Below are positions 1 to 64,000 of a DNA stretch of 64,000 nt, one piece after another (positions within the stretch are counted from its first letter, which is position 1; every line of letters starts with the position of its first letter). The stretch spans positions 9,318 to 73,317 of the forward strand of contig DAVY01000006.1 in the NCBI GenBank assembly GCA_002505775.1. Reading direction: 5' to 3'. The notes under the pieces were generated by a model. It was not told where the DNA came from and searched no databases. It saw only the letters and a program-made list of their open reading frames with translations. The translations under genes and the position numbers were made by a program. Source of the stretch: Euryarchaeota archaeon UBA130 (GTDB lineage Archaea; Thermoplasmatota; Poseidoniia; Poseidoniales; Thalassarchaeaceae).

Positions 1-1395
1 ATCAACTGTATAACTTTGCCCGGAATCGAGGTAAATGCTTTCTGAAATGCAACCATCAGTCCTCCAAAGTTCTGATCCTGCAGAGTCAGTGAGCACGAGG
101 CTTTGACTATGTGTCCCTGCTGATCTTACCGACGTTCTGAATAGGCAACCTATGTCAGTTGGTACTTCTGATACTCCCAAGTCCTCTACCTCAAAGGTGA
201 AACTACTGCTGTAAACCAACTCAGATCCATCTTCCAAACCAAAGAAAGAAGCCCTATCCTCTGCGGAGTTTCTTCCAGTTTCGCTGTCCGCATGCCCATT
301 GTCCCCATTGAAATCAATAATTTTGAATTTTGTTGGTTGGTATATTCCCCATTTGGACCAATGTGTGGCGGCTATGACACACCAATCAGCTACATCCTCT
401 CCTTCGGCTAAGCTATTCCAAGCAGCCAATCCCTGACTCTCTTCATATGGTATGCACTCATCTTCCCATTGGTCCCAGACATTTCCTTCTTCAACGTGAA
501 CGAGAGTGTCTGATGGTTGAGCTCTGAGGGCATCTAAATCTTCCATATCGTCCATCGCCCCTAGTCCTCCATAGTCCCAGAATCCATTTTCATAGACAGG
601 CCAAGTTACTACTGAAATCAGAACTGCAGCAATTAGGGAACCAACCGCTACTTGTCTTCCTATGCGGGGAGTCACTCTGGATCCAACAGAGTTTAGTAGG
701 AACTTCCTAGTTGGGAAGTAAATTATGGCGAATAAGAAAATTCCAGTAAGTATCCAAGGTACGGCGTTGAAAACTTCTGCAGTCCAAGGGGCCTGTCGGC
801 CACACATCAATTCTGAATGTGATCCCGTGAAGCAGTAATCACTACGGTCCTTGGCGTACAAGTCTAGGAATATGTTGATTGAGAACACCGAGATGAACCA
901 AACATGTGCGAGGTAGACTGCACCAGCGGTAGCGAACCAGGGGTCCTCAACCCCTCTCTTCTCTCTACCGGGGAGAAATGGTGGCAATGCCAAGATTCCA
1001 ACTGGGAGCCCGGTAATTGCAGCGCCCCACCATGCAGCATTCCAGTCTATCACCGGAGCTCCTAGGAATTCACCAATAGGGCCGGCAGGAATGACGAACT
1101 GAGGGAGATACTCCCCCCATCTGAGATATCCATATGAGAAAAGAACATACCAGTCCGGGAATACGAATCCAGCTTGAGCGAATGGATCTGCGGCACTATG
1201 CAAAGGAGGTGGAATGAGCCATGAATAGAATGCTATTGTCATCACAATGGATGCGAAAATAATGGTATCCCTGAGTACTTCTGTGGGCCAGAAAGGATGT
1301 CCTGTGAAAGTCCTCCTCCTCTCTTTATCAGCTTCAAGGAGCTTATCTCTCTCGCTGATGTATGTGTCAGCGATTCTACCAAATCTCTCCATCAT
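1..1395 (-). CDS. Cytochrome b C-terminal domain / subunit IV-like protein (PDWY = PEWY-motif) with a long soluble C-terminal extension. Partial: runs off the window start.
   Basis: Translated by hand from the minus strand, ATGATG start at 1395. Sequence reads MMERFGRIADTY…AGFVFPDWYVLFSY (PEWY-like motif of cyt b C-domain / b6f subunit IV), then TM helices and a >250 aa acidic, Trp-rich tail. Sits directly downstream of the cytochrome b N-domain gene. Not in the ORF track because it is edge-truncated. Confidence 0.55.
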   Translation of the reverse strand, partial: MMERFGRIADTYISERDKLLEADKERRRTFTGHPFWPTEVLRDTIIFASIVMTIAFYSWLIPPPLHSAADPFAQAGFVFPDWYVLFSYGYLRWGEYLPQFVIPAGPIGEFLGAPVIDWNAAWWGAAITGLPVGILALPPFLPGREKRGVEDPWFATAGAVYLAHVWFISVFSINIFLDLYAKDRSDYCFTGSHSELMCGRQAPWTAEVFNAVPWILTGIFLFAIIYFPTRKFLLNSVGSRVTPRIGRQVAVGSLIAAVLISVVTWPVYENGFWDYGGLGAMDDMEDLDALRAQPSDTLVHVEEGNVWDQWEDECIPYEESQGLAAWNSLAEGEDVADWCVIAATHWSKWGIYQPTKFKIIDFNGDNGHADSETGRNSAEDRASFFGLEDGSELVYSSSFTFEVEDLGVSEVPTDIGCLFRTSVRSAGTHSQSLVLTDSAGSELWRTDGCISESIYLDSGQSYTVD

Positions 1396-1411
1396 CCCCA
1401 TAATATCAACC

Positions 1412-2287
1412 TCAGTGTGGCTCCGCAATTCCTTGTGCCCAAACTATGAACAAGTGAGCAAGAATTAGAGTTGTGACTACAACAGGTAGGATGAAAACAT
1501 GAAGGAAATACATTCTTGTTACTGTTTGGCCGGTCACGGTAGTACCAGCAAACATGGCTGTGGCGACCCATCCTCCGATCAGTGGAGTAGAGTTGGCCAT
1601 GTTAATTCCGATAGTAGCCGCGCCAAACGCCAGACTGTCCCATGGCAGCAGATATCCTGAGTAGCCAAAGAATATTGTGAAGAACATCAAGGCAACACCA
1701 ATTAGCCAATTAAGCTCACGAGGATTTCTGTAGGCCCCGGTAAAGTATACCCTGCACATGTGCAAGAAAACGGCGGCGACCATGAAATGTGTGGTCCAAT
1801 GGTGGATGGATCTAATGATGTAACCGAATGGGAGTTGGGTCATGATGAATTCCATACTACTGTAGGCGGGAGTCGGATCCCCCTCCCCACCTGGGACATA
1901 GTACAGTCCGAGGACAGTGCCAGTAATCACGAGAATTACAAACGCGAGGAAAGAAATTCCTCCGAGGCAGTACAGAGGGTACCAGTACCATATTATTCTG
2001 AGCTTGTATTTCTCAGCATGTGTCATCGGCATCTGTCTGTGCATGCCGTAGTATGCATCTCTACTCATCCCCCAGTAGTCTTGAATTCTGAACCTAGTAT
2101 CCAACCAAGAGAAGGCCCAGAGGAAGGTCTTCTCGGCCAGCCCCATACTACTTGCACTTGTTTCCACCGCTCGGAGGATATCTTTTCTCGGCATTTCTTC
2201 CCTTTCCTTTCTGAGAGTGAGAGCCACTATTACAACAACCAAAGTGATGAAAACCCAAAGGAACCAAAATTGAATCATCTTACTCAC
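1412..2287 (-). CDS. Cytochrome b, N-terminal heme-binding domain (b6-type split cytochrome b)
   Basis: 291 aa. Conserved cyt b features: His ligands in TM helices (…RSIHHWTTHFMVAAVFLHMCRVYFTGAY…), WLIGVALMF and GYLLPWDSLAFGAA segments typical of cytochrome b/b6. Sits between the Rieske gene and the PEWY-domain gene. Confidence 0.85.
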   Translation of the reverse strand: MSKMIQFWFLWVFITLVVVIVALTLRKEREEMPRKDILRAVETSASSMGLAEKTFLWAFSWLDTRFRIQDYWGMSRDAYYGMHRQMPMTHAEKYKLRIIWYWYPLYCLGGISFLAFVILVITGTVLGLYYVPGGEGDPTPAYSSMEFIMTQLPFGYIIRSIHHWTTHFMVAAVFLHMCRVYFTGAYRNPRELNWLIGVALMFFTIFFGYSGYLLPWDSLAFGAATIGINMANSTPLIGGWVATAMFAGTTVTGQTVTRMYFLHVFILPVVVTTLILAHLFIVWAQGIAEPH

Positions 2288-2288
2288 C

Positions 2289-3143
2289 TCAGTCGCAGTA
2301 TGTGTACCAATCCTTGAAATCAGGCAATGCCTCTATCAAATCTCCGTTAAGTACGAAGGGTATCAGTGGCATCCCCATTGGTGCCGGGCCCCCGGCCCTC
2401 TTAATACCAATGAAATCAAACTCTGCCCCACTAGATCTGTTTCGTGCCCTATTTTTTTCAATTACAGTCGGGTCGAATCTAGATGAATGGCAGATGCAGA
2501 ATAATTTATTTCCGCCAGAGTCGGTGCCATTTGGAACCCACTGATCTTCGGTAAACTCGTTCGTTACTAGTTGCCACCCAGGAATGCAACAGAGATGCGT
2601 GCATCTGGAGAAAATGAGGATTAAATTATCATGAATTGACAGTGCCTCATATTGAGGGTCCTCATCAAGCTCATATCCCGAGCCGACATATTTCCCATCC
2701 ACCGTGTAACCGTCCATAAACTGGAATCTGGGTTTATCTTGAATGAGGTCAGAACCCTTGTTTTCTTCGTGAGGAACGTAAACAGCATTCACAGGCATTC
2801 CCGACCACACCCCTTGAGCGGCTGACATACCCGTTGAGGAACTTGATGCCGCATCAACAAACGATTGATATGTCATAGGCTCCAAGTGCTTGTCTCCATA
2901 CCAGACTGAATCCTCAGCCCCCGTTGGGACCCAATATCTGACAGCAGTGTCCCCTCCTGAGGTATCTGATTGGCCCATAAGGAGTGCAGCAAAACCTACG
3001 CTGGTTAGGCCTGCCATGGTAATTACTCCTGCCGCTGTATTGAAGGAATGTCTCATAAATTGCCTCCTGTCAATCATGTGCGCGTCCGAATCGTTACCTT
3101 CGTCACCTTCCGAAGTATCCCTGAGAGTGAATTTCCTTGCCAT
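2289..3143 (-). CDS. Rieske [2Fe-2S] iron-sulfur protein (Tat-exported)
   Basis: Twin-arginine signal RRQFMRHSF…AGL. Rieske box I CTHLCC and box II CICHSS. Stop/start abut the cytochrome b gene. Confidence 0.85.
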   Translation of the reverse strand: MARKFTLRDTSEGDEGNDSDAHMIDRRQFMRHSFNTAAGVITMAGLTSVGFAALLMGQSDTSGGDTAVRYWVPTGAEDSVWYGDKHLEPMTYQSFVDAASSSSTGMSAAQGVWSGMPVNAVYVPHEENKGSDLIQDKPRFQFMDGYTVDGKYVGSGYELDEDPQYEALSIHDNLILIFSRCTHLCCIPGWQLVTNEFTEDQWVPNGTDSGGNKLFCICHSSRFDPTVIEKNRARNRSSGAEFDFIGIKRAGGPAPMGMPLIPFVLNGDLIEALPDFKDWYTYCD

Positions 3144-3146
3144 GTT

Positions 3147-3596
3147 CTAGACCTCATATTTTTTCCAGGATTCGGGATCCTTCGCTGTGATGTATTTGTT
3201 TCTCCTGCTCTTAACTATCACTATGTCCGGCATTACATACTTCATGTATATCATACCCAAGATGATCACCGTCAGGAGAAGCATCCCTAGGAAGAAAGAA
3301 AGCATCTGCTGGTCCCATTTGTTGTAAAGCCCGTATGATAGTGATCCAGCCCAGTATAGTGACCACACTATTCCCCATAGGCCAACTAGGATGATTAGCC
3401 ATGAGTCCCCTGACGGAGATACGCTGGCCCTTACTATAGAGCCAGCTGGAGCCTCGTTAAACACACCATGTTCTATTGCCGACTCATACGCTTCTTCGGA
3501 TAACGATATGCCGTCCAAGGCATCTCTAGCGTCTTCTACACTTACCTCTCCAGAAGCTACTTGCCTCAGCATCTTCATGACCACATCGTCTTTCAT
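3147..3596 (-). CDS. Small membrane protein, probable accessory subunit of the Rieske/cyt b complex
   Basis: 149 aa, soluble N-terminus followed by 2–3 predicted TM helices. Translationally coupled (ATGA overlap at 3596) within the five-gene minus-strand operon. Confidence 0.4.
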   Translation of the reverse strand: MKDDVVMKMLRQVASGEVSVEDARDALDGISLSEEAYESAIEHGVFNEAPAGSIVRASVSPSGDSWLIILVGLWGIVWSLYWAGSLSYGLYNKWDQQMLSFFLGMLLLTVIILGMIYMKYVMPDIVIVKSRRNKYITAKDPESWKKYEV

Positions 3597-4432
3597 TACT
3601 GATCACCCCTTCTCTGATGCTTTATCCTCAACCTCAGCAAGTTACTCCTTCCCTCATAATGCCTAGAAAAACCGTATCTCAACATAAGGCCGCAGAAAAT
3701 AATCACAATCACAACTGCCGCGAATCCAAGCAGGCCTAGCCAATGAGCCCTCATTCCAGCTCCCATGTGATGTAAGTCTACGCCTTCTTCGACAGGGGCA
3801 GGGGGCTCTATATCCCCATTTCCGACGAAGACCGTGCGGACTCCGCCAAATTCGCCTTCATCCATGGAAGCGCTGAGACGGTTCCACCTATCGAGTTGTG
3901 AAGGAATACCATCCCCATTCACGGAATTTCCAGCTAGCCATATGGTCACCACACCCGTTCCCTCTGGGGGGGCCGTCCATATGATGTACCACATTCTGTC
4001 TGGGGCCTTGGATCCAGAGTTACTATGTGTTAGAGATGTAACTTCATCTTCCCAATTGTAAACTAAAGCTTCAGATCCCGCTGAGCCAGCTAGGGAGCCA
4101 CTACTAACTCGCATCGAGAATCCACCGGTATGTGATGCGGTATCTGCAGGAGGGCCTCCGATAATCTGAATAACCATCTCGTATGACTCGCCCGGCTCAT
4201 ATCTGTAAGGAACATCGGTCAGGATTAGAGTCACGGAATTATCTGGCTCATCAGCATGGCATGTGCATCCTGCTAGAGCGACATCGCCCTCGTTGTTTGC
4301 ATCCCCTCCTATTCCGGTTGGATTGGCCTGAGAGCCTCCAGCGGCAAGTACAGCGACTATGCTGATAGCCAGCATCTTCCTCACTGTGAGCACACTAGAC
4401 GCCATAGGCAACACCCTTGTTGAACATGCCAC
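3596..4432 (-). CDS. Secreted, C-terminally membrane-anchored protein with GCxCH motif; paralog of 46989..48107. Candidate redox partner of the Rieske/cyt b complex.
   Basis: 278 aa. N-terminal signal/TM (LAISIVAVLAAGG), motif AGCTCHADEP, conserved W-IIWTAPPEG…WLAGNSVNGDGIP block, C-terminal TM helix and basic tail. First gene of the cyt bc operon. Confidence 0.5.
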   Translation of the reverse strand: MACSTRVLPMASSVLTVRKMLAISIVAVLAAGGSQANPTGIGGDANNEGDVALAGCTCHADEPDNSVTLILTDVPYRYEPGESYEMVIQIIGGPPADTASHTGGFSMRVSSGSLAGSAGSEALVYNWEDEVTSLTHSNSGSKAPDRMWYIIWTAPPEGTGVVTIWLAGNSVNGDGIPSQLDRWNRLSASMDEGEFGGVRTVFVGNGDIEPPAPVEEGVDLHHMGAGMRAHWLGLLGFAAVVIVIIFCGLMLRYGFSRHYEGRSNLLRLRIKHQRRGDQ

Positions 4433-4549
4433 CTGAAAGGGGGCTATTAACGTTGCATTGTCGGACTGTCAAACCGAACCCCGAAACATCCCAATTTGTA
4501 ACTTCCATGGTCACGCCAAACTAATAGGCTGAAGCCTCAAGGCAAACTC

Positions 4550-4855
4550 ATGTCAGGGCCAGTTTGGAGGAATGTATACAGTCTGACGGACAATCAAATT
4601 TCCATGCTTGACATGGCCGAAGACAACATGGAAATGATGAAGCTTGGACTGGCTGAAAGGATACTAATAGACATGCTTGAAGATGATCCAAAGTGTATCC
4701 CAGTTCTGAATGTCATGGCACACTTTCAAGGAAGATATATTTCCGATTTCGAGAAAGCAGTGGAATACTATGACAGAGTCCTGGAACTGGAACCAGATAA
4801 TGCATGGGCTAGGGATGAGAGGAGACGTTACCTCAGATATTCGACCTATGATTAA
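4550..4855 (+). CDS. Small TPR-like protein (hypothetical)
   Basis: 101 aa ORF. YYDRVLELEPDNAWARDERRRY resembles a TPR helix pair. Ends 8 bp into the probable start of the FtsZ-like gene. Confidence 0.3.
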   Translation: MSGPVWRNVYSLTDNQISMLDMAEDNMEMMKLGLAERILIDMLEDDPKCIPVLNVMAHFQGRYISDFEKAVEYYDRVLELEPDNAWARDERRRYLRYSTYD

Positions 4856-5795
4856 GCAATTCTATACGCCTGCCCCATACTCGAAGCTCGTGCAGGATGG
4901 CGAGGTCCTTGTTGTGGGAGTGGGAGGCATAGGTTGTCTGTGGGCAGTAGAGGCACACTCAGGATGCCCAAATTTAGCAGAATTGTTGTTAATTGATGCT
5001 GATGAATCTTCCTTTGAAGGTGCTAGCGATGCAAATTGCCTATTCTTAGATTCGGGAGGCGAGGGACGTGGAGCTGCTGCACTTCCTTCAATGGCGATTC
5101 ACAGGCTCAGGGATGGCATGGAATCAATCTCCGATCTTCTCGATAGGGCAGAGGTCATGATTTTGATGACCGGTTTAGGTGGGGGGATGGGGTCAGGAGC
5201 CTCAGGAGAGCTGGCCAGGATGGCTAAACAATTTGGCTGTTTGGTGCTTTCAGTAGCCGGACTCCCCTTCGCAGAGCAACCACTCAGATGTTCGATTGCG
5301 GAAGAAGCACTGCCTTCGTTGGAGGCAAACTCTGATGTGTGCATCAGGGTGAGCATGGAGCGTCTAGCTTGGCAATCGAGGAGAAGAAAGACCAACTGGA
5401 TGATAGGATCAGGATGGATAGGGGAGCTTGTCGAGGGATTAGTAACTACACTTGCCAGTGTGGGAAGGATCAACCTCGATCTAATGGATATGAAGGCAAT
5501 AATCAATAAAAAAGGAAATGCTACTCTGATTGTGGGGACCGGCTCATCTGAAAATCCCAGCTCTGTAGTCGAAATGGCCAGAAACTCCCCCTTGAATGAC
5601 GTCACCATTGAGGGTGCAAAGGGGTGTATGATTCAGGTTGAAGGCGGGCCTGATATGACTCTCTCCCATCTCACGGAATTGACAGATACATTCGTATCCC
5701 AGATGGATCCTGATTGCCAAGTCATCATGGGAGCTAGGGTAAGCGACGAAATGATTGGAAAACTCAGGCTTGTGGCTGTAGTGAGCGGCATTTAG
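4848..5795 (+). CDS. Divergent FtsZ/tubulin-superfamily GTPase (short FtsZ paralog)
   Basis: Glycine-rich T1 loop VVGVGGIGC, T4 signature GLGGGMGSGASG (GGGTG[ST]G-like), T7-like INLDLMDMKAII followed by GTG. Start moved to internal Met MIKQFYTPA (4848), since the upstream part of the 4710 ORF overlaps the TPR ORF in another frame. Confidence 0.6.
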   Translation: MIKQFYTPAPYSKLVQDGEVLVVGVGGIGCLWAVEAHSGCPNLAELLLIDADESSFEGASDANCLFLDSGGEGRGAAALPSMAIHRLRDGMESISDLLDRAEVMILMTGLGGGMGSGASGELARMAKQFGCLVLSVAGLPFAEQPLRCSIAEEALPSLEANSDVCIRVSMERLAWQSRRRKTNWMIGSGWIGELVEGLVTTLASVGRINLDLMDMKAIINKKGNATLIVGTGSSENPSSVVEMARNSPLNDVTIEGAKGCMIQVEGGPDMTLSHLTELTDTFVSQMDPDCQVIMGARVSDEMIGKLRLVAVVSGI

Positions 5796-5830
5796 ATTCG
5801 ATTAATTAACTCACTTGTACTCCCAAGGCC

Positions 5831-6121
5831 ATGGCAAAGCTAAGCAAGGCCAAAAGGGGGAAAAACAGGTGGATAGGAATCATTGTCACAAATCCCTCCA
5901 TTACTCGGTCTGAAATGGGGAATTTATTGGAATTAGGTTTGCAGGGGATAAGCTGGAAGCTATTCGATTTTCACCAGCATGGAAATCAGAAAATAGCCAT
6001 AATCAGGACTATGTTGGAAGATACATCGGAAGCTCGTGACAGGGTCAATTCAATTGAAGGGCTATCGACCACTACCACCTCAGGTAAAATTAGGTTGGTA
6101 AGAGAAAGACTCAGTCGGTAA
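5831..6121 (+). CDS. Possible RNase P protein subunit Pop5 (Rnp2)-like
   Basis: 96 aa. Pattern KNRWIGIIV … GNQKIAIIRT … TTSGKIRLVRERL resembles the RxRYIxFEI … GIVRC … TSGTIK signature of archaeal Pop5. Weak, from memory only. Confidence 0.35.
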   Translation: MAKLSKAKRGKNRWIGIIVTNPSITRSEMGNLLELGLQGISWKLFDFHQHGNQKIAIIRTMLEDTSEARDRVNSIEGLSTTTTSGKIRLVRERLSR

Positions 6122-7469
6122 CGACGTTATTGCCAAACCCCCACACTAGGCCGTCGGTGGTCGAAAGAGCCTTCCTTTTACCTCTGTCAACAATGTGTAG
6201 AAACCCATCAGTGTCAATGCCCACGACTCTGACCTCCTTTCCCTTGTATCCTACCCTTTGTCCCCTTGAGAGCAATCTAGAAAGTGCCTTCCATGAATCG
6301 ATTTGCAGTGACAAGGGGCTGTTATCAGGGATCCTGTCATCTTTCTCAATTATCGAAGAAACCATAGAATCCACGCAATCAAATATGAAGTCCCTTGGAA
6401 GTTCACCCAGAGTGTCCCTCCAACCCGGGCAAAATTCCCCCTCAACTGTTCTACTGGTTGAATTGATTCCGATCCCCAATCTAAAACCTCTATCCGAGCT
6501 ATTAGCCTCGATTAGAATGCCACCAATTTTCTTTCCTGTAGCAGAAACAAGATCATTGGGCCACTTCAAGTCGCAATTAATCAAGCTAGAAACTGAGGCC
6601 CCTACGGATATCTGAAGTAACCCAGGAGAAGGGAGCTCTGAGATTTCTCTATTTATCCTCCATGAGGCAATTAAATCCCCCTCCTTAGATTCCCATATGG
6701 ATCCTCTCCTGCCCCTTCCCATTACTTGATTGTCTGTGACAATTCTCTGCCAACCTTCTGCAGGAAGGTCAACGGAATAGTCCATCGTGGATTCACAAGA
6801 GTTGACCTTGACTGCGGGTATCCCAAAGCCCGTTTTCCAAAGGCAAAAGACCCCTAGTTTTTCATCCCCCATCCTGAGTGAATCCATAATTCTGCAAGAC
6901 CAACCAGAGTTGGACCAGTCTGAAGGCGTGCTGGGGCTGTCAGGCTCGATCCTGAAGAGCGCAACTACGACTATATTCTCGCTCCCATGATTGTTTAGGT
7001 ATTCCAAGAGCTCGAAAGACCAACCCTTGCCACCTATGTCACTCATGGAAGCCTCCTCTATTGGTTCTAGCAAAGGCTCTCCTTCTTCCGGCGGGGATAG
7101 GTAGGGCAAGTTCCAGACTACCAGCTCAACATCATCAGGTATGCGCCATCCACTTTCCCCCAGCCCCCCTTCGTCTATCACAACAGAACCCGAATATCCT
7201 AGCTTCTCGATATTCGCCCGTGAGCAAGCCACCGCATAGGGATTTATGTCATAACCATGGACATTCCAACCCATTTCAGATAATGCCATTGACACAACCC
7301 CAGATCCACAACCTATCTCGACAGCCTTCCTCCCCCTGCCCTTTATTTTAGACAAGGTTCTGCAGATTAATTCAGTATCCTCTCTCGGTGGATACACACT
7401 CGGTGCTAGGTCGACGTCCCATGGCCCGAATCTTCCCGAACTGAAGCTGATAGTTTTGACCCCTCTCAT
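6111..7469 (-). CDS. Fusion protein: N-terminal HemK/Mtq2-like N5-glutamine methyltransferase domain + C-terminal biotin–protein ligase (BirA) catalytic and SH3-like domains
   Basis: N-terminus: VYPPREDTELI (HemK/Mtq2 VYxPxEDS motif), SAM-binding VEIGCGSGVVS, WNLPY (NPPY-like). C-terminus: BirA signature GRGRRGSIWESKEGDLIASW, KWPNDLV, GGILIE, and C-terminal β-domain. Confidence 0.6.
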   Translation of the reverse strand: MRGVKTISFSSGRFGPWDVDLAPSVYPPREDTELICRTLSKIKGRGRKAVEIGCGSGVVSMALSEMGWNVHGYDINPYAVACSRANIEKLGYSGSVVIDEGGLGESGWRIPDDVELVVWNLPYLSPPEEGEPLLEPIEEASMSDIGGKGWSFELLEYLNNHGSENIVVVALFRIEPDSPSTPSDWSNSGWSCRIMDSLRMGDEKLGVFCLWKTGFGIPAVKVNSCESTMDYSVDLPAEGWQRIVTDNQVMGRGRRGSIWESKEGDLIASWRINREISELPSPGLLQISVGASVSSLINCDLKWPNDLVSATGKKIGGILIEANSSDRGFRLGIGINSTSRTVEGEFCPGWRDTLGELPRDFIFDCVDSMVSSIIEKDDRIPDNSPLSLQIDSWKALSRLLSRGQRVGYKGKEVRVVGIDTDGFLHIVDRGKRKALSTTDGLVWGFGNNVVTD

Positions 7470-7639
7470 CAGAATTTCCTACCAACATCGATTTTTTGTC
7501 AGCAAACCTTATTTGTGCCCCACCTAAATTAGGTTTGCTTCCGGTAGTTCGGGAGGCCAACAGCCCCAGTGCCAGCCATGCATTTTCCGGTATATTCAAA
7601 AATGCCCCTACGGTCCAAGGATAGCCCAGCATCAGCCAT

Positions 7640-7713
7640 GGGCCTGTAGCTTAGTCAGGTAGAGCACCGGGCTTTTAACCCGGTGGCCGGGGGTTCGAAT
7701 CCCCCCGGGCCCG
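7640..7713 (+). tRNA. tRNA-Lys (anticodon TTT)
   Basis: Hand-folded cloverleaf. Acceptor GGGCCTG/CGGGCCC (one G·U), D-stem GCTT/GAGC, anticodon stem CCGGG/CCCGG with loop CTTTTAA, T-arm GGGGG-TTCGAAT-CCCCC, discriminator G. CC encoded but not the full CCA. Confidence 0.85.
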
Positions 7714-7765
7714 CCTGTTCAGCTACGGGACCATGGTTGAGAAAGGGCTGTGGGGAGTGTGGAAA

Positions 7766-8353
7766 ATGGCGGTAAAAAGCTCAACAAAGAAGAGGCTCAT
7801 CGAACTAGGCGTTACAGAAGAACATGCCCACAAACTTGCGGATGACGCAAATATGGATGCTATTAAGCGAATGACCGTTGAAGAAGTAGCCAAGAAGGTC
7901 GGCTTAGAGTCAGGGGCATCTGAGCTAGAAAATATCATGGGAATTATTAGGGAGCAGGCAGCCTCCAGGAGAAGGAGTAGGTCTGGAAGGATAACAATAT
8001 CCAGAACGGCCCTTTTGGATGAAGATATTCCAATTGGAGAGGACAGGTTCAATGTACTGAATCACCAACTTGTTCCACACCATTCTCTAGTTCCCGAAGA
8101 GGACGAAGCATCTGAACTCTCTCCTTGGGGACTAATGGAAAAGGGCGACAATGGAGAAGACAGACTGGCAAAGGAGCTACTGCCAAAGATTCTGATAACC
8201 GATCCTTCCGTCCAAGCATTGAAGGAAATGGAGGAGGCAGATAGAGCCGACCTTCCTGCTGGATGGCTAAAAAATAGAGTTGTAAAGATTTTCAGATACA
8301 GCAGATCTGCTGGAGCGAGTACAGCCTACAGGCTAATAGTGGAGAGTAACTGA
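7766..8353 (+). CDS. rpoH: DNA-directed RNA polymerase subunit H (Rpb5 homolog) with ~100-aa N-terminal HhH-like extension
   Basis: C-terminal 85 aa match RpoH (FNVLNHQLVPHH…LPKILITDPS…VVKIFRYSRSAGASTAYRLIV). The N-terminal module is paralogous to the RpoA'' N-terminus. The ORF could also start at 7733. Confidence 0.8.
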   Translation: MAVKSSTKKRLIELGVTEEHAHKLADDANMDAIKRMTVEEVAKKVGLESGASELENIMGIIREQAASRRRSRSGRITISRTALLDEDIPIGEDRFNVLNHQLVPHHSLVPEEDEASELSPWGLMEKGDNGEDRLAKELLPKILITDPSVQALKEMEEADRADLPAGWLKNRVVKIFRYSRSAGASTAYRLIVESN

Positions 8354-8364
8354 GGGGGAATATT

Positions 8365-11300
8365 ATGAAGGAAATTGTTGAGAGTTATTTCGCGCACAGA
8401 AGTATGGTAAACCATCAGCTTGCATCATATGACGATTGCATCCCAATCGGCGATGGTAAAGGAAGTAGGATGGAGAACATAGTCAAAGGAATTCGCATAG
8501 GAAGCGACGACGCATTAGTGGATGTTCCAGGAGGAGAAGACGCTGGGGGGATGATCAAACTGGACGTTCTCGACAAAGAAATCTATATTCGCATGAAGGG
8601 CATTAGACTAGGGGCTCCAACTGTCAGGGAAGCCAATGGCGCTGAGCACCCCGCTACGCCTTTGGAATGCCGACTTAGGAAGCTGACTTACTTCTCACCT
8701 ATCTACATGGACTTCAGGATATACAGAGATGATCTGCCCCCATCATCCACAGATTCCGACATCGGCTTTATTGAGGAAGAGGGAGTCCACATTGGAAACC
8801 TCCCAATTATGGTCAGATCAGGAAGGTGTAACCTACATCCAGATCACATCGCGGGAACTCAGGAGAAGTCGCTAAAACTCTCTCCCACCACATCCGCTGA
8901 AGATGCCCAAAGACACAAGGAGCTACTTAGGAAATCTGGTGAGGACCCACTCGACCCCGGTGGTTACTTCATCATTAACGGAACAGAAAGGGTACTCATC
9001 TCAATGGAAGACCTAGCTCCAAACAGAGTCACCGTAGAAAAGAACAAGAAATACGCCCATGAGACAGAGGTTGCCAAGATATTCTCACAGAAAGACGGCG
9101 TCAGGAAGCCTATCAATGTAGAAAAGAGACGCGATGGTATGCTAATGGTAAAAATCCCAAGCGCAGGTACTACTGCGATCCCAGTAGTCCTCCTAATGAG
9201 GGCCCTTGGGATGGAGAATGACAGGGATATCTTCTCTGCTATCGCAGGGCCAGTAGAGGCAATGAAGTACACAGTCGCCAACCTGAATGATGTCAAAGAC
9301 AACCCAGAATATGGAGTGGATAATACTGAGGAGGCAATAGCATGGCTTGAGAAGAAATTCGCGGCTGGCCAGCAGAAGGAATACAGGGAATCAAGGATTC
9401 AGAACCTCTTGGACAAGGAGCTACTGCCCCATCTCGGCTCAGACGAATCCGTGAGGACCAAGAAAGCAATCTTCCTTGGAAGGATTGTAAGGCAGGTTCT
9501 AGAGATGGCCATCACCAACAGAGACCCCAACGACAAGGATCATTATGCCAACAAGAGAGTAAGGCTCGCTGGAGACCTAATGGAAGACCTATTCAGAGTT
9601 GGTGTTCAGGGCCTTGCAAGAGATCTGAAGTACCAACTAGAGAGACATCACAACCGAAAGAGAGAACTCAAAATCAACTCATGCCTTAGGCCGGATGTTC
9701 TAACATCGAAAATTATGCATGCACTAGCCACAGGAAATTGGGTTGGAGGAAGATCCGGAGTTAGCCAACTCCTAGACAGGACTACTTATCTTGCTTCGCT
9801 CTCTCACATGAGAAGGGTTACCAGTCCCCTCGTTAGGAGCCAGCCACACTTCGAAGCCAGGGACTTGCACCCAACGCACTGGGGCAGACTTTGTCCAAAC
9901 GAGACTCCCGAAGGACAGAATTGCGGTCTTGTGAAAAATGCAGCGCAAATGATAGATGTTTCTGAGGAAGTTCCTGAAGACGACGTCAAGGAGTTACTAG
10001 TAGAAGCAGGAGTTAATCCCAATCCAGAAGGATGGGCAGATGGTACCAGAATTCACGTGAACGGGGATATCTTCGGCCTTCACAAGAGGCCCAACAAACT
10101 AGTTTCACAATTCAAGAGGAGAAGACGTTCGGGCAGAATTAGGCCCGAGGTAAGTATCCGTCATGATACTGAAAACAGAGACGTTTTCATCAATACGGAC
10201 AGAGGGAGAATAATGAGGCCTTTACTAGTTTTAGAAGATGGTACTCTGAACCTCGCAAAGTTCCACCTTGAAGCTTTGAAAACCGGTGAAATAACCTTCT
10301 CGGATCTTGTTTCATCAGGAGTCATAGAATGGGTAGACGCTGAAGAAGAAGAGGACTTACTAATAGCACCAAGGCCTTTCGACCTACCCGAGCTCTCTCC
10401 CAAGAACAAGAGGCCAATAGATCCGGCAAAGGTCGAATGGACAAATCTTGGAGATGAAGAAATTTCCAAAGCAAAGCTGAAAGTCGAAGTAAAGATGCCC
10501 GATGGGTCAACTGCCACTGAGAAGTTTTCAGTACCTTTGAACTACCATCAAAAGGAAATCGATGCCCTCCGTAAGAAAGAGAAAAAGGACAACACGGTCC
10601 TAGTGTACACTCACGTAGAGATAGACCCCCAGCTCATACTTGGCGTATGTGCTGCTTTAGTCCCATACCCAGAACACAACTCCACACCCCGTGTTACAGG
10701 AGGAACAGCCATGGTGAAGCAGAGTCTAGGCCTTCCAAGCGCAAATTATCGCTTGAGGCCAGATACAAGAGCCCACGTAATGCACTACCCCCAGATCTCA
10801 GTTGTAGGGACAAGGGCAATGGATACCACCAATTTCAACAGCAGGCCGGGTGGACAGAATTTTGTGGTTGCAATTATGAGCCATCACGGTTACAACATGC
10901 AAGATGCAGTCATAATGAACAAGGCCTCAGTTGAACGAGGCTTAGGAAGGTCATCATTTGTCAGGACTTACAATGCAGAAAACAGAAGGTTCCCTGGAGG
11001 ACAAGAAGAAAGAATCGAAGTCCCTGGTACCGGCCTAGATGAAGTCAAAGGAATGAAATCCTTCGATAGCTACGCTCATCTAGAAAGAGATGGCCTTCCA
11101 GTACCAGAAGAATTCCTATCGAGTGGAGGAGGTCCAGATTCCGCGGTTTTAGTCGGAAAAACCAGCCCTCCAAGATTTTTGGAAGAAGCACATGGGGCGT
11201 TCCTTCAAGCACAGGAAAGAAGAGAGTCTTCCATGATGGTCCGCCATGGTGAGGAGGGATGGGTCGACAACGTTTTCGTTACCGAGTCATTGGACTCGGG

Positions 11301-12090
11301 AAGGCTAGTAAGAATCACCCTCCGAACAAATAAGATCCCGGAATTGGGCGACAAATTTGCGAGTCGTCACGGTCAGAAAGGAATCATCGGCAGAATTGTC
11401 GAAGAAAGGGATATGCCCTTCACTGCGGATGGCGTCATCCCAGATCTAATCATTAACCCACATGCCATTCCCTCTAGAATGACTGTGGCTCACGTACTTG
11501 AGATGATTGGAGGAAAGGTTGGATCTCTTGAGGCCAGAAGGATAGATGGTACAGCATTTACCGGTGAAAAGGAGGACTCCCTGAGGGCCGGACTTCTGAG
11601 AAACGGTTTCAACCACACAGGAAGAGAGAACATGATTAGCGGAGAGACAGGTGAGCAATATCCAGCCGAAGTCTTCGTCGGGGTTATCTATTACCAGAGG
11701 CTCCACCACTTAGTCAGCAGTAAGTTACATGCCAGAAGCAGGGGAAGAGTACAGATTCTAACCAGGCAACCAACCGAAGGACGAGCGAGACAAGGAGGCC
11801 TCAGGTTCGGAGAGATGGAACGAGACTGTCTGATTTCCCATGGTGCATCCATGGTAATCAAGGATCGCCTACTCGATGAGTCGGATGGATGGCCACTAAT
11901 GGTTTGTAATACTCCCAGATGCGGGCACATCGCATACTATGATTGGAAGAGGAGGACAACGGTCTGCCCTTCGTGTGGCGACCGAGCCGATGTTCATTCG
12001 GTCCAAACGTCCTACGCATTCAAACTACTCCTAGATGAAATGAAAAGTCTTGGGGTAGCTATGAGACTAGAACTGGAGGACAGAAGATGA
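8365..12090 (+). CDS. rpoB: DNA-directed RNA polymerase subunit B (unsplit)
   Basis: 1241 aa. Canonical motifs: ARDLKYQLERH, ANKRVRLAGDLMEDLF, GRHGQKGIIG-like SRHGQKGIIGRIV, GEMERD, and a C-terminal zinc ribbon CNTPRCGH…CPSCG. Confidence 0.95.
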   Translation: MKEIVESYFAHRSMVNHQLASYDDCIPIGDGKGSRMENIVKGIRIGSDDALVDVPGGEDAGGMIKLDVLDKEIYIRMKGIRLGAPTVREANGAEHPATPLECRLRKLTYFSPIYMDFRIYRDDLPPSSTDSDIGFIEEEGVHIGNLPIMVRSGRCNLHPDHIAGTQEKSLKLSPTTSAEDAQRHKELLRKSGEDPLDPGGYFIINGTERVLISMEDLAPNRVTVEKNKKYAHETEVAKIFSQKDGVRKPINVEKRRDGMLMVKIPSAGTTAIPVVLLMRALGMENDRDIFSAIAGPVEAMKYTVANLNDVKDNPEYGVDNTEEAIAWLEKKFAAGQQKEYRESRIQNLLDKELLPHLGSDESVRTKKAIFLGRIVRQVLEMAITNRDPNDKDHYANKRVRLAGDLMEDLFRVGVQGLARDLKYQLERHHNRKRELKINSCLRPDVLTSKIMHALATGNWVGGRSGVSQLLDRTTYLASLSHMRRVTSPLVRSQPHFEARDLHPTHWGRLCPNETPEGQNCGLVKNAAQMIDVSEEVPEDDVKELLVEAGVNPNPEGWADGTRIHVNGDIFGLHKRPNKLVSQFKRRRRSGRIRPEVSIRHDTENRDVFINTDRGRIMRPLLVLEDGTLNLAKFHLEALKTGEITFSDLVSSGVIEWVDAEEEEDLLIAPRPFDLPELSPKNKRPIDPAKVEWTNLGDEEISKAKLKVEVKMPDGSTATEKFSVPLNYHQKEIDALRKKEKKDNTVLVYTHVEIDPQLILGVCAALVPYPEHNSTPRVTGGTAMVKQSLGLPSANYRLRPDTRAHVMHYPQISVVGTRAMDTTNFNSRPGGQNFVVAIMSHHGYNMQDAVIMNKASVERGLGRSSFVRTYNAENRRFPGGQEERIEVPGTGLDEVKGMKSFDSYAHLERDGLPVPEEFLSSGGGPDSAVLVGKTSPPRFLEEAHGAFLQAQERRESSMMVRHGEEGWVDNVFVTESLDSGRLVRITLRTNKIPELGDKFASRHGQKGIIGRIVEERDMPFTADGVIPDLIINPHAIPSRMTVAHVLEMIGGKVGSLEARRIDGTAFTGEKEDSLRAGLLRNGFNHTGRENMISGETGEQYPAEVFVGVIYYQRLHHLVSSKLHARSRGRVQILTRQPTEGRARQGGLRFGEMERDCLISHGASMVIKDRLLDESDGWPLMVCNTPRCGHIAYYDWKRRTTVCPSCGDRADVHSVQTSYAFKLLLDEMKSLGVAMRLELEDRR

Positions 12091-15000
12091 GTGCCAAAGA
12101 CGCAGCAAAGATTCCAAAGAGGATTGAGGCCATCAAATTCACATTGATGGACCCTAATGAGATTCGTAAAATGTCATCTGTAGAAGTTAAGACAGCTGAT
12201 ACTTACAAGGATGATGGTCACCCCTTCAAGCAAGGATTGATGGACCCGAAGATGGGAGTTATAGATCCAGGAGTCAGGTGCGAAACATGTGGAAACAAAC
12301 ACGATGAGTGCCCAAGCCATTTCGGACACATAGCGCTAGAGTTACCTGTTATGCACATCGGATTTACCAATTTGATCAAGACTGCCTTGAAGTGCACCTG
12401 CAACACTTGTAGCAAGATACTGTTGCATGACAAGCCAGACACGCATCCCGTGGATCCAGAGAAGTCAGAACAGGACTACTACAATGACAAGGTTAAGGAT
12501 GTAATGATAAAACATGGAGTCGGATCTACAGAATTTAAGAACACCATCAAGGACATCGAGAAGGAGTGCTCAAGCAAGAAGAGGACAATATGCATGCATT
12601 GCGGTAGCGAGCAGGGGAAAATAATCCTCGATAAACCCTCAACATTCAAGGAAAAGAAAGAGAACAAGGGCGAGCACAAGCTCAATGCTCGTGACATCAG
12701 GGAATGGCTAGAGAGAATCCCAGACGAGCACCTAATATTCCTTGGAATGGACAAGGATGCAGCAAGGCCAGAATGGACTATAATGAAAGTCCTTCCAGTT
12801 CCGCCAATTACTGTAAGGCCATCCATTACATTGGACAGCGGAGATAGGTCCGAAGATGATCTCACTCACAAATTAGTCGATGTATTGAGAATAAACCAGA
12901 GACTCAGAGAAAACAGGGACGCCGGAGCACCACAGTTGATAGTCGAAGACTTATGGGAACTCCTTCAGTATCACTGCACCACTTACTTTGATAATCAGAC
13001 TAGCGGAATACCTCCTGCCAGGCATAGGTCAGGAAGGCCCTTGAAAACACTCGCTCAAAGGCTGAAAGGAAAGGAAGGGAGATTCAGAAGTAACTTGTCG
13101 GGTAAGAGGGTTAACTTCTGCGCCAGAACTGTGATCAGCCCTGACCCCAATCTGGGAATCAACGAGGTTGGAATCCCGGTCCAAACTGCAAAAGAGCTAA
13201 CTGTTCCAATCAGGGTCACAAGTAGGAACAGAGAGCAACTGAGGCAGATGATTCTTAGGGGCCCAGATGTTCATCCCGGTGTTAATTACATAATTAGGGG
13301 AGATAGATTCAGAGTAAGAATTACCGATAGGACAAAGTACATATGGTCCGGTTTCAGATGCCTCAATCCCCAATGTCACTCAGGAAGCGAGGATGAACCA
13401 TACAGTGGATATAGGCCTGATTTGAATGAAGTTCTGCCTGCTCCAAACTTCCTGCCCGGACTGGTCCTGAAACCACAAAAGAGGAGAAATTCTTTTGGAG
13501 AACTCGAGGAAGAGTGGGGCGTAGACCTGGATGCTACATTGTCCAACCTTAGGGGTGAGGACGAGAGAGGCCTACCTCTCCCAGAAAATGATCCAAGAGC
13601 AGCAATTCACTACAGGTGGAAGTGGGAAATGGAGAATCCCACCGAGTATTTGCCAGATTATCTGGAGGTTAATTGTCCCCATTGTGGTAGTCCCGAGATA
13701 GAGGATGAATATGGAAACTCAGTGGGAACGGATATCGAAGACAGATTGAGCACATTCGATCTCGATGGAAATCCACGTCCCGGAGTTGTGGTAGAGAGAC
13801 ACCTAATTGATGGCGATGTCGCGCTATTCAACAGACAGCCCTCGCTTCATCGAATGTCCATGATGGTCCACGAGGTAAGGGTAATGCCAGGCAAGACCTT
13901 CAGATTCAATCTGGCTGATTGCACACCTTACAACGCTGATTTCGATGGAGATGAAATGAACCTCCACGTTATTCAAAGCGAGGAGGCTAGGGCCGAAGCT
14001 AAGATCTTGATGAGAGTTCAAGAGCACATAATCACACCGAGATATGGTGGCAGTGTAATTGGAGGTATACATGATCACATTTCCGGAGCATACTTGCTGA
14101 CGCACGGTGATAGGGTACTACCTAAGAATCTCGTAATGCAGGTGCTGGGGGACACCAACTGGGACGGAGAACTGCCTCCCGAGGTCGAGAAAGATGGAGT
14201 AATCGGCTACAGGGGCAGTGATGTTCTGAGTCTGATTGTCCCTGAAGGATTCAAGTTGGACTACATCAGTAGGATTGGCGACAATGTCAATGTTTCCAAA
14301 GGAGATGTATCAGGTACCATCGATAAGAGGGGAATTGGTGCAGAGGACGGAAGGCTTCTGGATGCTGTCGTCCACACACATGGACCAGAGGCGGGAGCTG
14401 AATTCCTGGATAGAATGACCAGGATGACTATCTCAATCTGCACTTCACTTGGATTTACAACTGGAATCGACGATGAGGACCTTCCTCCCGAGGCAAAGTC
14501 AGAGATCGCTAAAATAAACAAGCGGGGCAGTGATGCAGTCGATTTAGAGTTGGAGAAGTTCGGCAAAGATGGCAGAAGATACGAGACACGCCCAGGAAGG
14601 ACCCCCTTGGAAACTCTAGAGGAGAACATACTAATGATACTAGATGAAGCCAAGACCGAATCAGGTAATGTAGCCAAGTCGTTCCTAGGTTCAGATAACG
14701 CCGCGGTAATGATGGCTACCTCTGGGGCCAGAGGGTCGATGGACAATCTTGCCATGATGGCCGGTTCAATAGGCCAGCCCAAGGTTCGTGGTAAGAGACT
14801 CGAAAGAGGGTACCAAGACAGAGTATTGGCACACTTCCCAAGAAATGCAAAGGGAGCTCAAGAGAAAGGATTCGTAGGCTCTTCCTTCAAACGTGGCCTT
14901 GAGCCGACAGAATTCTTCATGCTTTCTGTTTCTGGACGCGAGTCATTAGTCGATACAGCGGTAAGAACCGCCAAGTCTGGATACATGCAAAGGAGATTGA

Positions 15001-15179
15001 TCAATGCCATGGACGACCTCAAAGTGGTAGACGATGGAATGGGCTCTGTCAGAAATACTGCTAACAGAATCATACAGTTCGAATACGGCGAAGATGGAGT
15101 CGACCCAGCTAGGAGTAGGGGAGGAAGGCCATTTGATGTGACAATGGTCTTAGATGACGCTCTTGGAGGTGAAAACTGA
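12087..15179 (+). CDS. rpoA1: DNA-directed RNA polymerase subunit A'
   Basis: 1030 aa. N-terminal zinc sites [17 protein letters not shown], catalytic [22 protein letters not shown]. Carries a lineage-specific Cys-rich insertion of ~145 aa. Overlaps rpoB stop (ATGA). Confidence 0.95.
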
Positions 15180-16750
15180 TGGTCGTGAAGAGTGCAACCA
15201 AGAAAAAGCTCATGGATCTTCAGATCGATGAGGAATACGCCCATAAGCTGGCAGACGACAGGAAATGGGATGATGTCAAAATTCTGACTCCAGGTCAGAT
15301 TGCGCAAATTTGTGGCATTGACTCAGGTACCGCACAGAGAATTAGTGACCTAATGGCGGCCTCCTCCAAATCTGCTAGAAGCGCCGCCGCCTCTACAGAG
15401 AAGACTGTAGTTAGGAGGAAATCTGCGGCAGCAAGGAGAAGAAGGAAGTCGATGCTACCTCTTGAGGGATTCGACGACGAATTCAAGATGGGTCAGATAC
15501 TGAAAGATGTAGATCACAAAGATGACATCTATCAACAGCTACATTCAGCTTCTCTTAATGCTAATGTGAGCCTTACTCCAAGGATGCTCATGGACCTAAC
15601 GGAAGGAATAAGGGCCAGAGGAATCAAGAAAATCACACCTTCTAAAGCAAAGAAGGTGATCGAATCAGCCAAGACCTCATTGGTAATGTCCCGGGCCGAT
15701 CCCCATGAGGCCGTTGGAATCACTACAGCGCAGTCAATCGGTGAGCCTGGTACTCAAATGACGATGAGGACTTTCCACTATGCGGGTGTAGCTACAGTAA
15801 ACGTTACACAGGGTCTTCCAAGAATTATCGAGATTGTGGATGCCAGAAAGACACCGAATACGCCCACAATGAGGATATATCTCAACGAGAAGAACTCGAA
15901 AGGTAAACCTCTCAGAACAAATGAGAAGCTTGTGAGGGAGATAGCCGCTGGACTTGAAGCTACAACTACTAGTGACATTGCAAACATCGATGTTGAGGTC
16001 GCCCAGAGGTATCTAAGTTTGAAGTTGAATAAGTCAAATATGAGACTGAAAAATATGAGTGGTGCAGAGGTTCAAGATAAACTTAGCAGGGCTTTGAGGC
16101 TTTACATACAGGCCGATAATGATGACAAACCTTCAGAGTTGAAGATCATACCTGGCATTGCGAAGAAACAAGACCTTGAAACACTAGCCACGGACCCTCC
16201 TACGTACACAGACCTCCTCCAGCTTGAAGATAAAATCAAGAAACTACAGTTGAAGGGGATTAGAGGGATTATAAGAGCCAATGTGCAGGCAGGTGAGAAT
16301 GACGAGTACTACATCTCTACAATAGGGTCCAATCTTCCTAAGGTGAGCGAATTCGCCGGTATAGACAGATCAAGGACATATACCAATAATATCAATGAGA
16401 TTCAGTCATATCTGGGCATAGAGGCCGCCCGGCAGGCAATCATTAATGAGATGTCAGACACTCTTGAGGGGGCGGGTCTTGATGTTGATGTCAGGCATCT
16501 TATCACTGTGTCTGACGTTATGACGAGTAGTGGAGAAGTAAGGGCTATTGGAAGGCATGGTGTTAGCGGTACAAAGCACAGTATACTAGCCAGGTCCGCC
16601 TTCGAAGTAACTGTCTCTCACTTGCTAAGGGCAGGTATCATCGGAGAGAGAGACGAGTTGAGAGGGGTAACGGAAAATATCGTAGTCGGGCAGCCAATAG
16701 CTCTCGGTACGGGAAGCGTTGATTTGTTCTACATTCCAGATGAGGCATGA
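15179..16750 (+). CDS. rpoA2: DNA-directed RNA polymerase subunit A'' with ~130-aa N-terminal HhH-like + basic extension
   Basis: 523 aa. C-terminal 390 aa match A'' (trigger-loop region [17 protein letters not shown], …[15 protein letters not shown]). N-terminus [27 protein letters not shown]… is paralogous to the RpoH N-terminus. Confidence 0.9.
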
Positions 16751-16759
16751 GGTGAGAAA

Positions 16760-17056
16760 ATGGATCTAACGAGAAATCTAAAACAGGCATTGAGTACTGG
16801 AAAAGTAATATTCGGCCAAAGGGAGACGATGGGGGCATGCTCTAAAGGGGATGCTAGGCTTGTCCTAGTAGCCGCAAACTGTCCCGAGGCTTTCCTCTCG
16901 GATATCGTAGATTCTCACCCAGGCGTTCCAGTACACAGGGTTCAGATGGTTAACAGACAGTTAGGTGCAGCTTGCGCGAGGCCTTTCTCAATCAGCGCAC
17001 TCTGCATCATAGATCCAGGCCAGAGTGAATTGATGTCACTGCAACACAATATATGA
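16760..17056 (+). CDS. rpl30e: Ribosomal protein L30e
   Basis: 98 aa, TGKVIFGQRETMGACSKGDARLVLVAANCPE. Conserved position after rpoA'' in the archaeal rpoH-B-A'-A''-L30e cluster. Confidence 0.8.
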   Translation: MDLTRNLKQALSTGKVIFGQRETMGACSKGDARLVLVAANCPEAFLSDIVDSHPGVPVHRVQMVNRQLGAACARPFSISALCIIDPGQSELMSLQHNI

Positions 17057-17125
17057 TGCCGATTTGCTTGTTTGCCTATGGTTACAGCGCACGCTTCAAG
17101 TCAGGTGACTCCTTCAGAGTGATTC

Positions 17126-18067
17126 GTGGAAGATGCAGTAAGGCAACTACTAAGCGCGAGAGGAGTCCGACTCGATCCTTCTCCCGGTATTGTGTCTTCT
17201 CCAGGCTTTTCTCTGTTGGGAGTAGCCGAAAGAGTACCCGAATTTGGTGAAAGGGGGGGCAATCCAGTAAATGTCTGGCACTTGGAATCCAATTTATTAC
17301 CAGTAAGTATGGCCGAATTTGAAAGATGGGTCGTCGATGCTCCTCGAGGTAGGCATTGGATACTGAGCGAAAGGAAATTACCGGAAGAGTACACTTCCAT
17401 ATTGCCCCCTGGTCTGGAGATTGTAGTATGGGGGCCGAATGATATGTCAGTTTGGCTTGGAGAGGCTATTCTATCAGGTGAGCTAAAAGTCACTGCCCAA
17501 ATAACTAATCTAGATTCCACACACACAGCCAATACCGATAGAGAGGGCCAAAATCATGACATGGCGGGCTCAATTAAACCGATTGTCGAAATCGAATCCT
17601 GGCTCACACAGAAAGGCTACGAAGGGGCATTGACGTATCCAGTTCTCCTAAATTGCATCATATGGAAAGTAGAGGGTACTATAGTCTCCCCAGCCGGTGA
17701 GTCTGAAGATAAAAAATGGATGATTCTTGAAGACCCCTGGGCATCAACAATATCTATATTTGATGGTTTTGATAATTCATTCCACTCGCCAAGTTTGAGA
17801 GTATTAGATCCCCCCCCATCAAGGTGGAAAGGAACTGAACAGATAAAATCCCTTCTGCCATCAATATTAGATTCCAGAAGACAGGGTAAGACGGAAGATG
17901 CAGATGGTTCGGTTAGAAGTATAATGCTAGAATGGTGGAGATTGGAAGCTAGCTCTGCAATAATTTTACCAAGAAATATCGGAATACCAGCATGGGTGGT
18001 CAAACTTGAGGGTAGAGAGGATAAAATCCTTCACGGACTTAATGGCAGGACGTACCCAATCGTCTAA
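17126..18067 (+). CDS. Hypothetical protein (no recognisable domain)
   Basis: 313 aa ORF occupying the position where NusA/rps12/rps7 normally follow rpl30e. Coding-like composition. Confidence 0.4.
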   Translation: MEDAVRQLLSARGVRLDPSPGIVSSPGFSLLGVAERVPEFGERGGNPVNVWHLESNLLPVSMAEFERWVVDAPRGRHWILSERKLPEEYTSILPPGLEIVVWGPNDMSVWLGEAILSGELKVTAQITNLDSTHTANTDREGQNHDMAGSIKPIVEIESWLTQKGYEGALTYPVLLNCIIWKVEGTIVSPAGESEDKKWMILEDPWASTISIFDGFDNSFHSPSLRVLDPPPSRWKGTEQIKSLLPSILDSRRQGKTEDADGSVRSIMLEWWRLEASSAIILPRNIGIPAWVVKLEGREDKILHGLNGRTYPIV

Positions 18068-18936
18068 TTTCTCTGTAACGACATCAGCTCTTCAGTTGAT
18101 AACGTGTCCCCAGACATCAACTTAGACATAAGATCGGAAACCTCAGTCTTATCCTCTGATTCTCCTACCTTCGTTCTTGATTCCATAGCCTTAACAATAT
18201 CCTGAATTGAGTGGATGCACCTTAGTGAAACTATGTACAAGCTATGTATTGAATCTGCTTCCTTTTTCGACTTAGTCAGTCCGGAGTGAGCGGAATTAGC
18301 TAACTCTCTAAGCCTATCCACTTCCTCTGAGAGCTCTACCATCAGATCATGGGCCTCTTGAGCCTCGACAACAGCTTTCTCAACCCTATTGTGAGCTTCT
18401 TCTTGTGTCCTTTCAGCATTACGGACTGCGGATTTTAGATCACTTAACTTACCGCCGTCTTTGTTGAAGGCCTTTGCCTCCTTCAACTCCTGACTAAGCC
18501 TTTTCATCTCCCTGAAGAAACCCTTCTCGCTAGCCCCAGTGAATCCACCTCTCTCGTATTTTCTTTCCAAAGCATCCATTTTTGCTCTAATTTTTGATGG
18601 AGGAGGACCAGATCTGCGCGTTGTGCTTTCACCATTTTCCTCAAGCCTCGAAAGTATCTCTCTCAACTCAGTCCTAATTTGCTTCAGCTCGTCGGATTTC
18701 TCTGCTCTATCAATTTTCAGCTCCTTGACCTTTGTATTCGCAACATCCCGAATGTCTTTCTGAGACCTGACCTCTGAAATCAGCTCCTTGACCTGACGAT
18801 TAACTTCATTCCGGGTATCTAGATATGCCCTGACCTTCGCATTCAGCTCATCTCTAAGCTCGCGCCTCTCTTCAAGACCAGACTCTAGAGCCTCCTTGAC
18901 GGGAGAAAATACTTTGTTGATCTCTTCAAGCTCCAA
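18064..18936 (-). CDS. Coiled-coil protein, paralog 1 of 4 (CC1)
   Basis: 290 aa, almost entirely heptad-like charged helices (ELRDELNAKVRAYLDTRNEV…). Shares segment pattern with 18988..19956, 19953..20768 and 25030..26031 (central GxxTxxExxxxRxxKxL, followed by an AHxxxxKAxxEAxxxxxxLxEEIxxLR block). Confidence 0.5.
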   Translation of the reverse strand: MELEEINKVFSPVKEALESGLEERRELRDELNAKVRAYLDTRNEVNRQVKELISEVRSQKDIRDVANTKVKELKIDRAEKSDELKQIRTELREILSRLEENGESTTRRSGPPPSKIRAKMDALERKYERGGFTGASEKGFFREMKRLSQELKEAKAFNKDGGKLSDLKSAVRNAERTQEEAHNRVEKAVVEAQEAHDLMVELSEEVDRLRELANSAHSGLTKSKKEADSIHSLYIVSLRCIHSIQDIVKAMESRTKVGESEDKTEVSDLMSKLMSGDTLSTEELMSLQRN

Positions 18937-18987
18937 CTTCCTTCCTCCCTAATTACGAATCTGAACTGACATTTAAGCACATATATC

Positions 18988-19956
18988 TCAATCTTCCCTG
19001 TTTGTTGCAAGGTTTCCCTTTCTCGGCCCTCTCCGTGATACTCCAATCTTCCTCTTCTTTTTGGGTGTATCTGTTTTTCTCTCTATGGATTTAGCTCCAG
19101 AACTAGATTTACTGCCAGCTAGATCTGAAAGATTTCCAGAGCCCAATAAAGCGTCTAATTCAAGGGTGCTCAGAGATCCGCCTGTCTTCGCTTTCGCCTT
19201 AATTTCTGAGAATCTAACCTTTCTATTCCTTCCACCGGTCACCCTTTGGTATGACCTCACTCGAGAAAGCTCCTTCCGTAGAGATTTCCTTTCATTATCT
19301 ATGGACTCTATCCTTTTGTCGATTTTTGAAATCCTTTTACTGATTTTCCTGACTTCGCCCCTATTCGCTTTGCCCTCAACCCCCGCTTCTGAGTCTGCAC
19401 GTTCCTCCAGGCCTTTCCTTTCCTTTTTCCCCTCATCCAGTTTCGAAGTTATTTCCCTCATTTCCTTAGCTTTTACGACATATTCTGAATGTGCATTTTC
19501 CGACTCGGACTTTTTCGTTATCGAAGCCTGAATTTCAAAGAATCTTCTGAATGCTTCCAGTTCCCTCGGGAGCGTCGGGACTGCCGTTAGATCATTGTCT
19601 ATTGTAGTCAACCTTCTATACGTCTCGGAAAGCCACTCCTTCAGGACCTCCATAGGAGGAGGAATTAGTTTGTTAACCTCGTCCCTTCTCTTCCTATGTG
19701 TATCCGCAGATTTTCTGGTCTCGTGAAATTTTCTGAGCAGGTCCCTTCTTTCTGAGTCCGCCTCTTCCATTCCCCCCACAATATTTCTGAGAACCCTGAC
19801 CCTGTTAACTAAGTCCATCCTCTCGGCCCTAAGGTCCCTCCTCTCGCCTTCAAGTGACCCGAGCCCACGCTCAAGCTCGCTTCTGAGATCATGGACCTGA
19901 TTTCCATCAAGATTTTCTAAATCCTGAAAAGAGTTCGAATTAATCCCTTCACTCAT
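18988..19956 (-). CDS. Coiled-coil protein with basic C-terminal tail, paralog 2 of 4 (CC2)
   Basis: 322 aa. Coiled-coil core, then Gly/Ser linker and basic tail …TPKKKRKIGVSRRGPRKG. Overlaps CC3 stop (ATGA). Confidence 0.5.
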   Translation of the reverse strand: MSEGINSNSFQDLENLDGNQVHDLRSELERGLGSLEGERRDLRAERMDLVNRVRVLRNIVGGMEEADSERRDLLRKFHETRKSADTHRKRRDEVNKLIPPPMEVLKEWLSETYRRLTTIDNDLTAVPTLPRELEAFRRFFEIQASITKKSESENAHSEYVVKAKEMREITSKLDEGKKERKGLEERADSEAGVEGKANRGEVRKISKRISKIDKRIESIDNERKSLRKELSRVRSYQRVTGGRNRKVRFSEIKAKAKTGGSLSTLELDALLGSGNLSDLAGSKSSSGAKSIERKTDTPKKKRKIGVSRRGPRKGNLATNRED

Positions 19957-20768
19957 TCTTCTTCCTCCTTACCCTTCTTTCCCTTCCTCATAGCGAAGGA
20001 AGATGCCCCTCCAGACAAAACTCTGTTCATATCAATAAGCAGATCATCAAATCCATTTACTTCATCTCCAAATCCTGAAGAAACCTTGACTTCCCAGAGA
20101 GCTATCGCATCCGAGGATTGTGAATAAAGCTCTTTGGCTCTATCTAGTTGCCTTCTGGTATCCCTAATTTCTTCTTTTAAGGCTACCATTTTCTCATAAA
20201 GTGGCTGTGCCTTTTCTACGGCCTTCATCATTCTGGAGTGCGCTGTCTCTGAAGCTTTGAAATTAGAAACCATTATTTTTCTAGAATCGAGATATTTAGA
20301 CATTTCTGGATTGGATGCCCGCCTCTCCTTGAGCCATTTCTCGTTCTGCTCAATTAGCTTCCTCCTCTTGGAAATTAGCCTACCCTCTTCTCTGTGGTCC
20401 AGAGCAGATGTCTCTATTGTGGACTCTATGTTCTCCAGCTCTTCAAGAAGCTTCATCTTCTTCCACTCGGGATCCAAATTAACCATTCCTCCAGTTTTTG
20501 ATAGTGTGTCTACAGACTGTCTAACCTCAACCAGCTTTTCCCGAGCAATTTTCTGAGCAGTATTTCTTTTCTGCTTATTATTGGCAACAACATCATTTGC
20601 AGTGGCATGAGCTTCAACCGCCCTCTTAACTTTAGGAGCAAGGGCCTCTTCTTCAGCCTCCAGATTCCTAATTACGTTGGGCAACTGCTCCTCCAAGGCT
20701 TTCCATCGGGCCAGAAGGCCTTCAGCAAGCATCTCGGGTTTTACCTCCATCAACTGTTGGACGTCCAT
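19953..20768 (-). CDS. Coiled-coil protein, paralog 3 of 4 (CC3), ending …RKGKKGKEEEE
   Basis: Start set at MDVQQLMEVKPEM (20768), where the coiled-coil begins as in the paralogs. The longer ORF to 20897 would overlap the divergent gene and the promoter palindrome. Confidence 0.5.
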   Translation of the reverse strand: MDVQQLMEVKPEMLAEGLLARWKALEEQLPNVIRNLEAEEEALAPKVKRAVEAHATANDVVANNKQKRNTAQKIAREKLVEVRQSVDTLSKTGGMVNLDPEWKKMKLLEELENIESTIETSALDHREEGRLISKRRKLIEQNEKWLKERRASNPEMSKYLDSRKIMVSNFKASETAHSRMMKAVEKAQPLYEKMVALKEEIRDTRRQLDRAKELYSQSSDAIALWEVKVSSGFGDEVNGFDDLLIDMNRVLSGGASSFAMRKGKKGKEEEE

Positions 20769-20785
20769 TGCAATCCCGCCCACCC

Positions 20786-20816
20786 GTGACCGTCGGTTAA
20801 AGGTCACTATGTGACC
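20786..20816. promoter_or_regulatory. Palindromic operator candidate GTGACC-N10-GGTCAC-TAT-GTGACC in the divergent promoter region
   Basis: Read directly: GTGACC at 20786–20791, GGTCACTATGTGACC at 20802–20816 (near-perfect 6-3-6 inverted repeat). Lies ~55 bp upstream of the GTG start at 20872 of the operon that encodes a DtxR-family regulator. Confidence 0.3.
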
Positions 20817-20871
20817 TTGGGAAGGGTTTGTTTGATACGCCTCCACATCTCGGAAGTTTTGAGGGACGGGT

Positions 20872-22770
20872 GTGAAGCATACTGCTAACTTTGCCATCGC
20901 TGTAGTTTTCCTCCTCCTTTTTACCGGTTCCGTTAGGGCAGAGGTGGAAGAGTCGCCTTCATTGACAATACAAGACTCTAATTTTTGGATTATAGAATCA
21001 ATCGATCAGACAACATCATCCCCGAACGGTAATTCTACTGTATCTGACGGGGACTACGTTAGAATTTCAATGGAGGTCTACAATAACGTAGACCTTTCAA
21101 TCAATGGCTCATGGGAGCTAAAGGTGCTTTCAAACGGTATCTGGCATACTTCGATGTTTCAAAATGAATCTTGGCTCCCTTATGAGACTAAAAGTCCAGA
21201 GATAACCATCGGCCCAATGGTCGAGGGTACAATATCCATGATGTTCGAAGTTAAGACGTTTGACCCCTCGCTAAACATATCCGTCACCAAGGACATAAGG
21301 GTGGCCCCAAATCCAATAATTTTCAGCTCAGCCGGGGACTCAGTAATTGCCATTACAGGTGAGCCCGCGTATGTCGGCGACAAACTGACTGGCTCGATTT
21401 TAGTCAAGAACCAGGGAGAGGTCGAGGGAACAGTCTTCCTACGGTTAACTCATGATGAGTCCTCGACCTCATACTACGGGCAAAATGTCACGATTAGTCC
21501 CGGTTCCAGTAGGGAGGTATCTGTTAATTTTGAATTTCCTACTCCCGGGATGAAAGAATTCAGATGGGATGTCATTAGTAGCATTGGAGGGGTCTCATTG
21601 GAACTAAATGGGTCACATAATCTCATTATCATGCCACAACAACAAGTACATTCTGGGATTAATTCTCTCGCTTGGACCATATCAAGTGGCATAGAGTTGG
21701 AATATTGGGTATCTCTTTCCGATGGACCTTCAAGGGAGATAGAGATCTCCATCGGGGAATATCAAGCGGGATTATTCACCGAACTTCAAAGTTTTCCGAT
21801 GAAATTAGACCAGGGCGTCAGAAATCTCGATTTTAATATCCCCAATCCTGATAGTAATCTCGATAGAATTAGAATAACAATATCCCCTCTGGACTGGACA
21901 TCCGGACAGATCGCAGATTTGTTCGTTGAACTCACAAGACCTCAACCAATTATCCAGATCACATCCTGTACGCAGACACCGGAAATTGTCGACATCCATG
22001 AAACAGTTTCCTTGGAATGTATCTTTACGAATATTGGCAATTCAGACTCGCTACCCGGAGATATAACAATAATGAGGGTATCTGATGGAATGTTATACGA
22101 TGAGGCGGGTAAGAAATCAATTTCAATATCTACAGGAGAATCCAAGGTGATATCAACCTCCATCCAAGAATGGCAAAACGAAGGTTCAACCCCTCTTCAA
22201 GTGAGGTATTCTTCTGGGGCTACATTGACAACTGGCAACATAACAATCCAGGCTAATCAGGTACCATCAGAAGGTTTCAAACTGCCCTTTGACACAACTG
22301 CCGCTTTACTGGGGGCTGTATCTGGCGTTGTAATTATGATGGTCGCACTAGTTCTGTGGAGGGTGGCCACTGAAAGGACACCGTCAACAGTCACTGAGAG
22401 TAAGCCTTCTATCTCCAGAATAGAAAAAAGGAGGGAGTCCGATAAAATTGAGGTTTCTTGTCCGACATGTAGCCAGAGGCTGAGTATACCCGGTGGGCAC
22501 GTTGGAAGAGTGAGGTGTCCAGCATGTACCAATAGCTTCGAAGTTGGCGTGAAAAACAATCCCGCCGTTGAAGGGAGTAGTATCGAAATTGAAGAACAGG
22601 TAGAAAAGGAGAATGTAACTGAAGAGAAATTTTTGAATTCCAGCTCGGATTCTGATATTCTTTCATGCCCCTCATGTGAACAGCTACTCAAGGTCCCACT
22701 TGAGAAGAGACCGATCATGTCCAGGTGCCCTGCATGTAGGACAGAATTCAAGGCGTTAAGAGGCGATTAG
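20872..22770 (+). CDS. Surface protein: signal peptide + CARDB-like β-domains + single TM + cytoplasmic tandem MJ0042-type zinc ribbons
   Basis: 632 aa, GTG start. Signal MKHTANFAIAVVFLLLFTGSVRA; two CARDB-like segments (…ILVKNQGEVEGTVFLRL…VTISPGSSREVSVNFEF…; …CIFTNIGNSDSLPGDITIM…); TM AALLGAVSGVVIMMVALVLW; then CPTCSQRLSIPGGHVGRVRCPAC and CPSCEQLLKVPLEKRPIMSRCPAC. Confidence 0.6.
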   Translation: MKHTANFAIAVVFLLLFTGSVRAEVEESPSLTIQDSNFWIIESIDQTTSSPNGNSTVSDGDYVRISMEVYNNVDLSINGSWELKVLSNGIWHTSMFQNESWLPYETKSPEITIGPMVEGTISMMFEVKTFDPSLNISVTKDIRVAPNPIIFSSAGDSVIAITGEPAYVGDKLTGSILVKNQGEVEGTVFLRLTHDESSTSYYGQNVTISPGSSREVSVNFEFPTPGMKEFRWDVISSIGGVSLELNGSHNLIIMPQQQVHSGINSLAWTISSGIELEYWVSLSDGPSREIEISIGEYQAGLFTELQSFPMKLDQGVRNLDFNIPNPDSNLDRIRITISPLDWTSGQIADLFVELTRPQPIIQITSCTQTPEIVDIHETVSLECIFTNIGNSDSLPGDITIMRVSDGMLYDEAGKKSISISTGESKVISTSIQEWQNEGSTPLQVRYSSGATLTTGNITIQANQVPSEGFKLPFDTTAALLGAVSGVVIMMVALVLWRVATERTPSTVTESKPSISRIEKRRESDKIEVSCPTCSQRLSIPGGHVGRVRCPACTNSFEVGVKNNPAVEGSSIEIEEQVEKENVTEEKFLNSSSDSDILSCPSCEQLLKVPLEKRPIMSRCPACRTEFKALRGD

Positions 22771-23421
22771 ATGGTTGATCTCAGCGAGTTTGAAGAGATG
22801 TATTTGAAGAGAATTTTTGAGATCTATGACTCAGAGCCGAGTACGATAGTAAAGACATCTCAGCTAGCTAAAGTAATGCGAGTTAGCAACGCATCCACCA
22901 CAGAGATGATACAGAGGCTATCAGATAGGGAGCTTCTAACCTACATACCATACAAGGGTTGTAGGCTAACTCCAGAGGGATTCAAGATTGCTGCACGAAT
23001 AAAAAGGAGAGAGGGGCTATTACAGATTCTTCTGTCCGAGGTGGTTGGATTTGAAGGCGATGTGGATGAGGCGGCCTGCAAAATGGAGCATGACATGTCA
23101 TCCGAACTAGAGGAGGCTATTGACAGGATGCTCGGATACCCTGAGAGGGCACCCGATGGAACAAAAGTCCCGGTTATAGAAAGGAATCTAGATCTATCTC
23201 CCAAGAAATACCTTCTTCCTCTCTCATACTTACCAGTCGGATCCACCTCCAAAATTGAGATTATCGCACTCGATAATACTGATCAGAAAACACTTGAGGG
23301 AATGGGCCTGGAGGTAGGAACTATCATCACTAAAGAAAAAGAAGGCGTAAGATTTCAAGAAAAGGTGTTGAAACTTAGCGAGTCTTTGATGAAGAAGATA
23401 TTGACTAGGATGGAGGGATAA
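22771..23421 (+). CDS. DtxR/MntR-family metal-dependent transcriptional repressor with C-terminal FeoA/SH3-like domain
   Basis: 216 aa. N-terminal wHTH (TSQLAKVMRVSNASTTEMIQRLSDRELL), dimerisation/metal-site region with conserved Glu/His/Asp, and C-terminal FeoA-like β-domain. Start abuts the upstream stop. Confidence 0.8.
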   Translation: MVDLSEFEEMYLKRIFEIYDSEPSTIVKTSQLAKVMRVSNASTTEMIQRLSDRELLTYIPYKGCRLTPEGFKIAARIKRREGLLQILLSEVVGFEGDVDEAACKMEHDMSSELEEAIDRMLGYPERAPDGTKVPVIERNLDLSPKKYLLPLSYLPVGSTSKIEIIALDNTDQKTLEGMGLEVGTIITKEKEGVRFQEKVLKLSESLMKKILTRMEG

Positions 23422-23422
23422 T

Positions 23423-24991
23423 ATGGACGAGTCAGAAGGAGTTGACCAGCATCTTGTTGATCTCGCTGACGACCTCTCGGGAATCGCCCCCCCCGCTCCC
23501 TCTGTCCCTGTCTCTAATTTATCCAACTCCGATAGTAGTTGGATGGATGATACTCTGAGGTCAAAGGAATCAACATTGCTTAGGATTGACAGGCTTCTTG
23601 TTAGCGGAGGCGCCAGGCTCGTGTTGTTACTCCCCCTCTTGGCCGTGATGCTATTGGGAGCTGCTCAATCCTATGGCTCGAATGATACAGAGTGGTGGAA
23701 CGAGACATTGAGGGATGCAGCGGGTGGCTTTTCCTTGATTAGGGCAACATACGCTGTCGCCCTCCTCATATTAATTGCTGATATCTTCCTACTGTCCATT
23801 TTACTGAGGATGATGACATACACGAGGACGATTTTCCATCATGAGGCCGATTCCTTAACTTCTGCCGGACTAACATTTAGGAGCTCACATGGCTATGCAG
23901 AAATGAGGGCGACAATTGATGGCTCAATCAGACAGATTACTGCAACATCATCCTTGATTGTAATTTCCTCGATACTGCTGGCTCTTTCTCTGTGGTTCCC
24001 TTCTGGAAATGAAGAAGTGAGTCCTGTCTTGTTGGCCCTTTCTACAGGATGCCTTCTAGCGGGTCACGGTGTGCAATTAATTTCAGTTCGTTCCAGATAC
24101 AATGCATCCGAGCCGTGGGGAATGCTTGAGGCATTCTCGCCGCCCATCCACCCTGCATTACTAAGCCGGCCATTTAACGACGTCATTAAGGCCCATATCG
24201 ATCCATTATTGGGTATTAGGATTACCGAGTACCTGAAGACAGTCAGGTCTGAACTTAGAGAGGGATATACTATGTCGGAATTGCAAGAGTCATTATTACT
24301 GCTTCTCCACCTAAGAAGGTCTTCACTGATATCGGAGTCAGAGTTTAAGACGAAATTAGCCAGTATGGTCGAGCCGACTGCTATTGATGGCCTTTTCAGA
24401 CATCCAGAAGTAGGTGAAGAGACTTGGGACAGGCTTTTGCAACATGCTAGAAGCCAGTGTAAGCCATTCTTTAGATTACACGATAGAATGAGAATGAGAC
24501 GAGGAATTAGTAGCTCAGATGGAGGTTTCTGGTTCGATGTGGATATGGAGAACCTAGTTGTTGGCCAAGCAAATCTATTCGCCTTCATCTTAAATTCGGG
24601 CAACGAATCGAAAGATTTAGTATTAAAAATTCAGACTCCTGATTTCAAACCCAATGAATGTGTCTATCGTTTGCGTTCTGAACCTATAAATATGGATTCA
24701 GATCCATTAAACCCTCCCCTCCTCTCCACAATGATTCAAGAAATGACAAACAGTACAAGTATTGTCTGGCAGAGTCTTCTTCCCTCCATTAAGGGAGAGG
24801 CCACTGTAACTGTTAGACTCGAGGACGACTCAGGAAATTTATTATCTGGGAGGGTACTAAACGTGCAAGTCGGAAGTGATTTGATTACGAGGACTAGGAG
24901 GGCCGTTGGAGCGATGTTTATGGCAGGGGCGCTTATTGCAATCCTATCTCCCTTACTTCCATTCGCAGGGTCGGTCCTCGGACTTCTTTGA
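23423..24991 (+). CDS. Polytopic membrane protein (hypothetical), third gene of the operon
   Basis: 522 aa. 4–5 predicted TM helices in the N-terminal half, large soluble central region, C-terminal TM (AMFMAGALIAILSPLLPFAG). Translationally coupled to the DtxR gene. Confidence 0.5.
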   Translation: MDESEGVDQHLVDLADDLSGIAPPAPSVPVSNLSNSDSSWMDDTLRSKESTLLRIDRLLVSGGARLVLLLPLLAVMLLGAAQSYGSNDTEWWNETLRDAAGGFSLIRATYAVALLILIADIFLLSILLRMMTYTRTIFHHEADSLTSAGLTFRSSHGYAEMRATIDGSIRQITATSSLIVISSILLALSLWFPSGNEEVSPVLLALSTGCLLAGHGVQLISVRSRYNASEPWGMLEAFSPPIHPALLSRPFNDVIKAHIDPLLGIRITEYLKTVRSELREGYTMSELQESLLLLLHLRRSSLISESEFKTKLASMVEPTAIDGLFRHPEVGEETWDRLLQHARSQCKPFFRLHDRMRMRRGISSSDGGFWFDVDMENLVVGQANLFAFILNSGNESKDLVLKIQTPDFKPNECVYRLRSEPINMDSDPLNPPLLSTMIQEMTNSTSIVWQSLLPSIKGEATVTVRLEDDSGNLLSGRVLNVQVGSDLITRTRRAVGAMFMAGALIAILSPLLPFAGSVLGLL

Positions 24992-25029
24992 TGAGTTCCA
25001 TTCAATAACAGCTCCCTACTCCCAAATCT

Positions 25030-26031
25030 GTGAATGATGACGAACCAAGTCCTGATGACGACCTGAAAACCAGGCTTCATGCAATGGAGGCAAGGCTCAG
25101 AAGAATGAGGGATCAGAGGACTTCTCACAATGAAGATGCTAGGAGAGCTGCTGACTCAAGGAACTCGGTTCAAGAACAGTCGAAGGAGATTAGAGCCTCT
25201 ATTGAGGAGAAATTAAACGAGCAAAAAGAAGTTAGGGCTAGAGCAAAGACACATCAGATGCAGAGGGACGCTATTCAATCTAGAATTAGAGAGATTATCG
25301 ATAGCAAGAAAGGTAGGAGGTCCGAAGCCAGTAAAGCGAAATCAGATGTAGTCGAACTTTCTGAAGTAATGGCGGAGATATCCAATATAGAAAATAGGCT
25401 GATGACTGATGGAACTTTAACTCTCAAAGCAGAGAATAGGCTACTTAGAAAACTCAAGATACTTGCCTCCAAAAGGGATGTTCTTCTTCCCAAAGCAACC
25501 GAATTTGAAGCCATCAATATAGACCTAGGAGATTTGGAGAGTACAATTCAAACCCTCAAAGCAGAAGCTGACTCACAACACCAAGAGATGATTAGAGCTC
25601 ATGAAGAGGCAGATATAATCTGGGAAGAAGTGAAACCAATGTTGGAAGAGAGAGACTTCCTAAGGTCTGAAGGCGACAGATTACACGCCATCTTTGTCGA
25701 GTCAAAGGAGCTCGCTAATTCTGTACATGCGGAAATCGAGGTACTTCTCAAAGAGGTCAATGAAGCCAGAGATGAAATGAAGGCTAGAAGGGAGGAAAGA
25801 GCTAGGGTGATTAGGGAGCATAACGAGTCCGTCAGAAACGCTCTCAAAACCCCAGATAAGGACGAGGTTCTTGCAGAATCTCTTACGGACAAACTTCTTT
25901 CTGAGGGTACACTGACTCTGGGAGGGTCGATGTCAGGGGACCCCCAAGCTTCGCCAAGCGCAATTTCATCATCAGCCGGTAAAAGAAGAAAACCGAGAAA
26001 GGTAGGGTCATTCAGGAAGCCAAGGAAGTAA
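25030..26031 (+). CDS. Coiled-coil protein with basic C-terminal tail, paralog 4 of 4 (CC4)
   Basis: 333 aa. Coiled-coil core with the same segment pattern as CC1–3. Tail …SSAGKRRKPRKVGSFRKPRK. Confidence 0.5.
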   Translation: MNDDEPSPDDDLKTRLHAMEARLRRMRDQRTSHNEDARRAADSRNSVQEQSKEIRASIEEKLNEQKEVRARAKTHQMQRDAIQSRIREIIDSKKGRRSEASKAKSDVVELSEVMAEISNIENRLMTDGTLTLKAENRLLRKLKILASKRDVLLPKATEFEAINIDLGDLESTIQTLKAEADSQHQEMIRAHEEADIIWEEVKPMLEERDFLRSEGDRLHAIFVESKELANSVHAEIEVLLKEVNEARDEMKARREERARVIREHNESVRNALKTPDKDEVLAESLTDKLLSEGTLTLGGSMSGDPQASPSAISSSAGKRRKPRKVGSFRKPRK

Positions 26032-26032
26032 T

Positions 26033-27037
26033 TTACCAACCTCTCTCTTCAAGTCTAACATCTAATGTCTCTATTTCTAGCCCTGGCATTGCTTCTCCTA
26101 CCATTGAGCAGGCCTCGGAAACAATTGACGGGTCGTTGAAGTGGTGGGTTGCAAGAACGATTGCTTCTGCAGTTAAAGATGGATCAGAACTTTTGAATAT
26201 TCCAGAACCGACGAAGATACCGTCCATCCCCCTATTCATCATGAGAGCCGCATCGGCCGGGGTGGCAATTCCACCAGCGGAGAAAGTTACAACAGGCAGG
26301 CGACCAATGCTAGCAACTTCGTCTAATATGGAGGCCACTTCTTCCCTTACCTCTCCCATTGTTCCAAACGGCGTCTCTCCTTCTGGGAGATTCTCAAGTT
26401 TTAATTTGAATTCCGAAGCGTCATTCATTCTCTGGAAACCTCTCATAATTATGTCTATCATATCCTCCCTCTCCTGTTTATCGGCGGTTTGAATGTTCTT
26501 GATTTCAGCATCTACTAAGCTAGCATGCTGAACAGCACTGACCACGTTTCCAGTTCCTGCCTCGCCCTTGGTTCTAATCATGGCAGCGCCCTCAGAAATT
26601 CTCCTAATTGCTTCACCAAGATTAGTGCATCCGCAAACGAATGGAATGGTGAAGTCCTTTTTCGGGATGTGAAAAAAAGGATCGGCGGGAGTCAGGACCT
26701 CGGATTCATCAATCATGTCAACACCCAGGCTCTCCAATACACGTGCTTCTCCTTCGTGGCCGATTCTGGCTTTAGCCATCACCGGAATACTCGTTGTCTC
26801 CATAATTTCCTTGATCATGTCAGGATGGCTCATCCTAGCAACGCCCCCCATGGCCCTGATATCAGCTGGGACTCTCTCCAGTGCCATTACTGAAACTGCC
26901 CCTGCATCTTCCGCGATATGCGCCTCTTCTGGAGTCACCACATCCATTACGACCCCTCCTTCCTGCATTTTGGCAAATCCCCTTTTCAAGAGCTCAGTAC
27001 CATAGCGCATCTTTGTCAAGTCAAGCGTACCACTCAT
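26033..27037 (-). CDS. pdxS: Pyridoxal 5'-phosphate synthase subunit PdxS (Pdx1)
   Basis: 334 aa. [43 protein letters not shown] and the rest of the (βα)8 PdxS signature; contains a short insertion. Confidence 0.9.
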
Positions 27038-27090
27038 GGACTTCGCTAAGACTAGGTACTCATGAACCTATGTAAGAAGAAACTTAACAA

Positions 27091-27363
27091 TCAGGCGAGA
27101 ACTGGAGAATCTCCTTCGGCAAGGGGAAGGTTTGGGGCTTCTTCTTCGTTCCTATCTAGCCATTCTTCATGTTCGTCTGGTAGATCAGTATCGGCAAAAA
27201 TTGCCTCTACAGGGCACTCAGCTACGCAAGCAGCACAGTCAATACATTCATCGGGGTCAATGACGAGATAATTTTCAGCCTCTCTAAAGGCCTCAACTGG
27301 GCATACAGCAACGCAATCTTGGTATTTGTGATCGACACATGCGGAGGTAACTACGTGAGTCAT
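27091..27363 (-). CDS. Ferredoxin, 2×[Fe-S] (7Fe/8Fe type)
   Basis: 90 aa. [14 protein letters not shown] and [12 protein letters not shown] cluster motifs, acidic C-terminus. Confidence 0.8.
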
Positions 27364-27429
27364 AACTATCAGGTATTCTACACGGCGATAACATTTGAAC
27401 TCTTGCTCAAAATAAACATAACAATAGCA

Positions 27430-27900
27430 CTATATCATGCCTTCGATAAGTTCCGTGGCAATATCCTTTGGGTGACTTCCTGGATAAGATTCAATCTTGA
27501 AAATACCCTTGACCGATGCCTCAATATTCCCCGATTTAGCTAGTTTAATCTCTCCTTTAACAAGCATAGGCAGGGATATCCGGATGTGGAGATTTTTATC
27601 ACCATCGATCCTTCTTTCCAAGCCATCCGCGAGTATGGCCCTGTGTACTTCACTGCCTAGGTTTTTCAGACATTCTAATGCCACCTTCTTGCGATTAATT
27701 TTAACCAATCCTGTATTCATTATTGGGCCATGAAAAGACTTCTCCTTCGACCACTCCAAACAATTTTCCTTGTTGCACAGCCAATCCATAGAGTCTGCAA
27801 TTAGCTTCAAATCATCAAATGCTGTGGCGTGCACCCTCCACTCAGCCCTGAGTACCCCCATGTATCTGCGACATACAACTGATAGATAGTCACTTACCAT
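27430..27900 (-). CDS. Hypothetical protein
   Basis: Start trimmed to MVSDYLSVV; the longer ORF to 28020 has a Pro/Leu-rich, low-complexity N-terminus overlapping the eS1 start. No confident family assignment. Confidence 0.35.
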   Translation of the reverse strand: MVSDYLSVVCRRYMGVLRAEWRVHATAFDDLKLIADSMDWLCNKENCLEWSKEKSFHGPIMNTGLVKINRKKVALECLKNLGSEVHRAILADGLERRIDGDKNLHIRISLPMLVKGEIKLAKSGNIEASVKGIFKIESYPGSHPKDIATELIEGMI

Positions 27901-27986
27901 GCTTACCTCGTTAGGGCCTGTTTCAAATACTATGTGTAGGTCGCAGAGGCGCAAGCGGGGAAGCCCCCGAAGAAGAGGTCGTTGTA

Positions 27987-28871
27987 ATGGCAAAGGGAGC
28001 AAAGGCAAGAGCAGCGGCACGCAGGCAGAGAGACAAGTGGAAGTCCAAGAGATGGTATTCCATCAGGGCGCCCAGAAATCCATGGTCATTCAGAATAATT
28101 GGAGAGACCCTGGCTGAAGAGCCAGAAATGCTAGTTGGCAGAAATTATGAAATCATGCAGAACGAGCTTGATGGGGACTTTTCAAAGATGCACGTCAAGA
28201 TTAGATTCAGGGTAACTGAGGTACTTGGGAATGACGCTATTACCGAGTTCATCGGGCATCAGATGATGCAAGACCATGTCAGAAGGCAGGTAAGAAGAGA
28301 CAGAGGAAAAATCGACGATACCATCGATGTAGTTACCGAAGATGGTTTCTATGTCAGATTCAAACCCCTACTCCTCACAGTAGGAAGGGTGAAATCAAGC
28401 CAGAAAAACCAAATCAGGACAATCGCGAGGGAATCGATCTTGAAAGCGGGAGCATCGTCGACATGGGTCGCAATGCAAAAATCGGTTATGGATGGAGAAC
28501 TCGAGGCAAAAATAAAAGAAGAGGCTTCCCAAATTAGTCCAATTAGGATGGTAATGATAAGGAGGACACAACTTATCCAATCAGGAGTCACAATAAACGA
28601 TGGGCCCACTCTAGAACAAATAAAGGCCGAGGAAGAGGCACAGAAGGCTTCCATCAATGAAGAAATTGAAGAGTCCGAAATCGCAGAAAACGCGGTCGAT
28701 GAGGACGAGGCGAACCCAGATGCAGAAGAAACTGTTGAAACCTCAGCTGATGGGGGAGAAACTCCTGACTACGAAGGTATGACTGTCCCCGAGTTGAAGG
28801 CGATCCTGAAAGAATCAGGCAAGCCAGTATCTGGCAAGAAAGCTGACCTTATTTCCAGAATTTTGGAGTGA
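27987..28871 (+). CDS. rps3ae: Ribosomal protein eS1 (S3Ae) fused to an acidic linker and a C-terminal SAP domain
   Basis: N-terminal 210 aa match S3Ae (KWKSKRWYSIRAP…FRVTEV…). Then an acidic stretch EEEAQKASINEEIEESEIAENAVDEDEANPDAEE and C-terminal MTVPELKAILKESGKPVSGKKADLISRIL (SAP consensus LxxLxVxELRxxLxxRGLxxxGxKxxLIxRL). Confidence 0.85.
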   Translation: MAKGAKARAAARRQRDKWKSKRWYSIRAPRNPWSFRIIGETLAEEPEMLVGRNYEIMQNELDGDFSKMHVKIRFRVTEVLGNDAITEFIGHQMMQDHVRRQVRRDRGKIDDTIDVVTEDGFYVRFKPLLLTVGRVKSSQKNQIRTIARESILKAGASSTWVAMQKSVMDGELEAKIKEEASQISPIRMVMIRRTQLIQSGVTINDGPTLEQIKAEEEAQKASINEEIEESEIAENAVDEDEANPDAEETVETSADGGETPDYEGMTVPELKAILKESGKPVSGKKADLISRILE

Positions 28872-28875
28872 TAAA

Positions 28876-29649
28876 ATGTCCCGCATCGCGGTGATTTGTG
28901 GCACAGGGATGAGTGATCTATCCAACGAATTCAACGTAACTAAGACTAATTCCACTCTCAGGATAGAAACTAACTGGGGAGAAGTCCCAGTCACACTATC
29001 ACAAATAGAAGAAGGGGTAATCGCCGTATTGGACAGACATCATTCTCCTGGATCCTCTAGAACTCCTCCTCATAGGATTGAGCATAGAGCCAATGTCATG
29101 GCCGTGAAAAGCCTCGATCCAGATATCATTGTTAGTGTAAATTCTGTAGGTACCATGAGGAAAGACATGCCTCCTGGGACTGTGGGAGTGACCTCGGATG
29201 TCCTAGATTTATCTATTAGGCCATGGACTTTCTACGACGAGGATGCAGTCCATCATGATAGGACTTCTATATTTGATGACTCATGTTCCAAAATCTGCGT
29301 TGAGTCGCTGATAGAGTCTCAGGGGTTTTCCCCAAGCGGGGTAACCGTGGCACAATGTGTAGGGCCACAATTTGAATCTCCATCTGAAATTATAGCCTTG
29401 GAAAAACTTGGTGCTGACACAGTTGGAATGACCCTGGGTCCAGAGAGTAGACTGATTTCGGAAATTGGGATACCATATATTGCCCTTGCATGCTCCTCGA
29501 ATTGGGCCGCTGGAAAGGACCCCAGAGACCCAAAATCACCCATTGACCATCATTCAGTGGACAAACTCGCCTCGTCAATGAGAGCCCGAATCTCATCATG
29601 TGTGATAGCTCTTCTAAATGAATATCAAGACAACCAATCTCAAAGTTGA
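28876..29649 (+). CDS. 5'-methylthioadenosine / purine nucleoside phosphorylase (PNP/MTAP family)
   Basis: 257 aa. IAVICGTGMSDL, RHHSPGSSRTPPHRIEHRANVMAVKSLDPDIIVSVNSVG matches the MTAP GRHG…P..VNYRANIWALK block. Confidence 0.7.
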   Translation: MSRIAVICGTGMSDLSNEFNVTKTNSTLRIETNWGEVPVTLSQIEEGVIAVLDRHHSPGSSRTPPHRIEHRANVMAVKSLDPDIIVSVNSVGTMRKDMPPGTVGVTSDVLDLSIRPWTFYDEDAVHHDRTSIFDDSCSKICVESLIESQGFSPSGVTVAQCVGPQFESPSEIIALEKLGADTVGMTLGPESRLISEIGIPYIALACSSNWAAGKDPRDPKSPIDHHSVDKLASSMRARISSCVIALLNEYQDNQSQS

Positions 29650-29674
29650 TTTGTTTCCTACAGTTAGAACATTT

Positions 29675-30061
29675 ATGGAAAGAAAGACAAGTGTCAAAGA
29701 TTGGGCCTCAACGGATGCAAATTCACTTCCTGATGGCTCTTGGGAAACCATGATGAAAAGAGTAGCAAACTTCCATGAAAAACACTCATTCAGTAACGCT
29801 GAAAATAATGGTCATGACATGGGTTATAGAATAGCATTAACTGTAGAGGAGCTAGGGGAGCTGTCTGCTGCAATAACAAAGGGAAAACCAAAGTCTGAGG
29901 CATCCGAAGAACTGGCAGATTTACTCATCCTAATCCTCGGCCATTCCTTGGCTATGGATGTCGATTTGGAATCTGAGTTCCACAAAAAAATGGATAAAAT
30001 AATGAAAAGGGAATCAAAAAGGGGAGGCCTGGGAATTAGGGTTACTGAATATAGAGATTAA
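29675..30061 (+). CDS. MazG-like nucleotide pyrophosphohydrolase (all-α NTP-PPase)
   Basis: LTVEELGELSAAI…EELADLLILILG metal-binding EExxE/D motifs. Start trimmed from 29618 to avoid overlap with the upstream gene. Confidence 0.55.
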   Translation: MERKTSVKDWASTDANSLPDGSWETMMKRVANFHEKHSFSNAENNGHDMGYRIALTVEELGELSAAITKGKPKSEASEELADLLILILGHSLAMDVDLESEFHKKMDKIMKRESKRGGLGIRVTEYRD

Positions 30062-31107
30062 GACTCTACGAGCTTCTCTAGCTGGGGAGTACTAAGATAA
30101 ATATCATACTCATCTTGCAAATCATAAGCCGCCATGTTGATTGAATTCCTTACCTTTAGTAGCTGGTATGGCTTATCAAGGACATAAGTTATCCTCCAAA
30201 TCACTGCATTGTTTGAGTTTTCTCTAATAGTAATTTTAGGTTCTCTAAGGGAGTCGAGCGAAGAGCTAGAAGCGGAGACAGTTTCATATATGGCATTCAG
30301 ATAGCTTTTCACCTGACTACTAGGAATGCCATATCCGATATGGAACTCCACAAAATCTTTGAATGGTCCGCCTTTAGATTTCCTCAAATAATCGGTCCTG
30401 TATTGCAGAAGATTGTAATTTGGAATCTCTATTTCATGCCCCTGCGCTAGATCCCTAATTCTGGTCTGCAGACCCCTAATCTCCAATATGATTCCGAGAA
30501 TGCCCGCTTCAGGAATCGAGACCACATCCCCTCTCTTTGCACTGTTTCCGCCTATCACCAATATTCCGCTCAGGAAGTCCCTCAGCCAGTAATCCTTAGT
30601 GGTAAATACTATCAATGCTAGGAAGCCAATGACCCCCGTAGTCTCAAGTAGCCCGGTGATATCCCATACGTTGATTAATCCAATAATCACGGTCATTACA
30701 ATAACCGAAAACGCAACTAATTCCAAGGTTCTGGAGGTTGGAGTCTCTACCTTTCTAGATACTCCCATCACCTCTATATCCTCGCCGTACTTAGATAGAA
30801 GTAATGCCTCTATGGCATTGAAAATCAGATAAGAAGCGAGAAGAGTAAGTGAAGTTCTGCTGACCTCATCTGCAGGGAATTCTTCATCAACTAAAACCAG
30901 GGATGCTATGAATGATATGAAGACAAGAAGATTGAACCAATGGAGTATCCTAGTTCTAGACTTAATGGTATCCTCATCTATGTCTCTGTGGTGAGAAACA
31001 ATGCTATTCGAAAACAAATAAACAAAGATGTTGAATGCGAATGTAAAATATTCTATCCCGGAAAGATCTGCTAACCTTTGAGTGAGGACGTCTATAATTT
31101 CGCTCAT
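30058..31107 (-). CDS. Mechanosensitive ion channel, MscS family
   Basis: 349 aa. N-terminal TM helices, conserved pore helix/β-domain …GGNSAKRGDVVSIPEAGILGIILEIRGLQTRIRD…. Confidence 0.75.
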   Translation of the reverse strand: MSEIIDVLTQRLADLSGIEYFTFAFNIFVYLFSNSIVSHHRDIDEDTIKSRTRILHWFNLLVFISFIASLVLVDEEFPADEVSRTSLTLLASYLIFNAIEALLLSKYGEDIEVMGVSRKVETPTSRTLELVAFSVIVMTVIIGLINVWDITGLLETTGVIGFLALIVFTTKDYWLRDFLSGILVIGGNSAKRGDVVSIPEAGILGIILEIRGLQTRIRDLAQGHEIEIPNYNLLQYRTDYLRKSKGGPFKDFVEFHIGYGIPSSQVKSYLNAIYETVSASSSSLDSLREPKITIRENSNNAVIWRITYVLDKPYQLLKVRNSINMAAYDLQDEYDIYLSTPQLEKLVES

Positions 31108-31144
31108 ACCCTAGCCATTTAGTGGCAACGAATTAACGTATTCC

Positions 31145-31606
31145 CTATTTTTCAATTCTAAAGCGCCCCTTTATGGACTCAATGGATAATCCAGAAATCC
31201 ACAAGCTAAGGGCAATTCCTCCAATCTGTAGTAATAGTCTGACAATATGTCCGAAAGGAGAAAGTGACTCTCCACCCCCCAACTCCACATCATAAATCCA
31301 CATGTACAGATTGGCCGGGTACAGAAGGATAAGAAGTACCGCACTTGAGAAGCCAGCTCTTTCCCTGTAGTATGTTCCGTGATCAACAATAATCTCAAAC
31401 CCAGCGGTAACCAAGGCGACTCCGACCATTATTTCAGCCACACCACTGATTAGAACCCATAACTTAGCATATCCAAATATTGGAGGCACTATGGGCTCAA
31501 ACCATTCCGTATCTGTAAAGTGTAATACGCCTACATAGAAGAAGAAACAACCCCCAACTAAAGAAGAAACTCCTTTAGCGAAATTTGCTATAAAATAAGG
31601 ATCCAT
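31145..31606 (-). CDS. Small integral membrane protein (DoxX-like?)
   Basis: 153 aa, four predicted TM helices. Confidence 0.4.
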   Translation of the reverse strand: MDPYFIANFAKGVSSLVGGCFFFYVGVLHFTDTEWFEPIVPPIFGYAKLWVLISGVAEIMVGVALVTAGFEIIVDHGTYYRERAGFSSAVLLILLYPANLYMWIYDVELGGGESLSPFGHIVRLLLQIGGIALSLWISGLSIESIKGRFRIEK

Positions 31607-32131
31607 CTATTTTCGCTTCCATATTGAATATGTTGTACGAAACTCGTTGTTTTCATCTATTTCTGTTTCTTCCTTCTTGGTTTCGATCCAATTTTTCCTT
31701 TCCCAAACCGGGAAAACAACCTCTCCACTGTTTGATGTATGTACAGTCGTTAGATGAATTTCATCGACATGCTCTAGGAACATTTCGTAAATTTGCCCTC
31801 CCCCTATTATCCAACATTCCTCGCAACCATCGGCATATGCAATTTCTATCGCCCTTCCAGGGTACAACGCATTTTCTGCATCATCATGGCTCCAGGCTGT
31901 ATCTCTTGACATTACAATGTTCAGCCTGTCGGGCAAGGGCCTGAAGGAATCGGGCAGGGAATCCCAGGTCTTCCTTCCCATCACAACAGCATTGAAACCA
32001 TCCCCTTCCGTAAGTCTCCTGAACCTTGACAAGTCACTGGAAATCCTCCAAGGTAGATTTCCACGCTTCCCTATACATCCGTCTTCATCCATTGCTACAA
32101 TCATAGAAATCTTCATTTTACCATCTCTCAT
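31607..32131 (-). CDS. folA: Dihydrofolate reductase
   Basis: 174 aa. [21 protein letters not shown]…[11 protein letters not shown]…IIGGGQIYE. Overlaps the thyA stop (operon). Confidence 0.85.
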
Positions 32132-32922
32132 ACTGATATTGGGGCCGGTATATGTGGGTGATGTCGGTAATTTTCAATCTTTATACATGAATAATCGAAA
32201 TCATCGATAGAAGTTACGCCATCCTTTAGCTTCAGGGTGGGCAAAGGTAGTGGCTCCCTAGTAATCTGCTCCTTCGCTTGCTCAATATGATTGTTGTAAA
32301 GGTGGCAATCTCCCCCTGTCCAAATGAATTCCCCTGGTTCTAAACCACAAACTTGAGCCATCATGCATGTCAGGAGGCTGTAGGAGGATATATTGAAGGG
32401 GACCCCTAAGAAAGCATCCGCACTCCTCTGATATAATTGGCATGATAATTTTCCATCGTTGACGTAGAATTGGAAGAAAGCATGGCATGGCATAAGGGCC
32501 ATCTCATCCAACTCCCCCACGTTCCATGCAGAGACAATAATCCTCCTACTTTCGGGGTCTCTCTTTATCATCTCCACTGCTTTGCTAATCTGGTCAATGA
32601 CTTTACCATCTTGCGATTCCCATTTCCTCCACTGTTTGCCGTAAACAGGACCAAGATTGCCATTCTCATCAGCCCACTCATTCCAGATTCTTACCCCGTT
32701 CTCTTGTAAGTATCCAACATTAGTCTCGCCCGATAAGAACCATAACAACTCATGTACCACACTTGGCCAGTGTATTCTTTTTGTTGTCACTGCTGGAAGT
32801 CCCATTGACAAGTCGAACCTCATCTGATGACCAAAAATTGAAATTGTTCCAGTGCCGGTACGATCACCCTTCGAAATTCCTTCATCCAAGATACGGCGTA
32901 GGAAGTCGAGGTATTGCTCCAT
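32128..32922 (-). CDS. thyA: Thymidylate synthase (ThyA, bacterial/eukaryotic type)
   Basis: 264 aa; near-colinear and highly similar to E. coli ThyA (DRTGTGT.SIFG.QMRF…[38 protein letters not shown]). Confidence 0.95.
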
Positions 32923-32962
32923 GGGTCTCCGTAAAAATGACAGTCCTTCAAGGATGCGGAAA

Positions 32963-33739
32963 TTATGGAGCTCCCATCGATTCTATAGTCGACATCAGCT
33001 GATCCGTGAAATCACGATAAAGTACCTTCATTATAGAGCTCTTACCATGTTCATCAATTTCGATTAGGTTTCCTAACTGAGAGCTTGTGAAATTTCCCCC
33101 GTCTTCAGAACCTAGCCACTCACCAAATGTCACAGGCTCACCGATATTTACCTCCACCTTCTTCCAAAATCGAACAAAATTGGCTCCTGGAGGCATTACT
33201 TCTCTTGAACCTATGATTGAAATCGGGAAAACTGGAATATCTGGAAAACTGGCTGCAATTCTAGCAACTCCGGTTTTTCCACGTTGTAAAAATGGGGGAC
33301 TGTCATTCCTAGATCTGGTCCCTTCTGGGAATATACCTAGCGCGTTTTCACTCATCAAAACATCATGGGCTTTAGAAAGCGCATCTTTGGCACCCTCAGA
33401 TCGAAGCGTCTCAATCATTCCATTACTTTTCATAATAAATCTGTTAGGCTGTTTTTGAAAGTGCCCCTCCTTGGCGAGATAGAATACCTGCCTTCTGGCA
33501 GCAAGAATTTTGAAAATCGGGTCTAGGTTTGAAACATGATTGGAAGTAAGAATCATCGGCCCTTTACTAGGAAGTCGCTCAAGCCCAGTGTAACTAATAT
33601 TGAATGTGAATCTAACAATGGGGCTCAGGTATCTTACTAGGAATCTGTACATAAGGGGGACGGAAAAATCTTCCTCCGTACCTCCTATATCTGAAATCTT
33701 GGAGAAATTAATGATATCTTCCGGGCTGAGTTCAGGCAC
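32963..33739 (-). CDS. 1-acyl-sn-glycerol-3-phosphate acyltransferase (PlsC family)
   Basis: 258 aa. HxxxxD motif (NHVSNLD) and FPEGTRS motif. Bacterial-type ester-lipid enzyme. Confidence 0.7.
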
Positions 33740-33834
33740 ACTCTTCCCAAGACGAACCCGGTTTCACTGTTTGGTATTCAATGACAAGTATTCTAGACAT
33801 TTGTCCCCTCCGGCTTACTGTGCAATTGCGTAAG

Positions 33835-34920
33835 ATGGCGGGAAGCTCCCTAGTTTTATTGATAGTATTGCCCTTCCTAGCTTCTCCTGTAGTGGGGGAG
33901 TGGAGCGAGGATACATGGCTTGCGAATATAATCGGGCCAGAGAGGTTAGAAAACGGAGATGAGTTTGGATGTCATGGGTACGAGGGTATTTCAATCTCCG
34001 AGAATTATTGGGTGATCGAGGGATGCAAAGAGTACCTGATGGACAGTACGAATGCATCTAGATGGGGAAAAACACCGATTTCGTTCGGGATTCCTGGTCC
34101 GACAATTGATCAGCTTACAGCGTCACAACTCATCTCTTCTGGATTCATGATTGTTGGAGACGTGTTAGATGGAGCTCCAGAAGGTATGATTTCAGCTCAT
34201 AGGAATGGAGGGAGTCTCGAAAAGGGTGTTGCGGATACGGCTTTATTCGAATCTGTAGATGAAGACTCATTGCTGAGTATATATTGGAGGGCCAGAATTG
34301 ACGATCTCAGGGTTAGAGAAGATAAAGATGCGATATCATGGCTAGAAAAGCAGGACCTTTGGTACACAACTTGGGGCGAGTGGAATATGCACAAATCCTC
34401 TTCAAAAAATACCTCTCTTTCGATTATTGGCTCAGAGATACACTCACTTTCAGAATATAGTGATGGTGCATGGTCTGTTCCTGGTACGTCGTTAATCCAA
34501 TTTGATACTGATGTCTCCGGCGTGTTTGACTCTAATGGCAACCCATATCCTGTGATTCCTGTCGAATCGAAGAAGTTACAGATCGGATGGAGGAATGTGT
34601 CAGGGGGAATATTGCTGACTCAACATCCTGGAACGAACATAATTGTCCAACTAAGTGAAGCCCCAGAATCAGCCTCAATAGAGCAAGCTATCACATTCAA
34701 TGGACATAGGAATGCTGTGACCATAGTGGGTCACCATACAACGAATCTCTTCCATTGGTCATCTGATTTTCAGGAGTCCCCACTAACCTTTACTTGGTTG
34801 ATTGAGAGGCCGTCCGAGGAGGAAATAGACTGGACTCTTCCAGTAATTGCAATAGCCACTCTAATCGCCGTACCTATTGCCGTAAATAGAGTGGTAAAAT
34901 CAGATAGAATGGATAATTGA
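33835..34920 (+). CDS. Secreted protein with C-terminal membrane anchor (hypothetical)
   Basis: Signal peptide MAGSSLVLLIVLPFLASPVVG (start trimmed from 33781), ~330-aa extracellular region, C-terminal TM LPVIAIATLIAVPIAV + basic tail. Confidence 0.4.
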   Translation: MAGSSLVLLIVLPFLASPVVGEWSEDTWLANIIGPERLENGDEFGCHGYEGISISENYWVIEGCKEYLMDSTNASRWGKTPISFGIPGPTIDQLTASQLISSGFMIVGDVLDGAPEGMISAHRNGGSLEKGVADTALFESVDEDSLLSIYWRARIDDLRVREDKDAISWLEKQDLWYTTWGEWNMHKSSSKNTSLSIIGSEIHSLSEYSDGAWSVPGTSLIQFDTDVSGVFDSNGNPYPVIPVESKKLQIGWRNVSGGILLTQHPGTNIIVQLSEAPESASIEQAITFNGHRNAVTIVGHHTTNLFHWSSDFQESPLTFTWLIERPSEEEIDWTLPVIAIATLIAVPIAVNRVVKSDRMDN

Positions 34921-35970
34921 TTATGCTATTTCAGGTCCTGAAATTTCAACCCCATTTACTCTCATCAACTCTATTACTGATATCAAAACTTCTCTAGGGA
35001 GACTTTCAGGAGGGTGAACGCCACAAGGTAGCATGTTAGGATCTTTTAGCCACGAAATTATACACCCTAATGTTACCAATCCTGTAGTTCGTGCCATCGA
35101 AGAGTCCCCTCCAGATCCATGATCAATAACCACCCACCTCATTGCTCTATTCTCAGCGTCGTATGCTACAACTTCCATCCATGTGAACTCTGGTCTTTTT
35201 GGATCAAAGCACCATTCCTCCAACAGTTTTCGCTCGTCTAATTCCCCACTATTTCTCTCATCTATAAATTTCTGAATATGTCCCGGCCATCTAACGGTGT
35301 ATTCAGACATCTCTTCAGCTGGAATATTAGTCAAAACTGATCTAAGGCCATCAGTCAAGAATGCCTCCATAGTACCCTTCCCTCTAACATCGAAAAAATG
35401 CCTCTCCGAGAGAGCTGGAATTGTAACTATTCCAGAATTCCTAACAACCCTGGCTGGCCGAGTGTATTCTGCGATAACGTCATTTGGAGAGAATGGTGCC
35501 ATATATTTCCAAGCCCCATCGGGTTTTGTTGGATTCCCACCAACTCTAATTTCCGCTTTAGACATATATCCCATAACCCTGTAGGCCTCGGATAGTAGCA
35601 TATTTGACAACCCCGGGGCTATACCTACATCCCAAAGAATTCTTGAACCATTATTTTGTAATTCTATGCTACCATTATCTGGGGTAATCTCACTGAAGCT
35701 CAGGTCTACTATGGGCCATTCGCCACTAGATAGCTTTCTTGTAAGGTCGTATCCAATATTCCCCGGGAGCATGTTAACAACCAAATCAACATTATCGAAT
35801 GCAGACAACTCCACATCCATTGCATTGACCTTGACCATGGTAATGTTGGGATGGTCAAAAGAAATATTCGGGTCAAGATCGTAAACCTGTACTTTATACC
35901 CCTCCTCCGCTAATTTCCTCGCTACATAAGACCCTACAAGTCCAGCGCCAAAGCAATGGACAGTCTTCAT
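34921..35970 (-). CDS. Saccharopine dehydrogenase-family NAD(P)-binding oxidoreductase
   Basis: Rossmann motif MKTVHCFGAGLVGSYVARKL…VYDLD at the trimmed start (35970), C-terminal saccharopine-DH-like domain. Confidence 0.55.
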   Translation of the reverse strand: MKTVHCFGAGLVGSYVARKLAEEGYKVQVYDLDPNISFDHPNITMVKVNAMDVELSAFDNVDLVVNMLPGNIGYDLTRKLSSGEWPIVDLSFSEITPDNGSIELQNNGSRILWDVGIAPGLSNMLLSEAYRVMGYMSKAEIRVGGNPTKPDGAWKYMAPFSPNDVIAEYTRPARVVRNSGIVTIPALSERHFFDVRGKGTMEAFLTDGLRSVLTNIPAEEMSEYTVRWPGHIQKFIDERNSGELDERKLLEEWCFDPKRPEFTWMEVVAYDAENRAMRWVVIDHGSGGDSSMARTTGLVTLGCIISWLKDPNMLPCGVHPPESLPREVLISVIELMRVNGVEISGPEIA

Positions 35971-36068
35971 GCCCCTTCGTAGTTGATGCCCTCTATTGCA
36001 CCTTCGGTTAGATATATCGAGACATATTCCTGCGATGACTTGATTGAGTGGTCCATATTCCAAGGCCC

Positions 36069-37451
36069 ATGGACGGTGACGGTGCCATTGATCCATGGTC
36101 CTCAGAGGGAGACACTAATTACTCTCGAATAGTCAATAAATTCGGACTACAGAAGGTCGACCCGTCTTTACTCCCAAATCCTGGATTACTGCACAGGAGG
36201 GGCATAGTTTTCGCACACAGGGATCTTGATGTGGCTGTTAGGTGTATCAGAGACGGCTCTCCCCTTGGAGTTCTAACTGGACTGATGCCAAGCGGTGGAA
36301 TGCACTTGGGGCACAGCATGGTGATAGAGCAGGTAAAGTGGTTCCAGCAACAAGGTGCCGACGTTACAGTGGCAGTAGCTGATCTTGAAGCCCTCGCAAC
36401 AAGAGGAATCAGCCTCTCAGACGGACGTAGAACTGCAATTGAAGAATATGTGCTAAATTATGCTGCCCTGGGTCTAGACCCTTCAAACTCAAGCGTGTAC
36501 TTCCAGAGCGCGAGGCCAGATGTCCAGAGATTGGGATTTGAACTGGGAAGAAGAACCAATCTTTCAGAATTCGAAGCTATTTATGGATTTACTGGGAACA
36601 CAAATTTAGCCCATGTACAAGCCCCTATGGTGCAAGTAGGGGATATTGTCCATCCTCAATTAGAAGATTTTGGTGGACTAAGGCCAATTGTAGTCCCTGT
36701 TGGGATAGACCAAGATCCACATCTCAGACTAACAAGGGATATCGTGGCAAAGACACATTGGTTCAATATCAACCCGAGGAAGTCTGGTGGCCTAACCATA
36801 TCCCTCTCCATTCAGGATGACAACTCCAAAATTTTTGGCGTAGAGAACGGGGGGAGGATAAACAGAGAAATCAGAGCAAGTATCTTTCAAAGAGTCATTG
36901 AGATAGTCTCAACACTCGGATTTGCTGACTCTATCCCCAATCCCAAGCATGGGATATTGGAAATACCCGGTGCCACCAATTCAGACAAGTACTCAATTAG
37001 ACTTAGGCTACTAGGACTAGAGAGGGAACTTGGAGGTCTCGGCTTGATGACACCATGTTCCACCTATCACAGATTTGCCCCCGGGATGACAGGGGGCAAG
37101 ATGTCATCTTCAAAACCTGAGTCTACAATCTTCATGAACGATACGATAGACACAATGTCTAAGAAAGTAAAGAGAGCAGTGAGCGGAGGAAAATCAACAG
37201 TCGAGGAGCACAGAAGAATGGGTGGCGATTGTAGTAAGGATGTCCCATTCAAATACTTGGAATTCTTTTTTGAAGAGGATGACACTGCCATTTACGATAT
37301 TAAGAGAGAATACGAAAGCGGTAGGATGCTTGCAGGTGAAATGAAGCAACTCTGCATAGAGAAGGCTAGCGAATGGCTCGAAGAAATTTCTGAAAAAAGG
37401 GAGATGTGGAGAGATCGCATAGGAGAATTTTTAGCCCCAGACTCTAATTAA
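36069..37451 (+). CDS. trpS: Tryptophanyl-tRNA synthetase (archaeal/eukaryotic type)
   Basis: HIGH motif PSGGMHLGH, KMSSS motif. Block KMSSSKPESTIFMNDTIDTMSKKVKRAVSGGKSTVEEHRRMGGDC…FKYLEFFFEEDD is nearly colinear with the eukaryotic TrpRS C-terminal region. Start trimmed to MDGDGAIDPW. Confidence 0.8.
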   Translation: MDGDGAIDPWSSEGDTNYSRIVNKFGLQKVDPSLLPNPGLLHRRGIVFAHRDLDVAVRCIRDGSPLGVLTGLMPSGGMHLGHSMVIEQVKWFQQQGADVTVAVADLEALATRGISLSDGRRTAIEEYVLNYAALGLDPSNSSVYFQSARPDVQRLGFELGRRTNLSEFEAIYGFTGNTNLAHVQAPMVQVGDIVHPQLEDFGGLRPIVVPVGIDQDPHLRLTRDIVAKTHWFNINPRKSGGLTISLSIQDDNSKIFGVENGGRINREIRASIFQRVIEIVSTLGFADSIPNPKHGILEIPGATNSDKYSIRLRLLGLERELGGLGLMTPCSTYHRFAPGMTGGKMSSSKPESTIFMNDTIDTMSKKVKRAVSGGKSTVEEHRRMGGDCSKDVPFKYLEFFFEEDDTAIYDIKREYESGRMLAGEMKQLCIEKASEWLEEISEKREMWRDRIGEFLAPDSN

Positions 37452-38055
37452 CATCTTCACTATTGAGGTCAAAAACTGGGTAAACTGGACCAGGGTCCAG
37501 GTCCTTAGCTTGCTCTTCGGAAATCTCTGTTGATGTCGCATCACCGTGAAGTATCTGACTGTGCCCAATGGGATCTAGCAATTCCAGAGTTACAACCTCT
37601 TGAGCGGTTTTCACAAGTTCTATTCTACCGAGAAGATTATCACATTTCCCCAATATTTCCGTATCCCCTTCACTTTCGGCCTGTCTCCTAATTGTCCCAA
37701 TCGCATCACAGAACCTCTCTAAGACCCCCTCCACATTAGAAATATAACCGGTGGAGCTTGAGCCCGGTGAGACCTCCAATCCCAATTCTGATATCCTGAC
37801 TGTGCATGAGGAAGATCTAACTACTCTGGCATCAAGGTGTGTATTGTCCTCTATTTTTAGTTTCCAAGAGCCCGGCTTTTTCCCTTCGGCAGGAATGAAA
37901 TCTGTAACTCTCCAGCCGCACTTGGAGCAAGACATTGTAATTTGAGTATGCTCCCCAAAATAGGGAATCTCAGATGTATGAGCTAGCATTCTCAGAGAAT
38001 TATCCTGCCCACAGATTGGGCACGAGTGCTCGACCATACTTTCCATAACTACCAC
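37444..38055 (-). CDS. ZPR1-type zinc-finger protein
   Basis: CPICGQ…IPYFGE…CSKCG arrangement typical of the ZPR1 zinc-ribbon + β-domain. Confidence 0.6.
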   Translation of the reverse strand: MVVMESMVEHSCPICGQDNSLRMLAHTSEIPYFGEHTQITMSCSKCGWRVTDFIPAEGKKPGSWKLKIEDNTHLDARVVRSSSCTVRISELGLEVSPGSSSTGYISNVEGVLERFCDAIGTIRRQAESEGDTEILGKCDNLLGRIELVKTAQEVVTLELLDPIGHSQILHGDATSTEISEEQAKDLDPGPVYPVFDLNSEDVN

Positions 38056-38445
38056 TCATCTGCTCGTCGTACTTGAAAAACTCGATGGCAGTAACAAAAG
38101 TCTCTTTTCACCCAGTCTTAGTACCTCCCCGGAGATATCGTCCTCGACAAATCTTTGAATTTTATTCACTGCTACATTCAATTCAAGGTCGTTGTTGATA
38201 ATTTTCCCCATTTTAACTATGACAATATCCCCTTCAGAAACCCAATTCATAATCTCCGATATTCCGGTTAAATCTTGGAGCTCTGCCCTCCGTATTACTG
38301 TGTCACCGACTATTCTTGGTACGGGGGCATCTGGATATGAAGAGCCTAAGTCATGGTAATCTTGACCAGGTCCCAAACTCTCTCTATGAGTGTCAGAATT
38401 ACTCACTTCGATCCACTTTGGACTCTCTCGTTTACCCCTTGCCAC
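38056..38445 (-). CDS. sepF: SepF-like cell-division protein (FtsZ-interacting)
   Basis: 129 aa. C-terminal core ELQDLTGISEIMNWVSEGDIVIVKMGKI…RFVEDDISGEVLRLGEKRLLLLP resembles SepF/DUF552. Confidence 0.5.
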   Translation of the reverse strand: MARGKRESPKWIEVSNSDTHRESLGPGQDYHDLGSSYPDAPVPRIVGDTVIRRAELQDLTGISEIMNWVSEGDIVIVKMGKIINNDLELNVAVNKIQRFVEDDISGEVLRLGEKRLLLLPSSFSSTTSR

Positions 38446-38595
38446 GATACTGCCGCTGTCATTTACCCCTTGATATATCCGGTTATTTGTCGAGTAATTA
38501 AGCTAGATGATTACGATTTTCTCGGACCACACTCCCGTCGGATTCATAAGGGGTTGACCTGAGAAAGGCTCGTCGGACTCACCGGCGGTGATTAG

Positions 38596-39222
38596 ATGGA
38601 TTCAACTTTAGACGCAGTTAAGACAGGCACCAGCACCATTGGAATAACATTCAATGGGGGTGTGGTTGTAGGAGCAGACCATAGGGCAACAATGGGACAT
38701 TTTATCGCAAACAAAAGCGTCAAGAAGTTATTCGACATATCTGACTATGTCGCTCTAACCACTGCCGGCTTGGTAGGGCACGCCCAATCGCTCTCGAGAA
38801 CGCTTTCTGCTGAATTGAAACTTTACGAATTAAAACAGGGTAAGCCGATGACAGTTAAGGGTGCGGCGACACTCACCGCGAACATCCTTGTCGGAAGGCC
38901 TCACTATGTTCAACTGCTGATAGTAGGCGTCGACAGCTCAGGACCAAGTGTCTACAGCATAGACTCAGCTGGCGGATCGATACCAGATGTGTACTGCGCC
39001 ACGGGTTCTGGTAGCCCTTACATGTACGGCGTTTTGGAAGATCAGTTCAAACCTAACATGTCTGAGAAGGACGCACTCAAGGTAGCTGCTAAGGCACTAC
39101 TGGCTTCAGCCCAGAGGGATGCGGCAAGCGGAAACGGCATGGACCTAGCGGTAATCACCCCCGAAGTTGGATATAGACAACTAACAGAGGAAGAGGTATC
39201 TTCCCTAATCCAATCCCTATAA
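38596..39222 (+). CDS. psmB: Proteasome subunit beta
   Basis: 208 aa. Short propeptide then TGTSTIGITFNGGVVVGADHRAT, Ntn-hydrolase fold signature. Confidence 0.9.
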   Translation: MDSTLDAVKTGTSTIGITFNGGVVVGADHRATMGHFIANKSVKKLFDISDYVALTTAGLVGHAQSLSRTLSAELKLYELKQGKPMTVKGAATLTANILVGRPHYVQLLIVGVDSSGPSVYSIDSAGGSIPDVYCATGSGSPYMYGVLEDQFKPNMSEKDALKVAAKALLASAQRDAASGNGMDLAVITPEVGYRQLTEEEVSSLIQSL

Positions 39223-39282
39223 CACTCACCAAGTGAATCCCCTGTCATGACAGGATGAATGGCGTGAGCTGGAAGTGAAAAA

Positions 39283-41202
39283 TTGAGATTGACCTTCACC
39301 GAGATAAAGAATAAAATTTCGAAGTTAGTCCCTGAAGGTTTAGAGTATGAAGTGGATTTAGAGGCAGGCTCCATATCAATCATAACAAAAGAACCCGCTT
39401 CTTTTGGAGGGGCCGGAGGAAATAGCCTAACAGTAAAAATCGCTAAAGCAATCAGAAGAAGGGTAGTAATAAGGCCCCATCCAAGCATGCTCTCAACAGA
39501 AGATGAAGTAAACGATGCAGTTTCCAGAATATTGCCTGAGGAAGCTCAGGTAAGAAGGATATGGCTTGACCCAGCATTGTCCGAAGTCACTATAGAGGCA
39601 GACGATCCAAAGTCTGCAGTGGGACAAAAAGGGTCGAATATTCAGCAGTTAAGAAATGAAATTGGGTGGCTAGTTAATATCGTTAGAGCCCCCGCTAGGG
39701 AGAGTAGAACACAGACAGATATCAGGAGGTTTAGGAAGGATTTAGCAGAAGAAAGAAAGACGCTCCTTAGAAAATTTGGGACCAGAATTTACAGGCCTCA
39801 GAGGCCCGGTCCTTCCTGGGTGAGAGTGACAGCCTTAGGATCATACAGAGAGGTTGGCAGGGCTATGCACTTAGTAACAACTAATGAGTCAAAGGTATTA
39901 GTGGACTGTGGTGCAAAGCCTACCTCCAATAGGAACGAAGTTCAGCCTTTCTTTGCGGCCCCCGAAATGCTACCTTTGGACAATATCGATGCAGTAGTGA
40001 TAACCCACGCTCACGTAGACCATATTGGAATGTTACCAGTCCTCTTCAGGTTTGGGTACAAGGGACCAGTCTATTGTACTCAACCAACTAGAGATTTGAT
40101 GACCCTCTTACAGATGGACTACATCAAAGTAGCACAGGCAGAAGGAAATGAAGCACCATACTCAAAGTCCGATATTCAGGAGTGCATCAAACACGTTGTC
40201 GATGTCAATTGGGGGGAGAAGACTGATATCGCTCCAGACATCAAAATGACAATGGAGAACGCTGGCCATATTTTGGGATCATCTAGTGTGTACATGCAAA
40301 TCGGAGAAGGTAGAGATGAACACAAGTTACTATTCTCTGGCGATATAAAATACGAGAAATCATGGCTTTTTGACGCGGCTACAGTCCGCTTCAATAAGGT
40401 CGATACCCTAGTTATAGAATCGACCTATGGCGGTCCTCAGAGTATTCAGCCAACCAGGCAACAAGCGACTCAGGACCTCCAGGATTTGATTATGGATACA
40501 TTATCTAGGAAGGGTAAAATTTTCTGTCCTGTTTTTGCTGTAGGCAGATCCCAAGAAGTGATGATGGCAATTGATGAGTTATTCAAATCAGAAAAGGTGA
40601 CTCCAGTAACCGTCTGGCTTGATGGGATGATTTCAGAAGCAACAGCCATCCATACCAGTCATCCCAATTACCTCAATAAGGATTTACGTGGGAAGATGCT
40701 ACGAGGCGGGGCTGAGAATCCATTCAATTCAAAGTGGTTTAGGCAAGTTGAGTCTAGAGACCAGAGAGAGTCGATTCTTCTGGATCCATCTCCTTGTATA
40801 GTCTTGGCAACAAGTGGCATGATGACGGGTGGGCCTATTGTGGAGTACTTCAAGCACTGGGCACCTGAACCGGGCAACACCCTATGCTTTGTTGGATACC
40901 AGGCATCTGGGACTTTAGGTAGGAGACTTCAAGATGGGCACTCTCAAGTTCCTCTGGTCGACAAAGGACAGACTCTCATGGTAGATGTCCGGTGCAATAT
41001 GGTGATTATTGACGGTTTTAGTGGCCATTCTGACAGAAACCAACTGATGGACTACGTAAAGGCTCTGAACCCTACGCCTAGAAAGATCATCTGTCACCAT
41101 GGAGACCCACAAACATGTAACGCATTCAGAAAAGGACTCAGGGAGAAGTTCAAAGTACAAACATATGCACCTGACAATCTGGAAACATTAAGACTAGTCT
41201 AA
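39283..41202 (+). CDS. aCPSF1 / FttA: KH-domain + metallo-β-lactamase + β-CASP RNase (archaeal transcription termination factor)
   Basis: 639 aa. Two N-terminal KH motifs (GKGSNIQQLRNEIGW), HAHVDHIG MBL motif, β-CASP region and C-terminal GDPQ/HHG motif. Confidence 0.9.
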   Translation: MRLTFTEIKNKISKLVPEGLEYEVDLEAGSISIITKEPASFGGAGGNSLTVKIAKAIRRRVVIRPHPSMLSTEDEVNDAVSRILPEEAQVRRIWLDPALSEVTIEADDPKSAVGQKGSNIQQLRNEIGWLVNIVRAPARESRTQTDIRRFRKDLAEERKTLLRKFGTRIYRPQRPGPSWVRVTALGSYREVGRAMHLVTTNESKVLVDCGAKPTSNRNEVQPFFAAPEMLPLDNIDAVVITHAHVDHIGMLPVLFRFGYKGPVYCTQPTRDLMTLLQMDYIKVAQAEGNEAPYSKSDIQECIKHVVDVNWGEKTDIAPDIKMTMENAGHILGSSSVYMQIGEGRDEHKLLFSGDIKYEKSWLFDAATVRFNKVDTLVIESTYGGPQSIQPTRQQATQDLQDLIMDTLSRKGKIFCPVFAVGRSQEVMMAIDELFKSEKVTPVTVWLDGMISEATAIHTSHPNYLNKDLRGKMLRGGAENPFNSKWFRQVESRDQRESILLDPSPCIVLATSGMMTGGPIVEYFKHWAPEPGNTLCFVGYQASGTLGRRLQDGHSQVPLVDKGQTLMVDVRCNMVIIDGFSGHSDRNQLMDYVKALNPTPRKIICHHGDPQTCNAFRKGLREKFKVQTYAPDNLETLRLV

Positions 41203-41204
41203 GT

Positions 41205-41474
41205 TTACAATATGGGCGTGTCGTAACCGAATTCTCCTGCACTGATCTCGTTCTTTTCAATATCTTCTTCATCTTCCATCCATTCAAAACTCTCTTCCAC
41301 TACGATCTTATGCGACTCGCCACCAGATAAAGCCAATGAAATTGTAAATGGAATTAACAATAGAGAAATCCAAGAGTTCGATCCAACCTCTCCAGAGCTA
41401 TAAATGGACAACAATGATACAAGAATCAATACAGTTGTTGCTAACCAGCCGACCTTCCACCGAACATTGTCCAC
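41205..41474 (-). CDS. Small membrane protein (hypothetical)
   Basis: 89 aa, two predicted TM helices, acidic C-terminus. Confidence 0.3.
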   Translation of the reverse strand: MDNVRWKVGWLATTVLILVSLLSIYSSGEVGSNSWISLLLIPFTISLALSGGESHKIVVEESFEWMEDEEDIEKNEISAGEFGYDTPIL

Positions 41475-41537
41475 AATGTTCAGAAGAGGTGGTTACTAAT
41501 CAGTCAAACTCTTGAACCCAGAATTTCAGGCACCTTC

Positions 41538-41972
41538 ATGCAGGAGCGTTGGGCAATGGTCAGATGCGAATGTGGAAGATACTTTGGATCCAGCCTGAAA
41601 AAAATTGTCAATTGCCCCAGATGCAACTCTAATAAAAATCATAAAATTATGAAAAAGTTCTCATCATCCGAATCATTAAGGAATCAAATATCCAAGGCAA
41701 ACACACCATCAGAAATCGAAAATGAGATCACATCAAGACTGGAAACATATGAGAAACCCAATCGCGACACTGGATTAATTGGAAAAGAATTAATTGGAAA
41801 AATACTAGCAACATCAACTTTCAATGAAAACATTATCTCCATCGACTCAATCTCAAATTCCATCAAGGAGCTATCTCTGACCAAAATCAGCCCTGAGGAC
41901 ATAATTGAGATACTTGAAGCATCCTCTTTGGTGGTAAGAAACTCAAATGGGACGTGGACCGTTTTTCAGTAA
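41538..41972 (+). CDS. Zinc-ribbon protein (hypothetical)
   Basis: 144 aa. N-terminal CECG…CPRC zinc ribbon followed by a helical domain. Confidence 0.4.
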   Translation: MQERWAMVRCECGRYFGSSLKKIVNCPRCNSNKNHKIMKKFSSSESLRNQISKANTPSEIENEITSRLETYEKPNRDTGLIGKELIGKILATSTFNENIISIDSISNSIKELSLTKISPEDIIEILEASSLVVRNSNGTWTVFQ

Positions 41973-42005
41973 CGTTCATTCAAGAGATGCTCTGGGAAAC
42001 GATAG

Positions 42006-42083
42006 GGGCCCGTGGGTTAGTCTGGTCTATGCTAGATGCTTTGGGAGCATTTGACCCTGGTTCAAATCCAGGCGGGCCCACCA
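42006..42083 (+). tRNA. tRNA-Pro (anticodon TGG), CCA encoded
   Basis: Hand-folded. Acceptor GGGCCCG/CGGGCCC, anticodon arm GATGC-TTTGGGA-GCATT (G37), T-arm CCTGG-TTCAAAT-CCAGG, discriminator A, CCA. D-stem is weak (G·U, G-C, U·G, U·U). Confidence 0.7.
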
Positions 42084-42842
42084 CTAAATCAATCTCTTGA
42101 GTGCCTCAATATCAAAAATTGAAACCGCAATGTCAATAGCTTCAGGAATTCTAAACCAACGCGCCTCTTCAATTTCATCATCTTTTGGGATAATCTCACG
42201 ATCTTCGAATTCTCCATGACATTTGTATGTGAATGAAATCCAGTTGATACCATCCTCGTTGAAAATTTCTTCTTGTATGAAAGCCTCTTCACCAGCACCA
42301 TGGGGCTCCCCGTTCTCTCCCTTTGGATCATCTATTACTATCGAAATCCCCAACTCCTCCATGGCCTCTCTAACAGCCGCTTCACGTGGGTGCTCGCCAT
42401 AATCTACGAATCCACCCGGAAGTGTCCAACAACCTGAAAAAAATCCCCTGGATACCTTCGCCAAAAGAACCTGATCTTGACTGTTCAAAATCATCACCTT
42501 ACTGACAACTCTGTGTATTGTTCTGTAAACAGATTCCCTCGCAACCGGATCAACTGCGTTATCACTGATCACGGAATCTTTCCATGCCCACTCTCCTGGC
42601 CAGTCTATCAGGGGCTTGCCATGAACCACAGTGTGATATTCTTGCCCAAGTCTGAATTTATTTGTCCTGACCTCCTCCCAACTAATTCCAAAATCTGACA
42701 ACTCACTATCAGTTGGAAGTCGTATAACCTCGGTCTCACCATTTAGATTAGCTCTACCGGTTTGAGGAATCGCAGGTCCAGTTCCATCACCATATACAAG
42801 GAGTAATTTACCATCAGACTCGAGGTATACATGCTTCGTCAT
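42084..42842 (-). CDS. Nudix hydrolase with N-terminal accessory domain
   Basis: Nudix box [24 protein letters not shown] (GX5EX7REVXEEXGI). Confidence 0.7.
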
Positions 42843-42857
42843 TCGTACACCTTACTG

Positions 42858-43886
42858 TCAATTCAAAAGCCCTGTAACCGCTTGTCTTTCTTCCATAAGC
42901 ATAGCCACATTTTCATCAATCTTTGACTGGGCGAACGAGTCTATTGGAAGATCCTGAACAACCTCTATTTGACCATTTTGACATCTGCATGGGAAGCTGA
43001 ATACTAGTCCCTCCGGAACTCCGTACCAACCTTCGGAAGGCAAGGCCATGGAAACAATCCTTCCATTAGACCCCTGCCACCAGTCACGCATGTGATCAAT
43101 AGCGGCCGATGCAGCCGAGGCAGCTGAAGAGGCACCTCTAGCGACAATTACGGCTTTGCCCCTTGTTGCAACAGTGTCTAAAAACTCACCTTTCAACCAA
43201 TCCAAATCAAAAACGTCTGTAGCCCTTCTACCATCTACTGTCGCAAATCTTGGGTCCGGATACATAGTATTCGCATGATTGCCCCAGATGAATACATCAT
43301 GTATTTTGGATGCTGGCACGCCTGAACGTTCCGCCATCTGGCCGACGGCTCGATTCTGATCGAGCCTCGTCATTGCGGTAAATTGCCTCGAGGGAATGCG
43401 TGGGGAATTTGCATTGGCAATAAGTGCATTCGTATTACAAGGATTGCCTACTGTTATCACTTTAACATTCTTAGAGGCAACCTCGTCAATAGCCTTCCCT
43501 TGGCCGACGAATATTGGACCATTGGCTGCAACCAAATCTGATCTATCCATGTCCTTAGTTCTAGGCCTTGATCCGACTAGGAATATAGCATGAGCGCCTT
43601 GGAATGCAACATTGGCATCATCAGTGCAAACTATATCGTGAACCAACGGGAATGCAGAGTCTCTTAATTCCATCCTGACGCCTTCTAGTCTTTGCATTCC
43701 TGGGGGTATCTCCAGTAGCTGGAGAATAACTGGTTGTTCCTTTCCGAAACAATCCCCACTCGCAATCCTCCACAATAGGGCGTATCCAATATTTCCTGCA
43801 GCTCCGGTTACAGCTACGCGTATTGCTTCAGTATCATCACCTTTACTCGTAAACCCTACCGCGTTTTCTCCCAAATCTCCGGACAC
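42858..43886 (-). CDS. mdh: Malate dehydrogenase (NAD-dependent, cytosolic/Thermus type of the LDH/MDH family)
   Basis: 342 aa. [17 protein letters not shown]…, substrate-binding [14 protein letters not shown], catalytic His in [12 protein letters not shown]. Confidence 0.85.
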
Positions 43887-44058
43887 AATCTCTCCTCATG
43901 CAGGCGAGTAAGATTAGGGTATTAGCACTTTGCGAAGTAGAGACATAAATCACTCTCAGCTTATCCTCTAATGACTTTGAGAATATTGAGCCGACGGCTT
44001 CAATAAGCGCCTACTTATCGGAGGTTCATTATTGGTCTCGGGACTGCAGAGGGATAAG

Positions 44059-45216
44059 ATGAAACTCGGTATTCTCAAGGAGCCAGAAGGAGAAATGAGA
44101 GTACCAATTGTACCTAACTCAATACCCAAACTAGTCAAGTCTGGTCTTGAGGTGATTGTTGAGAATGGGGCTGGTGACCTCGCAAATCATTCGGATTCTG
44201 AGTATGAGAGTAAAGGTGCAAAGATTGTAACCAGGGACGACGTTCTCAGATCTGAAGCATTGATATCGATAAATCCACCTAATTTGGACGACATTAGAGA
44301 GGGGTGCATCTTGATGTGTGTAGCCGATCCATTCAGAAATCCAGATGTTGTGAATAAGGCCATCTCACGTGGAATTACCCTAATCAGTATGGACATGATT
44401 CCTAGGAGACTTTCGAGGGCACAATCAATGGATGTCAACTCCAGCCAAGACAACCTCTCTGGTTACAAAGCCGTTCTGCTCGGAGCTTCGCATGTTCCCA
44501 AAGGAATTCCAATGATGACCACTAGTGCTGGGACAGTTAAACCGGCGAAGTTTGTAGTTATGGGTAGTGGGGTAGCCGGATTGCAGGCTATCGCGACTGC
44601 AAAGAGAATGGGCGCAGTCGTTTACGCATCCGACGTCAGAAAGTCTGCAGCAGAACAAATTGAGTCCGTTGGTGGGAGATTCATCGAGGTAGAGGGTATG
44701 GACGATTTCGAGGATGAATCGGGTTATGCTAAGCCGCTTACACCAGAGTTTATCCAGAAAGTTAACGATACGGTATGTAAGGTAGCCAGTGATGCGGATG
44801 TAATCATTACCACGGCCAGGATATTTGGAAGGCCGGCGCCGATTACTATACCCAAAAGCGCTGTTGAAGAATTCAAAACTGGCGCAGTAATTGTAGACAT
44901 GAATGCTGATGTTGGTGGAAACTGTGAGTTGACCTCCCCCGGAGACATAATCAACAGCCACGGAGTCACAATAATCGGAATAGAGAATTTAGCTGGTACT
45001 ATACCATCAACCGCCAGTATGCTTTACTCGAATAATCTTACCAACTTTGTAATATCATTAATGGAAGATGGCGTTATCTCCGTAGATCTTCAAGACGATA
45101 TTTTAGTTGGCCCACCGGAAGAATCGGATTTCTACGTCGATGGGATGGGAGGAGTCCTCATTTGCATGAACGGGGAGCTTCATAACAATCAAACTAGACT
45201 TGGGGGTATTTTGTAA
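44059..45216 (+). CDS. pntAA: NAD(P) transhydrogenase subunit alpha, part 1 (dI domain)
   Basis: Nearly colinear with E. coli PntA residues 1–380 (MKLGILKEPEGEMRVP…, VMGSGVAGLQAIATAKRMGA…). Start trimmed from the TTG at 44032 to ATG at 44059. Confidence 0.85.
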   Translation: MKLGILKEPEGEMRVPIVPNSIPKLVKSGLEVIVENGAGDLANHSDSEYESKGAKIVTRDDVLRSEALISINPPNLDDIREGCILMCVADPFRNPDVVNKAISRGITLISMDMIPRRLSRAQSMDVNSSQDNLSGYKAVLLGASHVPKGIPMMTTSAGTVKPAKFVVMGSGVAGLQAIATAKRMGAVVYASDVRKSAAEQIESVGGRFIEVEGMDDFEDESGYAKPLTPEFIQKVNDTVCKVASDADVIITTARIFGRPAPITIPKSAVEEFKTGAVIVDMNADVGGNCELTSPGDIINSHGVTIIGIENLAGTIPSTASMLYSNNLTNFVISLMEDGVISVDLQDDILVGPPEESDFYVDGMGGVLICMNGELHNNQTRLGGIL

Positions 45217-45536
45217 TGTCCCTGACCCTGACAGCATTAATTGGCAGTATCACCGTTTTTGTACTGGCAATTTTCCTAGGTTTTGAATTAATCAGCAAAG
45301 TACCACCAACGCTCCACACCCCTCTTATGTCTGGTGCCAATGCAATATCCGGCATCACTATTGTGGGTGCACTTATCCTCTCCAATGCTACATTTAATGG
45401 CATGGAAACCTCTTTTGCAGCAATATTGGCATTCCTAGCCCTTATCATGGCCACGATAAATGTCGTCGGAGGATTCATGGTAACAAATAGAATGTTAGAA
45501 ATGATTGCAGGTAAGAAAAGAAAGGGGGGTAACTAA
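45216..45536 (+). CDS. pntAB: NAD(P) transhydrogenase subunit alpha, part 2 (membrane)
   Basis: 106 aa, three TM helices, HTPLMSGANAISGITIVGAL matches the PntA C-terminal membrane segment. Confidence 0.8.
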   Translation: MSLTLTALIGSITVFVLAIFLGFELISKVPPTLHTPLMSGANAISGITIVGALILSNATFNGMETSFAAILAFLALIMATINVVGGFMVTNRMLEMIAGKKRKGGN

Positions 45537-46982
45537 TTGGTCGACCCTGTTGTTTGGGATATCGGATACTTGCTTTCCGCTTCGATGTTCATTGTCGGCA
45601 TCAAGAGGCTTTCGAGTCCTAGGACGGCTCCCTCGGGTAATAGGCTAGGTGCCCAAGGAATGCTTCTCGCAGTTGTTATTACATTACTAAAAATGCAGTC
45701 CGAAGGTATTATTGGATGGGAGTTGATTGTTGCTGGATTGGCTATTGGCTCAATAATTGGCTACATCATGGCAACCCGCGTAGAGATGACAGGGATGCCA
45801 GAACTCGTGGCTCTGTTCAATGGTTTTGGCGGGGCAGCGTCAGCTCTGGTGGGTCTTTCAGAGGCATTAAAGAGAATCTCTGATGGAGTTCCGGATCCCG
45901 GAGTTGAACTCTATGCCACATGGACTGCTATCGGCCTATCAGCATTAGTGGGATGGATTACACTATCTGGTAGCTTAATGGCAATGATGAAGCTCAAAGG
46001 TGGATTCTATGTACCGTTTTCCAAGAAAGATGAAAGGGGAAGAAGCAAATGGATCTCATTTCCAACGTGGGGCCCACCCTGGCTAAATTGGGTCAAAGCC
46101 TCTTTGCTACTCGCATCATTGGCCCTGATAATATTGACAATTCAGAACCCTGAAGATAAAACATATGTTTACTCTCTTGTTGCTACATCGACTCTTCTTG
46201 GTATTCTTTTCGTTCTCCCAATTGGTGGGGCAGATATGCCAGTCGTAGTCAGCCTACTCAACTCGCTTTCTGGGATTGCAGCAGCTTTTACAGGGTTCGT
46301 AATAGGCAACAATGTCTTGATAATTGCTGGCTCAATGGTAGGCGCCGCGGGTTTGATCTTGACATTCATCATGTGCAAAGCAATGAACAGGGAGCTATTC
46401 GATGTCCTCTTCAAGGCATTCGGTGGATCGGGGGAGAAAGATCAGCTCACCAGAACTAAAGTTGGAAGTGATCCGGAAGAGGTTGCGATGGTCTTGGATG
46501 GAGCTCAAAAAGTAATTGTAGTGCCAGGATACGGTATGGCAGTTAGCCAAAGTCAGCATGCAGTGAAGGAGTTCGCGGACCTTATGGAATCATTTGATTG
46601 CGAGGTCCTGTATGCCATCCACCCAGTGGCTGGGAGGATGCCAGGCCACATGAACGTACTATTGGCAGAAGCCAACGTACCTTATGAGAAACTAATCGAG
46701 ATGGACGACATTAATTCTGAATTCCCAGAATGCGACGTTGCATTGGTGATTGGAGCCAATGACACCACTAACCCTGCCGCTAGGACTGATGAGGGACCAT
46801 TAGCAGGAATGCCAATTCTAGATGTCGACAAATCCTCGGTAGTAGTGATAATCAAGAGAAGCCTTTCTGTCGGTTATGCAGGTGTTGACAATGACCTCTT
46901 TTACATGGATAAAACAATGATGTTATTCGGCGATGGTAAAAAGATGATGAATGAACTGAACTCTGCAATTAAGGAGCTGTAA
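45537..46982 (+). CDS. pntB: NAD(P) transhydrogenase subunit beta
   Basis: 481 aa. N-terminal membrane domain and C-terminal NADP(H)-binding dIII (…VVPGYGMAVSQSQHAVKE…GANDTTNPAA…). Confidence 0.9.
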   Translation: MVDPVVWDIGYLLSASMFIVGIKRLSSPRTAPSGNRLGAQGMLLAVVITLLKMQSEGIIGWELIVAGLAIGSIIGYIMATRVEMTGMPELVALFNGFGGAASALVGLSEALKRISDGVPDPGVELYATWTAIGLSALVGWITLSGSLMAMMKLKGGFYVPFSKKDERGRSKWISFPTWGPPWLNWVKASLLLASLALIILTIQNPEDKTYVYSLVATSTLLGILFVLPIGGADMPVVVSLLNSLSGIAAAFTGFVIGNNVLIIAGSMVGAAGLILTFIMCKAMNRELFDVLFKAFGGSGEKDQLTRTKVGSDPEEVAMVLDGAQKVIVVPGYGMAVSQSQHAVKEFADLMESFDCEVLYAIHPVAGRMPGHMNVLLAEANVPYEKLIEMDDINSEFPECDVALVIGANDTTNPAARTDEGPLAGMPILDVDKSSVVVIIKRSLSVGYAGVDNDLFYMDKTMMLFGDGKKMMNELNSAIKEL

Positions 46983-46988
46983 ACCAAA

Positions 46989-48107
46989 GTGATGAACATG
47001 TCTCCAAGCAAGCGTTATTTGTCTGCTACCCCTGTGCATCAATTAAGGGGCAGTAAAATGACTGGGCTCAAGAGACTATTCGCCGTTTTACTTACAATAT
47101 CTATCCTCTCAATCCCTGCTGTCGGAATGAGCTCGGGCCCGGGTTATGAAAATGCAGACGGAGATCCCACTGTGAAATATGGCTGTAATTGCCATAACAA
47201 TGGCGCGGCCTCAACAAGAGCAGTAGTGATGGTTACTGGAGTCCCAGTCATGTATGAATTGGGGGCCTCGTATGATATGACAATTAAGGTTGCAGACTCG
47301 CTCACATTATCAGGAGGGGATGGAAACACACAAGGTGGATTTTTGATGACTTCAGATGGCATAGGAATATTCTCATGGTCAGATGATGAGGAAATTCGCG
47401 CTGCTGAGGATGCACCATTGGACATATCGCACTCAGATACTGACTCTGACGGCATATGGGAGATAACTTGGACAGCTCCAACAGAGGACCTAGGACCAGT
47501 CCATTTTTGGGTTGCTGGTAACTCTGTCAATGGGGATGGAGCTCCAGGGGACGAAGACTGGTGGAATATCCTAACATTTACTATCAACGCACCTGGAACA
47601 ATAGAGTCAAGTGATTCCGGAGCTACTCTTGAAACTAGAACAGTTTCAGTCGGAGATTATGAAACCCTATTCATAGTAGAGGAATCAGAAGCTCAAAGGG
47701 AAGCTGAAAGACAGGAGGCACTATCACACAGAGTTTTCACTCAAGGGAATCTATTTTTCTGGACCAGTCTAACCGCGCTCCTTATCGGAGCCTTGGTTCA
47801 AAGGGAGATTTTAGAGAGAAGGTATGATGATGGCCCAGAATTCCTTGCTATGGAGTTGGCTTACCCACAAGCAATTAGAAGGGGCTTAATGGGCATTGGC
47901 TCTTTCTGGCTGGCTATCAGGTGGGCCTCTTCCGAGACCCAGATTTATTTCCCTCCCCCTGCGGTCGTTAAAGAAGGGACAAAGATGACTGATTTGACTG
48001 ACTTCCTAATTGGATCCGCATTCCTAGCCAGCGCACTGTTCGCCTACGGGGTATATAGGACAATATTGGCCGCTAGAAAGGACCCAGATGTCAAGGATCG
48101 GCTGTAG
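46989..48107 (+). CDS. Secreted, C-terminally membrane-anchored GCxCH-motif protein; paralog of 3596..4432
   Basis: 372 aa; signal peptide probably begins at the internal Met (47058, MTGLKRLFAVLLTISILSIPAVG). GCNCHNN motif, conserved GIWEITWTAPTEDLGPVHFWVAGNSVNGDGAP block, two C-terminal TM segments. Immediately follows pntB. Confidence 0.5.
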   Translation: MMNMSPSKRYLSATPVHQLRGSKMTGLKRLFAVLLTISILSIPAVGMSSGPGYENADGDPTVKYGCNCHNNGAASTRAVVMVTGVPVMYELGASYDMTIKVADSLTLSGGDGNTQGGFLMTSDGIGIFSWSDDEEIRAAEDAPLDISHSDTDSDGIWEITWTAPTEDLGPVHFWVAGNSVNGDGAPGDEDWWNILTFTINAPGTIESSDSGATLETRTVSVGDYETLFIVEESEAQREAERQEALSHRVFTQGNLFFWTSLTALLIGALVQREILERRYDDGPEFLAMELAYPQAIRRGLMGIGSFWLAIRWASSETQIYFPPPAVVKEGTKMTDLTDFLIGSAFLASALFAYGVYRTILAARKDPDVKDRL

Positions 48108-48881
48108 ATGTCAGAACAAATGATTAATCTTGAATCAAAGTCTTTGGAAAATCACTTCCAAGAACTGTACTCACTTGTAAAAAATACAATATTATTTACT
48201 TCAATATCTGCAATAGGATGGTCTATAGTTGCCCCTCAATTATTGACAGATTGGGTCAATCTATTCAATACCGGCGATAACATAAACCAATTGTCAATCT
48301 ATACTCCATTCAATTGGATAGAGGTCAAATGGTCCTTTTCCATAATGATGGGTATAATCACAGCTTTCCCACTTTTCTCAGTAATGCTATACAGGTTCTC
48401 TAAACCAGCCCTGTACCCAAACGAGGTTTTTCCAGTCAAATTAATATTAATTGCAAACTCATTAATGTTACCAATTTCAATATTCCTAATTTGGATATGG
48501 GGGGTACCTAATGTGGTAAAATATGCAAACGGACTATCTCAATTAGAAAATATTAGTGCTAGATATGACCTATTTGAAATCGTCAATTTTGCTTTGGGAT
48601 TCACGGTTATGGCCATTATCTCGTTTATCCTCATGACATCACTCATCTTATCCAGAATTATTGGTGACGTAGACGGGATGTATAATTGGTTGAGGCCCAG
48701 GATCATGATAATCTCATTTGGCCTTTTCATTCTAACTATGCCATCGGTATTCGAGGGTCTAAGGATTCCCTTGTCCTGTGTAATAATTTTCCTCTCCGAC
48801 CTTTTAGCGAGATCCTTTCCACTTGCGAGAAATATGACCGAAATCATTCAAGATGACACTGCATTGAAAGGTCACGCATAG
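48108..48881 (+). CDS. Polytopic membrane protein (hypothetical)
   Basis: 257 aa, ~6 predicted TM helices. Start abuts the stop of the GCxCH protein. Confidence 0.45.
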   Translation: MSEQMINLESKSLENHFQELYSLVKNTILFTSISAIGWSIVAPQLLTDWVNLFNTGDNINQLSIYTPFNWIEVKWSFSIMMGIITAFPLFSVMLYRFSKPALYPNEVFPVKLILIANSLMLPISIFLIWIWGVPNVVKYANGLSQLENISARYDLFEIVNFALGFTVMAIISFILMTSLILSRIIGDVDGMYNWLRPRIMIISFGLFILTMPSVFEGLRIPLSCVIIFLSDLLARSFPLARNMTEIIQDDTALKGHA

Positions 48882-48892
48882 CAGCGACCTCC

Positions 48893-50848
48893 GTGAGATC
48901 ATTCAAAGTGGTCATTGCCACACTCATACTATTTGGGGGAATATGGGTCAATCTAAATCCTGATTTAGTCAACACAACATACAATTTCGACGACTCCGAC
49001 GAAAATCCAAATCTAGTAGGCCTGCAAGAGAATGAACATTGGCTAGTGATAAGAGTGGCATTTCCCTCTATGCCACACTCTCTTTCGGAAACGGAATCTC
49101 TGTTATTGGGCTCTGGTTCGGCACAGGAATATATTTCTCAACTATCAGGAGGTGTTTCAAATTTAGAAGTTACAATTTCTGATGAAGTATGGATCTCTGA
49201 TTTTGAGGAGTCCTACTGGGGAGCTGATTCACAAAACGAACGTGATGTAGGAAATGGGGGAAGCGGGGTAGATAAATTGGTAGAAGAATCTGCCTTAGAT
49301 TTACTTAGTGGTATGGACCTCTCTCAGTGGGACATCAATGGAGATGGTGTCATTGATAGGCTCCTAGTCTTACATTCAGGAAATGCACAGGAGTCAGGAG
49401 GCCCATCCAATTCAATTTGGAGCCATTTCTCAAATCTTATGAATCCTGTAAGTGTAGGTCAATGGGAGATTCAGCACTATACAATTTCATCAATGGAATC
49501 TGGGCTTGGCACACTTGTTCATGAAATGTTGCATCAAATGGGTGCCTACGACTTGTACGATGTCCACTCAGATCTTCCTTCGAGTACATGGAATGGCCTC
49601 GGAGATTGGGACATTATGGCTAGTGGTAACTGGAATGGAAACTCAATGTCACCTGCTATGCCAGGGGCAGCGACCCTAATCACTGTCGGTGGACTCGGAA
49701 TCATTGAAATCGAAACCTCGACAACACAAGATATTCAGTTATATCCAATGTCTTCAAAGAATAACAATACGCGTGTTGCTTATATCGAGACCGCTCCAGA
49801 AGAAGCTGTTTTGGTAACATACCGTGCCGATATAGGATTTGACTCTGAGCTACCCGGCTTCGGGATTATTGTAGAATACCTAGATAAAAATAATGGCAAT
49901 GTAGATGAAAATACTGTGAATAAAGATCCAAATAATCCATGGGTTAAGATTTTGGAGGCTGATGGTGATCAGGCTTTAGTCAGGAATCGTGACACTGGAA
50001 GCCCGGGAGACGCGTTTCAGTCAGGAGACTCATTTGGTCATGAAGGATTCAAAATTAGGGACAATAGAGGAAGATTAGTTCCTTGGCAAATTGAAGTTCA
50101 GAGCATAGAATCTGATGTTGCAACATTAAGATTTTCAACCCTTGAAAACTACACCGACAGAGTACTGACACCGAGGTCTCCTATTCAGTTAATCGAAGGA
50201 GAGAATGCTTATGCCAGTGTGTTTAGCGAGAACCCGTGTACCCTACTAGTAAACATCAGTACCGATTTAACGGTCCCTCAAGCTACAGAGGTGGAAATAC
50301 CATCTGGAGAAACTATAATCCCAATAATTAGAGCCTCTGAAACTTCTGATGATTTAGGTTTAATAACAGGAAAGATAGGTTGCAAAGATAAGAATCCCGA
50401 GGACATTAGAATCGAATGGCAGAAGATCGGTCATAGGATTGTTACTAAAGAGACAATCCATGTTATTCCATGGAATCAAGATTCAACTATTCAAATACCG
50501 ATTAACACAAATGGCTATGGAGAAAGAAGCTATGATATTGCCATAGAGGGAGCAGTAGATAGAATTGCATCCTCTTCAACTCAAGGGGTTTTTTCTCCAG
50601 GGGATGAAATCTTAATGAAGATCGAACCTAATGGATTACTGACCCCTGGCATGTATGCAAGGGGAGAAATCGTGATTCAAGATGAATTTTCCGTTGAGCA
50701 AAGAATAGAGATTACATTAATTGCCGAATCGCCATTTACAGGAGACGGCCTATTGGGCTGGATTTCGCAGCCATCTAATGGAATTCTGGTAATTTCAATT
50801 CTTCTGGCATTTAGCATACTAACGGGCAAAAGCAGAGATATTACCTAG
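48893..50848 (+). CDS. Secreted zinc metalloprotease (HExxHxxGxxD, M6/InhA-like) with C-terminal membrane anchor
   Basis: 651 aa. Signal/TM at N-terminus, HEMLHQMGAYDLYD zinc site, β-rich C-terminal domains, terminal TM GILVISILLAFSIL. Confidence 0.6.
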   Translation: MRSFKVVIATLILFGGIWVNLNPDLVNTTYNFDDSDENPNLVGLQENEHWLVIRVAFPSMPHSLSETESLLLGSGSAQEYISQLSGGVSNLEVTISDEVWISDFEESYWGADSQNERDVGNGGSGVDKLVEESALDLLSGMDLSQWDINGDGVIDRLLVLHSGNAQESGGPSNSIWSHFSNLMNPVSVGQWEIQHYTISSMESGLGTLVHEMLHQMGAYDLYDVHSDLPSSTWNGLGDWDIMASGNWNGNSMSPAMPGAATLITVGGLGIIEIETSTTQDIQLYPMSSKNNNTRVAYIETAPEEAVLVTYRADIGFDSELPGFGIIVEYLDKNNGNVDENTVNKDPNNPWVKILEADGDQALVRNRDTGSPGDAFQSGDSFGHEGFKIRDNRGRLVPWQIEVQSIESDVATLRFSTLENYTDRVLTPRSPIQLIEGENAYASVFSENPCTLLVNISTDLTVPQATEVEIPSGETIIPIIRASETSDDLGLITGKIGCKDKNPEDIRIEWQKIGHRIVTKETIHVIPWNQDSTIQIPINTNGYGERSYDIAIEGAVDRIASSSTQGVFSPGDEILMKIEPNGLLTPGMYARGEIVIQDEFSVEQRIEITLIAESPFTGDGLLGWISQPSNGILVISILLAFSILTGKSRDIT

Positions 50849-51965
50849 GATTGCTCCACCTGGAATCCGCAGGAGGACGAGAGATTTTTAGAAAATCCCA
50901 ATCACCAAAACCGACATCTACAGGACAAATCCATTGTTTGTTTACCCCCGATGCAAGCCTAGAAATTAAACATGCCTTAGCCCATACTCCAACTCTTTTT
51001 TGTTCATCCTCTGGGTCATTAATCAGCCATGGCGCGTGATCCTGCCCTACTGATCCTGAGTAACACCTCCAAGTGGTCCCGAATTTGAAACCGGACCGTG
51101 TATTCAGCCCTCTCTTCAGTAAATTAAGCAACAAACTCGCTGTGTTCGTTATCCCTATCTCTGAGTTTTTTTGGCCAGGGGAGTAACTCTCTATTTCGAA
51201 CCGATTCGATGAGTCCCCAAAAAATTGGACCAACTCCCTTTCAACCCAGTCCAGCTGCCGACCACCCTGCGTAGGTACACCGATAGCCTCGACTGGCCAA
51301 TCAGTTACTTTTGCGAAAAAGGCCCCTCCAGTAATTGTTTCAGAATACTCGTAATTGGAGATTTTCAAGAAGTCTTCAGTGGTTGGGGGCTTGAGATTTC
51401 CAATTGGATCGACAGTTGAGAGATGGTATGTCACCACGGAAAGCTCCTCATCAACTACTAATGCCTCTGCAATTCTCCCAATACTCTCTACTTCAGCCAC
51501 CCAATCAAATAAGTCATTATAGTCAAATTCTTCTTCAGCTGTATACCATCTAATCTCAGAAGCGGGCAGGTCCCTAGAAGGATGCTTATCGGAATCCCAC
51601 CTCAGTCCCCACGATTTTTTACTATGGCCTATTCCTAATGAATCTAGGTTCCTTCTTAGAACAATTTTATTTCCTGGTGTTCTCAACGCTTCCATGACGG
51701 CGTGCTCCATAATCAGTTTGGAGTCAGCATTCAAAGCTGTCTGCATAAAATCCTCACTAGGGGGGTCAATATTTCTATGGTTTATACAGAATAACATCTC
51801 AACCGATGTGAGACCAATTCCCCCCCCTTCCATAATTATGCCCAATGCAGACTTATGCCATAGCCTATCTGCCGACTTACCACCAAAATACCAAGTCCCG
51901 TTATCGCCCCCCATAACCAACCCTAAAGGCACTACAATTTCATCTCCTCGGTCCAGAAATATCAT
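50841..51965 (-). CDS. endA: tRNA-splicing endonuclease (EndA), long two-unit form
   Basis: 374 aa. C-terminal catalytic unit GFKFGTTWRCYSGSVGQDHAPWLI…VWAKACLISRLASGVNKQWICPV matches the EndA signature (G[FY]K[FY]G.DF.VY…H…RLA.SV.K). Confidence 0.6.
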   Translation of the reverse strand: MIFLDRGDEIVVPLGLVMGGDNGTWYFGGKSADRLWHKSALGIIMEGGGIGLTSVEMLFCINHRNIDPPSEDFMQTALNADSKLIMEHAVMEALRTPGNKIVLRRNLDSLGIGHSKKSWGLRWDSDKHPSRDLPASEIRWYTAEEEFDYNDLFDWVAEVESIGRIAEALVVDEELSVVTYHLSTVDPIGNLKPPTTEDFLKISNYEYSETITGGAFFAKVTDWPVEAIGVPTQGGRQLDWVERELVQFFGDSSNRFEIESYSPGQKNSEIGITNTASLLLNLLKRGLNTRSGFKFGTTWRCYSGSVGQDHAPWLINDPEDEQKRVGVWAKACLISRLASGVNKQWICPVDVGFGDWDFLKISRPPADSRWSNPR

Positions 51966-51989
51966 TTCCCTCCGCCCACTCGTATTACT

Positions 51990-53036
51990 GTGTCAGAATA
52001 CAACGAAGCAGACTCGCTAAGGTCACTAATTAGATTACTACAGCAAGTAGAGGGTACTAGAGTGACCCTAATTGGCGATGTAATGCTTGATAGGTATCAT
52101 CATGGTTACTCTAATAATCTCAACTCAACTGCACCAGTTCCAGTCTTGAGAGTGACAAATTCTGAGGAGTCTCCGGGAGCCGCTGCGCACATCGCAAGGG
52201 GCTTATTCTCACTGGGCCTTAATGTCGATTTCTATAGTTCCGTCGGGGATGACGATGAAGGTGATGTAATAATCGAAACACTCTCTTCTGAGGGTATCCA
52301 AACAGATGGAATAATCCGAGTACCCGATAGAAAAACCCTCACAAAAATTAGATTTTATGGAAGTAGGGAGAATTTGCTAGACCAAAGCCAAGTCCTCCTC
52401 CAAGCAGATAGAGGCCCACTCGAAGATCTTGATCCATCAATCAGTGAGAGTCTCACTAATTCTGCCTTTAGCTCCCTATCTTCAAGCCAAGCTCTGGTTA
52501 TTTCAGATTATGACAAAGGTGTTATCTCTGAATTAGGATCTCATAAGCTTATAGAATCGGCAAAGAAATTGGGTATTCCCTGCATAGTTGATCCAAAACT
52601 TACCGGATTATCCAGGAGCACCGGAGCCGACATAGTAATTTTTGGCATGAGAGGTTTGGAGTTGCAAAAAAGGAGACTCATGACTGACTCCTTGGATGAA
52701 GCCGCCTCCCATCTAATTGAGACCTACTCTTGGGGTGCTCTACTAGTACTGGGGGGCGTTAATGGAGTTACATTACATTCATCGGATGGAACAAAGGTAT
52801 ATTTCCCATGCAGGGCAGACGCACCAAGGCAACAAATAGGGCTGAACGATGCAGCGGCAACCGCTCTCGCCGCGGCATTAGGAAATGGACTAAATATTGT
52901 AGATGCCGCAGCATTTTCCGCTGCCGCCTGTGAATGTGTACTTTCTGCAAAAGCAAGTCAAGAGTTTGTGGATAGCGATACATTGCAACTCTGGCTGGAA
53001 GAGCTTTCATGGAAATTACGTATTTCGGATAGATAA
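51990..53036 (+). CDS. PfkB-family carbohydrate kinase (HldE/RfaE kinase-domain-like)
   Basis: 348 aa. VTLIGDVMLDRYHHGYSN…STAPVPVLRV resembles the RfaE domain-I motif; C-terminal PfkB anion-hole region GAGDAF-like (DAAATALAAALG). Confidence 0.6.
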   Translation: MSEYNEADSLRSLIRLLQQVEGTRVTLIGDVMLDRYHHGYSNNLNSTAPVPVLRVTNSEESPGAAAHIARGLFSLGLNVDFYSSVGDDDEGDVIIETLSSEGIQTDGIIRVPDRKTLTKIRFYGSRENLLDQSQVLLQADRGPLEDLDPSISESLTNSAFSSLSSSQALVISDYDKGVISELGSHKLIESAKKLGIPCIVDPKLTGLSRSTGADIVIFGMRGLELQKRRLMTDSLDEAASHLIETYSWGALLVLGGVNGVTLHSSDGTKVYFPCRADAPRQQIGLNDAAATALAAALGNGLNIVDAAAFSAAACECVLSAKASQEFVDSDTLQLWLEELSWKLRISDR

Positions 53037-53082
53037 TCAATATAACCAGAAGTTCAAAACAAGTAGCAATACGCCGTAGTCC

Positions 53083-54612
53083 ATGAAGAGGGTAATTGCA
53101 TTGACATTCATGTCTATGCTGTTTTTTAATTTCCATTCCCCTGTGGGAATCTTAGAAGATGCAGAGGGCGCATATTACTCGGATATATCAGATCCACCAA
53201 TAATTGGCTTCGACGAATATAATGGTGTATTTATCGATACTAACTCTACATTATCCGGATTTATAGTTTCAAGCGTTTATCCCGATTCCGCAGAGTGGTA
53301 CGTTTCTGACCTTTCAACTTCTGGAGAATTGTCTGCTATCACAGAACCATTACCATTGTACACAGAAGAAATATTTTCAAATCAGGATGATGGTCTTTCT
53401 AGGTGGTCCTGGAACATTTCCAATATATTTAATGCTCCAATTTTAGGGACCGAAGTTGTCAATGATTGTACCTGCTACTTGACGATAATTGTAATTTCCG
53501 GGATTCACCAATCTACCAAATCATTAGCAGTTTTTCTTGGAGATTCTGACAGTCCTGGGATAACACTGGATAGTGAGACAGAACGCCTATCCGGATCCTT
53601 TGATACTTCTGGATGGGCTTCATCCCCTATAGGAGAACCTATACCATCATCAATTACAATTTCCAATGAACTCTCATCAACCGGGAGATGCTCTACCGTA
53701 CCGGATCTTTCGCTCCATAATGCCGATACAAATATCTCAATAACCCACTATTTATCCTTGGAAGGATATTTCTCCGCATCTATCGACATATCGAGTTTAA
53801 TCGATGGATGGTACTCCGTGTGGTATTCGTTAAACTCTACAGACGTAAATGAGGTAGTCAAAAATTACTGTGTAAAAGCACTGGTGGATAATTCCAATCC
53901 TGTGGCTTCTGTAGAAGGCCCTCAACAGTCTCAGGAAGGTGATGGAGACCTCATTTTTGACGCTGGGAATTCATACGATCCATTCTGGGGTAAAGATAGC
54001 TTAAACTACATATGGTCCCTAATCAAGATTGAGCCAACTGGCAACTATATGGTCGATAATTCCGAGGGGAGAAGCTCAAGTTTTTTTGTTGTAGATGACT
54101 CAATATCAGGAGACTACTTATTGTCGCTATTAGTTGTGGATGGCCAAGGAATGATAGATCAGAATGATTATGAATTTTCCATTATCAACCAACCACCCTT
54201 AGCCAAGCTTTCGATCTCTGGAGAATCACTTTCTGATGGCGACAAAATGCAGTTATCTGACTTGACAGAATGGGATTTAGACGCCACACAATCACTAGAC
54301 ACCACCAATGATGTTGAAGGACTAAGGTGCGTTTGGAAAATTAACTACAAGACAATTTATGAAGGCTGTGAAAGAACCTTGCAATGGCCTGTAGATGATA
54401 ATAATGACACAATCCTACTTACACTTGATGTAATTGATGACGATGAAGAATACTCCTCGATAACGGTAGAGTTATCCCGTGCTAATAACGAGAATCTAAT
54501 TCCTCTACCCATAATAGTTCTCATACTATCAACGCTATTCTTTATCAGCTCACTAATTTATTCAAGAAGGAGAAACGACGATATGGAAATTCCGAAATGG
54601 AATGATTCATAA
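53083..54612 (+). CDS. Secreted PKD-domain surface protein with C-terminal membrane anchor
   Basis: 509 aa. Signal peptide; PKD-like segment GDLIFDAGNSYDPFWGKDSLNYIWS; C-terminal TM IIVLILSTLFFISSLIY + RRRN. Confidence 0.5.
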   Translation: MKRVIALTFMSMLFFNFHSPVGILEDAEGAYYSDISDPPIIGFDEYNGVFIDTNSTLSGFIVSSVYPDSAEWYVSDLSTSGELSAITEPLPLYTEEIFSNQDDGLSRWSWNISNIFNAPILGTEVVNDCTCYLTIIVISGIHQSTKSLAVFLGDSDSPGITLDSETERLSGSFDTSGWASSPIGEPIPSSITISNELSSTGRCSTVPDLSLHNADTNISITHYLSLEGYFSASIDISSLIDGWYSVWYSLNSTDVNEVVKNYCVKALVDNSNPVASVEGPQQSQEGDGDLIFDAGNSYDPFWGKDSLNYIWSLIKIEPTGNYMVDNSEGRSSSFFVVDDSISGDYLLSLLVVDGQGMIDQNDYEFSIINQPPLAKLSISGESLSDGDKMQLSDLTEWDLDATQSLDTTNDVEGLRCVWKINYKTIYEGCERTLQWPVDDNNDTILLTLDVIDDDEEYSSITVELSRANNENLIPLPIIVLILSTLFFISSLIYSRRRNDDMEIPKWNDS

Positions 54613-54652
54613 TTATGAAAAATACCCTCACCACTAAGTAGTTGTATGATAG

Positions 54653-55966
54653 GTGACAAACATGAAAGGTACGGTTTTTGAACACAGTGAGTACCGCAAA
54701 CGCCAAGAGGAACTTTTTGACAAGCTTCCTATGGATTCAATCGTCATTCTCCCTAACAATGTCCCCTCAATTAGGTCTAACGATACCAAATATCCCTACA
54801 GGGCTAACTCATATCTGATGTATCTTTCTGGCTGGGAAGAGCCACACTCTACGCTAGTCCTGACAAAAATTTCTGATCATACCAATGTCGCTCTGTTTGT
54901 AAAGCCTAGAAATACAGAATTAGAGATATGGGAGGGAAGAATTGTTGGAGTTGAGGGTGCAAAGAATGGATGGCCAATAAAACAGGCGTTTCCAAACACA
55001 GACTTCGAATCGGTAATGAAAAATACTCTCAAAGAAATATCAAATCTTTATCTTTTCAAGGGCATTAATGTAGAAATGGACGTTCTAGTTAGTGACCTGT
55101 GGAAAGGAGATATTCTGGATCCATCTCCCTATGTAGATAAGATGAGGACAATAAAGTCTACAGCAGAGATTGAAATTATGAAATCTGCAGCGTCGATAGC
55201 ATCACAAGCTCATATCTCTGCAATGGCAATAACTAAGCCAAATATAGGCGAGTGGGAGATTCAAGCATGTATTGAAAATCACTTCACATTGAACAGGTCT
55301 GTCAACAGCTACAACCCAATCGTAGGTGGAGGAGACAATGCTACCATCTTGCATTACAACTCTAATTCTGGTCGAATCGAAGATAATGAATTGGTATTGG
55401 TTGATGCTGGTTGCGAGGTTAGCGGTTATGCATCAGATATTACCAGGACCTGGCCTGTTAACGGCAAGTTTACGAAATCTCAGAGAGAAATTTACGAATT
55501 GGTTCTTGAAGCTCAGATTTCGGCAATTGGAGCCTGCCAATCCGGATACACATGGGATTCTATGCACCGAGCGGCTTCTGAGGTGATATCGAGAGGACTC
55601 ATAGACCTCGGGATACTAAAATGCTCTAAGCAAGAGGCCCTAGGTATGAATTTGGATGGGGAGTTCCGGAAATTTTTCATGCATGGTACTGGCCACATGC
55701 TTGGCTTAGACGTTCATGACGTAGGGGGCGGGAGGCAAGGAGGAAAGGCTGGCCCTGTTCTTTTACCTGGTATGATTGTAACAGTCGAACCGGGCCTATA
55801 CTTTGCCTCATGGAGGGAGGACATTGATATTCCGAAGAAATACTCCGGAATAGGTGTTAGGATAGAGGATGATGTTCTGATAACGGAGAGTGGACCAATA
55901 GTACTTACTGACGGGTGCCCCAAGACAATCGATGAAATAGAATCAATCGTTGGAAGTGCACTGTAG
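54653..55966 (+). CDS. pepP: Xaa-Pro aminopeptidase (M24B, PepP-like)
   Basis: 437 aa. Pita-bread domain with metal ligands in VLVDAGCEVSGYASDITRTWPV, HGTGHMLGLDVHD, VEPGLY…, IRIEDDVLIT. Confidence 0.8.
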   Translation: MTNMKGTVFEHSEYRKRQEELFDKLPMDSIVILPNNVPSIRSNDTKYPYRANSYLMYLSGWEEPHSTLVLTKISDHTNVALFVKPRNTELEIWEGRIVGVEGAKNGWPIKQAFPNTDFESVMKNTLKEISNLYLFKGINVEMDVLVSDLWKGDILDPSPYVDKMRTIKSTAEIEIMKSAASIASQAHISAMAITKPNIGEWEIQACIENHFTLNRSVNSYNPIVGGGDNATILHYNSNSGRIEDNELVLVDAGCEVSGYASDITRTWPVNGKFTKSQREIYELVLEAQISAIGACQSGYTWDSMHRAASEVISRGLIDLGILKCSKQEALGMNLDGEFRKFFMHGTGHMLGLDVHDVGGGRQGGKAGPVLLPGMIVTVEPGLYFASWREDIDIPKKYSGIGVRIEDDVLITESGPIVLTDGCPKTIDEIESIVGSAL

Positions 55967-57127
55967 ATGGTAATTTCAGATATATTACGAGCTCAAATGG
56001 CAGTTGAACCTTCAAGAATTACAGTTGAAGAAGCGATCTTACTGTACGAAGAAGCAGACTTGAGCGATTTGATGCATGTGGCATCATCAAGGAGGTCATC
56101 AATCGTTCCTGGAAATGAGGTAACATATCTGGTTGATAGGAACATCAATTACACCAATGCTTGCACGATTAATTGCCAATTCTGTTCTTTCTACAGGCCC
56201 CCAGATCATACTGAAGCATATACACAGACATTCCAAGAAATCAGTGCGCGGGTAACCGAGTTAGAAGAGATTGGAGGCTCCAGGATCTTAATGCAAGGTG
56301 GCGTAAATCCGGACCTGGAATTATCATGGTACACCGAAATGCTTTCTAATTTACATCAAAGCCATCCAAATATACACTTAGATTGCTTTTCACCTATAGA
56401 AATAGAAGGAATAGCAGAGGTATGTGAATTATCCACTAAAGAGGTTCTGACCAAATTGAGAGATTCTGGTATGCATGGTTTACCGGGTGGTGGCGCAGAG
56501 ATGTTAGTTGACGATGTAAGGCTAGATATATCTCCAAAAAAAGGCTCATCCTCTAATTGGATTAGGGTAATGCGTGAAGCTCAAGAGCTTGGCTTGATAA
56601 CTTCTGCGACCAATGTAATTGGTTTTGGTGAAGATTACTCTGACAGGGTTAAGCACATGGACCTAATCAGAAATGCCCAAGATGATGCTATAGCTAGTGG
56701 GAATGTTGGCTTCACCTCTTTCATATCTTGGCCTGTCCAGCTAGAGAATAACGCATTTGGCTCCAGAAATAGGGGGACTAATAAGACAAAGCTAGGAGCA
56801 ACATCTTCAGAGTATCTCAGACACGTAGCAATCTCAAGAATATTTTTTGATAATATTATACACATTCAGGCCTCATGGCCCACAATGGGCATGGAGATAG
56901 CACAACTTGCCTTGGCGGCGGGCGCAGATGATGCAGGATCCACAATGATGGAGGAAAATGTAGTATCTGCATCCGGAACTAGCAAGACTATGGCTAGTGA
57001 GAAGGAGCTCCAAAGGATTATCCTTAGATCAGGTTATCAACCAAGAAAAAGAGACTCTGAATATAACCTATTGGAGACTGAGTTGATTGACGAGGGAATA
57101 TTGCAGTCTCCGCCACCTGTTCAGTGA
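55967..57127 (+). CDS. Radical SAM enzyme, MqnC/MqnE family (futalosine-pathway menaquinone biosynthesis)
   Basis: 386 aa. NINYTNACTINCQFCSFYR matches the Mqn-type Cx3Cx2C box (N.TN.C…C.FC.F.R), rather than the CofG/CofH/ThiH Cx3CxYC form. Confidence 0.6.
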   Translation: MVISDILRAQMAVEPSRITVEEAILLYEEADLSDLMHVASSRRSSIVPGNEVTYLVDRNINYTNACTINCQFCSFYRPPDHTEAYTQTFQEISARVTELEEIGGSRILMQGGVNPDLELSWYTEMLSNLHQSHPNIHLDCFSPIEIEGIAEVCELSTKEVLTKLRDSGMHGLPGGGAEMLVDDVRLDISPKKGSSSNWIRVMREAQELGLITSATNVIGFGEDYSDRVKHMDLIRNAQDDAIASGNVGFTSFISWPVQLENNAFGSRNRGTNKTKLGATSSEYLRHVAISRIFFDNIIHIQASWPTMGMEIAQLALAAGADDAGSTMMEENVVSASGTSKTMASEKELQRIILRSGYQPRKRDSEYNLLETELIDEGILQSPPPVQ

Positions 57128-57129
57128 GA

Positions 57130-58203
57130 CTATGACTCCGACCTGCCACTTCTGACTGGAAGATTTTCAAATCCAGTCTTTGTTTCCGGGAAATTAACAT
57201 TTACTGGCCTCACCCATTTCATTCTCGAACCATCACTCTTTATTCCCTCAATAACTATCTCCCAATGGATCGCAATCATCGCGGAATATATAGTACCGGG
57301 CCATGGATTAGTAGGTCCGGAAATTCTCATTGGAAACTGGTCAATTTTTTTCCAGGGGCCATAATCCTGAACTCTCATTGGCTCTAGTAGCAACAACCTT
57401 CCCCTCCCCACTGTCATTGGCAATGATTCACCCACGCCCGTCCCATGCTCATCTGCAGTAGATATTCTTCTATCCGGTAATTCAGTAGACATGCCGGGTG
57501 GAGGCTGTCCAAATTTTCTTCTTCCGGAGGACCTCAAAATGACCTCTCTCTCGGGTATCGCAGCACCCACCTGAACCCTGATTCTTTCAGCTTTTATCCC
57601 ATCGGGGAGAATGATATTTGATATCTCTATGGAATCAGTGCTAATATCATTAATTTTGATTTCTGGATTAGAAAGAGGATTCGCAATGTATTCATTCTGC
57701 CTTCTGATGTCCTTGATATTTGCTAAAACACGTAAAAATATTGGTACAATAAATACTGGAAACGCAATCATTAGCATTAATGGATAGTCGAGTGGACCCA
57801 AGCTAATGGGCGTGAAAATGAACTCAGGCATGAATTTCAAATTGATTAGTGCTGGCTCAAGAGCATGAAGCATCAGAGCTACGACCAATGTGAATACTCC
57901 TGGATATATGGATTTCCTTGCTATCTTATGTAGTAGATCTGGCTCAATGTACCACCCATTCCTCGTCCTCATTAAGAATGGTAATGTGGTATATGTTACT
58001 TCCTTTGTAATCAAGGGTAGTGAAGAGTCGTTTTGATTTTCTTCCCTCCATTCCAATACCCATGAATCGTCATTTCCAATTTTAAAGGCGGGCGGTGGAG
58101 GATTTTCCGATTCTAAAATGACCTCCACTAGTGGAATCCCCCTAGGGTCACTATTTTCATGATCGAAGGGGGGATATCTTACCCTTTGAACTGACCTATA
58201 CAT
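57130..58203 (-). CDS. Hypothetical membrane protein
   Basis: 357 aa. Soluble N-terminal region, 3–4 TM helices mid-protein, Pro/Gly-rich C-terminal region. Confidence 0.4.
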   Translation of the reverse strand: MYRSVQRVRYPPFDHENSDPRGIPLVEVILESENPPPPAFKIGNDDSWVLEWREENQNDSSLPLITKEVTYTTLPFLMRTRNGWYIEPDLLHKIARKSIYPGVFTLVVALMLHALEPALINLKFMPEFIFTPISLGPLDYPLMLMIAFPVFIVPIFLRVLANIKDIRRQNEYIANPLSNPEIKINDISTDSIEISNIILPDGIKAERIRVQVGAAIPEREVILRSSGRRKFGQPPPGMSTELPDRRISTADEHGTGVGESLPMTVGRGRLLLLEPMRVQDYGPWKKIDQFPMRISGPTNPWPGTIYSAMIAIHWEIVIEGIKSDGSRMKWVRPVNVNFPETKTGFENLPVRSGRSES

Positions 58204-58204
58204 A

Positions 58205-59428
58205 CTAACTCCAAATTACAGCAGACGCCGCTTTCGTGGCTAATGATCTAAATTCTGGTACTTCTTTAAGCAGGCGTAGTCCTAATGGTATCGGGTTATC
58301 TATCTCACCAGACTCATTGATAATCTGGGTAACTTCTGGCCTAGACCAGACTTTGAAAACACTTTCCAGTTCTTCATCTGTAACCTCTGTAAGGAAAGCA
58401 TCTCTTAGTGCCCTAGCCCTATTCAATTTCTTTCTCATTGGTCCTAGAATCTTGACCAAACTCTTCATTTTAGCCTCACCAAGGTCATCATTATTTATGC
58501 ACTCGGATAAAATTGGAGCTAGTAAGTCTGCTTGATCAAACCCAGTACCTATGCCTCCTCCGGTGGTTGGTTTACAAGCACCAGATGCATCTCCGAAAAG
58601 TGCCACTCTTTCCCGCAACGGATACTTCAGTAAGCCACTTGGAACGGGTCCTCCAAACCTGCCAACGATATTGCAATTTTCGAATCTCTGTTTCCAAATA
58701 GAGGAATTCATAAGATTATCAACCATCATTTCACAAGATTTTCCAGTCAGTAAATCAGCCCTACTCCACATGCCAATCCTCGTTGTTTCACCAGAGGGTA
58801 TAGCCCAAGCGAAAAATCCTGGAGCGATATCATTTCCAGTAAACATATCTAACTGTCCAGATGAACCATTGTACCCTGTAACCTCCACTTGGTAACCAAT
58901 CATCATTTCCTTAGGCCTTCCCATTTTCATAGTTCTTCTGACCCATGAATGTGCTCCATCACATCCACACACTAAATCACACCTAACCTTACAAATATCC
59001 CCTCCGACATTGATAGAAATCTCTGCATAATCCTTCTCAATATCTAATTTGGTGGGCTTGGAGTTCAGTATAATATCAGCCCCCGATTCTATAGCAAGAC
59101 GGACAACACCCTCATCAAATTTCTTCCTGCAAACCGACCAGGTACGAATCCTTTCTGGTGATCCAATATCTACAGTGGTACCATTAGGACTGTTTATTCT
59201 AGCACCCCATATCGGGGTAAGAATGGTATTTTTCATAGGCACTCTTTCCATGGCCCCAGGATTTACTAGGCCTGCGCATTGGAATGGCCTTCCTATTTCC
59301 GAGTGCTCCTCAACAATTAATACCGTGTGCCCCAATTCTTTGAATTTCCAGCCTAGGTATCCCCCGACTGGTCCTGCACCAATAATCACTACATCGTAGA
59401 ATTCCTCAATTTGAGCTTGGACATTCAT
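58205..59428 (-). CDS. Geranylgeranyl reductase-family flavoprotein (digeranylgeranylglycerophospholipid reductase-like)
   Basis: 407 aa. FAD-binding VVIIGAGPVGGYLGWKFKELGHTVLIVEE, GD-box, length and layout of archaeal GGR. Confidence 0.8.
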   Translation of the reverse strand: MNVQAQIEEFYDVVIIGAGPVGGYLGWKFKELGHTVLIVEEHSEIGRPFQCAGLVNPGAMERVPMKNTILTPIWGARINSPNGTTVDIGSPERIRTWSVCRKKFDEGVVRLAIESGADIILNSKPTKLDIEKDYAEISINVGGDICKVRCDLVCGCDGAHSWVRRTMKMGRPKEMMIGYQVEVTGYNGSSGQLDMFTGNDIAPGFFAWAIPSGETTRIGMWSRADLLTGKSCEMMVDNLMNSSIWKQRFENCNIVGRFGGPVPSGLLKYPLRERVALFGDASGACKPTTGGGIGTGFDQADLLAPILSECINNDDLGEAKMKSLVKILGPMRKKLNRARALRDAFLTEVTDEELESVFKVWSRPEVTQIINESGEIDNPIPLGLRLLKEVPEFRSLATKAASAVIWS

Positions 59429-59438
59429 CCTAATTCCC

Positions 59439-61703
59439 CTATTTTCGCTTTCTTCTCTTGTTCATCGATTTTAGTTTTGATATTATCTTACTAGCTTCCG
59501 ATTTTGTGATATCGGACTCTTCTGCCAATTCTGCCATGGCTAAAACATCTCTCATTGGAAGGCCCTGCTTCTCTGCCATACTCTTTATCAAATCAATTTG
59601 TGGTTCTGATGCTGGTAGTGACTCATTGACTTCTTTCATGAGTCCAATAAGCACACTGGCAGTGCCATTCCTTCCTCCTGTCAGCTCTGAAAAATCTGAT
59701 ACATCAATCAACTTCAATGCCTGCTCCTCTGAGATATTTGATTTATCGATTAGCGAGGTCAGGTAATTTATCTGCTTCTCACTAGGTTTTGGACCTCCAT
59801 TTTCGCCTTCAGTTGCAATCAGTTTCTCTATTAATTCGCTTGCCTCATTACCCGTAAGATCCGGAATTTCTTTCCCATCCAATAACTCTAGTTGTTTTTC
59901 TTCTGGCAAATGGACAATTCTATTCTCTATGGCCCATATCTGTTTTGGGGTGGGCCTACTTCTTCGAATTTCTAATGCATTATCGTGAGCGACTTTGAAA
60001 GATTTCGTAAATGAATCCCACATCTCTGAGCCAGAAATCTCCCCTTCTTCTATCATATCAAGACGCTTCTCCATATCCGCAGTAAACTCCGATGAGAACA
60101 ATTTATTTTCTTCATTCTGATTATTATAGATTGGTGCTACCTCTGTCCATAAAACCATGCCGTTTTCACTCGGAGTAAGTGACCCGCTATCATTGGATAC
60201 ATACTTTCTATCGATGAGTTTCTGGACAGTACTGACATATGTGGAAGGCCTACCTATTCCTGCAGATTTCATCTTCTTGACAATTGAGCTTTCTGTAAAC
60301 CTCCGAGGGGGCTTTGTCTCGTCAGTGGTCTTTACTGGGTTATCTTCTTTTTCATCAATTTCCCATACCGATCCTTCTACCATATCGTACTTAGGTTCGA
60401 CAATTCTAGGAGATGGTAGAAATTGTTCTGATGCAGCCTCCCATCCGGCATGTATTCTCCAAGATGCCGTACCAGAAATAGTCAAATCTGTCCCCGTCAC
60501 GCTTGCAGAAATTTCTCTCTTCTCTCTAACGGAATTGGACATCTGACTAGAAATAAACCTAGATCTGATTAGAGAATAAAGCCTAGTTGAATCTTCATCG
60601 ACATCCTGAATCTCGTCTAATTTTGGGTCTGTAGGCCTAATGGCCTCATGTGCGTCTTGGACATTAGTACTCCCCTTTTTGTCGTCAGGGCCTAATGATC
60701 CATCTCCTAGGAACTCCTGCCCATATTTTTCCAAGATTATTGTTTTTGCAGATTCTCTTGCAATAGAACTAGTCCTTGTAGAATCAGTACGTATGTAGGT
60801 AATATATCCCTTGTTGTACAAATCTGAAGCTATTTTGCTAGTTTTTGACATAGACCAACCAAGTGAACTGCTAGCCGATTGTAGCATAGTATCCGTTGTA
60901 AAAGGAGGTGGTGGTTTACGATTGGTCTTCCCAGTGTTAACCGACTTGACAGTAAATAAGCCAGATTGTTTTAGGGCACTGTAGGCCTCTTCAGCGAGCT
61001 CGTTTTTGAATGTCCTATCTGAAAAGAATTTTCCATTATCATCCTTCCAAGCATCGTCATCCGTGCTATTGTGAAACCTAAATTTAAACGTATATCCATC
61101 ACTAGATGCGTGCACGCTGTGATAAGGTATTGGAATATGTGAATCTCGTTCTATCTCCCTATCTACTATGTATCCCAATGTCGGTGTCTGAACTCTCCCC
61201 ATGGACCTAAGATTCCAACTCTTAGCAAATTTGGAGCATCTAAAACCAACAAGCCTATCCATAAATCTCCTTACCTTGGCGGCTTCAACCAAAGCATAGT
61301 CTATTTCACTGTGGTTTTCGACGGCAATCTCTACAGCTTGTTTGGTAATCTCGTTAAATGTAACTCTTGTTACAAACGGGAACTCGGAAAAAATATGCGC
61401 TAATCTCCATGCTATGAACTCTCCTTCTCGGTCTGGGTCGGTAGCGATGTACACTTCGCTAACATTATTTTTCCTAGCCTTGTCAAGAAGCTTCGTTACT
61501 ACCTTCTCTGCTCTATCTGTCCATTCCCATGGTGGATCGGGAAGTTTACCTTTTTCTGATGCCCACATCGCCTTGCTACCATTTTTTCCAGACCGTGGTA
61601 AATCTTGTACATGACCAAAACATGCTTCTACTATCCATCCTTTTCCAAGATATTTTTTTACTGTCTTACCCTTAGCTCCCGATTCGAGTATCATTAGCTT
61701 CAT
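59439..61703 (-). CDS. topA: DNA topoisomerase I (type IA) with repeat-containing, Cys-poor C-terminal region
   Basis: 754 aa. Toprim start MKLMILESGAKGKTVKKYLG…EACFGHVQDLP, active-site Tyr region, type-IA cleavage-religation core. C-terminal ~180 aa contain two imperfect repeats (…PSEKQINYLTSLI… / …SEPQIDLIKSMAEK…) and no zinc ribbons. Confidence 0.85.
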   Translation of the reverse strand: MKLMILESGAKGKTVKKYLGKGWIVEACFGHVQDLPRSGKNGSKAMWASEKGKLPDPPWEWTDRAEKVVTKLLDKARKNNVSEVYIATDPDREGEFIAWRLAHIFSEFPFVTRVTFNEITKQAVEIAVENHSEIDYALVEAAKVRRFMDRLVGFRCSKFAKSWNLRSMGRVQTPTLGYIVDREIERDSHIPIPYHSVHASSDGYTFKFRFHNSTDDDAWKDDNGKFFSDRTFKNELAEEAYSALKQSGLFTVKSVNTGKTNRKPPPPFTTDTMLQSASSSLGWSMSKTSKIASDLYNKGYITYIRTDSTRTSSIARESAKTIILEKYGQEFLGDGSLGPDDKKGSTNVQDAHEAIRPTDPKLDEIQDVDEDSTRLYSLIRSRFISSQMSNSVREKREISASVTGTDLTISGTASWRIHAGWEAASEQFLPSPRIVEPKYDMVEGSVWEIDEKEDNPVKTTDETKPPRRFTESSIVKKMKSAGIGRPSTYVSTVQKLIDRKYVSNDSGSLTPSENGMVLWTEVAPIYNNQNEENKLFSSEFTADMEKRLDMIEEGEISGSEMWDSFTKSFKVAHDNALEIRRSRPTPKQIWAIENRIVHLPEEKQLELLDGKEIPDLTGNEASELIEKLIATEGENGGPKPSEKQINYLTSLIDKSNISEEQALKLIDVSDFSELTGGRNGTASVLIGLMKEVNESLPASEPQIDLIKSMAEKQGLPMRDVLAMAELAEESDITKSEASKIISKLKSMNKRRKRK

Positions 61704-61815
61704 GGTAACACCTCAGTTTTTCGTCGTCGATGTTCCTTCCCCTCGATATTCCCCGTATAAACATGAGTGATGTTGGAGCAGTACAACGCGCGCACGCGCG
61801 GGCACACGTGAGACG

Positions 61816-62220
61816 TCAGTAACTTCTAGCCGATATTTCATCCCACGGTCCTTCTGATCCGGGTCCTCCACATCCTATACAACCCGGGTAACCTGCAGAT
61901 GCTAATGAAGTGACCATCAACCTGAAATCCTCCCAATATTGTCCACTATCAGATCTTTTTGAATTTACCCAACAATAAGTTAAATCTGGTTCATCTACAC
62001 CTATTAAGAAATTTTCATTTTCCCCGTTATGATATCTTATTTCTTTCCCATTTGAACAGAGAATGATGGGAGGATCAATCTTAGACGGTACAAGATCAGA
62101 TATCGTTAATATCAATTTTTCAGATTCTGAAAGGAGATCTCTTGGCACGTAAAGCGACCCCCCGTTGGACCTTAGAAGCCTTCTAGCCGCCTCCCTCAAG
62201 GAGTCAGTATATGTGGCCAT
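61816..62220 (-). CDS. Hypothetical protein
   Basis: 134 aa ORF, Gly/Cys-rich C-terminus (GYPGCIGCGGPG). No family recognised. Confidence 0.35.
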   Translation of the reverse strand: MATYTDSLREAARRLLRSNGGSLYVPRDLLSESEKLILTISDLVPSKIDPPIILCSNGKEIRYHNGENENFLIGVDEPDLTYCWVNSKRSDSGQYWEDFRLMVTSLASAGYPGCIGCGGPGSEGPWDEISARSY

Positions 62221-62271
62221 GACTACGCGACCATGCGTAACTATTCAAGAGTGCGTTGTTATCGCGTTAAC

Positions 62272-63375
62272 ATGGGCCTCGGATGGAGACTATTGGCGAG
62301 GCCAGTTATTTCCAGATTGGACTCAGAGAGATCTCATGATCTCGCCTTAGGTACTTTGTCCAAATTTGATAAATCTAATTTCGGGAAATCGGTATTAAGT
62401 CGTATGTACAAATCCCCAGAGCTCCCCATTCACACTCTTGGTAGATTATTCCACCATCCTTTAGGTCTAGCAGCTGGCATGGACAAAGGAGCCAGAGCTC
62501 TTTCAGCATGGCCTGCTTTAGGGTTTTCTTGGATAGAGTATGGAGGAATCACTAGATACCCACAAGACGGGAATCCCAAGCCTAGGATGTTCCGTGCCAA
62601 TTCTGAAAGAGCATTGGTCAATAGTATGGGATTCAATAATCCTGGTTCCTCATCTCTCAGGGATTCTCTTGTAGATAGAAAGTCGTCAGGGAACTGGCCC
62701 AATGTACCAATAGCCGCAAATATTGGGCGCTCAAAGAAGGTAGATAATGAGCAAGCACCCAGGGACTATTCCCATACACTAGATACACTTTGGGGACATG
62801 CCGATATGTTTGTGCTAAATGTCTCATCCCCGAATACTCCGGGCCTAAGGAATCTCCAAAATGAAGATTTATTGCGAAATGTCCTTAGAGAGTGCACTAA
62901 GGTTCGTGAAAAATATAATTCCAATAAACCACTTTTGTTGAAACTTTCCCCAGATAATGATGATGAGTTAATTTCCGAGATGGCAGACATCTCAATAAAA
63001 TATGGAATTGACGGCATTGTCGCTACAAATACTACGATTTCTAGACCCGAGCCTAAGAATACTCAATCAAGGATAGCTTTCTCCCAATCGGGAGGCGTAT
63101 CCGGCAAGCCCCTCCACAAGAGATCCCTCGAAGTAATTTCCAATATTTACAATCACACCCAGGGGAAAATAACCATAGTGGGCGTAGGGGGCATAGATTC
63201 ACCAGATAGCGCCTGGAAATCAATACAAGCAGGCGCTAGCTTGATACAATTGTATTCTGGCTTGGTCTTCAACGGTCCAGGAGTAACATCTTCTATTGTT
63301 AGAGGGCTGAAAAGTAGAGTTAAAGAATATGGATTCAGTGGAATCACTGAAGCAGTGGGAAACGCCCACAAGTAG
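62272..63375 (+). CDS. pyrD: Dihydroorotate dehydrogenase (quinone), class 2
   Basis: Colinear with E. coli PyrD, including the N-terminal membrane-association segment (RLDSERSHDLALG ≈ QLDPERAHEF), GLAAGMDK, NVSSPNTPGLR, IVATNTT, GVGGIDS. Start trimmed to Met14. Confidence 0.8.
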   Translation: MGLGWRLLARPVISRLDSERSHDLALGTLSKFDKSNFGKSVLSRMYKSPELPIHTLGRLFHHPLGLAAGMDKGARALSAWPALGFSWIEYGGITRYPQDGNPKPRMFRANSERALVNSMGFNNPGSSSLRDSLVDRKSSGNWPNVPIAANIGRSKKVDNEQAPRDYSHTLDTLWGHADMFVLNVSSPNTPGLRNLQNEDLLRNVLRECTKVREKYNSNKPLLLKLSPDNDDELISEMADISIKYGIDGIVATNTTISRPEPKNTQSRIAFSQSGGVSGKPLHKRSLEVISNIYNHTQGKITIVGVGGIDSPDSAWKSIQAGASLIQLYSGLVFNGPGVTSSIVRGLKSRVKEYGFSGITEAVGNAHK

Positions 63376-63407
63376 TAGTAATGTTCTCTTTAATACCAGG
63401 TGGAAAA

Positions 63408-63791
63408 ATGTCATTGAATCGTAATAATCGACTATTTGTTATCGGCGGATCGATAATCGTGCTGGTAATTATGATGCTAGCAACAGTCGACCCAGAGACT
63501 CAATATTACATTGACAATGTCATGGATGATCCTGAGGATTACACTGGCGATGTTCATATCAGGGGGGAGGTCTTGGAAGGCTCAGTGGACGTTGAAAACT
63601 ACACTTTCGTTTTGACCGGTGTTAACCATATGCTGTTGGTTGACTTCCATGGCGCAGCAGTACCAGATGGATTTAGTGAAGGAAAAACAATCGCAATCAA
63701 GGGAACATTGTCATCTTCCTCTGGAGAGTGGATTCTAGATGCTAAAGAGATTCAAACTGGGTGCCCATCAAAATATGAATCAGCAGAATAA
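63408..63791 (+). CDS. ccmE: Cytochrome c-type biogenesis heme chaperone CcmE, CxxxY variant
   Basis: Colinear with E. coli CcmE: N-terminal anchor NRNNRLFVIGGSIIVLV, OB-fold region GEVLEGSVDV…FVLTG…VDFHGAAVPDGFSEGKTIAIKGTL. Heme-binding HxxxY is replaced by GCPSKY (CxxxY). Confidence 0.7.
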   Translation: MSLNRNNRLFVIGGSIIVLVIMMLATVDPETQYYIDNVMDDPEDYTGDVHIRGEVLEGSVDVENYTFVLTGVNHMLLVDFHGAAVPDGFSEGKTIAIKGTLSSSSGEWILDAKEIQTGCPSKYESAE

Positions 63792-64000
63792 TGGCCCCGA
63801 TTCTTTCAAATGCCAAATCTCCCCGGGTAGTACGGGCTAGGGGGGGTGTTGACGTACTCTATTTTTCACAAATCGTCGATAATGGTGACCTGAAGTCCGA
63901 GGGCGGCGTAAACGAAGCAATTGGATCCTGCTGGTTGACTACGACGCCTCGCCCCCAAGAGATGCAGGTTGTTGGGAGGGTCACCCGGAGGGGTCACCTA

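What the first reader, a model, noticed from the sequence alone, without database searches (positions are those of the whole stretch)
3596..4432. New paralogous family of anchored extracytoplasmic proteins with a GCxCH…WTAPxE…AGNSVNGDG signature, first gene of a Rieske/cyt b operon
Seen in sequence: the 278-aa product of 3596..4432 and the 372-aa product of 46989..48107 align over ~130 aa. GCTCHADEP / GCNCHNNGA, then W-IIWTAPPEGTG-V-IWLAGNSVNGDGIP / W-EITWTAPTEDLGPVHFWVAGNSVNGDGAP. Both have an N-terminal signal/TM and a C-terminal TM anchor. One copy heads the Rieske–cyt b–subunit IV operon. Archaeal bc-type complexes lack a canonical cytochrome c1/f, and the electron-accepting partner differs by lineage (blue copper proteins, b-type haems). 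A conserved Cys-x-Cys-His in an extracytoplasmic domain at this position is a candidate metal or haem site for that role. CxCH is not the canonical CxxCH haem-c motif, and it is the same spacing as Rieske box II, so what is bound is open. A System I haem chaperone (CcmE, CxxxY variant) is encoded in the same window.
Basis: partly seen in the sequence, partly recalled or inferred. Interest (0 to 1): 0.68.

Follow-up and report, generated by a model that had tools for sequence, protein, structure and literature searches.

The report
Probable novel cytochrome of archaeal bc-complex
A membrane-anchored, outward-facing protein with an invariant Cys-x-Cys-His motif heads the Rieske/cytochrome b operon of marine group II archaea and is also fused to their terminal oxidase, which makes it the best candidate for the electron-exit subunit these abundant ocean microbes seemed to lack; the family already has a database name but no known function.

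Summary
ORF 3596..4432(-) and ORF 46989..48107(+) are paralogs (BLASTP 3e-25) sharing GCxCH, WTAP and NxVNGDG.

The family is not new by name. Both proteins match NCBIfam NF041895 'choice-of-anchor V', and the fold is a Reeler-like beta-sandwich. It is large (3,599 representative clusters) and has no assigned function.

New evidence supports a respiratory electron-transfer role:
- The gene order choice-V, DUF7318, Rieske, cyt b is kept in 32/32 MGII loci and in three distant lineages at about 25-30% identity.
- In 26 MGII loci the domain is fused in frame to the N-terminus of haem-copper oxidase subunit I.
- Other members are fused to a plastocyanin-type cupredoxin or to a b561-like membrane domain.

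The motif behaves like a haem-c attachment site. The Cys-His pair is invariant, while the Cys spacing varies: one residue in most, but also 2, 4 and 6, and one member has lost the first Cys. 105/109 domains contain only these two Cys.

Best reading: a c1/f-equivalent subunit carrying covalently bound haem on an unprecedented CX1CH motif. The cofactor is inferred, not shown, and a copper site or a non-redox role remain possible.

The parts
3596..4432 (-). choice-of-anchor V protein 'choV1' (278 aa as listed; the likely true start is ATG 4405, giving 269 aa). First gene of the operon.
4325..4432 (-). Sec-type signal peptide (residues 1-36). Predicted cleavage is after SQA36. The invariant Gly40 lies 4 residues after the small-x-small site across the family.
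   Evidence: alignment; the cleavage site is inferred
4256..4267 (-). Cys56-Thr-Cys58-His59, the proposed cofactor (haem) attachment motif.
   Evidence: Invariant in A2 and in 115/115 observable loci. Spacing variants.
3818..4324 (-). Extracytoplasmic Reeler-like beta-sandwich domain (residues 37-205), including the conserved NxVNGDG...D181 loop.
   Evidence: AF2 pLDDT 95, pTM 0.90; Foldseek; NF041895
3662..3754 (-). C-terminal transmembrane anchor (residues 227-257).
   Evidence: AF2 helix; conserved in orthologs
3599..3661 (-). Nearly invariant cytoplasmic tail, RYGFSRHYxGRSNLLxLRIKHLRRGDQ.
   Evidence: a related RxGxSxH/Y tail occurs in distant operon-linked members
3147..3596 (-). 149-aa two-helix membrane protein, Pfam DUF7318. 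Always the second gene.
   Evidence: E 1.8e-6, above cutoff; 32/32 loci
2289..3143 (-). Divergent Rieske iron-sulfur protein with a twin-arginine signal and the boxes CTHLCC / CICHSSRFD.
1412..2287 (-). Cytochrome b, N-terminal (b6-like) part.
1..1401 (-). First 467 aa of the subunit-IV/cyt b C-terminal-like protein (PDWY). Full-length orthologs continue into a cytoplasmic 4Fe-4S plus 2x CCG (HdrD-like) module.
46989..48107 (+). Paralog 'choV2' (372 aa): choice-V domain (GCNCH at 47181..47195) plus about three C-terminal membrane segments.
44032..46982 (+). pntAa/pntAb/pntB-type transhydrogenase genes directly upstream of choV2 (named from the translated sequences; no family search was run on them). 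The pntAb and pntB neighbours are conserved.
48108..48881 (+). TatC-like protein directly downstream of choV2.
   Evidence: PF00902, 1e-12; 33/38 loci
63381..63791 (+). CcmE haem chaperone, archaeal CxxxY (CPSKY) type. Solitary gene.

Best explanation
choV1 is the extracytoplasmic electron-exit subunit of the MGII Rieske/cytochrome b complex. It is the functional equivalent of cytochrome c1 or f.

Proposed mechanism:
1. The protein is exported by Sec and its signal peptide is removed.
2. The Cys-x-Cys-His segment, about 20 residues from the new N-terminus, receives a covalently bound haem. Attachment is through Cys58, usually also Cys56, with His59 as axial ligand. The archaeal Ccm system does this.
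3. The Reeler/cyt f-like beta-sandwich sits on the outer face. A C-terminal helix and a conserved cytoplasmic tail dock it to the complex.
4. It accepts single electrons from the Rieske cluster.
5. It passes them, directly or via a carrier, to the homologous domain fused to oxidase subunit I, which feeds CuA.

Shown: homology, motif conservation and variation, synteny, fusions, fold.
Inferred: the cofactor identity, the axial ligands and the electron path.
For: 1. Subunit status.
- choice-V, DUF7318, Rieske, cyt b is found in 32/32 MGII loci. Every missing neighbour is explained by a locus end.
- The same order is found in a 3-Mb contig.
- It is also found in three other contigs whose choice-V proteins are only about 25-30% identical to choV1: L205, L206 and L207, the last also seen without DNA via P0314.
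- The genes are tightly packed, with a TAATG overlap.

2. Redox context.
- 26 ORFs fuse the domain in frame to COX1. One example is L030:3908-6268, with PF00115 6e-144 over residues 240-694. These ORFs are flanked by CoxII with a CuA motif and by CoxIII.
- P0267 fuses the domain to a plastocyanin/azurin domain (PF00127, 2e-14).
- P0357 fuses it to DUF4079, read here as b561-like.
- P0304 fuses it to the CoxI N-terminus.
- In bacterial L002, two members lie next to a Rieske protein.

3. Motif behaviour.
- G-C-x-C-H is invariant in 109 diverse sequences.
- 115/115 observable genomic copies have it.
- 105/109 domains contain exactly these two Cys.
- The spacing varies while the Cys-His pair is fixed: CxxCH in P0368, P0389 and L002; Cx4CH in five representative proteins, L002 and one other genomic locus; Cx6CH in P0278; and a single-Cys GATCH in the operon-linked P0257. 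Haem-c sites vary in this way (own knowledge).

4. Export and maturation.
- The signals are Sec-type.
- CcmE is encoded in the window.
- The archaeal Ccm system is functional (PMC9084895).
- No canonical CxxCH ORF occurs in the window or in about 1 Mb of MGII respiratory loci.

5. Fold.
- The models are confident.
- Besides Reeler domains, cytochrome f (2jxm_B) is hit twice (E 1e-4 and 1.6e-4), once over 163 alignment columns against the 169-residue domain model.
- hhalign places C-TCH on cyt f CANCH, followed by the VP...P...[YF]E.V..I strand.

6. Literature.
Against: - No haem-c site with a single residue between the cysteines is known to me, and a literature search found none.
- There is no conserved Met.
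- The only other conserved His (H136) is Gln in 8 of the 109 aligned family members and in 17 of the 119 genomic copies, so the sixth ligand is undefined.
- The best structural and sequence relative, the F-spondin Reeler domain, binds no cofactor.
- The cytochrome f link is weak: hhalign probability is 2-4%, and only one of 17 PDB cyt f sequences is hit.
- Many bacterial members are large surface proteins with Ig repeats and a T9SS tail, and have no obvious respiratory context.
- ccm genes are not adjacent to any copy.
- The single-Cys and Cx6CH variants are each a single metagenomic sequence.
Confidence: 0.5

Rival explanations
1. Same role (outer-face electron-transfer subunit and oxidase-tethered donor), but the CxC-His segment, together with His136, binds copper or another metal rather than haem.
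For: - Two Cys plus two His is the ligand set of CuA-type sites, and CxC is a known Cu(I) motif in Cox11 (CFCF) and CCS (own knowledge).
- One-electron carriers in related archaea are copper proteins: halocyanin, including a halocyanin-oxidase fusion (PMC8305020).
- All context evidence fits any redox cofactor.
Against: - The spacing varies (1, 2, 4 and 6 residues).
- The first Cys is lost in an operon-linked member.
- His136 is Gln in a substantial minority.
- There is no conserved Met.
- P0267 already carries a separate cupredoxin domain.
Confidence: 0.2
2. A non-redox extracytoplasmic module. It would be a Reeler-like binding, scaffolding or anchoring domain that organises or tethers membrane complexes or surface proteins, with CxCH forming a structural metal site or a strained disulfide.
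For: - The closest relatives are cofactor-free Reeler domains.
- The family was named for its many alternative cell-surface anchors.
- Bacterial members are long proteins with Ig repeats and a T9SS tail.
- choV2 and the small paralogs have no respiratory neighbours.
- The NxVNGDG...D loop looks like a calcium loop (sequence inspection).
Against: - An invariant Cys-His pair in an oxidising compartment, with no partner cysteines, is hard to explain structurally.
- Fusions are specifically to CoxI, a cupredoxin and a b561-like module.
- The Rieske/cyt b operon is conserved across distant lineages.
Confidence: 0.17
3. A copper chaperone or assembly factor for the oxidase or for cupredoxins, like Cox11, Sco or PCuAC.
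For: The CxC motif, the Ig-like fold, the membrane anchor, and the association with CoxI and a cupredoxin. The Cox11 analogy is from own knowledge.
Against: - A permanent in-frame fusion to CoxI is unusual for a chaperone.
- The most conserved context is the copper-free Rieske/cyt b operon.
- Several paralogs occur per genome.
Confidence: 0.05

Closest known systems
NCBIfam NF041895, choice-of-anchor V domain (includes the MXAN_6652 MYXO-CTERM family NF041894)
   Same: Both window proteins are members by score (89 and 72 bits against a cutoff of 42). They share the GCxCH...WTAP...NxVNGDG signature and the variable C-terminal anchors (TM helix, PGF-CTERM, T9SS tail).
   Different: The family is defined only by sequence and by its anchors. 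It has no function, cofactor or respiratory context attached. The operon link and the CoxI, cupredoxin and b561-like fusions are shown here.
Reeler domain (Pfam PF02014; F-spondin structures 3coo, 2zou, 2zot)
   Same: Best fold match (Foldseek E 3e-7 to 5e-5, TM about 0.5-0.6). Weak sequence match (profile E 0.001; 38/109 members hit PF02014), including the W-x-AP strand. The eukaryotic Reeler-DOMON-b561 ferric reductases (own knowledge) would parallel the P0357 fusion.
   Different: Reeler domains lack the N-terminal CxCH segment and have no known cofactor. The window proteins themselves score below the Pfam threshold.
Cytochrome f of b6f complexes
   Same: Outer-face beta-sandwich with a Sec signal. 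The Cys...Cys-His motif lies about 20 residues from the mature N-terminus, directly before the first strand. There is a C-terminal TM anchor and a partnership with Rieske plus a split cytochrome b. Foldseek hits 2jxm_B at E 1e-4 over nearly the whole domain.
   Different: The motif is CxCH, not CxxCH. There is no small domain and no Pfam cyt f match. hhalign is not significant (P 0.01-0.03). The N-terminal amine ligand is untested.
Cytochrome c1 of bc1 complexes
   Same: Proposed role: the anchored acceptor of Rieske electrons, with a C-terminal TM helix.
   Different: The fold is unrelated (all-alpha class I in c1), there is no CxxCH and no Pfam match. The similarity is functional analogy only.
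Sulfolobus cbsAB-soxLN locus (CbsA, cytochrome b558/566); own knowledge, not tested here
   Same: Same gene logic: an anchored extracellular mono-haem protein, then a small hydrophobic protein, then Rieske, then cytochrome b.
   Different: CbsA binds haem b non-covalently. Homology to the choice-V domain was not tested.
Oxidases with a tethered one-electron donor (caa3 cytochrome c domain; haloarchaeal halocyanin-oxidase fusion, PMC8305020)
   Same: A donor domain is permanently fused to a terminal-oxidase subunit.
   Different: Here the fusion is to the N-terminus of subunit I through an extra TM helix, and the domain is choice-V rather than class I cytochrome c or a cupredoxin.

Membership tests
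NCBIfam NF041895 choice-of-anchor V | HMM score above the curated cutoff (42 bits) | tested here: met
   89.0 and 72.1 bits, covering profile positions 2-147 of 150
Pfam Reeler PF02014 | HMM score above the gathering threshold (21 bits) | tested here: not met
   choV1 has no hit and choV2 scores 12.2 bits. 38/109 family members hit weakly, best 2.2e-5.
Reeler superfamily (fold level) | Same beta-sandwich topology as F-spondin Reeler structures | tested here: met
   Foldseek E 3.6e-7 and 2.8e-6, probability 1.0, TM 0.5-0.6; profile against PDB E 0.001
c-type cytochrome | CXXCH (or a known CXnCH/K variant) haem-attachment motif | tested here: inconclusive
   The window proteins have CxCH (n = 1, unprecedented). 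Homologs at the same alignment position have n = 2, 4 and 6, and one has AxCH.
c-type cytochrome | Covalently bound haem | not testable with these tools
   Needs haem stain, pyridine haemochrome or mass spectrometry
c-type cytochrome | Sec export and a cytochrome c maturation system in the genome | tested here: inconclusive
   The signal is Sec-type. CcmE is in the window. The other ccm genes are not in the window or in L120.
Cytochrome f | Sequence membership (Pfam apocytochrome f models) | tested here: not met
   No hit in any of the 109 members at E <= 10. hhalign probability 2-4%.
Cytochrome f | Large-domain fold with an N-terminal haem-binding segment | tested here: inconclusive
   2jxm_B is hit at E 1e-4 and 1.6e-4, once over 163 alignment columns against the 169-residue model, but it is the only one of 17 PDB cyt f sequences hit.
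Cytochrome c1 | Pfam or PDB sequence match | tested here: not met
   No hits
Cupredoxin / blue copper | Cupredoxin domain match and the H...C..H..M ligand pattern | tested here: not met
   There is no Copper-bind hit in the choice-V domain. In P0267 the cupredoxin is a separate domain.
DOMON / EB_dh haem-b domains | Pfam match | tested here: not met
   No hit in 109 members
Subunit of a Rieske/cyt b complex | Conserved co-operonic arrangement with Rieske and cyt b across lineages | tested here: met
   32/32 MGII loci plus L201, L205, L206 and L207
Subunit of a Rieske/cyt b complex | Physical presence in the purified complex | not testable with these tools
   No cultured MGII organism; needs biochemistry or cryo-EM

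The most novel reading that the evidence does not exclude
The choice-of-anchor V domain is a previously unrecognised class of c-type cytochrome. It would be a Reeler/cyt f-like beta-sandwich that binds haem covalently through a CX1CH motif, which pattern searches for CxxCH cannot see. It is widespread (thousands of clusters in archaea and bacteria). In marine group II archaea it would supply both the missing c1-type subunit of the Rieske/cyt b complex and a donor domain fused to oxidase subunit I. That would also make these proteins the principal substrates of the archaeal Ccm system in this lineage.
Probability: 0.45. Interest if true: 0.88.

Novelty: new variant of a known kind. Interest (0 to 1): 0.74.

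Why it matters
MGII (Poseidoniales) are among the most abundant archaea of the surface ocean. Their respiratory chain has been described as lacking a canonical complex III (PMC6336850). Identifying the acceptor subunit, together with an oxidase-tethered copy of the same domain, gives a complete and testable electron path.

If the motif binds haem, three things follow:
- It extends the rules for covalent haem attachment to a single intervening residue.
- It exposes a large family that every CxxCH-based census misses. [quoted passage not shown] The haloarchaeal case now has a rival SdhD explanation (PMC8305020).
- It gives the eukaryotic Reeler domain a redox-related prokaryotic ancestry.

Tried and rejected
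- The third homolog search, with the diverse alignment A2, returned the same MGII orthologs and added nothing.
I replaced it with a hand-made degenerate DNA pattern. That pattern retrieved mostly MGII loci, so the genome survey is biased towards that order.
- The listing of cluster members gave no organism names for ten representatives.
- tblastn against plasmids with a member and with the family consensus found nothing. Haloarchaeal membership therefore could not be tested, and I do not claim that the family solves the 'haloarchaea paradox'. Pfeiffer and Dyall-Smith attribute that to SdhD.
- The metagenome scan for cytochrome f returned only chloroplast sequences more than 91% identical. They were useless for a deep profile, and the hhalign result stayed non-significant.
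- phmmer with the DUF7318 protein against the fetched proteins found nothing.
- Met107 was considered as an axial ligand and rejected, because it is Leu in most members.
- A Rieske-type [2Fe-2S] site was considered because of the CxCH box and rejected: there is no second box and there are only two Cys.
- Literature searches for 'CXCH haem', for choice-of-anchor V and for a later solution of the paradox found nothing relevant.
Full report
**1. The observation**

ORF 3596..4432 lies on the minus strand (278 aa) and ORF 46989..48107 on the plus strand (372 aa). They align with BLASTP E = 3e-25 at 31% identity over the whole extracytoplasmic part. The quoted motifs are there: GCTCH/GCNCH, WTAP and AGNSVNGDG.

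Orthologs mostly start at the ATG at 4405 (269 aa), so the GTG start at 4432 is probably an artefact of ORF listing.

The operon is tight on the minus strand:
- choV1 (3596..4432).
It passes the Pfam threshold for DUF7318 and overlaps the choV1 stop as TAATG.
- A divergent Rieske protein (2289..3143). It has no Pfam hit, but both cluster boxes align to bc1 iron-sulfur proteins (E 0.008).
- Cytochrome b (1412..2287; PF00033, 8e-42).
- An open frame with a PDWY motif that runs off the window start.

CcmE of the archaeal CxxxY type is at 63381..63791. The contig is PBPA01000001.1 of assembly GCA_002724535.1. Homolog names place it in the Thalassarchaeaceae, that is MGIIb.

**2. What the family is**

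It is not a new family by name. Both proteins match NCBIfam NF041895 'choice-of-anchor V domain' well above its cutoff, and some GenBank homologs already carry that name. No function is attached to the name, and a literature search on 'choice-of-anchor' found nothing on this family.

A profile search of 1.8 billion representatives found 3,599 clusters at E <= 0.001 and 569 at E <= 1e-10.

AlphaFold models are confident: pLDDT 86.7 for the full protein and 95.0 (pTM 0.90) for residues 37-205. They show a beta-sandwich followed by a membrane helix.

- Foldseek's best PDB matches are F-spondin Reeler domains (E 3.6e-7 and 2.8e-6).
- The next distinct fold in both searches is cytochrome f (2jxm_B; E 1e-4 and 1.6e-4). 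The second hit spans 163 alignment columns against the 169-residue model.
- A family profile finds the Reeler domain of spondin at E 0.001.
- 38 of 109 members touch Pfam Reeler weakly, and none touches cytochrome f, c1, DOMON or cupredoxin models.

So the domain is a prokaryotic Reeler-superfamily relative with an added N-terminal segment that carries CxCH.

**3. Conservation of the motif**

In 109 diverse sequences (25-40% identical to choV1), the invariant positions are G55, C56, C58, H59, G104 and D181. At least 90% conserved are G40, P75, Y84, F105, G112, W148, W152, P155, N169, V171, G173 and W183.

His136 is 89% conserved and otherwise mostly Gln. Met107 is usually Leu.

105 of 109 domains contain exactly two cysteines, so the pair has no disulfide partner elsewhere.

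In 119 genomic loci retrieved with a DNA pattern that did not include the motif, 115 of 115 observable copies have it. The other four are cut by locus ends.

The spacing between the cysteines varies while the Cys-His pair is fixed:
- One residue in the great majority.
- Two residues in P0368, P0389 and a bacterial protein of L002.
- Four residues in five representative proteins, a second L002 protein and one other genomic locus.
- Six residues in P0278.
- In P0257 the first Cys is replaced, giving G-A-T-C-H.

Haem-c attachment sites vary in exactly this way (CXnCH, and the single-Cys AXXCH/FXXCH of euglenozoans; own knowledge). Two-cysteine metal sites are not expected to.

Gly40 lies exactly four residues after the small-x-small signal-cleavage site in almost every member. 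This suggests the mature N-terminus itself is structurally important, as it is in cytochrome f, but I could not test that.

**4. Genomic context**

Among the 119 loci, which are almost all Poseidoniales, I found four recurrent contexts.

- (A) 32 orthologs of choV1. All are followed by DUF7318 (32/32), Rieske (31/32) and cytochrome b (26/32). Every miss is due to a locus end. Both MGIIa and MGIIb are covered.
- (B) 38 orthologs of choV2, in the order pntAb-pntB-choV2-TatC-like-M6 peptidase (33-34 of 38 for pntB and TatC).
- (C) 26 ORFs in which the domain is fused in frame, through a membrane helix, to the N-terminus of haem-copper oxidase subunit I. An example is L030:3908-6268 (786 aa; COX1 6e-144 over residues 240-694). 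These lie between a CoxII with the CuA motif CxExCGxxHxxM and a CoxIII.
- (D) About ten small copies next to an FtsZ/CetZ-like gene.

A few further small copies have PGF-CTERM-like tails.

Outside MGII, the look-ups accepted representative proteins and showed the same operon in divergent lineages.
- L207: two tandem choice-V genes, then DUF7318 and Rieske before the contig ends. The no-DNA look-up of P0314 lists the same gene set continuing into a cytochrome b and a Fer4+CCG protein.
- L205: choice-V, DUF7318, Rieske, cytochrome b.
- L206: choice-V, DUF7318, a Rieske-like protein, cytochrome b, a cyt b C-terminal part with Fer4, CCG, HdrA-like and FlpD genes. TatC, TatA and complex I genes lie upstream.
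- L201, on a 3-Mb contig, repeats the MGII arrangement.

Other fusions point the same way:
- P0267 carries CARDB repeats and a plastocyanin/azurin domain.
- P0357 carries DUF4079, which I read as a b561-like membrane domain; it also gave a faint prokaryotic cytochrome b561 hit.
- P0304 runs into the CoxI N-terminus.

In a bacterial contig (L002), two members lie next to a Rieske protein.

**5. Mechanism proposed**

I commit to the following, at about 50% confidence.

1. choV1 is exported by Sec.
2. It receives a covalently bound haem on Cys58/His59, usually also on Cys56, from the Ccm system.
3. It sits on the outer face anchored by its C-terminal helix. The nearly invariant cytoplasmic tail, which recurs as RxGxSxH/Y in the distant operon-linked members, probably docks it to the complex.
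4. It takes electrons from the Rieske cluster.
5. The homologous domain fused to CoxI plays the part that the tethered cytochrome c plays in caa3 oxidases, or that the fused halocyanin plays in haloarchaea (PMC8305020).

Topology is coherent. The anchor helix returns the chain to the cytoplasm, where CoxI normally starts (own knowledge).

The general statement, that the domain is a redox-cofactor-bearing electron-transfer module and a subunit of the complex, I rate at about 0.75. Haem specifically I rate at about 0.5.

The literature agrees that MGII have cytochrome b and Rieske genes but no canonical bc1 (PMC6336850), and that the streamlined archaeal Ccm system is functional (PMC9084895). 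No canonical CxxCH ORF occurs in the window. Among about 1,000 ORFs of the sampled loci the only one is the choice-V variant of L002. That sample is redundant and small, however, and chance alone would give less than one.

**6. Weaknesses**

- A CX1CH haem site has no precedent that I know of, and none was found.
- The sixth ligand is undefined.
- The closest fold relatives are cofactor-free.
- The cytochrome f similarity is suggestive only. hhalign puts C-TCH on CANCH, followed by a matching VP...P...[YF]E.V..I strand and GG[FL], but at P 0.01-0.03. Only one of 17 PDB cytochrome f sequences is hit.
- Many bacterial members are long surface proteins with Ig repeats and a T9SS tail.
- The single-Cys and Cx6CH variants are single metagenomic sequences.

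The rivals are a copper or other metal redox site (0.2), a non-redox Reeler-like scaffold (0.17) and a copper chaperone (0.05).

**7. Relation to the 'haloarchaea paradox'**

[quoted passage not shown] That makes a non-CxxCH family attractive. Two points hold me back:
- Pfeiffer and Dyall-Smith attribute the purified 18-kDa haem protein to SdhD (PMC8305020).
- I could not show that haloarchaea carry the family.

I therefore make no claim here beyond noting that CxxCH-based censuses cannot see this family.

**8. Verdict**

'New family' is not: this is a named but function-less family. I rate it a new variant of a known kind: an anchored acceptor subunit of a Rieske/cyt b complex, probably a cytochrome with a new fold and motif. 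Interest 0.74.

Noticed in passing
window 1..1401 (-); full length in L012:4260-7043, L001, L201:11006-13822: The last operon gene is a roughly 930-aa fusion. It joins a cyt b C-terminal/subunit-IV-like part (PDWY), a roughly 250-aa outer region, a TM helix and a cytoplasmic HdrD/GlpC-like module (4Fe-4S dicluster plus 2x CCG, PF02754 6e-23). In L206 the same functions are split and followed by HdrA-like and FlpD genes. This Rieske/cyt b complex therefore seems wired to a cytoplasmic heterodisulfide-reductase-like module.
   Followed up: partly
L030:3908-6268, plus 25 other loci (e.g. L010, L028, L036, L055): MGII haem-copper oxidase subunit I carries an N-terminal choice-V domain plus an extra TM helix. 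At least two or three oxidase types (CoxI 85%, 56-59% and 39% identical to the L030 CoxI) share this fusion.
   Followed up: yes
window 44032..50848 (+): The paralog choV2 sits in a conserved string: pntAa-pntAb-pntB-choV2-TatC-like-M6 peptidase. Its partner and role are unknown. Its orthologs share a C-terminal GVYRT motif.
   Followed up: partly
window 2289..3143 (-): The Rieske protein is so divergent that Pfam finds nothing at E <= 1. The boxes are CTHLCC and CICHSS, there is a twin-arginine signal, and an unusually long insert lies between the boxes.
   Followed up: partly
window 3599..3790 (-), residues about 215-278 of choV1: The stalk, TM helix and tail are nearly invariant in orthologs (DLHHMGAxxRAHWLGLLGF...RYGFSRHYxGRSNLLxLRIKHLRRGDQL). 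They include histidines at the outer membrane interface. The level of conservation is unusual for a simple anchor.
   Followed up: no
window 3147..3596 (-): The DUF7318 protein (two TM helices, no conserved His seen in the TM segments of the window and L206 copies) is always the second gene, from MGII to distant lineages (89-150 aa). It is an uncharacterised obligatory partner.
   Followed up: partly
window 63381..63791 (+); L120: CcmE is a solitary gene after dihydroorotate dehydrogenase. No other ccm gene lies within 10 kb.
   Followed up: partly
L021, L025, L060, L071, L072, L099, L101, L111: A small (about 200-280 aa) choice-V paralog is consistently adjacent to, and convergent with, an FtsZ/CetZ-like gene in MGII.
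   Followed up: no
L002:1-3903: A bacterial contig carries two adjacent choice-V proteins with GCGDCH (CxxCH) and GCGGGSCH (Cx4CH). One has Ig repeats and a T9SS tail. A Tat-signal Rieske-domain protein lies next to them.
   Followed up: partly
L004 (labelled Acidimicrobiaceae), L008 (labelled Legionellales): These contigs carry MGII-type operons whose proteins are about 30-90% identical to the window's. They are probably mis-binned MGII contigs in bacterial MAGs.
   Followed up: no

Follow-up and report, generated by a model that had tools for sequence, protein, structure and literature searches.

The 64-kb window analysed here, i.e. the whole stretch of 64,000 nucleotides from the archaeon UBA130, contains an rpoH-rpoB-rpoA'-rpoA''-rpl30e operon on the + strand. 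The rpoH and rpoA'' genes, which are separated by rpoB and rpoA', both encode an additional N-terminal module that is joined by a linker to the canonical subunit. The features of the operon are the following.

7766..8353, + strand: rpoH gene, encoding module, linker and Rpb5_C-type core (195 aa plus stop; open reading frame, Pfam Rpb5_C)
7766..7963, + strand: RpoH-type module, residues 1-66 (AF2 helices, conserved start codon)
7964..8044, + strand: RpoH linker, residues 67-93, basic (SRRRSRSGR) and then acidic (LLDEDIPxGED) (low pLDDT, composition)
8045..8350, + strand: canonical C-terminal core of RpoH/Rpb5, residues 94-195 (Pfam Rpb5_C, match to 1HMJ)
8365..12090, + strand: rpoB, unsplit, 1241 aa (Pfam Rpb2 domains 1-7)
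12087..15179, + strand: rpoA', 1030 aa (Pfam Rpb1 domains 1-5); its stop overlaps the rpoA'' start codon
15179..16750, + strand: rpoA'' gene, encoding module, basic linker and A'' core (523 aa plus stop; open reading frame, Pfam Rpb1_5)
15179..15364, + strand: RpoA''-type module, residues 1-62 (47% identity to the RpoH module)
15365..15496, + strand: RpoA'' linker and short spacer, residues 63-106, S/A/T-rich and then with a basic tract of the RRRRKS type
15497..16747, + strand: canonical RpoA'' core with trigger loop, jaw and cleft (alignment to archaeal Rpo1C/A'' structures)

Both proteins are bona fide polymerase subunits by their cores. RpoH residues 95-191 match Pfam Rpb5_C (PF01191; E=2.3e-12, 46.9 bits for a cutoff of 23.5), with an insertion of about 24 aa relative to the profile (97 residues over 73 profile positions), and the core also matches subunit H of M. 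jannaschii (1HMJ, 78 aa). RpoA'' residues 92-468 match Pfam Rpb1 domain 5 (PF04998; E=2e-47), and residues 111-518 align with residues 5-390 of Sulfolobus Rpo1C (2WAQ_C, 395 aa; E=3.6e-80), the core reaching E-values down to 1.7e-83 with archaeal Rpo1C/A'' structures. Pfam recognises only these canonical parts, and the limits of the alignments with the canonical subunits place the extensions at about 93 aa in RpoH and about 106 aa in RpoA''. The initial annotation, which had deduced such extensions from the canonical subunit lengths, is thus borne out on this point, as it is for the fusion of a module and a basic linker, in frame, to both subunits. The usual architecture of archaeal RpoH, consisting of the C-terminal domain only, is not found here, the 93-aa N-terminal extension being present in 77/77 orthologues. 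RpoH is a member of its family by its core and an architectural variant by its N-terminus; no described archaeal RpoH or A'' shares the architecture of these two proteins.

The N-termini of RpoH and RpoA'' are paralogous, as had been proposed: by BLASTP, 25 of 53 residues are identical (47%) and 40 of 53 positive (75%), without gaps (E=7e-17). The module is about 62 aa long in both subunits and the linker about 30 aa. When either module was compared by tblastn with the whole window, its sole match was the other copy (E=6e-14 and 3e-13); no third copy was found in the 64 kb, the remaining matches having E-values of 0.46 or above, so that the window contains exactly two copies, whose similarity goes far beyond what chance would give.

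Whether such extensions are really translated depends on the start codons, as the true starts could lie downstream of the module or the module could be a separate small gene. Such an annotation or assembly artefact might have been suspected from our initial database searches with the module, which returned only proteins of 47-178 aa. These short matches are nevertheless explained by the length limit of the search (about 1.75 times the query), by contig ends and by one-base deletions, the latter occurring in several long-read assemblies in the CCCTTTTGG homopolymer run at 8012-8020. The rpoH open reading frame spans 7733..8353 and the conserved start is the ATG at 7766 (MAVKSSTKK...), 51 nt after the end of a tRNA-Lys gene at 7715; the RpoA'' protein begins with MVVKSATKK... 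at 15179, and its module N-terminus is near-invariant among homologues. We compared rpoH orthologues from 80 genome loci of different GTDB species, 77 of which give complete ORFs. In all 77 (195-205 aa) the RpoH core is read in the frame of the module, whose first codon is a start codon at all 80 loci (ATG 49, TTG 23, GTG 8), preceded by a G-rich, Shine-Dalgarno-like (SD-like) stretch. The upstream ATG at 7733, or a downstream start, is ruled out for RpoH by the conserved ATG/GTG/TTG at the position of 7766. The SD-like motif, the position of the tRNA-Lys gene and the nearest in-frame upstream stop, which varies between loci from 1 to 53 codons away, also count against alternative starts.

A search with full-length RpoH returned 967 homologous clusters, of which the best 120 are all 193-236 aa long with 98-100% coverage, and the 523-aa RpoA'' orthologues belong to a cluster with 216 members. 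As full-length fusion proteins are abundant, a separate small gene and a programmed frameshift are both ruled out. The start codons of both module-bearing genes are genuine, and an annotation artefact, against which the higher conservation of the module than of the core also speaks, is effectively refuted.

The extension is specific to a lineage, as the initial annotation had supposed, and is found again in orthologues. Matches carry the names Candidatus Poseidoniales, Thalassarchaeaceae (MGIIb) and Poseidoniaceae (MGIIa). A metagenome scan that was meant for viral copies mostly returned rpoA'' loci, and in the 40 metagenome loci covering both genes the H-type and the A''-type modules are both present (40/40). 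Both copies are thus fixed throughout the order Poseidoniales. Across the order, the mean identity of module residues 1-30 is 83% for RpoH and 86% for RpoA'' (65 unique orthologues), above that of the polymerase-core parts of the two subunits (62-76%), and that of the linkers is 59% (RpoH) and 43% (RpoA''). On these values the conservation of the module is as strong as that of the polymerase core, and the module is under strong purifying selection. Every synonymous codon occurs at the invariant module residues, indicating that selection acts on the module as a protein and not as an RNA or DNA signal; this free codon use rules out conservation of the 5' coding region at the RNA or DNA level.

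The structure of the module was modelled with AF2 from a 13-sequence alignment, all our predictions being of single chains. The model (mean pLDDT 81.5) has five helices, at residues 6-14, 18-26, 30-34, 38-45 and 52-63, in the order helix-hairpin-helix, connector, helix-hairpin-helix. In the model of full-length RpoH (pTM 0.43), the module helices are unchanged and two folded domains are predicted, the module (1-66) and the core (105-195), with pLDDT values below 50 at residues 68-80 and 86-104. The module is therefore predicted to be an independently folding domain on a disordered, flexible tether.

When the model was compared with the PDB using Foldseek, the best neighbours had TM-scores of 0.59-0.73 and rmsd values of 2.0-2.8 Å, with non-significant E-values (0.5 or above). 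They include the (HhH)2 domains of FANCM/FAAP24 (4BXO; TM 0.67, rmsd 2.5 Å), the tandem SAM domains of SARM1, which gave the top TM-scores (0.71-0.73, rmsd 2.3 Å), UvrC, the N-terminal domain of RadA, and NusA; sequence identity to the (HhH)2 neighbours is 12-16%. The fold class of the module is probably (HhH)2/SAM-like, a match at the level of the fold in which (HhH)2 and SAM are inseparable.

At the level of sequence families, the result is different. No significant match to the module was obtained in Pfam, with the PDB sequence profile, or with Foldseek against the PDB and BFVD, and its membership of a known domain family was rejected on this basis. HHH_5 matched one module copy with an E-value of 0.11 and 13.4 bits, below its cutoff of 27, and in a set of 79 module proteins none of the Pfam HhH families recurs at E<=1. 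The HhH-like character that had been attributed to the module thus finds support at the level of the predicted fold and none at that of sequence families. The proposed SAP-like character is not retained: the SAP HMM (PF02037) matches neither module of the window and only one of the 79 module proteins (E=4.9e-5), in contrast to the SAP domain of S3Ae in the same window, which Pfam does detect. None of the papers searched mentions the module domain, and its family appears to be undescribed.

The charge of the module bears on what it could bind. Residues 1-11 (MAVKSSTKKRL in RpoH) have a charge of +4, and residues 12-62 of about -5. The first hairpin, LG[IV]xEE, has a single glycine and is acidic, as is the second, G[LI][DE]SG[TA]; the hairpin regions have a net charge of -1.4 to -3.1, and the helices after them also have acidic starts. 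DNA-binding HhH motifs usually carry G-h-G-x-K/R at the hairpin. The module has no G-h-G turn with basic or neutral phosphate-contacting residues, and its acidic hairpins and body argue against a classical HhH binding of DNA phosphate. The basic charge is found in the linkers: that of RpoA'' (about 31 aa, 35 homologues) has a mean net charge of +9, with 35% K/R and 40% S/T/A/G, and in that of RpoH a basic stretch of 13 aa (about +4) precedes an acidic one.

These features have to be weighed when considering that the module could be a non-specific nucleic-acid binder, i.e. a tethered (HhH)2-type module gripping downstream DNA on the polymerase, a function proposed for Rpo13 and the Rpb5 jaw, and serving as a generic DNA-binding head in viruses. 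Several of the fold neighbours (UvrC, the RadA N-terminal domain, FANCM/FAAP24) bind DNA, the second hairpin fits h-x-x-h-x-G-h-x-x-x-x-A-x-x-h, and the N-terminal tail and the A'' linker could confer binding by themselves. H and A'' moreover adjoin downstream DNA (PMC2847245), and Rpo13 offers a precedent, being a lineage-specific helical element whose basic tail reaches into the DNA entry channel (PMC2675907). On the other hand, the globular part and the hairpins are acidic, as is the N-terminus of each helix that follows a hairpin, HhH families do not recur in the 79 module proteins, and most viral module proteins (see below) have no basic linker. Neither the near-invariance of residues 1-30 nor the strict placement at residue 1 in at least about 20 families would be needed by such a binder. 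We therefore regard this explanation, the main alternative to the one preferred below, as rather unlikely.

The module is not confined to the polymerase. A HMMER search of 1.84 billion representative proteins returned 205 module proteins at E<=1e-3, a small number which shows that the family is narrow. Behind the module, the tails belong to at least about 20 unrelated families besides RpoH and RpoA'', and are mostly unrecognised by Pfam and PHROGs. The module nearly always begins at residue 1, often with just positions 1-45 kept; exceptions include P0240, in which it is internal (residues 93-148), and P0201, in which it lies near the C-terminus. Recognised tails are found in three proteins. 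P0220, a complete ORF of 193 aa, consists of the module, a charged linker and a TFIIB cyclin repeat (25.9 bits for a cutoff of 23.6); at the position occupied by the module, TFB normally has a zinc ribbon that docks on RNAP. P0240 combines C2H2 fingers, the module and a defence-type ABC ATPase (NsnB 2e-38, AriA 7e-17, GajA, Old). The TFIIB and defence ATPase fusions are each represented by one example, from one short contig. P0192 has the module, an A''-like basic linker and MORN repeats. The module is thus not specific to RNAP, and is a promiscuous N-terminal domain; this point, which had been missed by the initial annotation, changes its likeliest role.

Many of the genes encoding non-RNAP module proteins are located on recurrent virus-like (magrovirus-like) contigs of about 68-160 kb, and on long contigs they lie within co-directional arrays of ORFans. 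Their neighbours encode a ribonucleotide reductase, PCNA, an ERCC4 nuclease, endonuclease VII, a 5'-3' exonuclease and Mom, as well as a ParA/ArsA-like ATPase, several N6/N4 methyltransferases, a dCMP deaminase, a nucleoside deoxyribosyltransferase and UvdE; at one locus (L088), two module genes are found side by side. The sizes of the elements converge in independent assemblies (157-162 kb, and 150 and 167 kb for a second lineage), other module-bearing contigs being of 68-90 kb. Elements of this kind include ENA ERZ26859011 ctg146141 (159,881 bp), ERZ25069810 ctg136785 (155,618 bp) and JGI Ga0208793_1000040 (90,016 bp).

Magroviruses are head-tail viruses assigned to Marine Group II, with linear dsDNA of 65-100 kb, a structural module of MCP, portal, protease and terminase, and an archaeal-type replication module with a sliding clamp and several nucleases, to which group B adds a ribonucleotide reductase; for group D, 'DNA-dependent RNA polymerase A' genes have been reported (PMC5434244). 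The PCNA, ribonucleotide reductase and nuclease genes of the module elements fit this description, and the 68-90-kb contigs fit the genome size, whereas the module-bearing contigs of about 150-167 kb exceed it. No capsid, portal or terminase gene was detected with PHROGs and Pfam within ±10 kb of module genes, and no relatives were found in IMG/VR or among GenBank phages using the module, P0217, P0288, PCNA and the exonuclease as queries. We consider these elements to be virus-like because of the genes they contain, their density of ORFans and the recurrence of contig sizes. Some carriers may nevertheless be cellular, since one module gene (L136) adjoins a PolD DP2 gene among ORFans.

The relationships between the copies were examined in a neighbour-joining tree of module positions 1-45. 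The A'' and H copies of the hosts each group tightly, with 80% and 74% identity within their clades respectively. The non-RNAP copies surround these host clades, with 51% identity among themselves, 58% to A'' and 44% to H. Viral proteins carry mostly the A''-type module, and a few proteins (P0203, P0222 and P0271) have the H-type. A single recent viral capture of the rpoA'' 5' end is rejected, as the viral copies diverge from one another as much as H does from A''; their diversity and their position around the host clades argue against any recent capture.

The place of the two modules on the enzyme can be deduced from studies of other archaeal polymerases. Archaeal H is normally devoid of the Rpb5 N-terminal domain and consists of the C-terminal domain only, of about 75-90 aa (PMC2847245, PMC3906176). 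It is strongly bound to A'', with which it forms the lower jaw of RNAP; it crosslinks to downstream DNA at +10 to +20 and is required in open-complex formation, and rearrangements of the lower jaw accompany the transcription cycle (PMC2847245). In other lineages, the same site carries the eukaryotic Rpb5 jaw, Rpo13 in Sulfolobales or the Thermus beta' insertion (PMC2675907). Because H and A'' form the lower jaw beside downstream DNA, we infer that the two modules are tethered side by side on the DNA entry side, where they could meet.

Our preferred interpretation, put forward tentatively and with a little less than even confidence, is that the module serves in protein docking, as a tethered domain on the lower jaw of RNAP, and that viral proteins share or mimic it. 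The acidic globular modules would be the docking domains, and the basic linkers the parts likeliest to touch DNA. The two modules could pair, either mutually or each with a shared partner, in the way of XPF-ERCC1, FANCM-FAAP24, SAM domains and the NusA AR repeats. The viral module proteins might bind whatever partner the RNAP copies bind, or perhaps these copies, and would thereby bring effector domains of various kinds to the transcription machinery of the host, or compete with that machinery.

Four arguments point to protein docking: the acidic hairpins, unlike those of DNA-binding HhH motifs; the closest folds, which include heterodimerising (HhH)2 pairs and oligomerising SAM domains; the conservation of residues 1-30 and the fixed N-terminal site, which exceed the needs of a generic DNA binder; and the replacement of the RNAP-docking zinc ribbon by the module in one TFB-like protein. 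Of the extra DNA/RNA or factor contacts suggested by the initial annotation, it is thus the factor contacts that may be favoured, classical HhH phosphate binding being argued against by the hairpins.

A bolder possibility, which we consider distinctly unlikely, is that the module is a homotypic or heterotypic docking tag, displayed by RNAP in two copies on the flexible tethers of its lower jaw, by which large MGII viruses plug dozens of different effectors, a TFB-like cyclin repeat among them, into the polymerase, the copy on the defence ATPase of the host then acting as a bait for them. In that case the module might have been transferred from virus to host, which is conceivable given the greater diversity of the viral copies.

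Alternatively, the two modules could pair only with each other, as an intramolecular strap that holds H on A'' and stabilises or regulates the lower jaw, the other copies having unrelated functions. The presence of both copies in 40/40 loci, the persistence of H-type and A''-type as distinct clades and the obligate heterodimerising (HhH)2 pairs among the top fold neighbours would all fit a strap, as would the direct contact of H and A'' in a lower jaw that is mobile in the transcription cycle (PMC2847245). It would however leave unexplained why at least about 20 unrelated proteins keep the module under purifying selection, and disordered tethers of about 30 aa would be odd for a static strap, which makes this alternative improbable.

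The strict N-terminal position, with an extreme N-terminus that is invariant in nearly all families, and the presence of the module on many small viral proteins without assigned function could also evoke a sorting or packaging tag, addressing its carriers, RNAP subunits included, to a common destination such as the virion, a replication/transcription factory or the membrane. But the module is a folded acidic domain without signal-peptide-like or amphipathic targeting features, such a tag has no known archaeal precedent, and the module is internal in one protein (P0240) and near the C-terminus in another (P0201), so that there is very little chance of this being its function.

The tethered docking domain favoured here can be compared with several known systems. 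The Rpb5 jaw is a domain of about 140 aa packed rigidly on the enzyme, unlike the five-helix module on its disordered tether; it has no copy on Rpb1 and none on viral proteins, and no sequence similarity between the two was detected with Pfam or the PDB sequence profile. [quoted passage not shown] Rpo13 of Sulfolobales and Desulfurococcales is likewise small, helical and lineage-specific; it has a highly basic tail and is located between RpoH and the large subunit, at the DNA entry channel (PMC2675907). It is however a separate helix-turn-helix subunit whose ordered part is enzyme-bound, whereas the module occurs in duplicate, as a fusion to two subunits; its globular part is acidic, and virus-like elements carry it as well.

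In its design, the module is closest to the bacterial alpha-CTD. This domain is likewise small and helical, belongs to the same class of folds and is present in two copies per polymerase on flexible linkers; it is a landing pad for DNA (UP element) and for regulators as well as a target of phage proteins. This resemblance, two tethered small helical domains per polymerase, is a functional analogy and not a homology: the alpha-CTD is C-terminal, in two identical copies on the alpha dimer and on the upstream side, it has no sequence similarity to the module and it is absent among the Foldseek matches listed.

XPF-ERCC1, FANCM-FAAP24 and NusA AR1/AR2 have (HhH)2 domains that act mainly via protein-protein pairing, and the acidic NusA AR2 is a binder of the alpha-CTD of RNAP. 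FANCM/FAAP24 and NusA are neighbours of the module by their fold, but with E-values of 0.5 or above and with no match to the family HMMs. SAM domains such as those of SARM1 are, like the module, five-helix domains of about 65 aa, and they are protein-interaction, oligomerising domains, but no sequence match relates them to it; they are essentially modules of eukaryotic or bacterial signalling, with no known occurrence on RNAP.

In textbooks, archaeal RpoH is the C-terminal third of Rpb5, and the missing N-terminal domain is a defining difference from eukaryotes. Our results show that, in a whole order of marine archaea abundant worldwide, RpoH has gained a tethered domain at that very site and A'' a duplicate of it. 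Together with the Rpb5 jaw, Rpo13 and the beta' insertion of Thermus, this addition makes four independent elaborations of the lower-jaw/DNA-entry site. The domain appears to belong to an undescribed family that decorates RNAP and has an unexpected link to virus-like elements. Being small, the modules are open to tests in recombinant form, despite the lack of cultured organisms. The sequence of the module, including AHxLADDRKW, could serve as a marker linking uncultured viral contigs to Poseidoniales hosts, and its presence may explain odd 'RNA polymerase A' annotations on virus-like elements. Finally, the occurrence of the module on these elements gives a testable handle on how the uncultured viruses of MGII might engage the transcription machinery of their hosts.

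The gene encoding RpoH, one of the two RNA polymerase subunits that carry the ~62-aa five-helix module at their N-terminus, starts at position 7766, shortly after a tRNA gene. The following features of the window are considered here.

Features of the window
6111-7469, minus strand: 452-aa two-domain protein
7640-7715, plus strand: tRNA-Lys(TTT), immediately upstream of rpoH
8045-8350, plus strand: RpoH core, where ~24 aa are inserted with respect to the Rpb5_C profile
12087-15179, plus strand: RpoA', 1030 aa
17126-18067, plus strand: 313-aa ORF, directly 3' of rpl30e
27987-28871, plus strand: ribosomal protein S3Ae (eS1; Pfam E=1.6e-53)

The tRNA gene is separated from the rpoH start by 51 nt, and the in-frame ATG found upstream, at 7733, just 18 nt past the tRNA, lacks conservation as a start codon. 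In several long-read metagenome assemblies, rpoH is frameshifted at one recurrent site, the CCCTTTTGG homopolymer run of the linker (8012-8020), and the encoded proteins are cut short (P0001, P0014, P0027 and P0046). The frameshift appears to be an artefact of sequencing or assembly that recurs at this site, and not a biological feature.

Extra sequence is also present within the cores of the polymerase subunits. In RpoH, 73 positions of the Pfam Rpb5_C profile are stretched over 97 residues, the insertion being located approximately at the acidic EEDEASELSPWGLMEKGDNGEDR stretch. In RpoA', a large lineage-specific insertion separates Rpb1 domain 1, which ends at about residue 337, from the segment that aligns to domain 2 (564-644); the two CxxC pairs that the insertion includes (CLNPQC...NCPHCG) could possibly form a zinc ribbon. 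RpoB has an insertion of ~45 aa within Rpb2 domain 5.

Among the other genes of the window, the one encoding S3Ae specifies, after an acidic linker, a C-terminal SAP domain (E=4e-11, exceeding the cutoff), another case in this genome of a small helical nucleic-acid-binding motif added to a core information-processing protein. The 313-aa ORF has no Pfam match; in many archaea, this operon position, after rpl30e, is occupied by nusA. Finally, of the two domains of the 452-aa protein, the N-terminal one is a SAM-dependent methyltransferase (PrmA/MTS-like) and the other a biotin/lipoate protein ligase.

Outside the window, the module is found in other protein contexts.

Module-containing proteins and genes from database searches
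P0240, L085 1012-3567 (JGI Ga0606705_005450): C2H2 zinc fingers, module and ABC ATPase
P0220, L097 314-895 (ENA ERZ841748, 970-bp contig): complete 193-aa ORF
P0193, on a 773-bp contig: 186 aa, tandem pair of module-like stretches
L088 10001-10483 and 10534-11007 (ENA ERZ26859011 ctg146141, 159,881 bp): two adjacent module genes, 160 and 157 aa
L136 662-1102 (MDSV01246608.1, 28.7 kb): 146-aa module protein of the P0219/P0221 family

In P0240, whose sole source is one 8-kb contig, the zinc fingers are followed by the module (residues 93-148) and then by a defence-type ABC ATPase matching NsnB (2e-38), PDC-M55A, AriA, GajA and Old; the module might here be an integrated bait. In P0220, a charged linker joins a full module to a single TFIIB cyclin repeat (25.9 bits vs. 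a cutoff of 23.6), and the module holds the position normally occupied by the zinc ribbon of TFB. In P0193, an H-type copy (residues 1-62) precedes a divergent second copy at about residues 85-130.

On a virus-like element of ~160 kb, the paralogous L088 genes, both of which start with the module, directly follow genes for RNR and PCNA on the 3' side. The L136 gene adjoins that of the DNA polymerase D large subunit (DP2), among ORFans, and this locus may be cellular or may belong to a mobile element carrying its own PolD.

When contigs related to L088 and L090, another module-bearing locus, through clusters of their genes are compared, the greatest lengths are nearly equal across independent assemblies (157,480, 158,068, 159,881, 161,342 and 162,377 bp), and a separate lineage reaches 150,343 and 167,461 bp. 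This agreement suggests that the module-bearing elements are complete replicons, in which case they would be larger than the magroviruses, described at 65-100 kb. A 'DNA-dependent RNA polymerase A', closest to archaeal homologues, has been reported in magrovirus 'group D' genomes (PMC5434244). As the RpoA''-type module is found here on virus-like elements, this annotation could reflect a match to that module alone.
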